This document shows positions 1-64,000 of a stretch of DNA of 64,000 bases, in pieces (positions within the stretch are counted from its first letter, which is position 1; each line of letters begins with the position of its first letter). Source of the stretch: Ophelia neglecta (taxonomy: Eukaryota); NCBI GenBank assembly GCA_965285935.1, contig OZ260663.1, positions 32,426,001 to 32,490,000 on the forward strand, read 5' to 3'. Made by a program: the position numbers and the translations under genes. The notes under the pieces are model-generated. The model was not told the DNA's origin. It was given only the letters and a program-made list of their open reading frames with translations, and made no database searches.

Positions 1-3000
1 ATGAAATCTGCAGTATTGCCCATGACTTGTTTAGTAGTTACCCTTATAAGTAGTTGTCTTTCAAGGCGTACGTCTAGGCAGATTGTTTCGTTTAATGACG
101 TCTGTTCTACTGAATCATAAACCAACATGTCTTGCGGTGTTCGTCATGGGTACAGCTACATTTACAAAACTTGTATATGTAAATAATATGATTAATGTGT
201 CCACTATTGCTTTTCCAACTAACTTGCGGGCGAGTTTGTTAAAGAAAACAGTGTTACTCTCTTGACCGAGACAAAGAACATCATATTTATACAATATCGG
301 ATGATTTATTTTTACTAACTATGACAGTAGATAATGCTCGTATTATTTGTTTAAGACAAATGGATTATGAAGAACAATAAGTTTATGGGCTCCCATTTAA
401 TACACTTAGCGGACTTGCTATCAATTTTGGAGATATGACCAATGATTTTTTCTTTGTCGTTGTGAGATTTCGTACAAGGCAAGACACAAAACAATTAACA
501 CCAAATGTAAACTGTGTAAGGATTTAGTTTTAGAACAGGAGCACTTTAGGGCTATAGAGTGAATACTTATTATAATAATTAATGCTAACTATGAGTTGTG
601 CCTTTGATTATAGACTAACGAAAGATGCTTCGACTGAATTACTAATTTCAATATACATCAACAGCTGTTAAACAATTGAACAATTGTCTCTAATTGAGCC
701 AGAGAATAACGTTCTGTACAATGAAACACATGTGTTAAAATGATTATATACATGCTATAATGTTATGAAGAAAAAAATTGTGTCAGACTTATGGAAACGG
801 AAATATAGAAAAAGAGTGTCGGTTTCGTATTTCCCAGCAGCAAACATGGTGTATTTATATCAGATACATAGGTACATGTTATGTCTCAGTACGATAATTA
901 ATATCACATATATGCCTTTATTGCCCTGTATATAAAATGAACTGATGACAGTCAGCCAACACCTTAGGATTAGTTTGCCAGCCAACAAAAATAGCACCAG
1001 TACAGATATTTATGAAAACATATCGTTGAAAGCCATTTTGTACATTTATTTTGACCTCGACACACCCCGCATCAATGTTCCATAATTTCCCACAGTACTT
1101 TCAGAGATATTGCATGGCAATTGTTCGTCTCTTTTTCCACGCACGCTGCGAGAAAACTACCCTGCTCACAGTCGGCAACAAGTTACCCTGCTCACAAGCC
1201 ACAGTAAGATTACTCGTATATCGATTTTACGTACTGCCACGGTGCGCAGGTAACGAGGGGAAGAGCAATAATCGAGTATTTGCAAATTAGGAATAAATGT
1301 TCCCTGATGGCTACATTAAAACGATCCTTGTTCCCTGGTAGCTACGATAAAACGAAACTTGTTTTCTTCCTTCTGGTTGGTGTTTGAAACTTTTTCCCTG
1401 TAACATGCATCCTAATTGGCTTAACATGTCTATTTACCCTGACAAACTTTAAAAGTTATTCAAATGCAATCTAGTATACACTATTTGTATACACTAGAAA
1501 ATCTGTGGCCACAGATAAAGAAAATTAGATTATACATTACACTTTGGTATAAAATTGACATGGCATGTATATTATTTCGCTCTGTTGTAAGTTTTTACAA
1601 AGAGGTTAAATTTAAATAGCATTGCTTACTATTTTTTTATTGTTGTGTGCTTTGATTATTGTTTTTCGTTGCTTTATCATTCAAATATGTGGACCTGCAA
1701 ATTGTGTCTGTGGGCTGACGATACATTTGGAGCTACTTAATTGATAACTGTTGACTGCTGATTTTGGATCGTTTGGAGGGTATTCAATTCTGTTTTTCTT
1801 ATCATTTTTTGTGTGAAATAAGGATGATTATAGCGTGATACCTGAACTGACAGCTCCCCTGTTGCTACTTCATTGTTGTTGTTTTTTATAAAGAAGGGAA
1901 TAGTGTCACTTTTGAGGTGATCCACTGATCTTCTGTATTTATTTCGATCAGGCGAACATAATATACATATATTTATGTTTACGGTAATATCACGTGTCTA
2001 CAACTGGAAATGTTCATTTATACGATTTGTGCATGGCGCAAAAGGGCAGTGATGTCATTTTTAAACTTTGAACAACAGACTCCGACGCACCAGTAGACCT
2101 TTTACAATAATAGCTTGTGGTAAAACTTGGCTCCTTGCATATTGACTCGCGAATGAACAGTTCGTCTATGTAAACCCCTGGGGATGTTTGCATTGGTGTA
2201 CTCTCGCCGAACAGGTCATTCCATTTCCTTTACGCCTTGGATAAATAAAGTTGTTCTTTGTTTGGAATGAAAGTTGCCCTCCAACCGCGTTTCATTATTT
2301 TTAGATTAAAGCAGAGTTATGTGATTACCGAAACTTTTCATCTCATACCATGATCAAAATAAAATGAGAATACCCTGAAACAAAGAGCGTGCTAAAAGAT
2401 AATTTCAAGTTGCTAAACATTATGTATTTGATATTTGTCAACTTTATTGGTTTACCAAATAAAATGGAAATGATTTCTGATTTGAAATACCAGTTGTTTG
2501 CTGGACATTTTATTTAACTGCATGCTTGGCGGACTGTTAAATGTCTTTCTAGAACGTAACAAACATACCTTTTGGTCATTATAAACATACCACAAGTGTT
2601 TGATCGTGATTTCAATAACTTAATATTCTGGTTACTGGTTAATCTATCGTTAAAGGCTTTCGTTGCCTACGTATCCAATAAGAATGGTCTAGTTATATGC
2701 TACAGGATATTCCCCCTGTAAAGACACGCTGTATATTTGTAAGCCAACGATACATTTCATAAATTCATGAAATGTGGCGAGTGGCGGTTGGCGAATGTTG
2801 TTGTTTCAAAATTAAGACCATTCCAACCGAAATTGATTAACATCGGACTTCTTTGGTAATGCACGGGGCATAATATTATGAATCTATCTTTGGTTTAGGA
2901 GCTCGATTTGTCTCAAAGGATTCTGCCTTCAGCCATTTTAAACTGTTTGCCTACAAATTAATAAGTGGGTTTTGTCTTGGCCACTCGTAGCCCAATGCGC

Positions 3001-3307
3001 CCCTTTTTCTCTATAATAAAAAACTCCTAGGTTTTAATATGCAAATTATTACAAGATCCGTCAAATACCATCTCCGTCTAATTAAATTTGAATTTATAAA
3101 CATTTCTTCGACTTAGAGCTATTTATATGACGAGTAGACATATTATTGCAAATTATTTTTCATTCTACAATAATATTTGCTGAATGTCAACCTCGCAATA
3201 GTGTAATATATTTCCATCAGGGCCTAATATTTTGGCTTTTTCCCTTCCTGAGTCGTTATTGTAGTACATTATTTTGATTTATTGGAAAATTATTTCAACT
3301 CTCTCAG

Positions 3308-3372
3308 TGACAACCAGTGCTTTTATTGGCCTCATATCCCTGAAATCGATGAGGCTATATCGGCAAGGACAG
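3308..3372 (+). CDS. Candidate upstream exon of the cysteine-rich peptide precursor (xDNQCFYWPHIPEIDEAISART|G)
   Basis: Acceptor tatttcaactctctcag| and strong donor CAG|gtatga. 65 nt, open in the frame ending in phase 1, which matches the phase-1 start of exon 10445. Linkage is inferred, with no homology support. Confidence 0.45.
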
Positions 3373-6300
3373 GTATGAGTAGCCCGCTCCATGTCCACTT
3401 ACCTGGTTGATCGGCGACAGTAATTAGTGCCTTAATTTCCAATCAGTGTGTTGATTATGACAGAACAAACAAGATAAACACTATACACAAACGATATATA
3501 AATTAATTCATTAACTGTGTTTAGACCCCGATTACAGCTCTTTTAATCTATAGTGATGTCAGAGATTATCGTGTTGTCGATTCTACAAAACAAACAAAAA
3601 ACTATTTCGAGTCACTAAATCATTTAATCAGTTTAGTGTTGCACATTTGTGATGCTAATAGAGCGATGTGCCTGCTGAGTACCGGTGACATTTAGCCAGT
3701 ACACATTGCAGTGTTTTGCGGAAGCCATATTTGTACAACTGATTGACTTAACGTCTGCTTAACATGTATACAGAAGGCGAGAAACGCACTAGTTGTTTAC
3801 AATGTGGTATCTTTAAGAGGTGCTTATGCCTGCAACTCAAATACTATCAGATACAATTGCGCAATTCTTTAACTTACTACAAAAAACATGCTAAAGGTGG
3901 GGGGTAAAAGTAAATGGTTACGAGTCAACGATAATGTGTAACTGTTCCCCTGCGGCATAAAGGAAGGCCATCACAAATATGCATGTTTGCAGACACTGTT
4001 ATGTGTAGTCATAATAAATCTGAACTCACTGAACTAAGTAATGAACTGAAAAAACTTAACACTAATTGATTTTGAAAAAGATCAGTCTACAGTCTTAAAT
4101 TTATGTGATTGTATATTCCACCCTAGAATCTCATAGGAGTATAGATCGTCAGCGACCAGCCTTGATCACTGGACCTTTTTTTGTGTGTGGTCCGGGCCAT
4201 ATCATGTACAACTTTTGACTACTTCTAATTTCAAATTATGTCAAATGAAATCCAAAATGTTTTACAATTCTAGTTACGGTTATGTAGTAAGGGGTTAGTG
4301 TTTGTGGGGCTGCGGCTGCTGTTACTGATGAATTTGGACAGGTTTAATCGGGAGTTTGGATTAAAAATGCTTTTTTTGTTGCGGGGTATCAACTCCCGTC
4401 TTTCAGGTTGAAGGGCTCAATCAATATGTCTCTTCTTTTGAAAAAAAGCCTATCATTTTAACCTTCGAATACAGAAAGGTTTTTTTCCATTTGGATAAGA
4501 CATTAAACAAATTAGTTTAATCTTTTGAGGTTCATGTTCGTACACCCATATATATGAAAACTATATTTGGTCAAAAAATCAATCAACCAATCAGGAGCGA
4601 GAATCGTTAAAGCCCGGGGTAGTTCTCAAAATGGAGGACGTCGAGCTTCTAGATGGAAGTTTTCCGTTGAAAATTGCTGTTTAAAGTCATTCTTTTAGAG
4701 CAGCGTGAGCGTAAGTGTACTGGAAATACGCGGTAAGGACTGTTTATTGGACCTGTGCATGTTGGAAGATTGCTGTTGGCAGGAATTAGTAGGAGAGTGA
4801 ATATAATAGGCTGGAAACTGGCCAAGATTTGTGGAGGGATTTTGTCGCCAAAGGTTGGGCATTGGCTTGCGGCCCTTTCCGTATATATATAGTGTCACAA
4901 GGGCCGTACCATTTAGACCGGGAATATTTTCTCACAAAGCCAAGAGGTTGCAAAATGGACAATAACAACGGATAACGGACACTTTCCACCCACATAACGG
5001 ACACTTTCCACCCATTTTGTTCCAAGTCCCTGTGGCTCGTACATGAACAAGTGCAATAATTGAGAGGAAAAGAAGACTGACGTTTAGGAAACTCTTAGTG
5101 TTACCCAGATTATTTATTGCACATGCCATTGGGGTCCAGAATATAAGGCGATAAATATGTGAGGGAAGGTGACAGCTTCTTTAACTTAATACAGTGAAAC
5201 AGATTCGGTAGCTGGCTCGGTTGGGCTGTTGATTGACAGCGGAGTCGTGGAGCCTGGCGGAGGTAAACTCCGAGATTAGGATGCAACACTGGACCCATAT
5301 AAACCTGCCCCTTACCCTTTCTCTAACACTAAAACTAACCCCCAGCCATAGCCTTAGCCCTGTTGGAGATATTTTGCTTCGTGATACACAGATTTACCCC
5401 TGACTTCCGCCTCTGCATAGCCTGCGCACCTCCTCGTTTAATAATTTTTCATAATTATGCGGAAATAAAACGAAGTGACTTCCTCGGCCTTTAAATCTAC
5501 CTGTGGCCGCTTCAGAGAGGGGACGCTTATGCCTGAAACCATAATTGCAGCTCCTGTAAATTTCTATGTGTACTTTTGGCCTGTTGTGCCTTAGCGGTAG
5601 TTGTCAGTTTCTCGCAAGTTTACACTGTTCTAACTATTTACTAGACCACTTGACAGTTCGACGAATCAGGGTGGTTTCAGAAGTAGCAAACCTTTCCTGA
5701 TCGACGATCGACTGTGGGGAAAACCTCATGAAAGCCAAAGCCACCTCAACTGGCTGTAAACTTGAAGTAGACGAGTGCTGATCCCTTAGGAGCCAGGCAA
5801 TTGTCAATTTCGATATATTGTGTTCTTGTTTTATTCTTTCCTTTCCACCACTCTATACCTTGCATGATAATAAATACAATTTTAATTGAATTGACTTTAG
5901 GAAAAAGGGAAATTGAGTTGAAATGATTCAACCACCAATTTGTGTGTTCTAAAACTAACTTATATTTGTCATAGCCTCATGATACTTACGATTCATTAAT
6001 GTTTGAATTCGTTTAACAAACAACGATTATAGGAATATTAGTACGGACAGCTTCATAAACATGATCTTTACCTAACTCGCAATAATTTTAACAAATTGAC
6101 GAGAAAAACGAATTATTTATTTGTACTTATTTACATATACTACTAAAGAGATTTCGGATCGACAATGTCTCCTCCTTCCGTGCTTCGTTACCACTCAACT
6201 ACGGCAATTTTTTCACACACTTTCTTGGACAGGGGCTGAAAATACTACATATTTTAGAGCGATGAACTAAAATCCGCTGCTTTTCACTTGCTACATGTTG

Positions 6301-9300
6301 CACCCTCTGAAAACGCCGTTCGTTGCGTTAGCCAGCCTTGGAAATCATTGTCGGCCAAGATCGGGCAAGGCGTCACACAGTGCAGTGTTTCATGTACTAT
6401 TAAAGTTTGTGCAACGGTCCCTGAGGTCTCAGTTCCTCTACTATATGTTTAAGGGAGTATCTTATGAAGGATAGGTCTCCGCGTTAGGTGAAATAGAAAT
6501 ATAAACTACAATAACATAAAGCAGCATCACAAACAGGCATGCTTAATGCTAAAAAAGTTACAATCTATAAAGGTGCTTATTGTGGCAATAACCTTAATGT
6601 CAAGCTCGTAAATATAGTCATATTTATTGCAGCTGTTCAAAGTAAATGATTTATATTTTCGCTTACAATATTCGTATCGCTACGCTTTTATTATTTTAAG
6701 TTAATCAAAAAAGCTTTTCTGAGTACTCGAAAGAATAGGTGAACTTGCAATATCACCAAACAAAAGGTAAACAAACACGTTGCAAATAATAGAGTAGATG
6801 ACCCCGAACGGTAGATTGGTGTCTTTGTTGCATTTTCCTTGGCCTTTAATTCGAGGGGGAAGGGGTTATGCTCCTGCCTGTTCAAGATTCTGACACTCGG
6901 ATGGTGGCACTGGCCTCCCGCAGCGATAATGGAGTTGGTATCGACTGAACTAACAAAGCTTTCAAGATAATGACGTGACACACGGGGAGCGTAGTAATCA
7001 AATAATTATACTTCTAATTGTAGATAAGGATATTTACTCTTACGCATGCGTTATTATCTTACATGACCAGGCTAATAAATCGAGACGATAGCTTGCGAAC
7101 AATCGCAAAGATATAACCTAGTGTTCAAAAGGGCTTCTATCGAGACAAGTGTCCTTTAAACAAAGGGCTTTAGTGTCCAGGAAAATAGATTTGCAACACA
7201 TTCTAAGTTGCAAACACTCATACTTTTGTATGCAATGAAAATAGACAATGAAATTTATATAATATTTATCTAATTAAATATACATTTTAATGTTAGAAAG
7301 ACTAGAAGCCAAAGAGTATTTTTTCCCAAAAATAACAAATAAGATTTACATTACCATGCAATATATGCTAACGAAACAACTTAAAACAAATATGATTAGT
7401 GAAATTTATAGATATACATGTATATATACAAATTTATGTACTGTATGTATGAAAAAACATAGGCCCAATATTCAAGAAGAAACCCTGAAAATATTCACAT
7501 ACAAGGAATAAAGCAATTTTTAAATCATAATATTAGGCATAAGAAATATAGATGGGGAAGCAAGAAGTGAAAGAAACATTTACCAGAGTGCTGACATACC
7601 GGAAGCAGGGGCCGGCGGCGTCAGAATATTCGCCAAATAATATAGTTCTCACTAAGCTAACGTGTATTAATCATGTTAACTGAAGTGAAAAAATGCTAAA
7701 TTATGCCTTTTTATAGTAAGTGATGTAAACAAATGTTCACCAATCAGACAGTTTTAGTGTCGTAATATGTCTCTTTAGGTTGCCAGTTAATGCTGCAGTA
7801 ACAGTGTTGCTATTCATTTCTAACGCTAGTTGGATATTTTGAGTCGGAAATAGACGATAAATGCCGACAATTACAATGCGGTTGGTCGCCCTGCCCTGCC
7901 AATGGACAAGCCGCCATGACACAGTAATATGGCAGTATACTCATCTCCCTATGTCCTCTCTTTTGGACAAGGTTAGCAAGACCAAGGTCATATTTATCCT
8001 TAGACTATGTTTCTACAATGTCTGTAGACACTGTTGCGCCAGGTCGAATACAAGTCAATCAGTTGGGAAAATTGAAAGCTTGAAATATTGGACGACTATT
8101 GAAAGCTTGGCGTATTGGACGACCATAAAAGTGTTTCAGGTAAAGCAGGGCGGATGGCATCGTGTTGAGTACAGGTAGTCTATGAGTGACTAACATGGGT
8201 TCTTGTATTACAGATTGACCAATTAAGACCCACACAGGCCCCGCCTAATCGGCATCTGCTGGTTTTTACCCCTCATCGCATCTCATCATAGTTACTCATA
8301 GCCACAATACATCCACCTCCAATTTGAGATAAAAGTCACTTCGATTAACCTTAATGGTAACAGCGGCCATAACATGCGTAATTTTCATTTGTCCAGTGAA
8401 TTATTCATCCTAGGTGGTCCGTCCATGGCTTTGTTAATTGAGAAATAGTGAAATGCATGTCGTGAGCCATCAACTTAGGACTACAAATGTCAATTTTCCT
8501 AACAGATTAACTCGATCGACATACCCAGGTATACAGTCTGTGTCACAGTTTAATGTTAAATCTTGGTACAATTATCAAGCATAATAAAACCCATTATGTA
8601 TAGTTAACATATAAAGAAAGTAGACCAACACTCGCACAATAACATGTTTAAGGGGTTAACGTTTAGAGTGGGATACATTTAAGACTTTCTCGGTATTAAG
8701 CGAGCATGAGTTTGACATTGTCATTAATTAAGAAGCAAAACATTTAGAACCATAATATTTTTAGCACCTTGAACTTGGACAAAGTTACTGCTATATCCAA
8801 GGGAAAGGTTTTCTGGTCAAGAACATGGACATAGTCCTGAGGAAATGATAGATCATGTCATCATTTTGATATTTGCGGCCATTATAACAATTCGGGTCGG
8901 GTGAAATTTAAAATATTAGTTGGGAAATAAGAATGAAGTGAATTCCTAAACCACGCATAATATAATATTCGGATACTGCTTACGATGCTTCCTACATTTC
9001 ACTTCCTGTGATTCATCTGACCTATCCACTGACACCTATATCTATTAGTATATTAAAGACCATACGACTGATTGGTTCATAATTGACCTGTTTTATCCTA
9101 AACTAACCATCACAGTATTACTACTACCTGGAACACTAAAATACATCAGCTTTAATATTCCGAGATACGATTGGCACGGGCTAGTATCAGTTATGAGTTG
9201 CTATAAATATAACACTAATTATTGTGTCGGGGTGATGTAGTTTGTGATGAGGCTAGGCCCATTAATATTGTGCGTCGCGAAACTAGTTAGTAAGGCCAAG

Positions 9301-10444
9301 TGGGCTGGTACATTGATATTACATAAATATGAGGTACTATATGTCTTATTGAGATATATATTGGAAATGAGTCATAAATTGGTTTTTCGGTAGTTTTCGG
9401 AATTATGGTGGTTCTCGAAGGCGTACTCATAATGGATGATGAAAGGGGGTTAGTTCATAAATCTAGGTGTGAGGAATAAAAATTGCCACACACCTACCCT
9501 GAATTTTTCATGTAATGAGGACATTGGATACATATTATTTTACAGCTAAGTAGAAAATAGCCTGAATCATTAGAAAAGTACGGAATATTTGAAAACGTCA
9601 TAAAAGCCACCAATGGAAATATATCATTAGTGGTATATAGCCTTAAGTGCACTCGCCAGGGGAGGCAGCCTTGGTGGTCTTGTTGCTGGTGCTGCCACCT
9701 TATTCCCCCTTGCGCAGGAGCATGTATTGCATCCAGGAAGTGACCCCGTATAATTAAGCTTTCAGATGATATAGACATTACTGCCAGCAGATAAAGTAAA
9801 TAGCAACCACTGGCTCGCAGACTATTTGATGCTGTCAATTAGGACTTAGTAACAGTCTCTATTTTTCATGACGGCGTGACAGTAAAACAACGTAAATGGA
9901 AACACAAAATGATGCTAATATAAAATGGGCACCAAATAAGTGGAATTTGCTTAACAAATAACATTTATACATATTAAGGATAATCCACAAGGGGCTTTTA
10001 GAAGTTCTTAGGCGACACTGCCTAGATAGGCTTATACATATTGCTTTTTTTAAAGTAATCTCAAAAACTTTAGCCATTAACACATAGGCTATTAGAGAAT
10101 TGGCAACATATTCGTGCAATATATTGGCACAAAAACAACAACAATAATACTCTTACTACGTGTATTTGGATGGTAAAAAATATTCACTACTGGTCTAACG
10201 TAATTTGGGATTTGTTTTCGATGCTGTTTGCTTGTATATTTAATATGGAATTTACCCAAACAAATAATTCAAACTCACTTCCTTGTACGTTATGATTTTT
10301 TTTTCAGAAAAATATGTATATCAATGTGGAAATGATTGGTAAACTTGAAACTAGTGGCTTTATAAACAAACTGCATATACTTGAGTATCAAAATAAGAAG
10401 TGCGTTAAATTTGATTGCTAAACTTCTAATATTTATATTTGTAG

Positions 10445-10513
10445 GTAAGAGTGTGGACGCCAGGGCCCTACGAACAGACGACACCCAATCCCACATCATT
10501 CATAAAAGAAACG
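10445..10513 (+). CDS. Internal exon of a prohormone-like precursor: (G)KSVDARALRTDDTQSHIIHKRN(D), with dibasic KR site
   Basis: Branch-like ttctaat at 10424-10430, acceptor atttgtag|, donor ACG|gtgagt. 69 nt, phase 1-1, open frame, GC-richer than flanks. Splices in frame to 15271. Confidence 0.7.
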
Positions 10514-11919
10514 GTGAGTACACCTACCGTCGAAAAACTAATAAATGTAATTCTTTATAAAGCTAAGACAACTTGGCTGAAATAATGATTCCAAACCCAT
10601 TTCGAGCATTTTAAAACATTTATTGGCAAACATGCATGTGAAAGTGGGTTGAAGTGAGCACAAGTTTGTTGTTGCAAATCTAAACTTGTGCAATAAAAAT
10701 GACTGATTTGAACCAAATTGATAGACGCAATTCATATGTAAAGCATAATCATGAGTTAGTACGCTTTTAAATAGCTTCTGTTTGCCACTGCAAGCAAAAA
10801 ACAACAAATCTGGACACTTTTACAGTGGACTGTAGCAACTTTATTTTCGCAAGAAGAATAGAGTATAGTTACTCGTGGGTATATAGGAAGTCACATGTTA
10901 TCAAGTTGATAGTGACCTAAAAATATATCTTGACCCAATTTTTCGAGGTCAAATCGCTAAACCTGTCCTGATTGCAGCCACTGAGTCTTTGTTAAGCCGT
11001 GTATATATATGTCACACGAACAAATACATGTGAGAAGCATCGCATACAAGCCTCAAACATGTTCAGATCTGTCACAGGCCAAAAGCCCATTACTAGGTAA
11101 AAGTGCTTCATCTTTCAAAAATAATTGGGAAGTAAACTAGTTTTTGGTAGGATTAATCCTCATTGCTTATATATGCATTCTGGATAATATATTTGGAGAC
11201 TTTTTCCGCCAAGGTTGAACTAGCTTAAGTACTTGTTAGGTACAATATGACTCATTTGTTTCTTGGCCATTCAGGTATCTAAACCATTTCACAGTGAAGG
11301 CATTAGACTAATATTCTCGCAGCAGTAATCCTTTAGGCGGGTATACGTTCTGAAAATCGTTAGAACCTTTTATGTTATATTTCTTCTCTATAATCATATA
11401 CATATATATACATTTTCATTAGCATGGTGGAGCAAGAAATCTGTAGAAGGCTTTGATCGAATAGAAAAAGGTAGGCATTGTTAACCTTCTTTCCATCGCC
11501 TTTTGATGGCATAAATTTCTTAAGTTACATAAACATACTTTATGAGCAGAAATGAATGTGCACCGAGCAATTGGAAGGTAGGGTTCTCGACAACGCACAC
11601 ATAAACCGACGTTTAAGGGATATTTTCTTATGACTATACGACCAGTCATTCCAGCCTATAGAAGTGTCGTATATTAAACTTTATTAGTAGCCTTATTAAT
11701 TATTTCAATTTTAATTTTCAAAAGTATTGCTACGTCTCAAGTTAGTGCTACATTTACTTTCAGCACACAAACAAGAAGAGGCTTCAAGATACAAGATAGG
11801 AAAATCCATAGGTAAATTTTTATGAATACATCAATGATATTGTCTTTATTTAAGCCTCGGACAATTATGTTTCTTTATACCTATTTATGCCATTGCTTGG
11901 ATATCGTCTGTATACTTAT

Positions 11920-12049
11920 GTATTTCAAGAGCTCAGTGTATTCGGCGAGAGCAACAGCCATGGTAAATGCGAAAGTGAAAAAAAAAAGTATTTCAAGAGC
12001 TCAGTGTATTCGGCGAGAGCAACAGCCATGGTAAATGCGAAAGTGAAAA
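11920..12049. repeat. Tandem duplication of a ~62-bp segment (period 68) joined by an A-run
   Basis: gtatttcaagagctcagtgtattcggcgagagcaacagccatggtaaatgcgaaagtgaaaa occurs at 11920 and again at 11988. Confidence 0.9.
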
Positions 12050-12993
12050 GAAAATTATATTAAATATCTGACATCTGACACCCAATCGTAATCCATTCAT
12101 CACAGTTTACTGCACAACATGTATTATGGTAGGGAAAACACAGTATTTATATTAGTCGATACTAAGTATCCACGCGACTTTGGACAAGTTATTGACTTTC
12201 GTGGTACGAAAGTCCCTCCAAGTTCTTGCTATAGTAAGCTGTTATAGTATTGAATCGTCTACCTGTTTTTTTTTTCCAAATCCATGCGGTTCGACCGTCC
12301 TCAACTTTGGGACAGGTCTTTTTATTAAGCAATCCTATTTTTAAATTGAGTGCTCGCAGAAGCTTGGTCATGATAGAAGTGAATCGCTATGTTCAGGTGA
12401 ATTAAATGTATACCAGAGGTAAAACTGATGTCCATATAAAAGTTGCGAATTAGTGATACACACGTTTTTCAACAAAGTGAGGCAAGAAATATACGACAAC
12501 TTATGCAAACCACTTGACAAATAAATGATAATAAGATGACAACTTTATAATTTGCGTTGGGTGACAATAAGTTTCACGTGTTCATGGATATCAAGTTTAT
12601 TAACATAAAGCTAACATCATTAAATATCCGGGTTTAAGCTTGAAAATACATAGCTAGGAAAGCGAGGACACGGCCTCTCACATTGACAAAAATCCAAGGG
12701 AAAAAATGTCCGTAGGCCATTCTTAGCCATGGGAAATACTGTCATTTTCAAGAAATCCCCCCCCCCTTTCCTTACAGGTGGACATAATATCTGTTTAATA
12801 ACAAAAAGTCCATCGAACATTAGATACGTGGAAAGTACATTTGGCCTCAGAATCAGTATAAATTGACATAGGATAAACATTTTAAACTGGGACAAGCGTC
12901 CCCGGACAAACCTTCCGCATTTTCATGAATCAATCAGGGGGTACTCAAACAAAGAAGAATAACTGTGATTCACTGCAAATAATGCCCAATCGG

Positions 12994-13135
12994 NNNNNNN
13001 NNNNNNNNNNNNNNNNNNNNNNNNNNNNNNNNNNNNNNNNNNNNNNNNNNNNNNNNNNNNNNNNNNNNNNNNNNNNNNNNNNNNNNNNNNNNNNNNNNNN
13101 NNNNNNNNNNNNNNNNNNNNNNNNNNNNNNNNNNN
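12994..13135. other. Assembly gap (142 N)
   Basis: Run of N; it lies in the last intron of the predicted peptide gene. Confidence 1.
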
Positions 13136-15270
13136 TTTATAATTTTTTAACAGTGCAAGCGTTTCATATAAATGATATAATCATATAATTTCAATTTGGG
13201 AAATCCTCAGAAATACCGGGAATGGCAAAAGATTGTTAATGCAGAAGGTTGGAAACTTAGTCTATAATCGACTGTATTGTGTGGTGTAAATCACGCAGAG
13301 AATAATACCGGCATTCCGCTTACAACAGATACCTTGACACAATGACCCTTAAAAGGCAAGAAAAAAGAGATTGATATATTTGTATGGGTCTTTTATTTAG
13401 GCTGAAATTTACGATGATTTACATGGTTCAAATCCTGAACAACGCCAGTGATTAAGCTCACCATTTGTTGTTGTATATCATTCTTGGATAAAACTTATTA
13501 TATGGGTCATGTGGTTGTCGACCTGTGCTTGATGGTCCCTGCATAATAAACTTGGCCGATATCATTAAATGTACCCTATTGGCGATTCTATATTCCTGTC
13601 GAGTATCCACTTAGACTTGCACATGTGAATTAAAGTTTAGTAACGGGTGCATTAGACTTGCATGTGACCTTACACAGTTATTAGAGAACATGTGTACTAG
13701 AACATACAAGTATGCCTTCGACATGTTCTATAGATTGCAATTTCCAGTTAAGAATTTCCCCAGGGCTACTAGGCAACACAGTTTCAACCATTTCTTCGCA
13801 TACCTTTACAAGCATGCCTATTGGCGCGAAAATTACCTTCAGGCCAACGACGAAAACGAAACCAAGGTAATAAATTTAATTTGTTCCGAAAATAACTCCC
13901 ACCTCCAGAGCATTTGTGAAAAAAGTGCAGCAGGTTTAATCAAAAAAAAAATTATTGGTGTTGAGAAATATTTTTCCTTATTTGGGTTAGAGTCGTGTTA
14001 ATATTGGGTTTCAGTGTTTTCGCCATATTTAGCTACAGATCGCTAGGTTGGCTCTGCTCTGTTACGGGCGTAAGCATGTCTTCCCGGGGGTTATTACACA
14101 CGTGCATGATGTGGAAATTGTCCAATGTATACTTCAGTATACTATTAACAGAAATTCGACCGAAGCATAATCTGAAATATAAATAACAAAACTAAAAACG
14201 TTGGCCACTAATAACATTTATAAACGAAACCGAAATTTAAGTATTTATAAAAAGAACCCAGCAAAAGTTGATATCTTCATCTTATATTGAAAAAGAGGTC
14301 GGGAATGTTAATGTCAATGATGCTTTTATCAGTTTATTAAAACTTGTGTTTTCTGTTTCTTAAAAATCGCATATATATTAATGTATTGAAAATATATTAT
14401 AATTTTCTAAGAAATTGAATGTTTTAGGTTTTGTTGTGTTACGAGTTTTAATAGTTTGGTATCTTTGTGATTCGTGTTTCTGTTTTTGTATAGGGTAAAA
14501 AAGGGAGAGATGTCATGACATTAATGGTTGACCGGCGTCCGAGCTTATATTTATCACTCTCATTTATGTATTATGTCGGAGTGTTTGCTAAATAATATTA
14601 ATTGAATTAATAAAAAAAAAGTCTTCATAATCCATCCCTATGTAAATTTAAGACATGGACACTTTTGTTAACGCTCTTGTTTTGGTTACTCACACATCTC
14701 GTATACATTTATGTTAAAAACATATATTTGACTGGCAAAAATTAGTTTTGCCCGCATAAAAATCAGGCAATAATCTTAATATATCCATGTTATATATAAG
14801 TACTTAAATATTACATATGTGTCATGACTGTCCATGCTCTATTTCTGACACGATCTGTTTAAATCAAGTATAGCTCGAACACTCAAAAAGGATAAGAACA
14901 AACAACAACCAAAACATACAACCAGAATCAAAGTTCTTGCCAATTTTTATGAACGTGACGCCGATTAACATTATGCACAAACAGCTAAGTCTACACAACT
15001 TTTGTGTCAGGGGACCTAGTCCCAACAACAATATCCTATATATATATACAAATAGTATTAACTGGTATGCAAAATGTCGTTTATCCAAATTGGTGGAGTT
15101 GTATAAAAGGCAAATAGCATGACCAAATTAATTATTCAGGTTTTACCACGGTGCATATATTCATCTTTAGTGATTTATGTTTACTGCGCACAAGCAAGTC
15201 TATATAATATTATGGTAGCTTATATGTTATATAGCTCTTGTTGCAAGTTCTCTAAAAAAACTTGTTTCAG

Positions 15271-15410
15271 ATTGTTACACAGACCAGTGTGTCTCGGACT
15301 TCGTTTGGTGTGGTCGGCAGGCCGACGACGAGGCGGACTTCTTGCAGTGTAAGCTCCAGCATCGCATGTGTGCCAGTGGGTGCTTCGGGTCAAACTTGAC
15401 CATGCCGTGA
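15271..15410 (+). CDS. Terminal coding exon: six-cysteine peptide (D)CYTDQCVSDFVWCGRQADDEADFLQCKLQHRMCASGCFGSNLTMP*
   Basis: Acceptor cttgtttcag|, abrupt GC-rich island in AT-rich DNA. The phase-1 frame gives six regularly spaced Cys and TGA at 15408-15410. AATAAA follows at 15689-15694. Confidence 0.75.
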
Positions 15411-15688
15411 GACCTGTTGCTGGCCAGGTGAGGCCAGATGGCCACACCTAGGACCAACGACAACCCTCCTAAGGCCACCCAGGACTAACGACCAGCGGGC
15501 AACATCTCGTAAACTGTCAGCTGACAGTGTAGCAACTCGCAGGAACAGGGAGACTCTTTAAACTTAATTTAATTGTTATTGCTTTCCTCTTTCGTTCTTG
15601 GCTGATGACTGTAGAACTGTTTCATGCAGACTTTAGCTAAAAAATGCATCTTTTATGAATGTGATGTTTATGGCTTTAAATAATGTTT

Positions 15689-15694
15689 AATAAA
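15689..15694 (+). terminator. Candidate polyadenylation signal of the peptide gene
   Basis: First AATAAA downstream of the TGA at 15410. A second one lies at 15780-15785. Confidence 0.35.
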
Positions 15695-18646
15695 AATAAT
15701 TACTCTGTAAACGACATTATCAATCTAAGGATCTTATTAAAATTTCAGCCTAATGACAGCATATGGGCACACGTATTGCAATAAATTGGTAGGCTGTTGT
15801 GTGCAAAACATAACTTATCTCTTTTACTTGTGAACATAATAGAAAGTGGCTTACATCTATGTTTATTATATTTATAAGTTAGAAATGACATAAAACAGAT
15901 AGCCTTGACGAGAAGTTATCAATAACCTAAGAGGTGATTAGGGAACTGTTATTTTCAAAAGATGAAATCAATTAATTTCAACACATTAGATTTATATTAT
16001 ATACATATATCTGAAACGCCAGTTATAAGATTACAAATACATTCAAATCGTGCTGTATTCTCTTGTGAGGATAGATTCTATATTTTTAAAATTAGATGAT
16101 TTAGGTGTATAATATATTGCATATTTCTTAACTTTTAACAGTACTTGTAATCATTGAAACCATTTGCACATACTCCTATTTAAGTGCAATGGACAAGCAT
16201 GCAATTTGGTGTTTGTGTTTTCCTCAAACTATGTTTGGGTATATTACAAGATCAAAAGATACGATACTGAAACAACCCATAAGTGAAATTTAAGATCTTA
16301 ATTAATTCTGACTTTGTGTTTTAGGAATATTTTTATTTAATGGAATTACAATTAGTAATTGTCTTATGTTACAATCTGACAGAACATTTTTGGTAGTCTG
16401 GCATGTTAACAGTGATTTAGTCTATAGTGATAAGCTGTACACTAACACACATCAAACAAGAGTTGTCTTCAAGGGAGATGCCACGCATGGCAAGATAATA
16501 CCAGTAGTTGGTGTTTGTAAAATAAAATTATAAAGAAACATTGTTATCACAACAAGTGACAAATTCAGGTGAACACATTAGATGATCCAAACTGTAATAT
16601 CAATATCATTCTTGACTTTCAATTCCATGTTTTGTTAGATGAATCGTAACCAAATCAGCAGTGTTTCTCATATTTAGTCTATTAAATGGAATTGCTTTAA
16701 AACACTTGGAAGTAAAACTTCTGTATACGTGTTGAATTGTTGTAAATGACGTTTCTTGTGACATGCTTTACTCTGTACATTATATTACATCTCATTGCAA
16801 CATGACACCATTGTTTTTGTTTTAACTTGTTTGTTCACTCATTACAATACAGAATCAGCTTTTATACAATTGTGTCCGACTCTTCTATAAAACACCCAGT
16901 CTATAACTCTACCTGCCTATATTCAATGACAATGGTTCAGTTTGCGATTAAAACATTGTTAATAAATAATTCCTCTCCAAGAACTGAAAATGAAAAAACG
17001 CCAGCATATCAACTGTCAACTCACATCGTTTCAAATGACGAAACTCAACTCGTCCAAACTTTTTGAGAATTTGAGCATGAATAACACGTTTAAAAATTGG
17101 ATCTAGTGTAATGTATGAGGACTGTATATGAAAGGGTAAATGTATGGTCATTGACTTTGATAATATGCCTAAGTATGCAAATACTTGCCAACGGGTGAAA
17201 TAATGATACAAATTGTCAGTTTTTCAATGAACACAATAACGAATGTTCCATCCCCCAATGTGGCATGAGTGCTCTGAGCTTATACAATGCTCATTATTTG
17301 CTCATCTATGTAATTGTTACTTGACACAAATGGAAAGCAGCTGTCAACTATTTCCAATCGAATTAATTCGACAGTTTAACATCGATTCATAATCACAAAT
17401 GCACTTTTGACAACTTTATGAAACTAGCATCTCCTTCTGACAATTTGTGCTTTGCAAACCAATATGAAAGTTATGTATACAAGGTAAGATCAAGAAAGAA
17501 CCTTTTGTCTGCCTACCGTCTATGTAGAATTGATTGTAAATGTTTGAGCCCTACCCACCAAACCCCTGGGATGCCGCCACCCACAAAATTGCTCACCTGA
17601 AGTTAATAACTATAAACACTCTCTATCTTCGGCTCATCACTAGTCATGCAACCTTACTCCTCCCTTCAGAAAATGTAATCACTGTCAGTAAAGTGGAGAA
17701 ATAGGCATTTGTTCTTTGGCCATTTTTTCTGTTCAATATCAAATTTTCTTATACATATAAACATTTCTAAATATAGACTAATCTCAATAAGTCTGAAAAA
17801 CAGTAACCATATAATATGATACATACTCACAGTTTTTTCCATTATTTCTATTTTCAAACAACCTTATACTTTCTTTTACTAATGCCATAAGTTTACTATC
17901 ACCCGAGTCAAAATTAGATTAAAAACTAAATTTAATGACAGAATCTTGACCCAACATTCTATCTTTTTATTATAAAGTGGACAGACTACCGCACAGTCTG
18001 AAAAATTAACTACCGACTGTATCTCCTGTTTTTTAAGACCACATGTATAATGCTTGACAAAATCATACATTTGTTTGTTTCAAAGCAAATATTTTGTCTT
18101 GAACATTTACACGTTACAAGAAATAGTACATGTTCACTTCCATTGGTTGAAATAGTGATTTTACATTATTAAAATTAAGCATTAAAGTTCAACAAATAAG
18201 CTCCTGATTTTCTCAAGCATCCTTTTTGATGGAATCCTATAAGGAAAGCTCCCAATATTTTGCAAAAAAGCCAAGTTTAAACTTTAGATATTTTATTCTT
18301 CAAAACTTCTACCGGGGGACATCTGGCGGGCCTAAAATGAATACATTTTCTCGATCTCAGAAATTTTGGATACGATGTACCAATATCTTTGTCCCTACTA
18401 GAAATGCTTGATTTCACAGATATTGCTATAAGCCGAATTTGAGTTTTCTGCCAGCATCGCTGCCCAAAATCATGGTTAGTGCTATTCCTTTCATATGCAG
18501 AGAGGTGATTTAAGAAGAAAAGACCAAACAGAGGAAAGCCATCCTGTAATAAAGGCCAGATTAACTGCATCAGTTGGAATAGACAGGTGTTAAAACCATA
18601 TCCCCTGTCTGCCCTTCGTCTTAAATAAATAAACAGTAATTCAGGT

Positions 18647-18808
18647 CTATAGATCAGATACATGTGAGCCATATAACATGGCCTCGACAGCCTTCCTTGT
18701 TCCTGGTTCCATATGAACAGTGGTCTGCTTGAAACACTGCTCAGCCACACATTGCAGTAATTTACATCTAGATATAGTTATCTCTCCATATAGGTACACC
18801 CCCATAGC
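18647..18808 (-). CDS. AOPEP: AOPEP last coding exon (AMGVYLYGE...AVEAMLYGSHVSDL*)
   Basis: ccttgcag|GCT ATG GGG; TAG at 18649-18647. Minus-strand AATAAA at 18297-18292 and 17971-17966. Confidence 0.92.
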   Translation of the reverse strand, partial: AMGVYLYGEITISRCKLLQCVAEQCFKQTTVHMEPGTRKAVEAMLYGSHVSDL

Positions 18809-21800
18809 CTGCAAGGAATATGAAATAATGTCAAGACTACCTTTACGTAATAAGAACCACATTTACAAGCTATTACTTTTTATAACTTACCGATAACAGT
18901 ATCCATTAGTGTTACTAAAAGAGGACAAATGTAAAGAGGCATATGCATTCGCCCACAAGAGAAAAGAGTATATTCCTGAACAAGACACCTTGGATATTTA
19001 CCTCGATCTGGTGGCAAAAATTTGGAATTTCAGGGCGAACCAAGCATGACAATACTAATCAACATATCATTTGGCTTGAAATGACTCCATCAAACGGTTT
19101 GGGGTATGGCAAGGAAGGTCAAATTTCGACAATAAAGCTCCCCCTGGTTTTAAGGGAACTCATGCCTGACAAAATGAATCTTGAGATTAAGGCGCTCAAT
19201 TAAATTTATTTTTGCATCTATATGACAAACAATTCAAGAGACATAAGAAAGCTCCCTCTGGTATCAGAATTTAGAACTTCATAGTCAATCATGCATAACA
19301 TTGCAAATCTCCATGATCAAACACTTCAATTGGCTTTCATTTGAAATGATTCCATCAAAGGGTTTGAGGACATGAGAGCAGACGACAAGATCACAAGATT
19401 CCAATAAATGAAAAGGGATTGTAAACATACCTAAAAATAAAAATAACCAAAACCAAACATTTTGTCTAAAACCACCTGCATGGCATAAGGAGACATGCAC
19501 CTACAATAATGGTTAACATCTGCAGAGATGCAAAGAGTGTAATCAATGAACAAAAAAGCGTTTAGAAACATAAGCCTTTGCCTGTAGAAAGGGATATTAC
19601 AATATTCTAACAGGCTTTGGACAACAAATAAAAACAAAAGAAGAAAATGCACTCATTGTTCTGTGTTCCCTGACTTGGTCGTTTATAGCCGCCTTGGTGC
19701 CCAATCCATGACCCCTCCGACTTCCCCTTCTTACGTAGGGGGCCACCAGGTTGCCAACCTCCCATCAATTGTGATGCTCTCTGTGTCCTATGTAAAGGGG
19801 GACCCAGCACTGCTTGACCCACCGATGACTGAAGGGGCACTCGCATTCCTTCAGCTTCCCAAGCCACCTAAGCATGAAGTTTTTCCTGTCCTCTGGGGGG
19901 CCTTACAAGTTCAGGTTTAGATGGTTCCTTGTCCGATGATGGCACTACTCTGTCTCTCCTTGGAATAAGATCCTTTTTAGAGTGTTCGAGATAGTCATCA
20001 AGGGACTGCAACAATGTCTGATATCTAAAGTGTTTTGAAAAATGAACTGACGGTGCCATTGTACTAACTCTGAGAGAAAAAATCTGAGAGAAGTGCTAAG
20101 AGATGGCCCTATTCCCTTCCATTAGCTCCAAAACCACATTTACATAATAACCTGACAACAATAAAAATAAAATTGATGCCATTGACACCACACTTTTGAA
20201 TTGATCAGCCAACTTGGAATCCCTGAGCAATGTGTTTGTAGCCCATCCAAGTGTTTGGTAACCTATGTTGGCTTAATCCTTGTCATTATGTATGATGTTA
20301 TACCTCTTTAGTTAAGTCCTTTCAATCGTCGTTCATTATGGACTCAAAGGTGTATTCCCTGAGCTATACACACAAGTTGTTCTTAGAGTGAATATTTTCA
20401 CCTGCTATTCTCACAGGACTCAGGGGTGTGTTCCTGACCTGTTCTGGCTGGCCTTATAAGCCAGAGTCAGCAGTGAATCCAAGGAGACGGTAGTCAGACA
20501 GGAAATTGATAGGAATAGGCTTTGGCCACAGTTGGTGCAGCTAGTATCTGTTGGGCAGGCTTTGCTCAATTTGCACCCTTCTTGCTGTTGGCCATGTCGT
20601 ATATGTTGACCTAAGACATGAAAAGGGCTTGATATGTTTCGCAAAGAGTAAAGATCATAACTGATCCCAGGGCACATATTGGTTAGTTTTTAGCCTCCCG
20701 CTGCCTGGTTCTTCTTAGCCAATGTGTGCAGGTCCAATGTAAGACTTCATGGCAGATTTTATTGTGAGGGACAAACATTGCATTTGGATTTAGAACATGC
20801 ACTTGTATCCCCTTATTTCTGTTTTGCTGTTGCATGAATGTTATATGTCAACAAAGTCTGTCATGCCAAGAAAACTCCCAGGATATATTATTTGGGGTGT
20901 AAAAATCATAAAATTTTATCCGCCACATTATTTTTCTGAATGATGAAGCATAGTATCCAAGAAATAAATGACTTTTACAGTATTTGGAATACCAAAGTTG
21001 TTTAAAAACTTGCGTACGAGTCTTAATTTTCAGATTTAACTTTTATTTGTTGATAGTTTTGACCAAATAGAACAGAGTGGTTGTAGGGAGGCCCTGAGTA
21101 GATAATACTTAAATACTCAAGAAAACCTTTTTCATGAGGAACTCCCTCTCTGTCACGTAATAATTACATTCAGGGTATAAGATAAAGCAGCATACATGTA
21201 GGCCACAGCAGGTTCCTGTCTGTCCTCCACCTGACAGACTTCTGCTCTGATGCTGACATCGCAAGCATCCATGTCCAAGTCACTCAGATATGCAATAATG
21301 TCAGGTCAAGTTAGCCTATCATTAGGCAAGTCAAATGACTCGCAGGTGGCCATTTGAGGTCTTGATCTTCTTTGTCGGCTGCATAAAAAAGGGGAGGCCA
21401 GCTATGAGAATTGTTGGATGTACCTTCTCTATAATCGCTAGCGAGACCATGAAACACTCTTACATCAGTGACATTCTTTACTGGTATTCCAGAGTTTGGC
21501 AGAACTCTTTGCTCATTATTCGTCCAAGGAATTCAAACTTGTCTTGGAGGAGGTGCCATTTGGAGCACTATAACTTGAACCTGAACCAAGATTCCAGTAT
21601 CTTTTTCAGCACCACTTTTATTCTTGTAATATGCTCTTCAAAAGAGGAGGCAACACCAACTAGATCTTCCAGGTACACAAGATATGTAGTCCACCGTTAA
21701 TCCGACAAGGTCAAGGCTACTGCAAGGTACCATGTGGCGCCTGCTTTAATCATGCCCATTGACATGGTGACATACACGAACATGCCATCTCTTGTTATGA

Positions 21801-24800
21801 ACCCAATCTTTATTTGGTAATAGGCCAAGGTTATGTCCAGTGTAAAAAATAGTGCCGACAAGGAGACTATTTCGATTGGGTGTGGAGTGGTCAACTGGAG
21901 TCTATGTTTTACACTTATGCTAGCCCCTGCATCTTTTATCAGCTGAAATCAGCACAAATTTATGTTGGATTTTCTCTGACTAGGGATTGTCTAGTATTTA
22001 ACATACCACGCGAGGACTTTCTAAATTTGAAGATGAGGTTCATGTCCAGACATTGTCATGTTATATGATGCATGCAACAGTGGATATGGTAACATGTTTT
22101 AAGAGGACAAACAATACACCCATGTCAATAGAACTAGGGCAAACAGATTAAAAAAATTCCTTACTTGATCGTTGATTAAGAAGTGTCGGACATCTTCAAA
22201 ACCTGGGGAATATTTATGTTTAATCACCAGTTCACACCATCTATGTCTTACCTGCAACAGAAAAAACAATGTCCATTTGGGCCTACGACTTGTAAAGTAG
22301 GTTCAACAGTATTAATTCAGTATTAAATTTATTTCAGTATAAATATGCTTCACTCTAGCCTAAATGTTATATGGAGGGTAGTTTCATGTTTCTGATATAC
22401 AGACTTATATAACTGTGTACAAAGATATACACGATTCATCCTTTCAATTAAGGCTAGCATCAACAATAGAAATAGAAGCACCCGGCCCAGTCCCAAAGCC
22501 CCTTTAGTAGTAGGATGAGTAGGATATTTCACACACAAAAATATAAAAACTAACACTTAAACAAGGGCCAAAAGGCCTCAACAATGGAATTAGGGGGCCA
22601 GGCAGAGGGTTTGTCTAGGTAGAGAACATAGCAGCAACTAAGTATATGCAGTAAGCTATAATTGTACCGGTGTGGTGGTCTGAGTTAAGCGGTCTGATTT
22701 TAGCGGTCGGATTTTACTGATCGGTCTGAGGTTACCAGTGACTGACCAGGGGCGTTACCAGCTTTCCACTTCAGCGTGACATGAAATGGACCAACACAGG
22801 TTTTTCTGGTAGTGGTTCGTAGATTTTGCGGTTCGAACTATAGAACAATCTTTTTGACAACTCAAGTTAAGTCAGCTAACAAAGGGGGGTTCGGACGAAC
22901 CCCCTGAACCCCCCCTATTTACGCCCTTGCTGACGAAGCGCATGCTCGATAATTTAGCGGTGCATATATCTGCATGTAGGCTACACGATATACTTTGGAA
23001 TTATAGGCCTAGGCCTACATAAAATGGATATGTTAAATGGTTTCTCAGAAATATCAGTTTCTTCTCACCAGTTAACATAGCAAACATTATTCTGAAGGGG
23101 ACCCCTGAAATTGAGAAGGGCCCCCTCTTTTTCCTCCCTGGATAATGAATTTAATGCTGCCCAAATTACCCAAGAAATATATTTGTAAATAGGCTAAGCT
23201 GGGAAGAAACCACAAAATTTATTTTAAAATGCAGCAAAAGAGTTGACGGCCTGACTCGGGTTTGAACACACGAGACCTAAAAGTATACATACCGAAGTCC
23301 TACGTCTTATGGACTACTCCACGTGGCATTACATTGCACACTATAGAATTTTAAGATCATATACATAAGTGTGTCACTAAGTGCTCTTAGTAATAACAAT
23401 AATTCTACTTTAGTCACTATGTAGTCTCCAATAGATTATTGAATATTGATTCATTTTTTTGGACAAGGATTCTATCATAGGGGTAATTCACCAGTGAAGT
23501 TTAGACCACACAGCGTCCCCCTAAAGATCAGCTTCTTCACGTAGTTTCCAACGCACATACAAATTGGGCAGAAAAACACATCACGGCAAGAAAGTAGGTC
23601 GGCCATGTGAGTGACAGATACAAATTTCGCATTACCTGATTACATGACGAAGGTTATAATACGATTAACGGAGATATAATATAAATTTTTCTGTCATGGC
23701 AGCAAATTTAATCGTTACATGCACAACGTTATGGTACATAATAGTACCATTTCACAATAGATACGCCTACCAAATGAAATATAGCGACACAAATTCTTCT
23801 AACTGCAATAGCCACCACATGGCCACAACAAAGGGCAGTCACAGTGTGAAAGACAAGGCATCATGTGACTGGGAAGTAGCGCCATTTTCCCCTAGGCCAG
23901 TCCGTCCCACGTACCCCGGGATTAGTCTTATGATCTAAAACCCAGGTGCATTTGAGCAATGAAACTAGCTTCAAGATGTTAACAGCGACAGTCTCATAAA
24001 ATACAGAATCTTGGACATATCTACTCAGTAAAGGAGGTACTGTAACTTGTCCCGTAACACATTTCGCCGTCCATGGAAGCCGCCTAAAAAACCTGCTAAT
24101 CTCCTTCAACGGTAAAAGTGTTTCTTATATAAACCTAAAATAGGTCGCAAGCTTTAATAATTTGATACCGATGTGACATAATACCCAAGTGTGGACAGAC
24201 TGAAAACACAGCAGATTATTTTTTAAGGCACACGGCATCAAGCTATACAGAAAAGTAGGAGCAGTTCGAGGCTAGTAATAGGTCATCGAAAATCGCCAAA
24301 GATCAGATTTTTGACTGCTGTAGAAGGTCTTCGGGGAAAGCCCCGAATTCCAAAAACAAAAGGATACCCTGTTTAAATCATTGTGCTCAGTGAATATGAA
24401 TTAAATCAAAAATGTTTCAAAACAATCTAACAGTGAACAAGTTTTTTGTGCACCAAAACCACAAAATTAATTTTAAGGCCCATAAATTGATAAGTTTCTA
24501 CAGTTTAAAAAACAAACTGCAACTCTTACATATACCCCAGACCAGCTGAATAATTGTCACAGTATCACTCTTGTAAGTACAGTGAAACCTGACAATTAGG
24601 GACAGCCAAGCGACTGGGAAATCTCTCCTCTTTTCTCAGTTGTCCTTATTTCACAGGTTATTTTACATGTAAAATATTACAACTGTACTAAAAACAATGT
24701 CCTTAATAGTTAGTGTGTCTCTATATGTCCCTAAATGTTAAGTGTCCTTTTTACTGTAATTACCATGGGAACAATGCAGTGATTTTAGAGCAGTGGAAGG

Positions 24801-27800
24801 CAGATTTAAGAAGTACCATGGTCTGAACAAAATATAATTTACATATATTGAAAGAATTCTTCAACAGAGTTATTTTCTGAATTATTTTTAAACTTTGTGG
24901 GTATGGTGAGAAATGATCAGTTGAAGTTAAGGCCTAACGCTTCCCCAAGTCCCAGTACAAAGTTTTGACAAATGAGTCATGTTGGGTTATAACATGGCTG
25001 TAGATCATTTTGATACCAATAAAGCTCTTGACATAGATTTTGCCATTACACAAAGCTGTGGGATTTGGGGAAGGAGAGAGAAAGGATGATAAGGTTAGGG
25101 TTGGACAGAGCGTATGATCAGTGAGAAGAGGCCCCTGGACGAAATGGAACATAGCAAGGACAAAGATTGAAAGATGGGGCCAGTGTTGGAGCTAGGAAGA
25201 TGGAAAAAGGAGGGAGGGAAGAGATTGGATGCTGAGGGGCTGCTTCATTTTCTGTCAAGAAACTTTGTCTTTATTCTTCAATAGAAACCCGGACACTTTC
25301 TTGCAAAAATGAGGATATTGGTGATCAAATTTGAGAAGCCAACTTCACCCATCATTAAGCCTGGGTCAATGTGAGTGTATCCTGCTTGATTCAACCTACA
25401 TACACCAGTAGATCATTCATATTTAAATATTAAGGTACAGTGCCATTGAGAAATTCTTCAACATGTTCTGGACAAGTGCCTGTTAGTGGTTATGGGGCTT
25501 ATTGATAAGAAAAAATGGTAATTTGAAAGTATTTTCCAGGTTAACACATGACAAAATATTTCATTGATTCGTAGTCTGTGGTTGAAACTTTCAGTGTAGA
25601 AGCAGAAAATTTAACAAACAGAACAGAATTTTTCATTTATTCTGGAATAATTTAATTTAGACTTAAACAGCCCATTGACTGACTTTACCATACCTTTATA
25701 TACAAACAAATGACGTCAAAGACGACAACACTTTTCAACTTACATCTGCATTAGATTCCGAGAGTTTATAAAAGTCCTGCAGAGCCCTCAGTGTTTTTTG
25801 ACCCATGTTTTTATCAGGAGAAGGTCTTCAAGTAACAGAACCAACTGATTAGTTTCAAGCTGAAAATAGAGAATTAGCTGTTCAATTTTTATTGGTTTAA
25901 AAAATATTCATCAAGACTTAGATTCAAAGTATAATAATGGTCCAAATGAGCCAGTGTGCATGTGCTTGTTATTTAAGGTCAATTACTAGGATTATAAATA
26001 TGGACAAAGTCACATGATTATATTCATACCAGTTATGTAATACAAGTGAACTTGTCACAGCCCCATCATAGAAATTAATGAAATAGTGTATTCACAGTTT
26101 TAAAGTGTGATGATTTGTACGGCACAGTGACAGTGGATCTCAAGAATGCCACATTGTAACTTCTAAATAAACACTGACATGTCAGTCGTCACTTTATACC
26201 TCTTTTTTTTAAAGATTTGCTACAGATATTGATAGCACAATTGTGTTATGAATCACAGACACTTACTGACATTCCAATTTTATACCCCAATTTATCAACT
26301 TTCTATAATAATAATTAAAATAGGAGGGTAATAAATATTCTAGTAATTAATTTAACAATCAACCCACAAGCACTGGCACCATAGGCCGTTGCATATTGTC
26401 AAGTCACATACCACACATATTACCATACCATTGTCAAGTCCCATATCACACATATTACCATACCTTTGTCAAGTCCCATACCACACATATTACCATATAC
26501 CATTGTCAAGTCCCATATCACACATATTACCATACATTTGTCAAGTCACATACCACACATATTACCATACCTTTGTCAAGTCCCATACCACACATATTAC
26601 CATATACCATTGTCAAGTCCCATATCACACATATTACCATACATTTGTCAAGTCACATACCACACATATTACCATACCTTTGTCAAGGCCCATACCACAC
26701 ATATTACCATACCGAAAATAATTAATTACTTCAATTACTTTTGAATTGCATTCCATTTCAATCATAATGAACTAAACCTAGTCTTGTGCCACACATTCCC
26801 TCCGCGCGTTATTTTTAGATACTGATGTACTGCCGTAGGGTCTTGTAAAACTGCCTCTGGCCAAGTGCCCTCCCGACACAGAATCCGTGTCCTGCCTATC
26901 AGCGGCCAGTCCACTAAACCGGGTCACCCAGTGCGGTGTGATTGGACACGCGGCCACGCTATCTGTGTCAAGCAACATTGCTGTCGGTACGTTCGCAATT
27001 GAATCGGGCTCAGCAATCTTTGGAAATTTGAACCTGAATGTGAGATGAAATTTACTAGGCATAACAAGCGACTGAAACACCTGATTCTACCACGATAAAA
27101 CACGGAGAACACGTGAGCTGCCATGTTGGATTGAACAGCTGATCTGGGAAATCCCGAAGGTTGCCGAACGTAATGCTCAATCTAGGTCACAGCAGGTCAG
27201 AGTTCACAGCCTTACTTTGACCGTAAACGCTAGGCTTTGCTGCGCCATCTCCCGGCCATTTCAGTGGGGCACTTGGCTGCAGGCAGTGTTATCAGACTAA
27301 ATGATAGGTAGCTTGCGGATTATACATTTAGGCTGGTGGAGTAAGACTAAACTAAACCCTTAGCAGTGATGTTTTTAGTATATATATCTTTCCTATACTT
27401 AGGTAAAAATATCAAAGTAATTAGTAATTGTAATTAATTACTTTCAAAAGTAATTGTAATTGTAATTATTACTTCCAGAAAAGAAAGTAATGGTAATTGT
27501 AATGGTAATTATGAATTTTTGAAGTAATTGTAATGGTAATTAATTACTTTAGACAAGTAATTGCCCCAGGCCTGTCCCATACCACACATATTACCATACC
27601 TTTGTCAAGTCCCATACCACACATATTACCATACCTTTGTCAAGTCACATACCACACATATTACCATACCTTTGTCAAGTCACATACCACACATATTACC
27701 ATACCTTTGTCACATTTGTCTTAATCCAGGGCTAACGACAGGTTTATGCCAGCTGTACTTTTTCATCTTAAACATTCTGCACTGTGCGTCATCTATATTG

Positions 27801-30800
27801 TAATTGCACAATACATATTTGACAAACATGCATTTCATTTGGGAATAAACTTTCTCATTTACTAGTAACATTCAATTCTATTGCACATCCATCTACTAGT
27901 GTCTCCCTCTTTCCAAAGTATATGAAAGCCTGGCAACTTAATTGTTCGTTCTACAGAACATGATGAAATACAGGGATTGAAGCTCCTGTGATCATATCAA
28001 TTGCCATCTTACCATGCACCACACACACTGTAGTTCCATTTATCAGGGAGTTTCTAAAGTATGAAATGTTTTCACCCCAGCAGAATATTGATTGTATGCA
28101 TAATTTCAAAGAAGCATGGAATAAAGGCAGATAGTTTCACTTTATATCAGAACTATCTATTGTCCAATACAGCAATGTCATATACTTAGTTTAAGGAGAT
28201 AATTCAATACAATCTGTGACTAGAACCCTTGCAATTACCTGACCTGCTTACAGAGAGCACACATGTTGTGTGAAGTGAAAATAAAAGAACAATTTGGTCC
28301 TAAAAATAAGGTAATCCATTTTATGAAGTGTCTTGATCCTAGGAATTACACTGATGTGATGTTATTTCAAAAAAATGAATTGGTTAAATATTCAAGACAA
28401 GGTTAAGTATAATATTGTGTCTTGTATATAAACGTCTGAATGGGCTGGCCACAACATGTACACACAGTAAAATTTTCCACAATCATTCCAGAAGGAATAT
28501 TTCACGTAATGTATTTCTGCCCAGGGTTGGTAAATCTAGTTTTTCATTTACTGGTGCTAATCTCTGGAACGACCTGCCAGACAGAGTATAATCATATTCT
28601 GATATTGCTGGATGAAAAATTTTTTGAAGCATTATTATTTTGACAAATGGTCAGAAACTTTGTATCTGAATTCTTAGTTTACTAGTTGAAATTTTATATT
28701 TTTATTTCCTGATATCTATGATGTTTCGGGGTATTCTAATATTTTGAAGGACCACCTTAATAATAAGACTTTATGTAAGATTTTAGGTGCTATCCTGTCA
28801 TGTGATGCAGGCTTTTACCTGAGATTCCTTCCTTTGTGCCATTTATATAATGTGGTTTCGCTTTCTATGTCCCGTTTACCTTTTGCACTATTCTTTAATT
28901 ATACTGTGAAGTTTATATGATAAAAATAAATCAAAATCAGACTGAAACTATATTCCAATATAAGTATTGTGTTGATAAAATAACAGAAAAAGAGGAGAAA
29001 GTGTGGATGGAGCATTTAACTGCATAACAGATACCAGCAAATGAAAACACCTTGGATATGAGACCCATGGTCAAATACAAGACCTTCATCGAATTCCTTG
29101 CCTAGGACTTCCTATTAGTTGCCAATACATCTGTTATATCTATCTTGTAAAATTTAGCTGGTTTAGAGTAGCAATAAAAAATCTCATTTGACCTTGAAAA
29201 ATAGGGCTAAGTTCCAATTCAAGGTCACCGATGGAATCCTTGTTTATGATTTCTTATTAGAGGTCAATATATTTATATGTCTATTCTGCACTATTAAGGA
29301 TCTAGCCTATCAAACTAAATCAATAATTTTAATTTGACTTTGAAATTGAGACCCAAGGTCAAATTCAAGGTCACCACTGGATTCCTTGTTTATGATTTTC
29401 TTATTAATGGTCAATAAATATGATACATGTATTTAAAATTGCACTGTTCACAGACGGATCACAGACGGATGGATAACCTGACAACATTATGCTTCTGGTC
29501 CAATCGGGGAGGAGGAATGATAATGTTCACCCCTTGAAACATCCCAAAGAAGTTTCTTGTTTTAAATCAATCAGGTTGAATTATAAGCACGAGGTTCCAC
29601 AATTTGCAAACCAATATGATTCTTCTACATGCTGGTATACTCCCCCCCCCCACCACCACCACATACATCCCCACATCCACATGAATAAGTAATGACCTAA
29701 TTATTGTGATCTAGAAGTTCATATATATCTAGATTGTCATATATATAGATCAATATATGTGTGTGTGTGGGTGTGTGTGTGTTTCATTTCCAGGTATACC
29801 TTATTGCCCTGTTATGGATTTTATTTAATTAAGGAAATTTTCCTGGATGGTAGGATTTACATTCAACAAAATGTGAGTTTATTTCCCCAGCAGGTCAGCT
29901 AGTTCCCTTTGGGTACACACACAGACGGTTGTTATTTGTCCTTGAATTTAATATCCAACATACATATTAGACAACAGTTCTGATAAAAAGGGAAAAAAAT
30001 GTTCCATTTCCATGATTCTTTTAAATTATGCATTAGGAGAAAAATATGTAGGACTGACAAAAATTGTACATACGTAAAAACACCTTACATCACATAAGTT
30101 TGGTGGAAAAGGTGCCATAATTGTCTAAAGCAGTCTGTGGCATTTAAAAATGCCAGATGCAAAGGGAACTTAGCACCCCAGACAGCCATCATTGTCAGCC
30201 CACTTTTTGAGTGGTTGGCAATAATGTGTGTTCTGTTCTTAGAAGAGGTTTAAGGCCTTCATCTACAGCATAACTACTTAGCATCAAAGCTATGTCAAAT
30301 GTTTATTCAACCCTTTGCAGCATTGTCTAATAATCTGGTAAGTGTTTGGTTGACATTTTCATTCAATAAGAAGGCATTTCTTAGCTCAGCTTAGAAAATG
30401 TGGCACAGCTTATTAAATCATATTTGTGACTTTTTCTATATATGTGGTTCAACTGCCCTGCTGACCACAATTGCTTGACTCCTTTTCAAAAACAATAACT
30501 GTATGTTTTCTTAATCATGGCTGCTTTATTAATAAAGTTTACGTAGAGATTTAAAATCTGGATTCGATGCTCTGGGTGATACCTTTTTTTTAGATCATTT
30601 ATGAAAAACAAATGTGTTCTGAATTAAGAAAAAAAGGTTCCAGCTTCTTTATTTCCTGCCAAATAAATTTTATTTTTACATATTTGCCTATTTCCCTAGC
30701 TTGCATTGAAAATAATTTTTGGATTTCACTAAATAAACAATTGTTATTCTTTTATATCCCAATAACAAGCCCATATAAATGCTAGCTGTGATCACTACAA

Positions 30801-33800
30801 ATTGAAACCAATGCCAAGAGTCTATAAAAGACTGTAAAGTTTATATCAAAATTGATTGTTACCAAGTTAGTGGCAAACACTGTGCCTTGTGTAAGGAAAA
30901 ACCCTTCAGCTTTTGGATTCCCATCCCATTAATAGTAAATAACAGGTAGGTATAGGCATCCCTGGAGGCCAAGGGTTAACCCTGGGGTTGTTTGTAAGCT
31001 GATCGGCCATGTCTATAGAATTTGATCTCTATTTAGATCTTGGAATAACCATACTTGGTAACAAATCCAGTTCAAAGGAAGGATCAAGCTTCATCTTCAG
31101 CATCTAGTGATCTCAATCCATTCTCTAGGGTACACACATATATATATAAAAAGAGCTGGTACTTAACTTACATGTATACTCTGAGAGGGTCTTTATACTT
31201 GACATGTTTTTAGGGGACCAAAGGGATAGGATGGTTATTTCAGCAATACCATTCACAACCACCCTAGGAGTAATAAGCCATGTTCATTCATTAAAATGTT
31301 TTAATCACATAGTGTTAGATGTACAGCTTATAGAGGTGCCCTTGATAATGTCCTTTTATGTCCTTCATTAACGGTTTAATGAAAGCAGCAAACAAATTTT
31401 CAACAAGGAACTTGCCATTTATGCCTTCAATATAAATCTAGACTAGATCTATGCAAATGAATTAAACCTAAACTATAAGATTGTGCTTGTGCTGAATTCA
31501 ACAATAATATGCCTGAAAAAAACAATTATTGTGCTTTGACCATGGGCAGGGTGAAGTTCAAGGTCACACCTTAGATTCACAGAATAAAGTAAAATGGTAG
31601 TCTCTATACATCTCAGCACCAATGGCTAACATAGAGCCCTTCCCTCACACATCCAACAAAGATCAGTTTCCCAGCCAGTGGCATGACAGCTAGTATTGTT
31701 AACAGAGTAGAGTAGGTATTCAGAACACCTACATGGTACTAACATGTAGATGCCTTCTATATATAAATAATATAGAGGTGGTCTTCAAGGTAGGATTCAC
31801 TCTGGCCGAACTATTAACATAAACTTGGGATTAAAGATTTAGATATCCAATCACTGGCTGCATATTACGAGCAAGTCCTAATTCCTAATTTTTCTAATCA
31901 TGGACAAGTTTGGACTTCTGGACCAAAGTGTGGTTTTTGTCTGACTGCTAGGGGGTAATATATTTGACAACTGTCACTATTCTACATGCTTTAATGAACA
32001 CCCATGTAGTAAAAAGTGAAGAGCACATGATTGTATCTACATAGAACAGTGTTGAAGAGCTTTGTAAACCATACAAGCTAATTGGTCATCATAGTGTGAA
32101 GTTTTAACCAATAATTACACAGATATTGGCCTTCAAATAAAATATGACTTGATACTGAACAATTGTTTTACATATGGTGGATTATGGAAACCTAATGGGC
32201 CCTTCAGGCCACTTGGCTAGTTGGCAGTGCAGCCTAGACTGGACAGGACAAAGCAAGCAAATAATGGATGCCCTTTTTACATTTAATACTTTTAAGGACA
32301 AAGTAAACTTCATTCTCCTTTATTTAAAAAAACCCACTTCTTCAAGCATTGCAGCTGCATGATCTATGTTCATCCAATAGAAATCCACCTAAGTTCTTAT
32401 TGTGTTCCCTGATTATTGTGTTCAATGTTCAGACAAATTGATCCAATTTGTCCCTGTATATAAACCCATGGTTGGTGTTAGAATGTGATCACACGTGACC
32501 ACTACATGCCTCTATATTCACATCCTTAAAAAGGTGGGGAAAGTCTTTTGGTACAGCTGACTCACCTTTTCAAAATGAGGAGCATCCTGTTTTTGTCTTT
32601 TCACAGACTTATTTTTCTTTTTCAAAGACCAGTTCCATTTCTTCCATTTCTCTACCTAGCAAGAAAAGTGGGAACATGCAAACGGTAATGAAAAATTTGA
32701 TTCAAATAAGAAGATAATTTCATGCAGATACATATACTCAACTTGCTAATGAACGAACATCATTAAGTTCAATGCACTTTAGGTTAATATCAACACTTTT
32801 TACAATATAGAATGTGTGCATGAAATAATCTTATCTCAAAAATGTACTTTTGAAGAAAAATACAAAATAAATTGAAAGTAATATTTCCCGCTGAATCTTA
32901 GAGCAGAAAACTACCTGTTAAATTGTGTTCAACAGGACTTGACACATGAGCAGACATTCTCTAAAGTTTATGATTCAGTTGCTCAAATAAAGGATCATTA
33001 CTCAATCCAACTGCACCTTTAACATTAAATTATTCTCCTTTGAATCATCATTTCAATTATATAATATTTATTTCAGATTTGGTGTCCGCCATCCATTGTC
33101 AGGACATTTCATTATACACTAAGCATTGTTCATTCATTCAGCTTCCTGGTGCTGTGAGTATTCAAAGCAAGTGGGGAGTTTGAATTCCTTAACTGCCTTA
33201 CTTCTTGCACAGACTAATACATGTATATCACAGTGTGAGCCTGGCCATAATGTAACACAATTTACAAATCCATACAAGTTAATTTTGGTAACTAATTTGG
33301 CGTCAGTTTGTAGCCTACAGCGGAAAGGATGACAAAAAGATAATAAAAGTCTTTTTTATAATTAATTGATCACATAATCCATGTTTATTAATAATACACG
33401 TGGCCTGGAACCACTAAACTAAGGACTCGCGACTCTGGGGCGATACCCGTGTACCGCAATGTTAACTGAAATTGCAATGTTCGTTAACATGCGAACTCGC
33501 GCGAGAATAGCAGTCTTCAGTTTTCACCAATGGAGGACTAAATCGAATTACCAATTTTAGCAGATTGATGCTTAGAAAACCAATTATAAACCCGTTTTTT
33601 GCGCTAGTTGCAAGGCAAAACATATACAACAATTCATTTTACCCTTTTTATTTTAAATTATCGGGAATAACCCAAAATCCTGAAAAGAAAGTCGACACAG
33701 TGATGGCCTATCACTGCACGTAAATTGATCTAAAACCGATTACAGGTGTATATTTTGAATTCAACTTCTTTACCAATATTTCCTATAGACCCAAAAGTCA

Positions 33801-36800
33801 GGTAACATTGTGTAGGTAAATGTGTACTGCAAAGACTTGTATTGCTTTTTTGGTCCTCCCTAACATATGGAAATAACTATTTACCTTCTACTACCCCTAC
33901 CCCCCTAGACTGGTTTGTTCCCGTCATACAAAACTGGCATGGTACAGGTGTAGATTTTGAATTCAACTTCTTTATCAATATTTTTCTATAGACCCAAAAG
34001 TCAGGTAACATTGTGTAGGTAAATGTGTACTGCAAAGACTTGTATTGCTTTTATGGTCCTCCCTAACATATGGGAATAACTATTAACCTTCTACTACCCC
34101 TACCCCCCTAGACTGGTTTGTTCCCGTCATACAAAACTGGCATGGTACAGGTGTAGATTTTGAATTCAACTTCTTTATCAATATTTCCTATAGACCCAAA
34201 AGTCAGGTAACATTGTGTAGGTAAATGTGTACTGCAAAGACTTGTATTGCTTTTATGGTCCTCCCTAACATATGGAAATAACTATTAACCTTCTACTACC
34301 CCTACCCCCCTAGATTGGTTTGTTCCCGTCATACAAAACTGGCATGGTACACGTGTAGATTTTGAATTCAACTTCTTTATCAATATTTCCTATAGACCCA
34401 CAAGTCAGGTATCATTGTGTAGGTAAATGTGTACTGCAAAGACTTGTATTACTTTCATGGTCCTCCCTGACATATGGGAATAACTATTAACCTTCTACTA
34501 CCCCTACCCCCCTGGACTGGTTTGTTCCAGGGTTGGCAAAAAGCCGGCGAATACGACTATTAGCCGGGCTGGGGCCCCGGCTTTTCATGGCCAATTCTCT
34601 GGGACAATTAACTGGGCTGGATAATTGGTTTATATAAGGTAGGTTTGTGTACTGTTGTTGATCTCCCATTCATTAACTGTTTATCTAAGGTAGGTTTGTG
34701 TACTGTTGGGGATAACTCATCCAAGTTTTCTGATTGAGTTAAAGAGTAATCCAAGCAGTCCAACAAATGCCAGTCTCTGCAGTGTCTACTATTCTGTCTA
34801 GGCGTGATTACCATGCTATTTAGGTGGCTTGGGTAGGCTGGCCAGCCTTGTGAGTAACACACAATTCCAGATATTTGAAAATGTTGACTGACTTTTCACT
34901 ATTTCATACACTTTCAAACACTTTCATGGATATTGTGCTGCAAACAAAGCTGGACTTTGTGTGATATGGATCTAAAAAAGATTCTATTAGTTTCGCGATC
35001 GCTCGCTAGAGGCGTAAGTGTCGCGCTATAACGGAGTTAGCAAATCCCGTTCAGGCCAGTAGCGAGTCCTTTGGTTTGGTTGTTCCAGACGTGGCTTAGG
35101 TTTTCACTTTAAACTGACCGAGGGCAATCCCACAGAGAGTATATAATTCTAAACTTCTTTATACAGGTATATCTTAAAAGTTACAGTTGGATGGATAAGT
35201 AGTCAAATATTTGATCGCCTGACATTGATACATTTGAGACTTAACTCTCTTGTATCAGTCATTATGGACACAAAATAACGATTGCCTGCTCTCTTAAATA
35301 TTCCTCAACCACAAATAAAACTTGCAATTTGTTTACTCATACAGATGCATGTTTGTATATTTCTCCAAAAGTGCAATTTTGAAAAAAAGGTGAAACTTGT
35401 GAATTAGCACCACCCAAGAGACTAAAAATACTGGTCTGATTATAGAGGTGGTCTGTTTAGACAGATTATTTTTACAATGAAAGTGTACATCATGGTTTTT
35501 ATAGTGGCGGTCTGAATTGACAGGTGGCTGTAATATAGAGGTGCTTGTTAAGGCAGGTGTCACTGTATCGTATTCATTTTGACACTACTACTAAATCAAG
35601 TACATTGGTACACAGGTATTTATTATACTGCTTAATTTGTGACCAAAATTAATCAATTTGTTAGAGAGTGTTAACTTAATAATTCTACCAGTCAAGCAAT
35701 ACCATAACTGATGCCTTGTTATATATAGCTTACAATTTTGTGGTCTAGATAGACATTAAAATATGGCAACCGAGTAAAATCTTTTACCTCTTGATTTACT
35801 GTGACAAACAAAGGGTTTTCTGGTGATGGCTTAAACCCAGTCAATTCCTGGAAGACGAAAGAAATTTCGATTAGGTTTTCATTACATACCGATATACCAT
35901 TTACATGCAATATTACATACCATATAACATAGAGCGTAGCCAAGTTCACCTACATGTACATGTGTGACCTTCTATCCTGACTGCTTTATTGGTGGTTTTT
36001 CTGTGATATACATGTATAGCTGGTTCATATGAAGCTACAAGTGTGTAGTAAATACATCAATTTAAATATACCAAGCCAGAATTACAAATCTTCCTCCTTC
36101 TTTTGAGAATGTCATTTCTAGTAGGAAACATATCACATTCTTGAAGAGATCACCTGCCATCCATATTACTTCAATACTTTGACATCATGCATGCAAGACA
36201 CTTGATATTCCAATCTAAGGCAATATCCATCATGTTCTAGGCAGCCTACGGTATTGGACTACCAGAGGTAATATAATTATATTTGATATCATTGCTTGAA
36301 TTGGATAGGAGACAGTTTTTTGTATCTATCAGGATCATGACAGTGTCAGTTTACTCTTAGCCAATGGAGCATGCTGCTGCATACTGCTGCAGAGATAAGT
36401 TTAAAAACAAATACAGAGCAGGTAGTGATAGCTCTGAAGTATTACTCATAGTCTTATTAAATATGGCCCACAGAAAGTTTCCAATGTTCTTGATGGAGAA
36501 TCTCATATTTAGAATCAATTTCCTTAGCCTAAGTTGCATAACAAACTGGCCGTATGACAGTTTGGTCAGGCTGAACAGGAGCTGCAGAGCCTGGGCAGAA
36601 ACTAAATAAATTAGTGGAAACTGTAAACTCTGAGCAGAGAGGCTTCAGAATGGGTAAAGTTGACAGGATGTTAGTGAAAAGCAGACGTTGCCAGCAGAAA
36701 ATAAAACAGAATACTGTAATAGCAGGCAGCCAGTCAGCTGAAAAGAAGCCTCACCGTAACAACCAAACTTTTTAAACTCAATTGATGCTGCAGTGTGTTT

Positions 36801-39800
36801 GTGAATAAACGGCAAAGTCTGCTGACAGGCTGCAAGTCAGCTACAGTAACTGTCCCAAGCCTGACACCATTCCAATGTCTGTTGTCAGGCTGCAAGTCAG
36901 CTGCAGTAACTGTTACAAGGCTGACACCATATCAAAGTCAGCTGACAGGCTGCAAGTCAGCTGCAGTAACTGTCTTAAGGCTGACCACATGACCAATGTC
37001 TGCTGGCAGGCTGCAAGTCAGCTGCAGTAACTGTCTCAAGCCTGACACCATATTAAAGTTTGCTGGCAGACTGCAAGTCAGTTTTAGAAGTTGTGATAAG
37101 ACTGACACTGATGCAAAGTTATATACAATTGCAGCATGTCCCCCATTTCTGCAAAACAGGCGGTATGCAACAAACATATCTTTTGGTATGCATTTTATAT
37201 TATCATATCTACTTAATTCTCAAATATCGTCAATTGTCTGACTGTATTTATCTATGGCCTTTATGGATCTGACATATTAAGTGTGCATTGTTACTTGTCT
37301 TTTTGTGCATTGCCCATAATATTAAATTAGACTATATACATTGTACTTATGTGTAAAAATCACAGTAAGATGGGGGGGGGGGGGGGGGGGAGAGGGGGCC
37401 AGGTGTCTTAAAAGAATACTCTGCCTGATGAAAAATGACATCATGCCTATGTCTGGCAGATGGTCTATGGACCTGTAAACTATCAAGTTCAACTGTCTTT
37501 GATTCTGATTGCACCATACTGGTTATAGACTGAAGAACTGAAAACAAGAAGGTAAAAGTTGACTTCGAAATGCAGGTCAAATATGGCAGACCTGTAGTTT
37601 GAATGAAGAACAACTGTAAGCACATGCAACGGGCATCCAGCTCCACTGTTTAGCACTATCAAGGCTCATTTCTGTAACAGACAGTATGTCAAAGTCGGTC
37701 AAAAAGCCCTATTTGCATATGAATATAATTTTTACAAATTGAATCAACTATTTCCAATTGATTGTTTATTGTTTATCTGTGGTAGCGCCTTTCTTTGAAG
37801 TTAGGAAAGAAGAGCTTCTGACACAGAGAGCAGATCACCAGGGTTGCCTTATGGCTTTGAGGGCCTTGTTGACTATATAAACATCACTATGAACCATAGA
37901 ACTCGCCCCATAGCCATTTAACTTGGCTAAGTTGATGTAAGTTTATATATATATCTGTATATAGGCCTATATATATATATATATATGTATGTATATATAT
38001 ACATGTACTATAAAATGAACCTTATTACCTTTGGAAGACCTGGGCAGTCCAACCATCCACTGTACATGTTAGGTACAGATAAACCTTGCTCTCTGAAATG
38101 AAATTATTTCTGTGGAATTAATTGCATTACATATATTTTACAATACAACTAAGAACATGTACTTGGCAACTTAAAAACTAATGTTTGTTAATTGCAACAT
38201 CATCCACTTTATTATAAATTAAATAAAATGTATAGATCCATGGATAATGTTTAGATATACATGTAGGTATGTCTTGGCCCATAATGTTTGCGGTTTTGAC
38301 ACTCAACTTATTTTGCTGCCCTTTAATTTATGCATTTTAAAACTTACTGCAATAGCTGTTTTTGAAGGGTCTTTCTTTTAACAAGCCTTTCCTTTTGTGG
38401 TTTTAACCCTACTCAACAAAATTGTGAAAAAGGGCTCCAGAAAATTTTACAGTAATATATAGTGTATGGTGTTCCCAACTTACTTTAATCCTGGAAAGAA
38501 TTCAAACACCATGACCAGGAAATCCTAGAAATTAATAATGGCATGAATTAACAAATTCTGGTTTTGTTTTAATGATTTGATATGACCCAAATAATGTCGC
38601 TAAAACACCATTACTGGTAAAGCATATTAGGTGCTCAGAAAAAGCAGGTCCACACTTTATATAAGGACAAGTATGTCAAAAAAGATTAAACCTGCAGTAG
38701 CTAATGCAAGGGAGATAAAAGGACAAGATGAAAACATATGTGTCCATAGGACCTGGATGCCCCACTTTTCCTCCTTGTCAATCATTGGGCAGGAACTTTG
38801 GACACCATGGGCAGGGACTTTGGACACCATGGGCGGGGACTTTGGACACCATGGGCAGGGACTTTGGACACCATGGGCAGGGACTTTGGACACCATGGGC
38901 AGGGACTTTGACCTGTCAACCTCAAAATTGTTAGACCATCTTCTGGTCATGATTAAACTACCTACCAATTATGAGGACACTAGGCCTAAGAGTTCTCAGT
39001 TTATTCACTTGACAAGCATTTTTGTGATAATATTTATGGAGACCTTGCCTTTCATTAGTTGACCTCAAAACCGATAGGAATAGCCAAGCACTCTTTAGTT
39101 ATTGCTTGGTCAATTTTTAATTAATGGTTACAGGGACCTTGATAATTGACCTGTTGACCACAAAATCTTGGGAGCCATCTCCAGGTCATGGGAAACCTAC
39201 CTACAATGACCTTCACCTTTGACCTCAAAATTGATAGGGGTCATCTTCTTGCCATGACCGATCTACCTATAATGACCTTGACTTGCGTCCAGTTGTACTC
39301 AAATTTTATTCGAGTCATCTATTAGTCATGACCAACCAACCTACAAGTTTAAGGACACAAGGCCAAAGCCTTCTCTAGATATTGATTGGACAAGTTTTTT
39401 GTGTTGAAGGTCACTGTCACCTTGACCTTTTGACCACAAAATAAATAGGGGTCATCTATTTTTCATGACCAACCACCCTACCAAGTTTGAAGACACTAGA
39501 GCCAAGCCTTCCGTAGTTAATAATCATAAAACTTTGTTTTAGTTATTAAAGCTTCCTGTGACCTTTACCCTCTGACCTCAAATTTGTTACAGGTTATCTA
39601 CTCGTCATGACCAAATAATGAAAAAAGGATTATGTGCATGAAGGCATTGCTGAGCTACGGACATAGCAAAGTATCTATGGAACTATGGAAGTGCCTCAAG
39701 AATAGATGTATATTTCCCCAGTTTCCTTCCATAAAAGCTAGGCAAAAAAAATTCTAGGTCCTAAAAATACCATTACAACAGAATGGTTTGCCTGTGTCAA

Positions 39801-42800
39801 GCTATTTCATAGATAAAGCGTTAGTAGATTTAATCTTTTTTTTTTGGCCATTTTGCCGTTAAAAGAGTGCATAAAAATGTTCTTTATTGTATTCATTTCC
39901 TAATAAGAACATGACAATCACAATCAAATAGCCAGTGGGTGTTTATTAGGCACGTTACTTGCGTAGATACGATGTTTACAGGTATAAATAGATAGAGATA
40001 TAAAAAATATATAGATCTGCATGAGGTCTTTTTATTTGGTCAATACTTTCACTTTGTTGCACTTCATAAATAACATTATAGACTCTTAAAATGTGTAAGG
40101 AGCAGAGCTAGCTGGTCAGACACTACTTTCCACTACTTAGTCTTTCTCACTCTTAAAACACAAGAACTTGTATGGGGGGGGGGGGGGGGGACGGGGATGG
40201 GGGAGAGGGATACATAGGTGTGTGCAAGAGATGGTGATTCCTTGGGTTCAGGTATTGCCAGGAGATTGGAGCCCTATGGGGATCGGGACCAAGGATCAGG
40301 GAGGGTGGCAAGGATGTTAAGAAGTGTATCACATAGTATAGTATATGGCAGACTATTAACTTACATGAGAAGAAACCATTTGACCATGATGTCTGACCAC
40401 AGCATGGCATTGAAGGCAGCCACTCCGACAAGGTTGGAAAGATGACGAAGCAGAAAATAACCCTACGGGACAACAAATGAAAACCACAATGAATTGAGAT
40501 AAAAAGTCAAACGCTACTCTAAAATATATTACAAGCAACTCAATATCATTTTTACTGTTACAGTAGTAAACGGGGTCAGTCTTACCTGAAATTGAGAAAC
40601 CATTGTCATCCCTGATCCTAATTACTACAAAGGGTATTTTATTGGTTTGGCAGGAATATATTACATTTACAATGTTGGGCACTTCTATCCTCAGGTTATA
40701 AGGGTCAATGTTACCTTTTTTTCTTAGAATATATCTTTTTGTCCATTGGTTCCTGCACATATTGTCATTGTTAACATTTGCCCATGTTCTAAATGCTGGC
40801 AGGCCTATAAGTGTTAAAAGACATAAATAGACCAGTGAAAAGACCTGTGAAAATGGTTGTGAAGAAATGTTGTATTGTCTTTAATGGTACTGCTATTTGT
40901 CGTTTGCACATTCAGACTGGCTGGGTGTTGATTGTCACATAAAGTCATATATCATGAATATACGCAAGTCATATTTCTATCAAAAACAGTTTTTATCTCA
41001 CTTAATCAATGGAATTATATCATTGTTTCATGTATGAAATTCTCCATTTTTATGTAAAAGATCCTAGACACCTTGTAATTAATGTCTTAACTAACAGTGC
41101 AGTTTTTACTGATTATGAATGTCAAATGCACAGTGTATGATGAATCAAAATGGAGGAGACTATCTCCTAGCACCATCTTGTCCTTGTTCTTATATACATG
41201 TATGAATAGCTGGGCTAAATACCGGTAAGGTCACCTGGTTACTCATTTGATATTGTACAGAGTTTCTTGTGTTAAGCAAGAAAGACATTTTGATTGATGA
41301 AGAAGTAAATTGTGTATACTACAAGTAGAGGAACACCATTTTCATGTCGACAGTACCATAGATTTTGTTGTATAATTCATTGGGAGGAATTGGTGAACAA
41401 TTCTCCAGCTTATAAATGCCACTGTTTTCATCATGTGAACAAGTGCTTGTACATGTGTCATTCTATGTACAGACAGGAAACTTGTACCCTTAGAAGTCAG
41501 CAGAACCAGTTTATGTGCACTGATCACCTCTGACCATACTACTAAAATGATGGCTTTTACAGGTTTATTGAAGTAGTATAAACCCATTATGATTATACTT
41601 TTTACATAAGGCCTTTATGGGGCATTGATGTAATTCACTATTTGCAGCATATTTTGCAGAAGGTTAAAAAATTGAAAATTCTTCTATATACCAAGCAGTA
41701 TCTAGAATAGCTACATGTTTGATATCAATCTTGCCTTGAGGTAGTGAACCTGATTAAAGAGCTTGTCTGGGTTGATTCCATTCTTTACGTACATCACCTC
41801 CCCTTCTCCCACCAATTTCTCTGGGTCTTCCCCTAGATTTGGCCTACACACAGAAAACTTAATTATCTGAGCTGTCAAGTATTTACACATTTGCATAGAA
41901 GTTGTGTAATTTACAAAACTTGAAGTAGTAACATACTAAAGTAGTTGACATTGACAATGATGTATTAGATTTTCCTACCTTAAGGTCTGCAGACTTTCAT
42001 CTGTGTTATCCAGTTCAGCCAGCAACACCCTGTACCGCAAATAGGCTCGCAGCTCACTTTGTTGATGGTATTCTCTTTCACTCCACTACATCAAACAATA
42101 TCCGTCATTAATAATATTGTAAAAAAAGTCAGATAGGGGCATAAAGGGAAACATAACTGAAAGAAATTGTGGTTGTTTTTAAATGACATCTGAGCGGCAG
42201 GATATTACTAAATGGCATTTGTAAATTTACTGTCCCAACAGCTATTAAACAAAAAGTATTTTCATTTTAACTCGAAGATATTTACTACAAGCCCATGTAT
42301 TACAGTAAATTCCTAACCTCCATGACTTTGGCATGTATAGAATCCTCTAAATATGTGGCGAAGCCCTCACTAAGCCACTCCTCTGTCCAATCTTTGGCCC
42401 CTATCAGCAGTCCCCACCAGAAGTGACTGATCTCATGGCCGACTTTTATGCACATACTCTGGTCGCCACACAACATTGACTGAGACAAGAATATCAGACT
42501 GGGGCTGCAAGTACAACAAATTTATACTTATAAGAAACATTAATTCCATGGAAATTACATATGTCAAGCTTCTGAATTGGGTGTAGGCCAAAGTGCAGGT
42601 GCTATAAAATGCATCTTTAGAGCCCTGCGGGAGGCTCATGTGTTGGGTGTAGTATAGTTACAAATATTGTTGGAAGTTTGCAATATTAACAAAGTGTTAA
42701 GCATATAAGTAAATAAATGCATAGTTCTGCACACCATTGCGTGAAGGGGAAATCTGTATACTCTTGTAATACTATCATAAGTGTGATAAAAAGGTTAATA

Positions 42801-45800
42801 ATTTTATTATTTCCTGTTTTGTTTGTGGGTTTAATACAGTGGCTACTAGGGCCTATAAAAACAGTACTAAACTGCTAACTACAAAGTACACAATATGATG
42901 TTTATTGCCCTCCAGTGAAGAAAAAGATATTTGTTTTTATCAATAATAAGGCACATAAAAATGCATGCCCAAACTTTTATCAATTATTTTACTAACTCAA
43001 AAATGTCATTCAAAATTGAAAATACAAAATATCTGAAAGGCAAAAAAAAGTTTGAACATTTTGCTGTACTACATAAGGTTATAGATATACTTCATTGCAA
43101 TCACAACTCCCAATTTTAATTCTCCCTTTTTCTCCTTATAATTTGTTCTCATTTTTGAAAAATCCTTTTCTCAATTATCTAAATGAATATAACCCCTTTC
43201 TAGGAAATAATATCAAACAAGGATAGCCTCTCAATTGGTTTGTAAATTATGCACATCTTCCCTGTATGGGCTCCAGTTGAAGACAATGCAGGCTTTATTA
43301 AACACAGTGTTTGTATTAAACAGTTCTTGGTTTCTGTATTTTTTGTTTTTTTTCACTGGGAAGAGTCAGTGAGTCTGAGTTAATCTCAGAAGCACTGCAA
43401 GCACACACCACCCATTCACATTAAAAAAGATGTTGACATGTAATAAAAGTGTGTATTAGGCACTAAAAAGATAATTAACTTATACCAAATAGATCAGCCA
43501 AATGCAATTTTTCATCATCTCGGGTTGTTGTCACAATGTTTCCAAGAGGAATACTGGGTGAAGCTTATCCTATCTTCACAGCATTAGATATATGTGGAGA
43601 CTGGCAATAATATCAGTACATATATGTGTTTGGTTAAAAAAAAGCTAGACTAGTTTATTCTAGGAGCCCCCCAAAAAAACCTCTTTATTATTCATAAAGG
43701 AGAGCAGACACCAGAATGGTGAAAAAGAAGTCCCCTTACTTCACATAGAAATGTACTTATGGGATGCATAGTAAGAATGCATAGTTTACTGATAAAATGA
43801 CTAAAGCTGAGTAAAAGAAAAGTCTACCAAAGTGACATGTAAATGTATTTGATTTGCTTGTTTTCTCTTTTCAGGGAAGAACACTGCAATCAGTAATAAA
43901 AATAGAACCATTTAGTTATTTAAAAGACAGCCAATACTTGTACCGGACTGATGACCTTGTGCCATCTATCACTTAAGTTGGTGATTAAATCAGCAATCAT
44001 TGACCTTGAAACAGTGCCAAAACAGTGCAAAAGTTTGGGTCATTGTTCCTACCACAACAAGGACTAATAATTGATATTTCGCCAAGTGGGCTGCAACTAC
44101 TTACTAAGATTACATGAAAACTGTATCAAATACGAAACCTGGACGAAAGGTTACTGACGATCATTACGAGGATGTTCAAGTTGACATTTTATCAAAAGGT
44201 CACCAAGTGTACGACCTAGCTACTTAAATGACCAGCATTATAGTACCCAACTTTACACATTTTATTTTCCATGCTTTAAGCTTTCTTCTAAGCAGTTATT
44301 GCATATACATGTATATGTTCATGTATATGTTCATGTAGTCTGTCAAAGAAATATAACAAGAAAATAAACTACCCGGTAATACAAAACATGTACATATGAA
44401 ATAAATGAAAATAACAGGACATTGGAGAATAATTTCAGACTATTCCCACACTTTCTATACGCAGAATTCTTGCATATCCATTATCTGCGCTGGCCGTAAA
44501 TGCTTTAAATAGATTAATTTTCTCGTAAGATGAAAGAACATGGAAAGCAGAGTGGCTTTACCAGACCAGGCCTGACAGTCAAGGAAAAGCACAATGTTCA
44601 CAACTCAGACTTACATAACCGTATAGTAAGCAAAACTTATTAAAATATGAACTTATCTCAAAAGAATTCCCGATAAAAGCCATTATTGGCAAAAAAAACA
44701 TGTTTCAGAACTTGGTCCTTGGAAATGCCATACAACAGTCAACAGGCACAGTAACTTCAGGAGACCATAGAACATTGATTGGTTCTTTTTCTCAGGTCAA
44801 AATCACAAGGCAAAAACTTGGGGCATGGTGATTCTGACACCCAGGGCATGTCAATTCTGCCAATTCTGACCAGGGGCTACCCAGCGTCACACGGTTTAAT
44901 AAATGCTCCGCAGAACACAGTGGTCCGGGGCACCATCTGGTTCATCATAAACATTGATTAGGTGATGTTGTGCAGTCTCTTTCTTACACCGCAAAGTTTG
45001 AACCAAACATCCGAGAATTGTGAGCAGATAAGTAGAAGAATGAGACTATGAATGCTCCCACCCATCAAGATAACATTGTGTACCACATTTCCACATTTTG
45101 ATAAAGAACTTTACACATAGAAACATAGTCCCACACCATAGTCGACTGGCATTCAAATAAACATTAGAGTTATCCCTTTAGCCTTAGAATTGCCATTACA
45201 CAAATTAAAATTCTAGTTGCCTAGAGTTGTAAATTAAATATGGGGCCATCCTATTAATTATATTAAGCCAATTTTTTTTAAGAACATGGTGCTTGGTTTT
45301 CAAACTTTGAATCAATTAAGGCACAAATTGAGTCCAATGGATACATTATTTGTCAACAATTGTATTCAAGGACATAAAAAATATACTCAAAATCTCAATA
45401 TAAACGCATCATAAATGCATAGAGCAATAATTATTATATGCAATTCCAGGGCATCAGACTCTCCACAGAATGAAGATGGTCCGAATGAAACAGGGGTGAA
45501 CATGGTGGGGGGATAGATGGAGACTTTGGTTAACACTACATGACATGTGTCCATTTCACCTGGGTCTATTTTATTCTCAGGTTTGACCACATACACATTC
45601 ATGCAGACCAAGCCATTATTTCACAGCACCAAAGATCTCATATCTGAAAACTAATCTGTCAGTTAGACAGATAAGATTCTAGGATGTCAGCTATCATGTT
45701 GGTGTGTTCTTGAGAATGTACATGTACATATATATGTATAATTCTCCTAGTCTTGTTTACTGAGGAGGATCCATGTGGTTAGAATGTGGTATAATTTAAT

Positions 45801-48800
45801 ACTTCAGCTAGTATAACACCCTTTAACATACATATCTGATTCGATCTGGCCAGAAACATAAGGACTGATGCCACAGAACACAGTCTGTGATACACCCTCT
45901 GCCATTCAAAATAATTTTGGTAATGAGGAACACTTCAAAACCTAAGTGAAGTGAAAAAATTGATGAATCAAGGTATAAAGCATGATTTGATGGGTCCACT
46001 GCATGGTCATCAATTAGTAAATTATACAAAAAGAAGCCTAGAAATCACTACAGGAGGAGTGGAATGGTAGAGGCAGGCATCCACACCAGTAATCATCTAG
46101 GACCCTACCGGACACATCCAGCCTGGATGCAACTTTAACCGATGCATCATATGCAAATTAGAGGCCGTTTTGCTATCATTGCTCACAAATATGACATTTA
46201 TCCAAGTTTTCTCACTGTAGGTTTTGAAAGCAGGCATACCTTTGGATATAGAGTTTTCACTTTATTGACTTTAACTCCTCTTGGTGGCAAGTTTGGCAGT
46301 TGGCACCCCCAGCTTACCCTCCAAATGTAAATTGGGGACAATTATTTTACTGTAATAACACATAAATTGGATTTACTTTCAAAATAATTCCATTTTAATT
46401 AATGATTGTATCATCCAGACTAGATGGAGGCTAGTTAGTATGCGAATAAACACTGTTATACTGTTTACCCCATTATTGTACCTTTTCTTCTTATAGCTCT
46501 TAAATCCTTGGATATTTTATTTATTAAACAGGTGTTTCATCAAAATGTGCTGTGCAAATTACACCCAAAGGGAAACAATTCTTTCAACCTCAAATATACT
46601 TATTAGGGACCAACATTTACCATAATTGTAAAGTGAAATCTGTGCTTGTGGTCTCCCGTGTAATAACTTCACCTGTCCACTAAGGTCAACTAGATAATAG
46701 TGAACGTCAATAATTATTTTAACTTAATTTCCAAAATTCCTCCTTTGCATTTGTAAAGGCAGGGTCAATATTTAAGCATAGCATCACTATCATCGTCTTG
46801 GAGCCAATCTAGTTACAACCTGCCATGGTGTTTTTTTATACAATTATGTTAAATAAGATGGGGGAGGGGGGTATAATAATTATTGATCACCATTGGGGGG
46901 GGGGGGGTAAAATTGTTAATGGTCTTCAGGGATTGGGTGGGAAGGAAATGAAAATCAGAAGGTGTGCTTACATGTAGGTCAAGAAAAAATGACACTAGGG
47001 GGTAGGGGTTCCAAAAAGACCAGGTCCGCCCCCCCCCCCCTGCAAAAATCAAAACAATAAAAACTTCATTTGTTCTGAAGATGCCACAAAAGTATATCTG
47101 ACAAAATTGCTGCTTTGTGAATAATCAATATGAATTGGGTGTGTTTTATAAATACTCACTTGCACATTGCCATGTCTTGACTGCAGCTTGGAAACAGCAC
47201 AAAGTCAATTCTATGAAATGGACTAGGACCAAGGAGGTGCTGGACACTTAAAATACATTTTGGCAAGTAATCTTTGAGTTCTTTAACCATTCTGTCCAGT
47301 AAAGTTTCTGGAGTGAACACCCTACATGGTATGAAGGCATCCTGGGCGTAAGTAATCTGGCATGGAGGCTGGTGAGTACAGGTAGGAAGTATGGACAAAC
47401 TGAAATAAATAGTGATTAATTCATTAAGAATCGGACATCCCTGCCCCTTACCTGCTTAGAGATATATTAAGTTGGTAAGTCTGCAAAGCACTTCACTCAT
47501 AAAGAACCAGGAGATTCAAATGCCCATCAAGAGATTGAAGCTTTCCATCTGCTCTGTCCAAACAGGCAGCAAGGTCAACATGAAAGGACTCAGTGACTTA
47601 TAACCAAGTGTGTTGTGGGGGGGGATATCAATATTTGACACAATAATATTGAAAATTGATAATAAAATTGATGCCCCCCCCCTTCCCCAGTGATTGAAAA
47701 AGAAGTGTAGATGCCAGCCGCCTCCAGTCCTGTCTAATTACAATCAAACTGTTCTTATTGATATTGAATATTGACACTCAGATTTTGTGGGAACAATATA
47801 GGGGAATTTCAATTGAATGAACTTGACCTTAAAAACCAGACCAAGGTCACAAAATTAAGATAACTATTTTATCATTTGCAATTGACTAGTTATGCACACC
47901 TAGCACTATCAGCCATTAAGAGGTACAACAATTTCGGTTAATCCAATTGACCTTACAATTGAAGCAAAAGTCACATGGAGATACCCATTAGATGGTGCCC
48001 TTCGAGCATGCGCATAATATAACTTCTAATTAAGGGTAAACACACTTGGTACATATATCTTACATCATTAAGCCATTGCAAGATTGCCACCTAAAGTTTA
48101 TCAGGAAATGTCAAGCTTATAACCCTTCCTCCTTGTCAATATCAGTCTCGCAGCAGCAACACATTTATGACCATATTTCTTGGACGGAGTTACACGTAGT
48201 ACAGTCTCAAGTCATGGGACTTGTTTTCTCAGACTTTGACAATAAACAATTAAGGGTCTTACTTTCCATTGTTTGCCCCTTGCCAAAGATCCATTTTTTA
48301 ACTGTATATTCTTGATAAGCTGCTTATACACCAGTCTACTGACTGCATTTATCAAGGGTAGGGGTCAGAGATTGCCAGCAGCACACCCCCAGTCAAATGT
48401 CAAGCCATTACCCCTCCCTCCAGCAACCCCTGGGCCTGTCATATATTATGTTGTACATTATATTTGTATATGTATATGAGGTTTAATCAAAAACATTTGA
48501 ATTGAAGGGATAAAATTCTAGGTATACCTATAATGGTGAGATGAGAGGTTATCATTTGCAGGCTGACAAATAGCTGCTGACTTCCAATACCCTACAGCTA
48601 TTGCTAGAGTGAAACTTGGTAAAGGCATGGAGCAGAAACTTGAGTGTTCAGACAAACCTGAAATGATGATACCGGTATTCAGATAAAAAACTTTTATAAA
48701 AATTTGCTACGGACCCATTTTGTTATTGAACGCTACATGTATCCAAAATTACACCAATTAGTCATTGAATTTATGCTCATCATACATTTCTACCTGACAA

Positions 48801-50367
48801 TTAAAAAAAAGCGGTTCAATATGTCTATAATTTTATGGTCAATAATTGTAGGTATCTAATTCAAATATGGATAATGATAATCAAATTTTATTTAGGTATA
48901 CAGGTACAGGGTAAACCATAATACTGGTAATTTGGATCCAATTTTCCAACCATGCAGTATATTTTAAAACAATGAAAATTGAACCAATACCATTATTGAG
49001 GTCTTTTATGGATTCCTTGTCACTCCCGCTCATCACAACAGACAGGCCCGTTGGTCCTGTGATATAAGCTTGCCACGTAGAGAAGCTGCCATACTCCTGA
49101 CAGGGGAAAAAAGAGCGGTTGTTGATCCACATGGCCGCAGAATACACACAGGGTCTGAAATTAAATTCAAAGTGTCCCGATACTTTAAGACAAGTTCTTT
49201 CAAGTCAAAAGGCTAAGTCAAAATCAGTATACATTTCCCTCTGGTCCATCTGTTCCATCATGTTCAATCGTTAGCACTGAATGAGTTAAGGCCATGTTGT
49301 GAAGGGAGGGGGGGGGGGGGGGGGGAGGCGGGCGGACAGATCCAGAATAATCACTAAGTGGTGGTGGTGGTGGTGGGGGTGGAATTAAATTTAGTTAAGG
49401 GTGGGGGGAGCATTTTATGTTGCCCTGGGGAGGGAGGGATGTCTGGTAATGGAGTTAAGGGGAGTCAACCAATTTTAGCATAAAAAGGTGCCATAGTTAA
49501 ACCTAGGTCAGTTCTGTACCCACTAAAAACATAATTTGGAACGGGTTCTCCATGCTGCATATCATTTTGAAATTTGTGGCAATATATTTTTATTTTTGCT
49601 TGTCCCCCCCCCCTCTCTCTCTCATTGACTGTAAAACTATTTTAATCCAACAAATATAAAATGAAGGTCCATCTGTGTATATACAGACTACTCTACCTGT
49701 TATCCTGGTCCATTGTCCACCTGAGTGATGCTCCATGGGCTTTAGTTTGGTAATATATTTTGACTATTGGAGGGAAACACTCTGCTGAACTGATACCGTC
49801 CTTCCAAATGTTAACATACCACTTTTGTACAGAAAACCTAATTTGTGGGCCACGACTACATCTGAACTGTGAAAACAAATTTTCATTTTCTACAGTCATT
49901 CCACACTGCAGTGACTGTTTTAACTCTGAAGGCACACACAGTTCTTCGACTTTTGAAATTTCTAAATCACAACAATCTAAGACTAAAACAAAATGGTTGT
50001 TAAAGCCTTCATCAGTGTCTTCAGTATGCCCATGTTTATCCTTGCCTGACTCAAAATTATCACCTTTCTTATATTTAACTTCAGAGGGGACAGTATTACT
50101 TTTGTAATGTTTCTCATTTGTTTCCAGTTTGTCAGGTGGTTGGGTTTTTGAGTTAATCCTCCTACTGTCAGAAGAGGTCTTTTGGAAGTCATTTATGCTA
50201 AATACACATTTTGAATTCTGATTTGCTAGAACTGGATCCAAGAAAAGTGTGATTGAGCCATTAAAGCAGTGTTGATCAAAATGGCAGGTCAAGTCTAATG
50301 CAAAATGCCTAACAAGAATGTCATTGGTGTTTGCATGAAGTGGCAAATCCTTGTCATGTGAATCCAT
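18647..50367 (-). CDS. AOPEP: Aminopeptidase O (M1 zinc metallopeptidase), 15 coding exons, ~780 aa if repaired; two exons frameshifted as assembled
   Basis: Spliced translation gives DLPLHAN..ILVRHFALDL, RPCVY..INNRSFFPCQE, MPLPSFTLAIAVG, HEISHFWWGLLIGAKDWTEEWLSEGFATYLED, NGINPDKLFNQVHYLKGYFLL, VRHRWCELVIKH and DQAMGVYLYGE. These match AP-O motifs as I recall them from vertebrate AOPEP. All intron phases are consistent except at the two frameshifted exons. Confidence 0.93.
21030..22070 (-). mobile_element. Degraded Ty3/Gypsy pol (RT + RNase H) in the last AOPEP intron
   Basis: Fragments LDITLAYYQI, GFITRDGMFVYVTMSMGMIKAGATW, YLVYLEDL..SSFEEH, FLGRIMS, LDMDACDVSI..VCQ and NYYVTEREFL follow Gypsy RT/RH motif order. 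Many stops and frameshifts. Confidence 0.75.
22165..22251 (-). CDS. AOPEP: AOPEP coding exon 14 (VRHRWCELVIKHKYSPGFEDVRHFLINDQ)
   Basis: ctgttgcag| ... CAA|gtaagg; 87 nt, phase 0-0. Confidence 0.92.
23248..23327 (-). pseudogene. tRNA-Arg(TCG)-derived relic (pseudogene or SINE head)
   Basis: The minus strand reads gccacgtggagtagtccataagacgtaggacttcgg...gttcaaaccc. It has an A-box-like segment, an acttcgg anticodon loop and a B box. Acceptor-stem pairing is broken and extra bases follow the anticodon. Confidence 0.5.
23430..24120 (-). mobile_element. Degraded BEL/Pao-like integrase fragment
   Basis: Broken frames give ..LRHVIR*CEIC..HGRP..P then TLCGLNFTGEL, resembling the zinc finger and G(L/V)DF(A/T)GP start of the BEL integrase core. 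Confidence 0.5.
24580..24756. mobile_element. Tc1/mariner-like MITE
   Basis: ta|CAGTGAAA...TTTTACTG|ta termini with TA flanks. Confidence 0.5.
25744..25859 (-). CDS. AOPEP: AOPEP coding exon 13 (LETNQLVLLLEDLL.../..KTLRALQDFYKLSESNAD), 1-nt frameshift
   Basis: attttcag| ... GAT|gtaagt; 116 nt. The first and second halves are in different frames. Confidence 0.85.
26396..26713 (+). repeat. 35/37-bp minisatellite, 9 units, with a 107-bp higher-order duplication
   Basis: Unit ttgtcaagtc(c/a)cata(c/t)cacacatattaccatacc; units 3-5 equal units 6-8. Explains the overlapping repetitive ORFs at 26389-26744. Confidence 0.95.
26717..27574. mobile_element. GTAATT-rich hAT-like MITE remnant, interrupted by the Academ-like element
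   Basis: Inverted arrays of aattac/gtaatt motifs on both sides. The right terminus is ...gtaattgccccaggcctg (CAGG terminus); no left terminus found. Confidence 0.5.
26779..27349 (+). mobile_element. Non-autonomous AcademH-like DNA transposon, copy 1 (571 bp)
   Basis: Termini TAGTCTT...AAGACTA. Perfect 9-bp TSD AACTAAACC at 26770-26778 and 27350-27358. Highly similar to 59616-60220. Confidence 0.85.
27575..27712 (+). repeat. Second block of the same 35-bp minisatellite (~4 units)
   Basis: Same unit as 26396-26713. Confidence 0.95.
29030..29520. mobile_element. TGACCTT/AAGGTCA-rich dispersed repeat with internal subrepeats and an acagacgga tail
   Basis: Three related subunits (aaggtcacc..gga(a/t)tccttgtttatgattt). 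Related pieces at 38722-39615, 47810-47990 and 55590-55800. Family not assigned. Confidence 0.55.
32566..32655 (-). CDS. AOPEP: AOPEP coding exon 12 (VEKWKKWNWSLKKKNKSVKRQKQDAPHFEK), basic patch
   Basis: cttgctag| ... AAG|gtgagt; 90 nt, phase 0-0. Confidence 0.85.
33405..35088. mobile_element. 1.68-kb TIR DNA transposon with 7-bp TSD, superfamily unassigned
   Basis: ~30-bp imperfect TIRs CTGGAACCACTAAACTAAGGACTCGC / GCGAGTCCTTTGGTTTGGTTGTTCCAG. Direct repeat ACGTGGC at 33398-33404 and 35089-35095. Confidence 0.75.
33741..34528 (+). repeat. ~202-bp tandem repeat, ~3.9 near-identical copies
   Basis: Unit starts (tacaggtgta..) at 33741, 33943, 34146 and 34348. Confidence 0.97.
35389..35565. 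mobile_element. Tc1/mariner-like MITE, degraded
   Basis: Right end gcaggtgtcactg|ta, left end gtgaaacttg, internal gaggtggtct motifs. Confidence 0.45.
35788..35847 (-). CDS. AOPEP: AOPEP coding exon 11 (ELTGFKPSPENPLFVTVNQE)
   Basis: tttctttcgtcttccag| ... GAG|gtaaaa; 60 nt, phase 0-0, fills the expected gap before VEKW. Confidence 0.75.
36812..37081 (+). repeat. 60-bp minisatellite, ~4.4 units
   Basis: Unit gctgacaggctgcaagtcagctgcagtaactgt..aag.ctgacaccat repeated at 36821, 36881, 36941, 37002 and partly at 37062. Confidence 0.9.
37943..38002. repeat. Imperfect (TA)n microsatellite
   Basis: Direct reading. Confidence 0.8.
38029..38092 (-). CDS. AOPEP: AOPEP coding exon 10 (EQGLSVPNMYSGWLDCPGLPK)
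   Basis: catttcag| ... AAG|gtaata; 64 nt. Contains the M1 'WL..PG.P' motif. Confidence 0.88.
38484..38524 (-). CDS. AOPEP: AOPEP coding exon 9 (DFLVMVFEFFPGL)
   Basis: atttctag| ... AA|gtaagt; 41 nt, phase 0->2. Confidence 0.8.
38722..39615. mobile_element. TGACCTT-rich dispersed repeat with internal subrepeats
   Basis: Recurrent tgacc(t)caaaat..atagggg tcatct..gtcatgacc..ctacc motifs. Confidence 0.6.
38786..38910 (+). repeat. 22-bp minisatellite, ~5.7 units
   Basis: tgggcagggactttggacacca repeated. Explains the repetitive ORFs at 38631-39062. Confidence 0.95.
40365..40462 (-). CDS. AOPEP: AOPEP coding exon 8 (GYFLLRHLS.../..VRHHGQMVSSH), frameshifted
   Basis: cccgtag| ... CAT|gtaagt; 98 nt. 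The conserved GYFLL and HGQ motifs are in different frames. Confidence 0.85.
41735..41843 (-). CDS. AOPEP: AOPEP coding exon 7 (..KNGINPDKLFNQVHYLK), ends at a GC donor
   Basis: tgtgtag| ... AAG|gcaaga; 109 nt. Carries the M1 catalytic Tyr (HYLKG). Confidence 0.85.
41979..42085 (-). CDS. AOPEP: AOPEP coding exon 6 (WSEREYHQQSELRAYLRYRVLLAELDNTDESLQTL)
   Basis: gatgtag| ... AG|gtagga; 107 nt, phase 0->2. Confidence 0.9.
42318..42504 (-). CDS. AOPEP: AOPEP coding exon 5 with zinc-binding HEISH-X18-E motif
   Basis: ttgcag| ... GAG|gttagg; 187 nt; HEISH FWWGLLIGAKDWTEEWLS E. Confidence 0.95.
47160..47399 (-). CDS. AOPEP: AOPEP coding exon 4 (..IPCRVF..LLGPSPFHRIDFVLFPSCSQDMAMC)
   Basis: atttcag| ... 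AA|gtgagt; 240 nt, phase 2->2. Confidence 0.9.
48528..48657 (-). CDS. AOPEP: AOPEP coding exon 3 (..SMPLPSFTLAIAVGYW..)
   Basis: catttcag| ... AG|gtatac; 130 nt, phase 1->2. Contains the M1 'MP.Y/F.LAIAVG' motif. Confidence 0.88.
48991..49154 (-). CDS. AOPEP: AOPEP coding exon 2 (RPCVYSAAMWINNRSFFPCQE...)
   Basis: tttcag| ... G|gtattg; 164 nt, phase 2->1. Confidence 0.9.
49697..50367 (-). CDS. AOPEP: AOPEP coding exon 1 (MDSHDKDLPLHANTNDILVRHF...SLRWTMDQDN)
   Basis: Acceptor tctttatag| at 50382/50381, ATG at 50367, donor AG|gtagag. 671 coding nt, phase 2. Confidence 0.9.
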
Positions 50368-51789
50368 CTTGTTTAATGAATCTATAAAGACAAACAATAT
50401 ACACATGTACAGTATATAATATTATGTGAATTTACAATTGGATCAAAATCAGAAACAAATGCTAATGGAGTCAATAACTGAACGTTGTTGTCAGATCTTG
50501 ACCTACTTTTTCAAGGCCAAAAGGTTAAAATCATAATTTATGCCCTTATTTTAGCAGTTAGAACCTAGAGTTACGTTGGGCACCTCAGGGAAAAATGTTC
50601 ACATTTCATCAATTGGGTAGTGAGGTTTTGCTTTGTGACATGGGTCAAAGGTGTGGGCTTGCGGGGGCAAGATTTGGCAGGTGTTCGGGGGGGGGGGGGG
50701 GGGGGTAGGGGATCTCAGCCCATCCCCTAAGTTTGGGATTTTTGTATCGGCTTTTCCAGTATGCCCAATATTAAGATGACTCTGCAAACCTTGACACAAT
50801 ATATGCACACTATTAGGACAATGTTTAAAATGATGCCACAATATGTGTACACTATTAGAATGATTTCTCAAATATTGTCACAATACATGTGTACAATATT
50901 AAAACTGGTTACTAATATTGCCACAAAATATGCATCATACGGGAACTTGTCATAAGAATTGTCATGATATTTTGACAAGTTTTCTTTTATTGTTACAGTA
51001 TTAACTCATAAATATATATATTGCAGGGTACCCTGTTCACAAAGACTGACCTATTAGACTGCTAGGATATCCAATTTGCAGCTAAGAAGCGCGATCAACT
51101 GGTAAATAAGCGATCCATTTGCTTTGTCATTCTATCAATGTATATAAAAAGTATTGTATAGATGTCAAAAAATCGTTCTGTACAAATAAAGTAATGTTTT
51201 TTTGAACTATTGCATTGTATTTACCGCCAAAGTCCATCGCTTTGCAGTCAAACAGCTATCATGTTAACAAACTGCCGATAACGGGGTGTTTACCCCTACC
51301 GATCATGTCAGCTGGAAATGACTACTGCGCGGGGATACAGTGAACTTAAAACAATTTTGCCCAAAACGATCTCGACCCACAGTAATTGAGGGACAAATGG
51401 ACAGACCATTTCTCAAGCACAAGTGCCTGTGAGTGCCATTATCCATAAATTTAGGGTTTGTTAGTTAGATGGGTTTGTAGAATAATGTCACACAGTTCTA
51501 AGGACTATCATCTGTCGAGATCACCACTGGTCGAAATCGTTTTGGTTCGAAATCGCCTGTATACTCCTGTGCGTTCAAAAGAAGTAAGCCACCGCGCCAA
51601 GTTCGCGGGCCCGAAGCAGTAGGTTAACCACCACGCACGGTTAACATTAGATCCGGTAGTTAGCACCCGGATGTTGTGCAATTTCCCTAGTTCGCGACCA
51701 CCGTTGCAACCAAAAGTTAACAAACTGCCGATAACGAACTTCACCCTGTGCAGATAGGAAAAGTACGGAATAGAAAATTTAAGTAGTTA

Positions 51790-52220
51790 AAGCTTACATA
51801 TAAAGTACCAATACGCATAGTATGGTAAGCTATAGAGCACGAGCCTGCCTAAACAGAGCAATTAAACAAATAGACCTACTAAATAAAGTAATTAAATAAA
51901 TATATCCCGTAGGTATTAAATACGCAGTTGATACTTGTTAAATTTCGTGCTTTCCGTGTAGGATTCGTATTATGTTGGGAGGAATAAAAGTTCGATGGAG
52001 GACAACCGTGTTGACAGTGTGCAGTAAACCACGCGCGACAATAAACATGGCCTCAACGAACAGGATGTAAATGACAACTTCGCCAAACCTTCATTTATGT
52101 AAGTTGTCGTTATTTTCCACTAGTGTAATTAAAGAGAAATGTGCAACATGTATCAGGTAATTAAATGTAATACTTTAAATATGAAGTGTTTAGCAGCTTA
52201 AGCTTCTTCGCCATTTTGTA
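51790..52220. promoter_or_regulatory. Putative bidirectional promoter / first-exon region (AOPEP on minus, unknown transcript on plus)
   Basis: CpG-enriched stretch about 1.4 kb upstream of the AOPEP acceptor at 50381. Outward-facing donors: minus gtaagc at 51797 and plus gtaagt at 52099. YY1-like aaacatggc at 52043 and cgccatttt at 52210. Confidence 0.4.
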
Positions 52221-53673
52221 GGTCGCAAGAAAGTTGAGTCAAAGTATTGACTCAAAACATCATTGTGTTACACACAGCACCATAGTGTAACAACTCACAC
52301 GAAAGTCACAATGTAGACCTGGACCTTCTTTGAGAGCAGTTCTTTCTTTCAAATGAGAAGTGCCAATAGCTTATATTAAAAAGTAGGGACTTTTGGGTAA
52401 AGTTGCTGTTAAATTGGGACGGGGATAAACCATAAGTGGGTCAGCCATAGTCGAGATAAAAAAGTGTTTCCCAACTTCAGAACTTTGAAGAAGAACACAA
52501 AAGTTTGTTTAGGCCTAAGCTTGTAATGAAATTCCTTGTTTGTCCACACACAAAATTTGCCGCAGCCAACTCTAACTCTTCCCCCCCCCCTTTTTTTTCC
52601 TCCCACTCCTGCCCTGGCACATTCCCACTCCAGCCCATCCCTTCCTTTACCAACCAACACTTAGTCTCAAATGCACCCCCCCCCCCAATCCATCCGCATC
52701 CCTCTCACTCCTACCCCCCCCCCCCTCCTTCCTGTGCCCCCCCACCCTCCTCCCAATTTACACACCATATCTATGATATGTGCTTGGAAATACTGTTTAG
52801 GGGAAAAAAGGGTGACATCAAAACCATGAAAGTGGGTGAAAATATATATAAGCTAGGGGACGCCACCAACTGTGGGTTGTGGTAAAAAAAAATATGATAA
52901 GATCAAACTAATCAAAGGTGCTTTAATCCAAAGAAATTTACATTTTTTGCACACGCCTTTTAGGCGCTTTGTTTCCAAACACCACTCATCAGAAAGAAAG
53001 TGCACTCACCCAGATAAAAAAAAAAGCAAAAAAACAGGTACATTTTCCAATGGTTTCAGTTACAAAAATGACTAATACCAAATTATATTTCCAGGTTGGA
53101 AATATCAGCAATTTTGTTCTTGTACTATGTTGCACATGTTGATGAAATTGGGTATCAGTGTATTTTCTGACTGAAAACATACACCACCAATTTATTATGA
53201 TTAGTTCAGTTAGCTTTAGAACATATTAGCCAAACACAAAAGCTAACTACTTCTTTCGTAGCAATTTCTTTATATGGATATTTTCTTTATGCAATCCACA
53301 TCACTGTGCTAATTTGCCTGATATCGGTTTGTTCAGATTTGTTTATGTCAAGTAATAGTTTTAAAGTCACTAATGGAATGTCCGATGCAGACACCTATTT
53401 GCTGTGCATTTTCAAATAGGCCAACATAATAAACAAAAGTGCACTGGAGCCATATCCATTATGACTGTAGTCACACAACTCAAAGCTAAAAAATTGAAAT
53501 GATGTGTCTGTATACTGACACACCATTCAGTATGCAGTAACAGGCAATGCAACTTCAAAATGTTATCCTAATTTCACATAATATGATGTCCCTTGTTTGT
53601 CCACATTGTATCATGGCAAGGCAGCCATTTTACAGGAAATAGCCTACTATGATTGAAGTAAAGTTAGAGACAG

Positions 53674-53923
53674 CAGGGGTCTACACTAACTTTTCTTAGC
53701 ACTTGCCCTGAGGGCAAGTAGCACCAGGAAACTACTTGCCCGCACCATAGGCTTACTGTCCAAAAAATATTTGTACATATAAAATAAACAAGATATCCAA
53801 CAATTGACGATTTGGGGAATTTTAGCAGGTTGCCCGGCGGGAAGTTAGTAACTAAAACCTTTGTGCCCGCAAGCAGATTTGAGGTGCCCCGGGACTTTGG
53901 GCAATAGTCAGTGTAGACCCCTG
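53674..53923. mobile_element. 250-bp hAT-like MITE
   Basis: 18-bp TIRs CAGGGGTCTACACT(A/G)ACT and internal ttgccc/gggcaa subterminal motifs. No clean 8-bp TSD. Confidence 0.7.
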
Positions 53924-54783
53924 GACAAACCCGAAACCATCATTTTTCTGGCCTGGGCAATTTCCTGGACATCAGCCATCAAAACACTTTATTAAATAAG
54001 TTTGGAAGGATTTCAACTCACCCTCCGGGCGAGTTGCTTCAAAACTGATCTCCCCTGGCAAATTTTGAGCATGCAGGCGATTGCTTTTATTGCTGTATAT
54101 CAGCAACATGGAAAGCAAGCAAACACAGAAACTTTCCTCCCCCTGGCCCTTGACTAAAATCAAACATGTTTACCCAGGTATAAAGACTGTAAGCAGCAAA
54201 GGAATGCTAAGAAAGTACAAAGAGGCGTGTTTAATGACCTCAGCTGACTGGTAATATTAGCTTTGCAACTGTTTTTTGTTACCAATAGAGTTGACCCAAG
54301 TTGTGCCAAAGCAACTCTTCTTTATGGCATGATGGAAAGCGGATAATGCAATGACAGACTGTTATTCAGGAACCAACCCTTGTTTACGTCATGGCAGAAA
54401 GCAGGCAACGCAAAGGCAAAAGAACATTCCGGAATCTCCCCCCCCCCCCACCCCCCACCCCTTCCACAGATGCCTCCCTTCATAAAAACATGCATGTTCA
54501 AACTTTTCATCCACTGAAGTCTCAAAAAACGTGGATCAAGACAGTTTGGACATAAAGCAATGAGTAGCAAAAAGTTGGTGTCGAACCATTGATAATTTTT
54601 TGAGAATTCACAGGCACAATGGGCTATTATATATATAATAGTTCATTAGTGATGGGGGGAGATCTCTGAGCCAATGCCAACCAATTCTATTAGTTTATTG
54701 AAACTTCAATGATCAATTATAATTGAGTACTTTAAAACAGGATAAATACAGGCAAAATACTATTGATTGGCCACTTTTTTTTA

Positions 54784-54941
54784 GGGCCCCTCCGAAGAAG
54801 GGCCACCTGCAATGGCAGGACTGTCTTTGAATTCTCACATCCTATCTTTTCCATGTTAAAGTACCTCCCACCAAAGGCCTCCTCAATCTAGAGCCACTTT
54901 TCTTAGGATTTAGGGGTGGCCCTACTTTGCAGGGACCATTG
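54784..54941 (-). mobile_element. Inverted, truncated copy of the 60349-60528 MITE
   Basis: The reverse complement aligns along its length (ggcccctccga..gggccacctgc..ttttccatgttaaa..ggggtggccctac..gcagggacca). Confidence 0.75.
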
Positions 54942-57900
54942 TATTTAAGCAACATCTATTATCTCATGGTTAAACAAAACTGACTGGCATTTTATTAATT
55001 TCATTCTGATCCATTAATTTGAGTAAAGTTAACTAATTTTGCAATATTGGAGATTTTGTTAGATGTCCAGCATTACGGCTTAGAATTTTTTCCCATAAAA
55101 CTATGTTCCCAGGTTGAATTTTAAACTCAACGTTTCTTTTTAACTCAAATAAGTAATTCCCAGTTCCAATAATTGAGTGTGAATGTCAAACTAATGATGC
55201 TTTCATGTGAAAGTAACTTGACCCTACTTGACCACACAACCCATTCTTTAGATTAATTAAATGATTTAAAATATTCACAACTCCTCTTTCATGGTCTTTG
55301 TTGTGTTCCAATGCCTTCCATTGAATTAATCATAAAGGGAAAAGGAAAAAAAATTGAACTTTATGTCTGGCCATAATCATATTTTCCCTGTGATCTTTTT
55401 TTATGTGACACAAACTAAATCACAATTGTCTGATATTCTAAACCACACATGTGAACATTATAATAAGTTTGAATTCAACTCTTTCAACACTACAGCCTTC
55501 TACAGAGGGCAGATACCCCTTTAGTTACAGATATTCTGAGTAAAAAGGGTTAAAGGTGCAATATATGATAAGCTGAATTCATCATATTGGTACTTTAACC
55601 TTGATAATGAACACTAAGGTCAAATGGGAAAACTCGATGAGAATAATGTTTTTCCATATAGGTTCCCAATGTACTTCTAGCCTCTTACTGCTCAAATTAA
55701 GGCTGAATTTGTCATTTTTGTAATTTGACCTTGAAACTTAACACCAAGTTCAAATCAGAGAACTCAAGAAGATGCAAAAAATGTGGATTTCTATAGGTTA
55801 TCAATGAAAAATGCAAAGCAAGGGGGAAAATCAGTATATTTACATGTGTGTCAAAGCCATTTTGTCCCTTGATTTGAAGGCTTAAAACTCAAAAATATGT
55901 CTGCTAAATAATTTATTTGTAATAATAAGCCAACAAATTATACAGGAAAAGTTTTAATAGAAAACACCAGTATATAAATTGTTTTTTCTTCTTCTTAACT
56001 AGACAACATTAGGCTAGGGATTGAGGCCAAGGTCTGGCTTTAGTGTACACAGGAACAAATACGAATGGATCATATATCTTGACAGTTGTTCACATGATAT
56101 CTGTCATGATCTGTAGTGTTAACAGAATAATGGTTTGTTTGTCGACATGAAAGGAATAATCGGTGCGCTATGAAATTACTGAATGCCTGTGTAGTATGTA
56201 CCCAGTGGGGATTTGTCTGCTTTATCTGATCTCCATCTATGTCATGTGTCATGGGAATTATAATCATTAGTAAACCAAGCTAATCAGTGGAAACTTAACT
56301 ATAAAAAAAGACTTCATTGCTAAATCAGTATGGTGATTGACATATGACAGTGCTCTGTTCAGAAGTGCAGACACCATCTACACATACTGCTGATAACAGT
56401 TTGTTTATCCCTATACAATCAGTGTATATAGCTCCAGGAGTAGGTGAGCCCCTATTGTCTATGGTGTAAGTGTCAGCAGGTGCTTTCTTTTTATGTTTCT
56501 CCACCTTTGCTGAGTCAACCATATTGTAAGGTTATACCATTTACAAAGTGTTTTAAGTGACTCATGTGTAGCATGAATATGTGTAGTGGGTACAGTCTTT
56601 AAAATACCTTACAACTAACAAGCAACTTACTTCAACTCTGATACAAAGCAAATTTAAAATCCTCTTGCTGTATTATGCTGAAATCAGTTAATACTGGGCC
56701 CTATAGAAGCTTAACCTAATTTGTATCTTCAAAACGCATGATATTATAGACTGCTTTTTTCTTTAAATATTGACAGAGGTGTCCTGTACTCATGACACTG
56801 TAGCTGTTGATTGTGTGGGGGTAAAGGTTTAGTCAGCAGACTTCCTCTTCTTAATTCGCAGTAAATTCTTGCCTCATGTATTTGTGCATATACATGCATG
56901 TAACCTGGTAACCAATAAAATGGAAAAAAATTGAATCTAGGGTTGCTTTGTATTGCAGCACAGTTTATAAGTAAATGCTGTTGATAAAAAGACAAACAGG
57001 TTGCAATGGAAATTAACCCCCAAATACCCAGATTGTTCAAGTTGGCGAGGCCCTAGATCAGAAAAGATCCTGTTCAAGGATAAAAATAGTGAAGTGGCAT
57101 TGCATTTAAAACTACAAGAGATAAGGACAACCAACCCAGTTAGTGGACTGTTTAACCTGAACTGGTGTCTAATTAAATGCAATATTTTCAGCCCTACTTA
57201 TCATGTAATTTGATACTTGAACTAATGAAAACAAGAAAAAACCCTGAAATTTAGGTGTTCATACACAGGCACTTAAAGTACCACACACGGACCCAACCAG
57301 CAACAGTGTTTGTAACTCTTTCAGAAAAAAGACACTTTTATCATCCCACTTCAACATTTGTGGGTGATTTCTATAATGTCGCAAAGTGAATATGAGTTGA
57401 TTTACATGTATTTGTGACGTTATGCTGGCCACCGTAAATCACTTTACTACGCACATACTCAAAAAGCTGATATGGTGCATGCGTCTGCCGCTGGGGTTTT
57501 AAGTTGTCCAAGCAGTGCAACTGATGGTACTGTATTACTGATTCCTAGTATCACAGTTTCCTTTAGCCAACTTTCACTGAATCTTTTAGCCTCAATACAT
57601 AAAAGATCATCTTCATTGTTGATATGCATAAAAATGCCTACCAATAAAAGCTATAAAAGATAATTGTCCATGTAGAATGATTGAATCCCCTTCACAGCAA
57701 GATATCTAGAGGCCTGGTTTATATAACGCAGAAACCTAACTCGTTCTAATAAGCATGTGTGTGTTCAAAACCTTTGCACATTGGTTTAAGTTTTTTAGGC
57801 AAGGCTGCAAATGCTTTGAGGACCAACCCCTAGTATGAGTATTTGAGAGCAGTTTTTAAGGCCAAATCGTTTTTTCGGAGTGCCACACATCTATAGTACA

Positions 57901-59615
57901 TTTATTACTTATTGCAGAACATATGAAACTAATAAGAACTTAACCAGGGATACTGTGATTATTACTTGACGAAAATATATCAGTCAATAAATCTATCAAA
58001 TGGAAAACATGCAATTTGTTTAGTGAGAATGTCAATATTCAGCAGTGTAAGGTTCAAAATAAGCATTAAATATGCTTAAAGTAATGATTGGGGCTACACC
58101 TTGTTGAGGTTTTGTCAGTCTCAGGTAAAAGGTCCTCAAGCTAAAAGTCAAGTATTAAAATGAGGTAATGTAAGTGTGTTATACAATGTTATTAGCACTA
58201 GTGCAATTTTAATAGCAGTCCTGTGTAGCTGCATTCATGACTAGACCAGTATAAGTGTTGATTAATAGATGGTCCCAGGAAGTTGTGATCCACAACGCAT
58301 TCAATCTTGACTTTGACAGGTGTGGCAACCCTTTTTTTATGCATACACGTACATGGTTACAAAGCCATAAATTTTGTTTTCTTTATGTTGAATGACAGCT
58401 TCTTTTGTTTCTACCAATGACTTACTTTTGAAAGATGTGTGTTTATATATGTTTTAATTGATATCATATTCATAAATGTGTCAATAAGTTAGGTTCCTAT
58501 CCCTTTAATAGAGCATGCGAGGCACTCGAGATGGTATTAACTGCATAGATATTAGTAAAAAATATACTGCTATACAAATACCATGTTAATGGGAAAAAAC
58601 AAGTATTAATCTTCTTGCGGCATAAAAAATATTACCAGTAGAATCAAACAAACATCGAGTGGGTATAAGTCGAATTTTTTGGCAGGCAAGTCTTCAGCCT
58701 TCATTAGGCCTTTAGTTGAAATTAGCCCCAATGGAGGCTGGCTAGCATGCAAAACAATTGACTGTTACTCTGTGCTTTGTCTTGTAATATGATATTGCCA
58801 CAATTGTTTCATATATTTAAGTAAAATCAGACATAAACTTTTGGCTGAGTTGAGGCGTTTTGATTTTTCAAGAATGCAACTACTTGTACATATATATGTA
58901 TGCCATCTTGACTGTACTGGAGGTATGCTATTCATGAAGGAATTCTTCATGGTATATCAATATTATATGTCTGCAAATCATATCCAGCCTTTTGGTACTT
59001 GCCATAGAAATTTTTTAGGGATGGTAAAGTATTTGGTTTTTTTTGAATGTGCATAAACATTGTTAAGTAGTCAATTGTATGATGTTCATATACATGTATG
59101 TCATACTACAATGTGCGTAATCTTAATATAACAGCAAGTTTATTGACTTCAAGGCTTCAGTCTGCAGATGGAATGCTTCTATCCACAGTGTGAGGCCATA
59201 AAAGGATATTTGCTGTTTATGTAGCAAATTCATGTTTTTTTATCAAATTGTTTTGCATTTTGCACAGAATAACTGACTATCCAGCTTCATTATAGTGCAT
59301 GCCCAAATGTGGTGTGCATGTACGTGTCAGAGTGCGTATATCCCTCTCTTCAGTCCTTTGAAAATAAGTTTGTAAAGTAAGCTTAAACTGATATCCAGGT
59401 ACTTGACATTATATAAACATGTATTGACTTCAAAAGGAATTACTCATGTACTCATTAATTTTCTTGATCAAATCATCAATACTTAAGACATTCATTCGTT
59501 CATATCTGTACATTGCTATATAGCACTCTATGATTTTGTGGTCATGGCAATATAATACTGTATATTTGAAACAGAGAAGAAACAATGACAATATTAGTCA
59601 GCCTGCAGCTTTGAG

Positions 59616-60220
59616 TAGTCTAACTCCACCAGCCTAAATGTATAATCCGCAAGCTACCTATCATTTAGTCTGATAACACTGCCTGCAGCCAAGTGCCCCA
59701 CTGAAACAGCCGGGAGATGGCGCAGCTAAGCCTAGCGTTTACGGTCAAAGCGAGGCTGTGAACTCTGACCTGCTGTGACCTAGTTTGAGCATTGCGTTCG
59801 GCAACCTTCGGGATTTCCCAGATCAGCTGTTTGATCCAACATGGCAGCTCATGTGTTCTCCGTGTTTATCGTGGTAGAATCAGGTGTTTCATTCGCTTGT
59901 TATGCCTAGTAAATTCATCTCACATTCAAAATGGAAGACACTCTGCAACCTTTTATCGGATGTAAACAGGTTCAATATTCCGAAGATTGCCGAGTCTGAT
60001 TCAAGTGCGAGCGTACCGACAGCAATATTGCTTGACACAGATAGCGTGGCCGCGTGTCCAATCACACCGCGCAGGGTGACCCGGTTTAGTGTACTGGTCG
60101 CTGATAGGCAGGACACAGATTCTGTGTCTCGAGGGCACTTGGCCAGAGGCAGTTTTACAAGACCCTACGGCGGTACATCAATATCTAAAAATACCGCGCG
60201 GAGGGGATGGCACAAGACTA
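59616..60220 (-). mobile_element. Non-autonomous AcademH-like DNA transposon, copy 2 (605 bp, inverted relative to copy 1)
   Basis: Termini TAGTCT...AGACTA. Perfect 9-bp TSD AGCTTTGAG at 59607-59615 and 60221-60229. Confidence 0.85.
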
Positions 60221-60348
60221 AGCTTTGAGTATTCTGGTCATAAATATCTCAGTCTACGCAACATGAAATGTTACAATTTAACTCTTTCACTGCCAAAGGT
60301 TAACCCAGCTGCATACTTGCGTTTGCCAATTTATTTCCATGTAATATA

Positions 60349-60528
60349 CAGTTGTCCCTGCAATGTAGGGCCACCCCAGAATCCAAGGTAAAGTGGCCCT
60401 ACATTGCAGGTGACCATTCTTCAGAGGTAGTTTAACATGGAAAAGATAGGACATGGGAATTCAAAAAAACTGTCCTGCCATCGCAGGTGGCCCTTCATCG
60501 GAGGGGCCATACATTGCAGGCACCACTG
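60349..60528 (+). mobile_element. 180-bp Tc1/mariner-like MITE
   Basis: 24-bp imperfect TIRs CAGT(T/G)GT(C/G)CCTGCAATGTA(G/T)GGCC, with TA on both flanks. Confidence 0.8.
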
Positions 60529-61178
60529 TATATCAATTTTTTGTAGGCTTTTAATACTGGTATAAATTAACCCATGAGTAATAAGTATTAAACTGAGATT
60601 CCATAGGTAACATGTTTAGCTACATACTGTATATAATATCCTGGCAGTTGCCATAGTAACTGTACTTGTTGTGCTACTTGGTATGACATCATAAATGGCA
60701 AGGAAACATCTTGTCCACCAAAGTCGACATTGGCAGTGCAAGGGTAATGTCGAAAAAAGTCAACATTAATAGTGAAAGAGTTAATATCAGTACATGGCAT
60801 AACTTAAAAGTGACTTGCTGGACACTTAATATTTGAGTCTTGCTGATTTTCTACACATGTAAATAAAGCTGTAATTCACCTAATCAACTTCCACTTCAGC
60901 TTTCGCCGGGCAGTAGTACACTTACTTATATCATGCCCTGGAATGTGATAGTAATGATAATGACTAGTATTGAACCTATGGTGAATTAAAGGCAAAGCCC
61001 CAACGTGCAGCTCTATGGTGAAAGTCTGGGACTTTGTAACAAAGCTCCACATGTTGCATATCCAATATTTGTTTGTTATATATATAGCAAATGTTCACAT
61101 GATTCCATAATATGATCCTTGAGATCCTGTCATAGAATAGTGTTTAGTAAGGTGAGATAGTGACTATAATCATGCATT

Positions 61179-61222
61179 GCCCAGGCCTTACCAGGGGACG
61201 GCCCAGGCCTTACCAGGGGACG
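61179..61222 (+). repeat. Perfect 22-bp tandem duplication
   Basis: gcccaggccttaccaggggacg x2. Confidence 0.9.
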
Positions 61223-61599
61223 GGCGCTTCCTGCTACTCTCGTTGTTTACAGTCCCAGCACCCAGCTTGATTATTGAAGATAAAGCCAAGCACCAGAGTA
61301 GTCAGCATTCTGACTATCTGTTATTCAGCTATAATCAACAGACACCAAGTTTGAATGTCCTTTTACTGTCAAGTTAGTTGATGTGTTTTTAATGCTCCCC
61401 ACAATTTTAGAAAACAAGTGTGGGGACATGTATTGGGCTTTTTTCCACCAAAGTTGCCATTTGCTCAGGCTGTTGCTTGACAAATATTAGGCAACCAGGT
61501 ACTATATTTCACAGATGTTATACAGGTCTAGGAAATAAATTTAGGATAGGTGGCACCATCCTAGTGTTCAGGGGGGGTATCAGTGATGATGTCAAAATG

Positions 61600-63960
61600 G
61601 TGGAAATCTGTCAAAACATAGATTTGCAGCTGAAGTAAACTTGCATTGGTTGCACTTGAGGCGATAAAAGCAAGAAATAAGTTTAGGAGCAAAGGAAATC
61701 TGTTTGGAAGGCAAATTTTTTGGATGAAGTTTGGGTTCTTGGAAAGAATCGTATAAGTAACTGTTGTAAAAAAACTGCTGATATTTCATAAATGACATTA
61801 GTTTCCATGTATTTAAATATTTAAGCACCATGACTTGCATGAGCAGGTTATTTTATTGTCTCCTTGGTTTAAGATTGGCCTACCCTGGCAGGCTTCCTGC
61901 TGGAAGGAGCTTGGCTTACCTTCTTTGCAGTTGATGCCTGGGTGGTTGGGTCAGAAGGCATATGTTATATGACCTGTAATTTTCCATAACACACTTCATG
62001 TAGCACAATATTACTGTCATAATAAATATGTGCAGTTTGCTGTTAAGGAATTCTGGTTTCGTAAGTGTTCTTTTTATTTTAGTGTTCGGTCTCATATATA
62101 GTACTCTGGTTCATCACATATTGGTGCCTGCCGAACAAGTGCCATTCTTTTGCACAGGTTTATTTTGCAGGATAAATTCACTGGCCAATCGATGCATCCA
62201 TAGGAAAACTAGTTTTCTCCTGCACAATAAAGCTGGTGAAACCCTTTTTCCCCGGACATATTGATTTTTATCTAGTTTTGATTGGAAGTCCGAAACTCCG
62301 AATATATACCAAATATAGAGTATACAGGTATAGGGAATTGGTTTGAGAGATAGTAGGAGCCTCCCTTGTGCCTTTATACTACTTCCTCTGCAGCAGTACC
62401 ATGAAAAACCTTGTTTAAAAGTTGGGACAAAAATATTGGAAATGCAGGGCTTAAATTGACAGGGACAAAGCTTAAACATAGGCTTAATACATAACACAGT
62501 GCTAAATACAAAATGCGGCAGACAGGAGTGGTCTTATTTTTGAAAGATCACTGACAAGAGGGCACACAAACTGTCAAGACTGCAGGGCTAAGGTTGACAA
62601 AAAAGAAGTGTTTCAGGCCTAAAATCAGATTGGGCAACTCAGAATATACTTAGTTGCTACTGTAATGCAAAAGCCTTTTTTTTTTTTTTTCACCTTAATT
62701 TAGGCAATTTTAAGTGCCTCAAGCTAAATAAATCAGTTTTAGGGGGTGGGGGGTGGGGAGTAATTTTGTGTGTGAACAAAACATCATCATTCTGTAATTG
62801 GTGAATTGAGAACAGCTGCAGCACTTAGATCATTGTAAGAGAAGGTTATGGTATTAACAAGTCTGATTTCCTGGCTTGTTTAGGTTAAAAAAGCCAGACA
62901 TTGCATTTGTTTAACGTAAAACCCCAAACAACAACAACAACAACAGTAGTAAGGTATAGATTCTAACACATTTCATCGCAGGTGTAGTGTTATCTGACAT
63001 TATTCTAGGCACAACTGGTGTGGTCAACTAATGTAATGGCAAAAATCACACTTCAGTAGGGCAAGATGGAAATCTGGCCAAGATTGAAACATAAAGGGTT
63101 TTATGAAATATAACAGACAATGGTAACACAAGATTTATTATTTAGGCCACTGAAAGTTGATAAAATGATTTTCAAGCGCCAACCCCTCCTTCCATAATTG
63201 CTGCACAAATATATTTTATAATAATTCCCCCCTCCCCCCCCCACAAAAAGCCACTGCCGCAACAGGCGAGCAACCATAATCAGGTTTATAAAAAAAATGT
63301 GCCTGCCTCTGTTGAATGGGCTAAGTAAAAAAAGAAAATCACCTGTTTCCCACATTACCTTTTGTCTCATCAACCAGTCGATCATTGTTAAAGTGCCATT
63401 TGTTCAAGAACTGGTCTTATTTCTCTTACTAATTCCTAGTTACAGTCAAACTAAAGCGTTTCTTGTGACAGACATAAATTCCTCTGCAAGCCAAGTGGAA
63501 GTGGTAACATTAAGGGAAGTTATGAAACTAAATACACACTTCTTTTAATTTGCAAGAGCATTTCTTTGCACCCGTGAGGCAAAAAAAAAAACCCTTAGCC
63601 CTCACAATATATTTTAATATGTAAAAAGAAAACCCTCCCACCCACACTATAATGGGTATGCAAAAAAGGGCTGCCCACCTGCACCAGATGATTCATATAT
63701 AGTTGAAAAAGAGGCCTCATCACTCCTGTTAACCAAATTGTCTGGGAATCATCTGTTTTGGCAACAAAAAGGTTTAAATCCCTCCTGCCTCATTTTTCTT
63801 GAAAAAAATTGCCTGAGAGCCCTCTTATTAACCTTAGTGGTCGAACTGACAATATTTTTTATAATATTAATTTCTGAGTCATCCCAAGTGACTGATCCAA
63901 TGGTTGAGTCTACTTGTTTGTCTGTGTGTTGCTAGCCATTTTCCTTATTAGGGGTTTTAA
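61600..63960 (-). mobile_element. Highly degraded L1/Tx1-like LINE ORF2 fragments
   Basis: Broken frames include INIIKNIVSST..RQFF, WHFNNDRLVD and RLASEF, reminiscent of L1/Tx1 endonuclease, linker and RT motifs. Confidence 0.35.
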
Positions 63961-64000
63961 TGTACGGGTACATGTCAATAGAACTAAGAGGGTCTCCAGA

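Follow-up and report, generated by a model that had tools for sequence, protein, structure and literature searches.

Within the analyzed window, a 64,000-nucleotide stretch of contig OZ260663.1 from Ophelia neglecta, a gene was located that very probably encodes a WWS peptide neuropeptide precursor, with five predicted exons separated exclusively by phase 1 introns. The fourth of these exons (E4) is a candidate, and the functions of the products are predicted. The WWS peptide was discovered by mass spectrometry (Thiel 2021, Mol Biol Evol, PMC8557429), and in 2021 its precursor was reported from nemerteans and phoronids only (PMC8557429). Moreover, a 2026 preprint lists the WWS family among molluscan neuropeptides. 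The family is thus already named, and the O. neglecta gene is a new member of it.

Assignment of the gene to the WWS peptide precursor family

The second and the last coding exon (E2 and E5) are homologous to one protein family, far above chance. A phmmer search with E5 yielded 11 matches, the best of which originated from Capitella (E 4e-10), and the relatives named among them, namely an annelid, a bivalve, a nemertean and a priapulid, were all annotated as uncharacterised. The match to the Lineus protein reached an E-value of 7.9e-4 across the whole library. Furthermore, a family profile including the Lineus protein retrieved E5 from the genome at E 4.8e-16 and nothing else that was credible. 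This Lineus homologue is identical to the published precursor of the WWS peptide (MS-peptide 01; Thiel 2021 supplement) save for one residue. An initial annotation of the window had proposed an overlooked small gene whose product is a secreted precursor of the prohormone type, which is supported; its suggestion of an undescribed family is superseded by the clear match to precursors that already bear a name (PMC8557429).

Members of the family share a common layout consisting of signal peptide, propeptide, KR, N-x-W-W-[ST]-K-[KR], a spacer of approximately 25–37 residues and a six-Cys domain. In the window gene, KR followed by N-x-W-W-[ST]-K-[KR]-[ST], a motif that is invariant in the family alignment, is composed of KR-N at the end of E2 and the beginning of E3. 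E5 conforms to the family pattern C-x4-C-x6-C-x(12-17)-C-x6-C-x3-C, including the conserved CY, CV and H. All invariant family residues are present in the window gene, and E2, E3 and E5 each align with the corresponding part of the homologues. For three of the relatives (P0002, P0013 and P0028), intron-free transcript contigs were found, pointing to expression of their genes.

Searches of Pfam with the window domain and five full-length relatives gave nothing near the gathering thresholds, and the ESM Atlas label ‘neuropeptide S’ was discarded, as its value of 0.78 lies under the tool’s own noise level. The four-repeat Cys protein P0009 was not accepted as a relative (hhalign probability of 43% only). 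For the 2,332-amino-acid protein P0010, the E5 phmmer search reported no aligned stretch. The homologue accessions and SRA run identifiers are not mentioned in searchable papers, and a WWS precursor was not found in the accessible part of the Platynereis 2013 supplements.

Exon structure and genomic context

The features deduced for the locus are summarized in Table 1. All splice junctions of the window gene were inferred from the genomic sequence and the gene structures of relatives. Resulting exon sizes of 67/69/48/48?/140 nt (E4 being uncertain) compare with 67/66/45/60/170 nt in Lineus and 100/69/51/57/149 nt in Ruditapes, where the introns are likewise all in phase 1, and with approximately 48 nt (E3) and 57 nt (E4) in Capitella. 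E1, E2, E3 and E5 agree with the relatives in order, size and phase. The first intron spans approximately 16 kb, and the exons within the window measure 48–140 nt.

Table 1. Predicted features of the Ophelia neglecta WWS peptide precursor locus (window coordinates unless stated otherwise).
Feature	Position	Strand	Description
E1, signal-peptide exon (candidate)	32420399-32420465 (contig coordinates)		Outside window; ~5.6 kb upstream of window base 1
E2, coding	10445-10513	+	69 nt, phase 1 both ends; propeptide ending KR-N
E3, coding	11423-11470	+	48 nt, phase 1 both ends; WWS motif then KK
Candidate E4, coding	11764-11811	+	48 nt, phase 1 both ends; hydrophilic spacer
Assembly gap	12994-13135	.	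142 N, within last intron
E5, last coding	15271-15410	+	137 nt coding + stop TGA 15408-15410; six-Cys domain
3' UTR	15411-15715 (3' end approximate)	+	GC-rich start; AATAAA 15689-15694

The candidate for E1, selected by heuristics and a short motif, encodes a Met-Lys start and an uncharged hydrophobic core of 14 residues and ends in TQ as in the relatives. It terminates as ...TQ+G at CAAG/gtaagc, a junction identical to that of Lineus E1. A BLASTP comparison with Lineus gave no match, as is expected of signal peptides. Candidates for E1 within the window (9247-9307 and others) were dropped in favour of the upstream exon. E2 is preceded by an AG acceptor and directly followed by GTGAGT after 10513; its DAR..TDD..KRN stretch aligns to the Ruditapes homologue, with which it also shares size and phase, the Lineus counterpart being 66 nt long. 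E3, which the initial annotation lacked, is bordered by the acceptor ttttcattag and the donor AAG/gtaggc, and resembles Capitella E3 in size. It begins CATGGTGG, as do Lineus and Ruditapes E3, and joining it to the G of 10513 yields A-WWSKKSV.... E5 possesses an AG acceptor and is entered in phase 1 at 15271. The translations of E2 and E5 were exactly as given in the initial annotation, which had also correctly noted canonical splice sites, matching phase and the AATAAA signal. An Rfam search over 9800-16200 gave no match.

When the entire 762-Mb genome was searched at the protein, DNA and profile level, this locus was the only copy found. A match in contig C12 (E 1.6) was rejected as a paralogue and regarded as noise, containing four Cys with stops close by. 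The stretch 11390-11500 around E3 occurs once in the genome. The GC-rich block 15271-15560 is also single copy and is therefore not a repeat. Furthermore, the 3' end faces a convergently oriented AOPEP-like gene in the window and in Lineus alike, indicating microsynteny. Three sequencing runs, all of genomic DNA from one sample, were inspected over 10300-15750; exons and introns were covered alike, and no joints were observed.

Alternative readings of the locus

In the model put forward initially, a gene of two exons is spliced directly from 10513 to 15271, and KR frees, as the main product, a 47-residue six-Cys peptide that starts with NDCY. The donor and the acceptor are canonical and such a splice preserves the frame, the phases of 10513 and 15271 matching only because every intron of the gene is in phase 1. 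For the same reason exon-skipping would remain in frame, and the skipped form may exist as a minor isoform. As the main form of the gene, the direct splice is nevertheless highly improbable. In every full-length relative and every transcript contig, KRN is separated from the Cys domain by the WWS motif plus a spacer no shorter than 25 residues. In the window this most conserved motif is encoded by E3, which is intact and has good splice sites; skipping the exon would remove the part from which the family takes its name. In the five-exon model, KR precedes the WWS motif, which is followed by KK and then by the spacer, and it does not release the NDCY peptide. A further reading regards the locus as an unexpressed relic, i.e., a young pseudogene of a WWS precursor. 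The sequencing runs that contain the locus are all of genomic DNA, which is compatible with this view, but E1, E2, E3 and E5 have open frames and intact splice sites, the only copy in the genome has kept every invariant residue, and no coding differences were detected at the locus among the three DNA runs (one sample). A pseudogene therefore appears very unlikely, and an intact WWS precursor gene is the preferred interpretation.

The fourth exon is the part of the model for which a different reading has a real, though lesser, chance of being correct. The stretch selected as E4 on the basis of its splice sites (acceptor ctacatttactttcag, donor TAG/gtaaat) is open in the required frame and probably represents the exon. 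It lies 293 nt past E3 and would yield a spacer of 26 residues, bringing spacer length back into the range of the relatives (25–37). Within the readable intron it is the only stretch passing the criteria, which were set at the candidate’s own values, and on a cruder splice score it ranked second of 124, 12778-12834 being first. Alternatively, the true E4 resides in another part of the intron, be it the gap or readable sequence, or E4 was lost and 11470 is spliced to 15271, leaving a spacer of 10 residues. This junction is in frame too, and the sequence of the gap is unread. Moreover, the candidate displays no sequence similarity to E4 of the relatives (rank 45 of 124), and candidates of its quality occurred five times in 128 kb, so that the 3.66 kb of readable intron would contain approximately 0.14 of them by chance. 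Against loss of the exon, an E4 of 57–60 nt is present in the annelid, bivalve and nemertean relatives alike. Two other stretches, 11930-11974 and 11998-12042, were rejected as E4: a polypyrimidine tract is missing, the donor is weak, the score estimate amounts to E ~7, and the annelid relative does not have the Cys in question. Both lie within a 68-nt tandem duplication and show a short G-K-C-E match to a mollusc E4.

The assembly gap could hide an exon. It is located at least 1.18 kb from every exon of the model and, being inside the last intron, does not break the reading frame. DNA contigs from the three runs end at both of its edges and none bridges it; continuity of the gene consequently rests on the scaffold, on exon order and orientation as in the relatives, and on the conserved downstream neighbour.

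Cys domain and predicted fold

The domain encoded by E5 shows the spacing C-x4-C-x6-C-x12-C-x6-C-x3-C and shares 63% identity over 43 residues with that of Capitella. In an alignment of 11 sequences, seven columns are invariant (C1, Y2, C6, C13, C26, C33 and C37), i.e., all six Cys are retained across phyla. AlphaFold2 predicted a two-helix hairpin for the window domain (H2-16 and H20-42, pLDDT 86) as well as for the Lineus precursor (residues 75-117, pLDDT ~95), in line with the helical hairpin envisaged from the sequence. Cys positions across the turn sum to 38–39, and a predicted 1-6, 2-5, 3-4 disulfide ladder is compatible with them. The acidic turn (DDEAD) and the NLT sequon noted initially are not conserved in the homologues, so that a function for them is not supported.

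Foldseek returned no match at E ≤ 0.001, and the best hit of a PDB sequence search had an E-value not below 0.88. VIA-align retrieved 52 chains at Z ≥ 5, none of them at Z ≥ 8.

Proposed processing and significance of the precursor

The prepropeptide is proposed to enter the secretory pathway, where the signal peptide would be cut off near the conserved DAR motif. Subsequently, prohormone convertases would cleave after KR. In Lineus, mass spectrometry demonstrated this cut (PMC8557429): the last residue of the detected peptide is the one immediately ahead of KR, which documents both signal-peptide removal and KR cleavage in this species. A second cleavage is probable at the conserved K[KR]. 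The expected products are a short, non-amidated peptide of the N-A-W-W-S type and a C-terminal fragment, predicted to form a two-helix hairpin of approximately 40 residues with three ladder disulfides. The pentapeptide is taken as the putative receptor ligand, and the hairpin as a co-secreted associated peptide that may have a neurophysin-like carrier or packaging role or may act as a second signal.

In addition to the groups reported in 2021, unannotated WWS precursors are present in an annelid, in a bivalve, in a chiton and in a priapulid, and the precursor is accordingly older than the divergence of spiralians and ecdysozoans. The gene retains its AOPEP neighbour and a structure of five exons with phase 1 introns throughout (E4 of the window gene being a candidate), and a helical hairpin with three disulfides is predicted for the Cys domain. 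A more speculative, and on present evidence doubtful, proposal is that the WWS precursor represents an ancient two-product prohormone of protostomes in general (covering Nemertea, Phoronida, Mollusca, Annelida and Priapulida), the hairpin being either a signal of its own with its own receptor or an independently evolved, neurophysin-like carrier of the WWS pentapeptide. The present results constitute a modest addition to an obscure orphan family. They provide a corrected model of a small neuropeptide gene split into several short exons, a kind that is missed by ORF scans and many annotation pipelines, and a cleaned set of orthologues would aid deorphanisation.

Comparison with known systems

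The predicted fold of the domain resembles that of plant alpha-hairpinins such as Luffin P1 (2l37) and the N-terminal peptide of Jug r 2 (9q1l), which are likewise two-helix hairpins with ladder disulfides (Z 5.1–5.5). These peptides differ by their CX3C pairs and other Cys spacing, and they were tied with dozens of unrelated hairpins. Kinship with nemertean neurotoxin B-IV or acrorhagin, as initially considered, found no backing, since fold searches gave generic helical hairpins only and toxin B-IV was absent among the structural matches listed.

In design, though not by kinship, the WWS precursor is reminiscent of the vasopressin/oxytocin-neurophysin precursor, in which a short peptide cut at basic sites is likewise followed by a conserved Cys-rich domain in the same precursor. 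The vasopressin/oxytocin peptide, however, directly follows the signal peptide and is amidated, and neurophysin contains 14 Cys and adopts a fold different from that of the WWS domain. Similarity to neurophysin was seen neither in Pfam nor in PDB sequence searches.

Within the family, ELT87048.1 of Capitella teleta is the closest relative by domain identity, its gene model being devoid of a signal peptide, whereas the model of XP_014670241.1 from Priapulus caudatus repeats part of the domain; neither carries a WWS precursor annotation. This also holds for XP_060556019.1 of Ruditapes philippinarum, which belongs to the family by sequence. Lineus, Ruditapes and Priapulus have a seventh Cys in the spacer, whereas the window gene has none. 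Compared with the Lineus WWS precursor, the window gene differs by an identity of approximately 44% in the Cys domain and by a shorter spacer of unrelated sequence, and its peptides are predicted products. Both precursors comprise a signal peptide (encoded by a candidate exon in the window species), a propeptide, KR, N-A-W-W-S-K-K-S, a spacer and a six-Cys domain with identical Cys spacing, CY, CV and H, and both are encoded by five exons with introns in phase 1 (E4 of the window gene being a candidate) next to an AOPEP-like gene.

Family Assignment and Homologues

The peptide encoded by the last exon was compared by phmmer with 1.84 billion representatives, giving 11 matches. The best was Capitella teleta ELT87048.1, at E 4e-10 and with 63% identity across 43 aligned residues; further matches were Ruditapes philippinarum XP_060556019.1, Lineus longissimus XP_064624427.1, Priapulus caudatus XP_014670241.1 and several unnamed transcript contigs. 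All named homologues are annotated as uncharacterised or hypothetical, and no Pfam domain was found in them. Full-length proteins share a layout of signal peptide, short propeptide, KR, the motif N-[AIT]-W-W-[ST]-K-[KR]-[ST], a spacer (25–37 residues in the relatives) and a six-cysteine domain of the pattern C-x4-C-x6-C-x12..17-C-x6-C-x3-C.

By text search, the Lineus sequence was located in the supplement of Thiel et al. 2021 (PMC8557429), where it is headed 'MS peptide-1 (WWS peptide)'. The family, suggested as possibly undescribed in the initial annotation, therefore already bears a name, although it is an obscure family. The literature search found 'WWS peptide' used only in Thiel et al. 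2021 and its preprint. According to Thiel et al. 2021 (PMC8557429), it was mass spectrometry of L. longissimus that revealed the precursor; beyond nemerteans, they found it in phoronids only. Furthermore, a 2026 preprint includes 'WWS' in its list of 33 molluscan neuropeptides, and the raw data of De Oliveira et al. 2019 contain a family member from a chiton, an unnamed transcript. The present analysis makes modest additions, namely a wider protostome range including a priapulid, a five-exon, all-phase-1 gene structure with AOPEP synteny, and a predicted fold of the cysteine domain.

Some public sequences show peculiarities. The Capitella model ELT87048.1 (KB312526.1) lacks a signal peptide, and its 5' exons are probably wrong. 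The Priapulus model XP_014670241.1 likewise looks wrong: the first two-thirds of the cysteine domain are present twice, owing either to tandem duplication of an exon or to an artefact of assembly. A seventh cysteine lies 10–11 residues before the domain in the Priapulus, Ruditapes and Lineus proteins and in database protein P0012 (priapulid, bivalve, nemertean), and is absent from Capitella, database protein P0002 and the window. The odd cysteine could point to covalent dimers in some lineages.

Structure of the Gene

Searches were run exon by exon. NCBI proteins of Lineus and Ruditapes, mapped onto their loci, revealed five coding exons in each gene, with all introns in phase 1; in Capitella, E3 measures ~48 nt and E4 ~57 nt. 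Features of the Ophelia neglecta gene are summarized in the table.

Features of the WWS peptide precursor gene and its surroundings, with exon sizes in two relatives (positions refer to the window unless prefixed; L007, stretch upstream of the window; G000:C5, genome coordinates)
Feature	Position	Strand	Size (nt)	Lineus (nt)	Ruditapes (nt)	Remark
E1 candidate	L007:4399-4465 = G000:C5:32420399-32420465		67	67	100	top rank in scan of 30 kb upstream
E2	10445-10513		69	66	69	
E3	11423-11470	+	48	45	51	canonical
E4 candidate	11764-11811	+	48	60	57	right phase and size
Tandem repeat	11920-12054					in intron; 68-nt unit, two copies, 98% identity
Assembly gap	12994-13135					between exons, touching none
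E5	15271-15410		140	170	149	
AATAAA	15689-15694					
AOPEP-like gene, terminal coding exon	18662-18832	minus				tblastx E 6.6e-9 to terminal exon of Lineus gene

The two exons originally proposed correspond to E2 and E5 and were recovered as described: 10447-10512 encodes a 22-residue piece ending in HKRN, 15273-15410 a 45-residue six-cysteine piece and stop, and the acceptors (tag before 10445, cag before 15271), the donor (G|gtgagt following 10513) and the AATAAA are present. The gene is not refuted as part of a multi-copy repeat, the GC-rich block 15271-15560 having a single copy in the genome; a whole-genome search (762 Mb) moreover found no paralogue of the six-cysteine peptide. The WWS gene is real, and the original observation was partly right. 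Its two-exon model was wrong, given an intact E3 between both exons and relatives with five exons and phase-1 introns throughout. The direct E2-E5 junction is in frame because every intron is in phase 1, and looked convincing for that reason, but it would remove the precursor's best-conserved portion, which is present in every relative's transcript. Joined to the G of 10513, E3 reads A-WWSKKSV..., and its start, CATGGTGG, is common to E3 of Lineus and Ruditapes. At 11460, inside E3, a contig of DNA run X3 departs from the window with 27 unlike letters, while contigs of runs X1 and X2 are continuous; the break may represent a heterozygous variant or a chimera.

The signal-peptide exon E1 was not found inside the window. 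The upstream candidate encodes Met-Lys, a 14-residue hydrophobic core and an end ...TQ+G at CAAG|gtaagc, and its 3' junction is the same as that of Lineus E1. A polypyrimidine tract plus cag (L007:4378-4392), 9 nt before the start codon, resembles a splice acceptor, and the gene may have an additional, non-coding 5' exon farther upstream. In Lineus, a Peptidase_M1/Leuk-A4-hydro_C (AOPEP-like) gene (L004:38969-40713 of the Lineus locus) lies next downstream of the WWS gene and converges on it. Its counterpart in the window is likewise convergent, ~3 kb past the WWS poly(A) signal.

For E4, the candidate at 11764-11811 was the sole passer in the readable intron under criteria set at its own values, and ranked second of 124 on a cruder splice score. 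Candidates of this quality number five in 128 kb of window, corresponding to a chance expectation of ~0.14 in the readable intron. No similarity to E4 of other species was detected. Alternatively, the true E4 may be hidden in the assembly gap, whose edges are where the contigs of the three DNA runs containing the locus all stop, none bridging it, or E4 may have been lost in Ophelia neglecta. On balance, we favour 11764-11811 as the probable E4, with some reserve. The tandem repeat was also considered as E4, owing to a short stretch, G-K-C-E, that it shares with mollusc E4 in the needed frame; this match was judged to be chance.

Continuity across the gap is supported indirectly by the scaffold, by exon order and orientation as in relatives, by single-copy exons and by the conserved downstream neighbour. 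In the three DNA runs, exons and introns are covered alike, with no joints and no differences inside exons. None of the three runs listed for Ophelia neglecta is on record as RNA, and splice junctions were thus predicted from sequence; for three relatives, full precursors occur on transcript-like, intron-free contigs.

Processing of the Precursor

Homology and conserved gene structure are shown, and KR cleavage is demonstrated for Lineus: the peptide detected there is the propeptide ending exactly before KR (PMC8557429, supplement), and therefore signal-peptide removal and KR cleavage take place in vivo. The mature peptide originally predicted, 47 residues starting with NDCY after KR, does not hold, as the WWS motif in E3 follows KR-N. 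Cleavage at the conserved K[KR] would instead yield a five-residue, non-amidated peptide, with the hairpin domain presumably released alongside. In phoronid versions the peptide is longer, of the form Q...WF[ST], and is flanked by KR on either side (PMC8557429), which supports both basic sites as cleavage sites. Since both parts are conserved across phyla, we tentatively regard the pentapeptide as the ligand, with the hairpin as an associated peptide.

Predicted Fold of the Cysteine Domain

AlphaFold2, run on the window domain with an alignment of ten homologues, predicted a helix (2-16), a turn (17-19) and a second helix (20-42) at a mean pLDDT of 86.3. In the full Lineus precursor, residues 75-117 were modelled at pLDDT ~95 (H75-96 and H100-117), and the remainder at low confidence. 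Cysteine positions add to a constant across the turn in the window (13+26, 6+33, 1+37) and in Lineus (93+106, 86+113, 81+117), and therefore fit a 3-4, 2-5, 1-6 disulfide ladder in an antiparallel hairpin. Helix-favouring residues occupy the alignment columns throughout, and Gly/Pro fall mainly at 8, 14 and 39-40, in agreement with a hairpin. The helical hairpin initially suggested is thus supported by prediction and cysteine sums; the NLT sequon and acidic turn emphasized with it are not conserved in homologues. The unnamed 340-aa protein P0009 (Logan contigs only, cluster of 84) contains four tandem C-x3-C-x6-C-x13-C-x6-C-x3-C repeats weakly resembling the WWS domain (hhalign probability 43%, E 2.5e-4), and may either point to a broader family of hairpin domains or match by chance.

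Kinship with toxin families was not supported, fold searches giving only generic hairpins. Foldseek returned no match to the predicted domain at E <= 0.001, and VIA-align listed 52 chains at Z >= 5, none at Z >= 8, all of them generic hairpins, among which the plant alpha-hairpinins (2l37, 9q1l) were tied.
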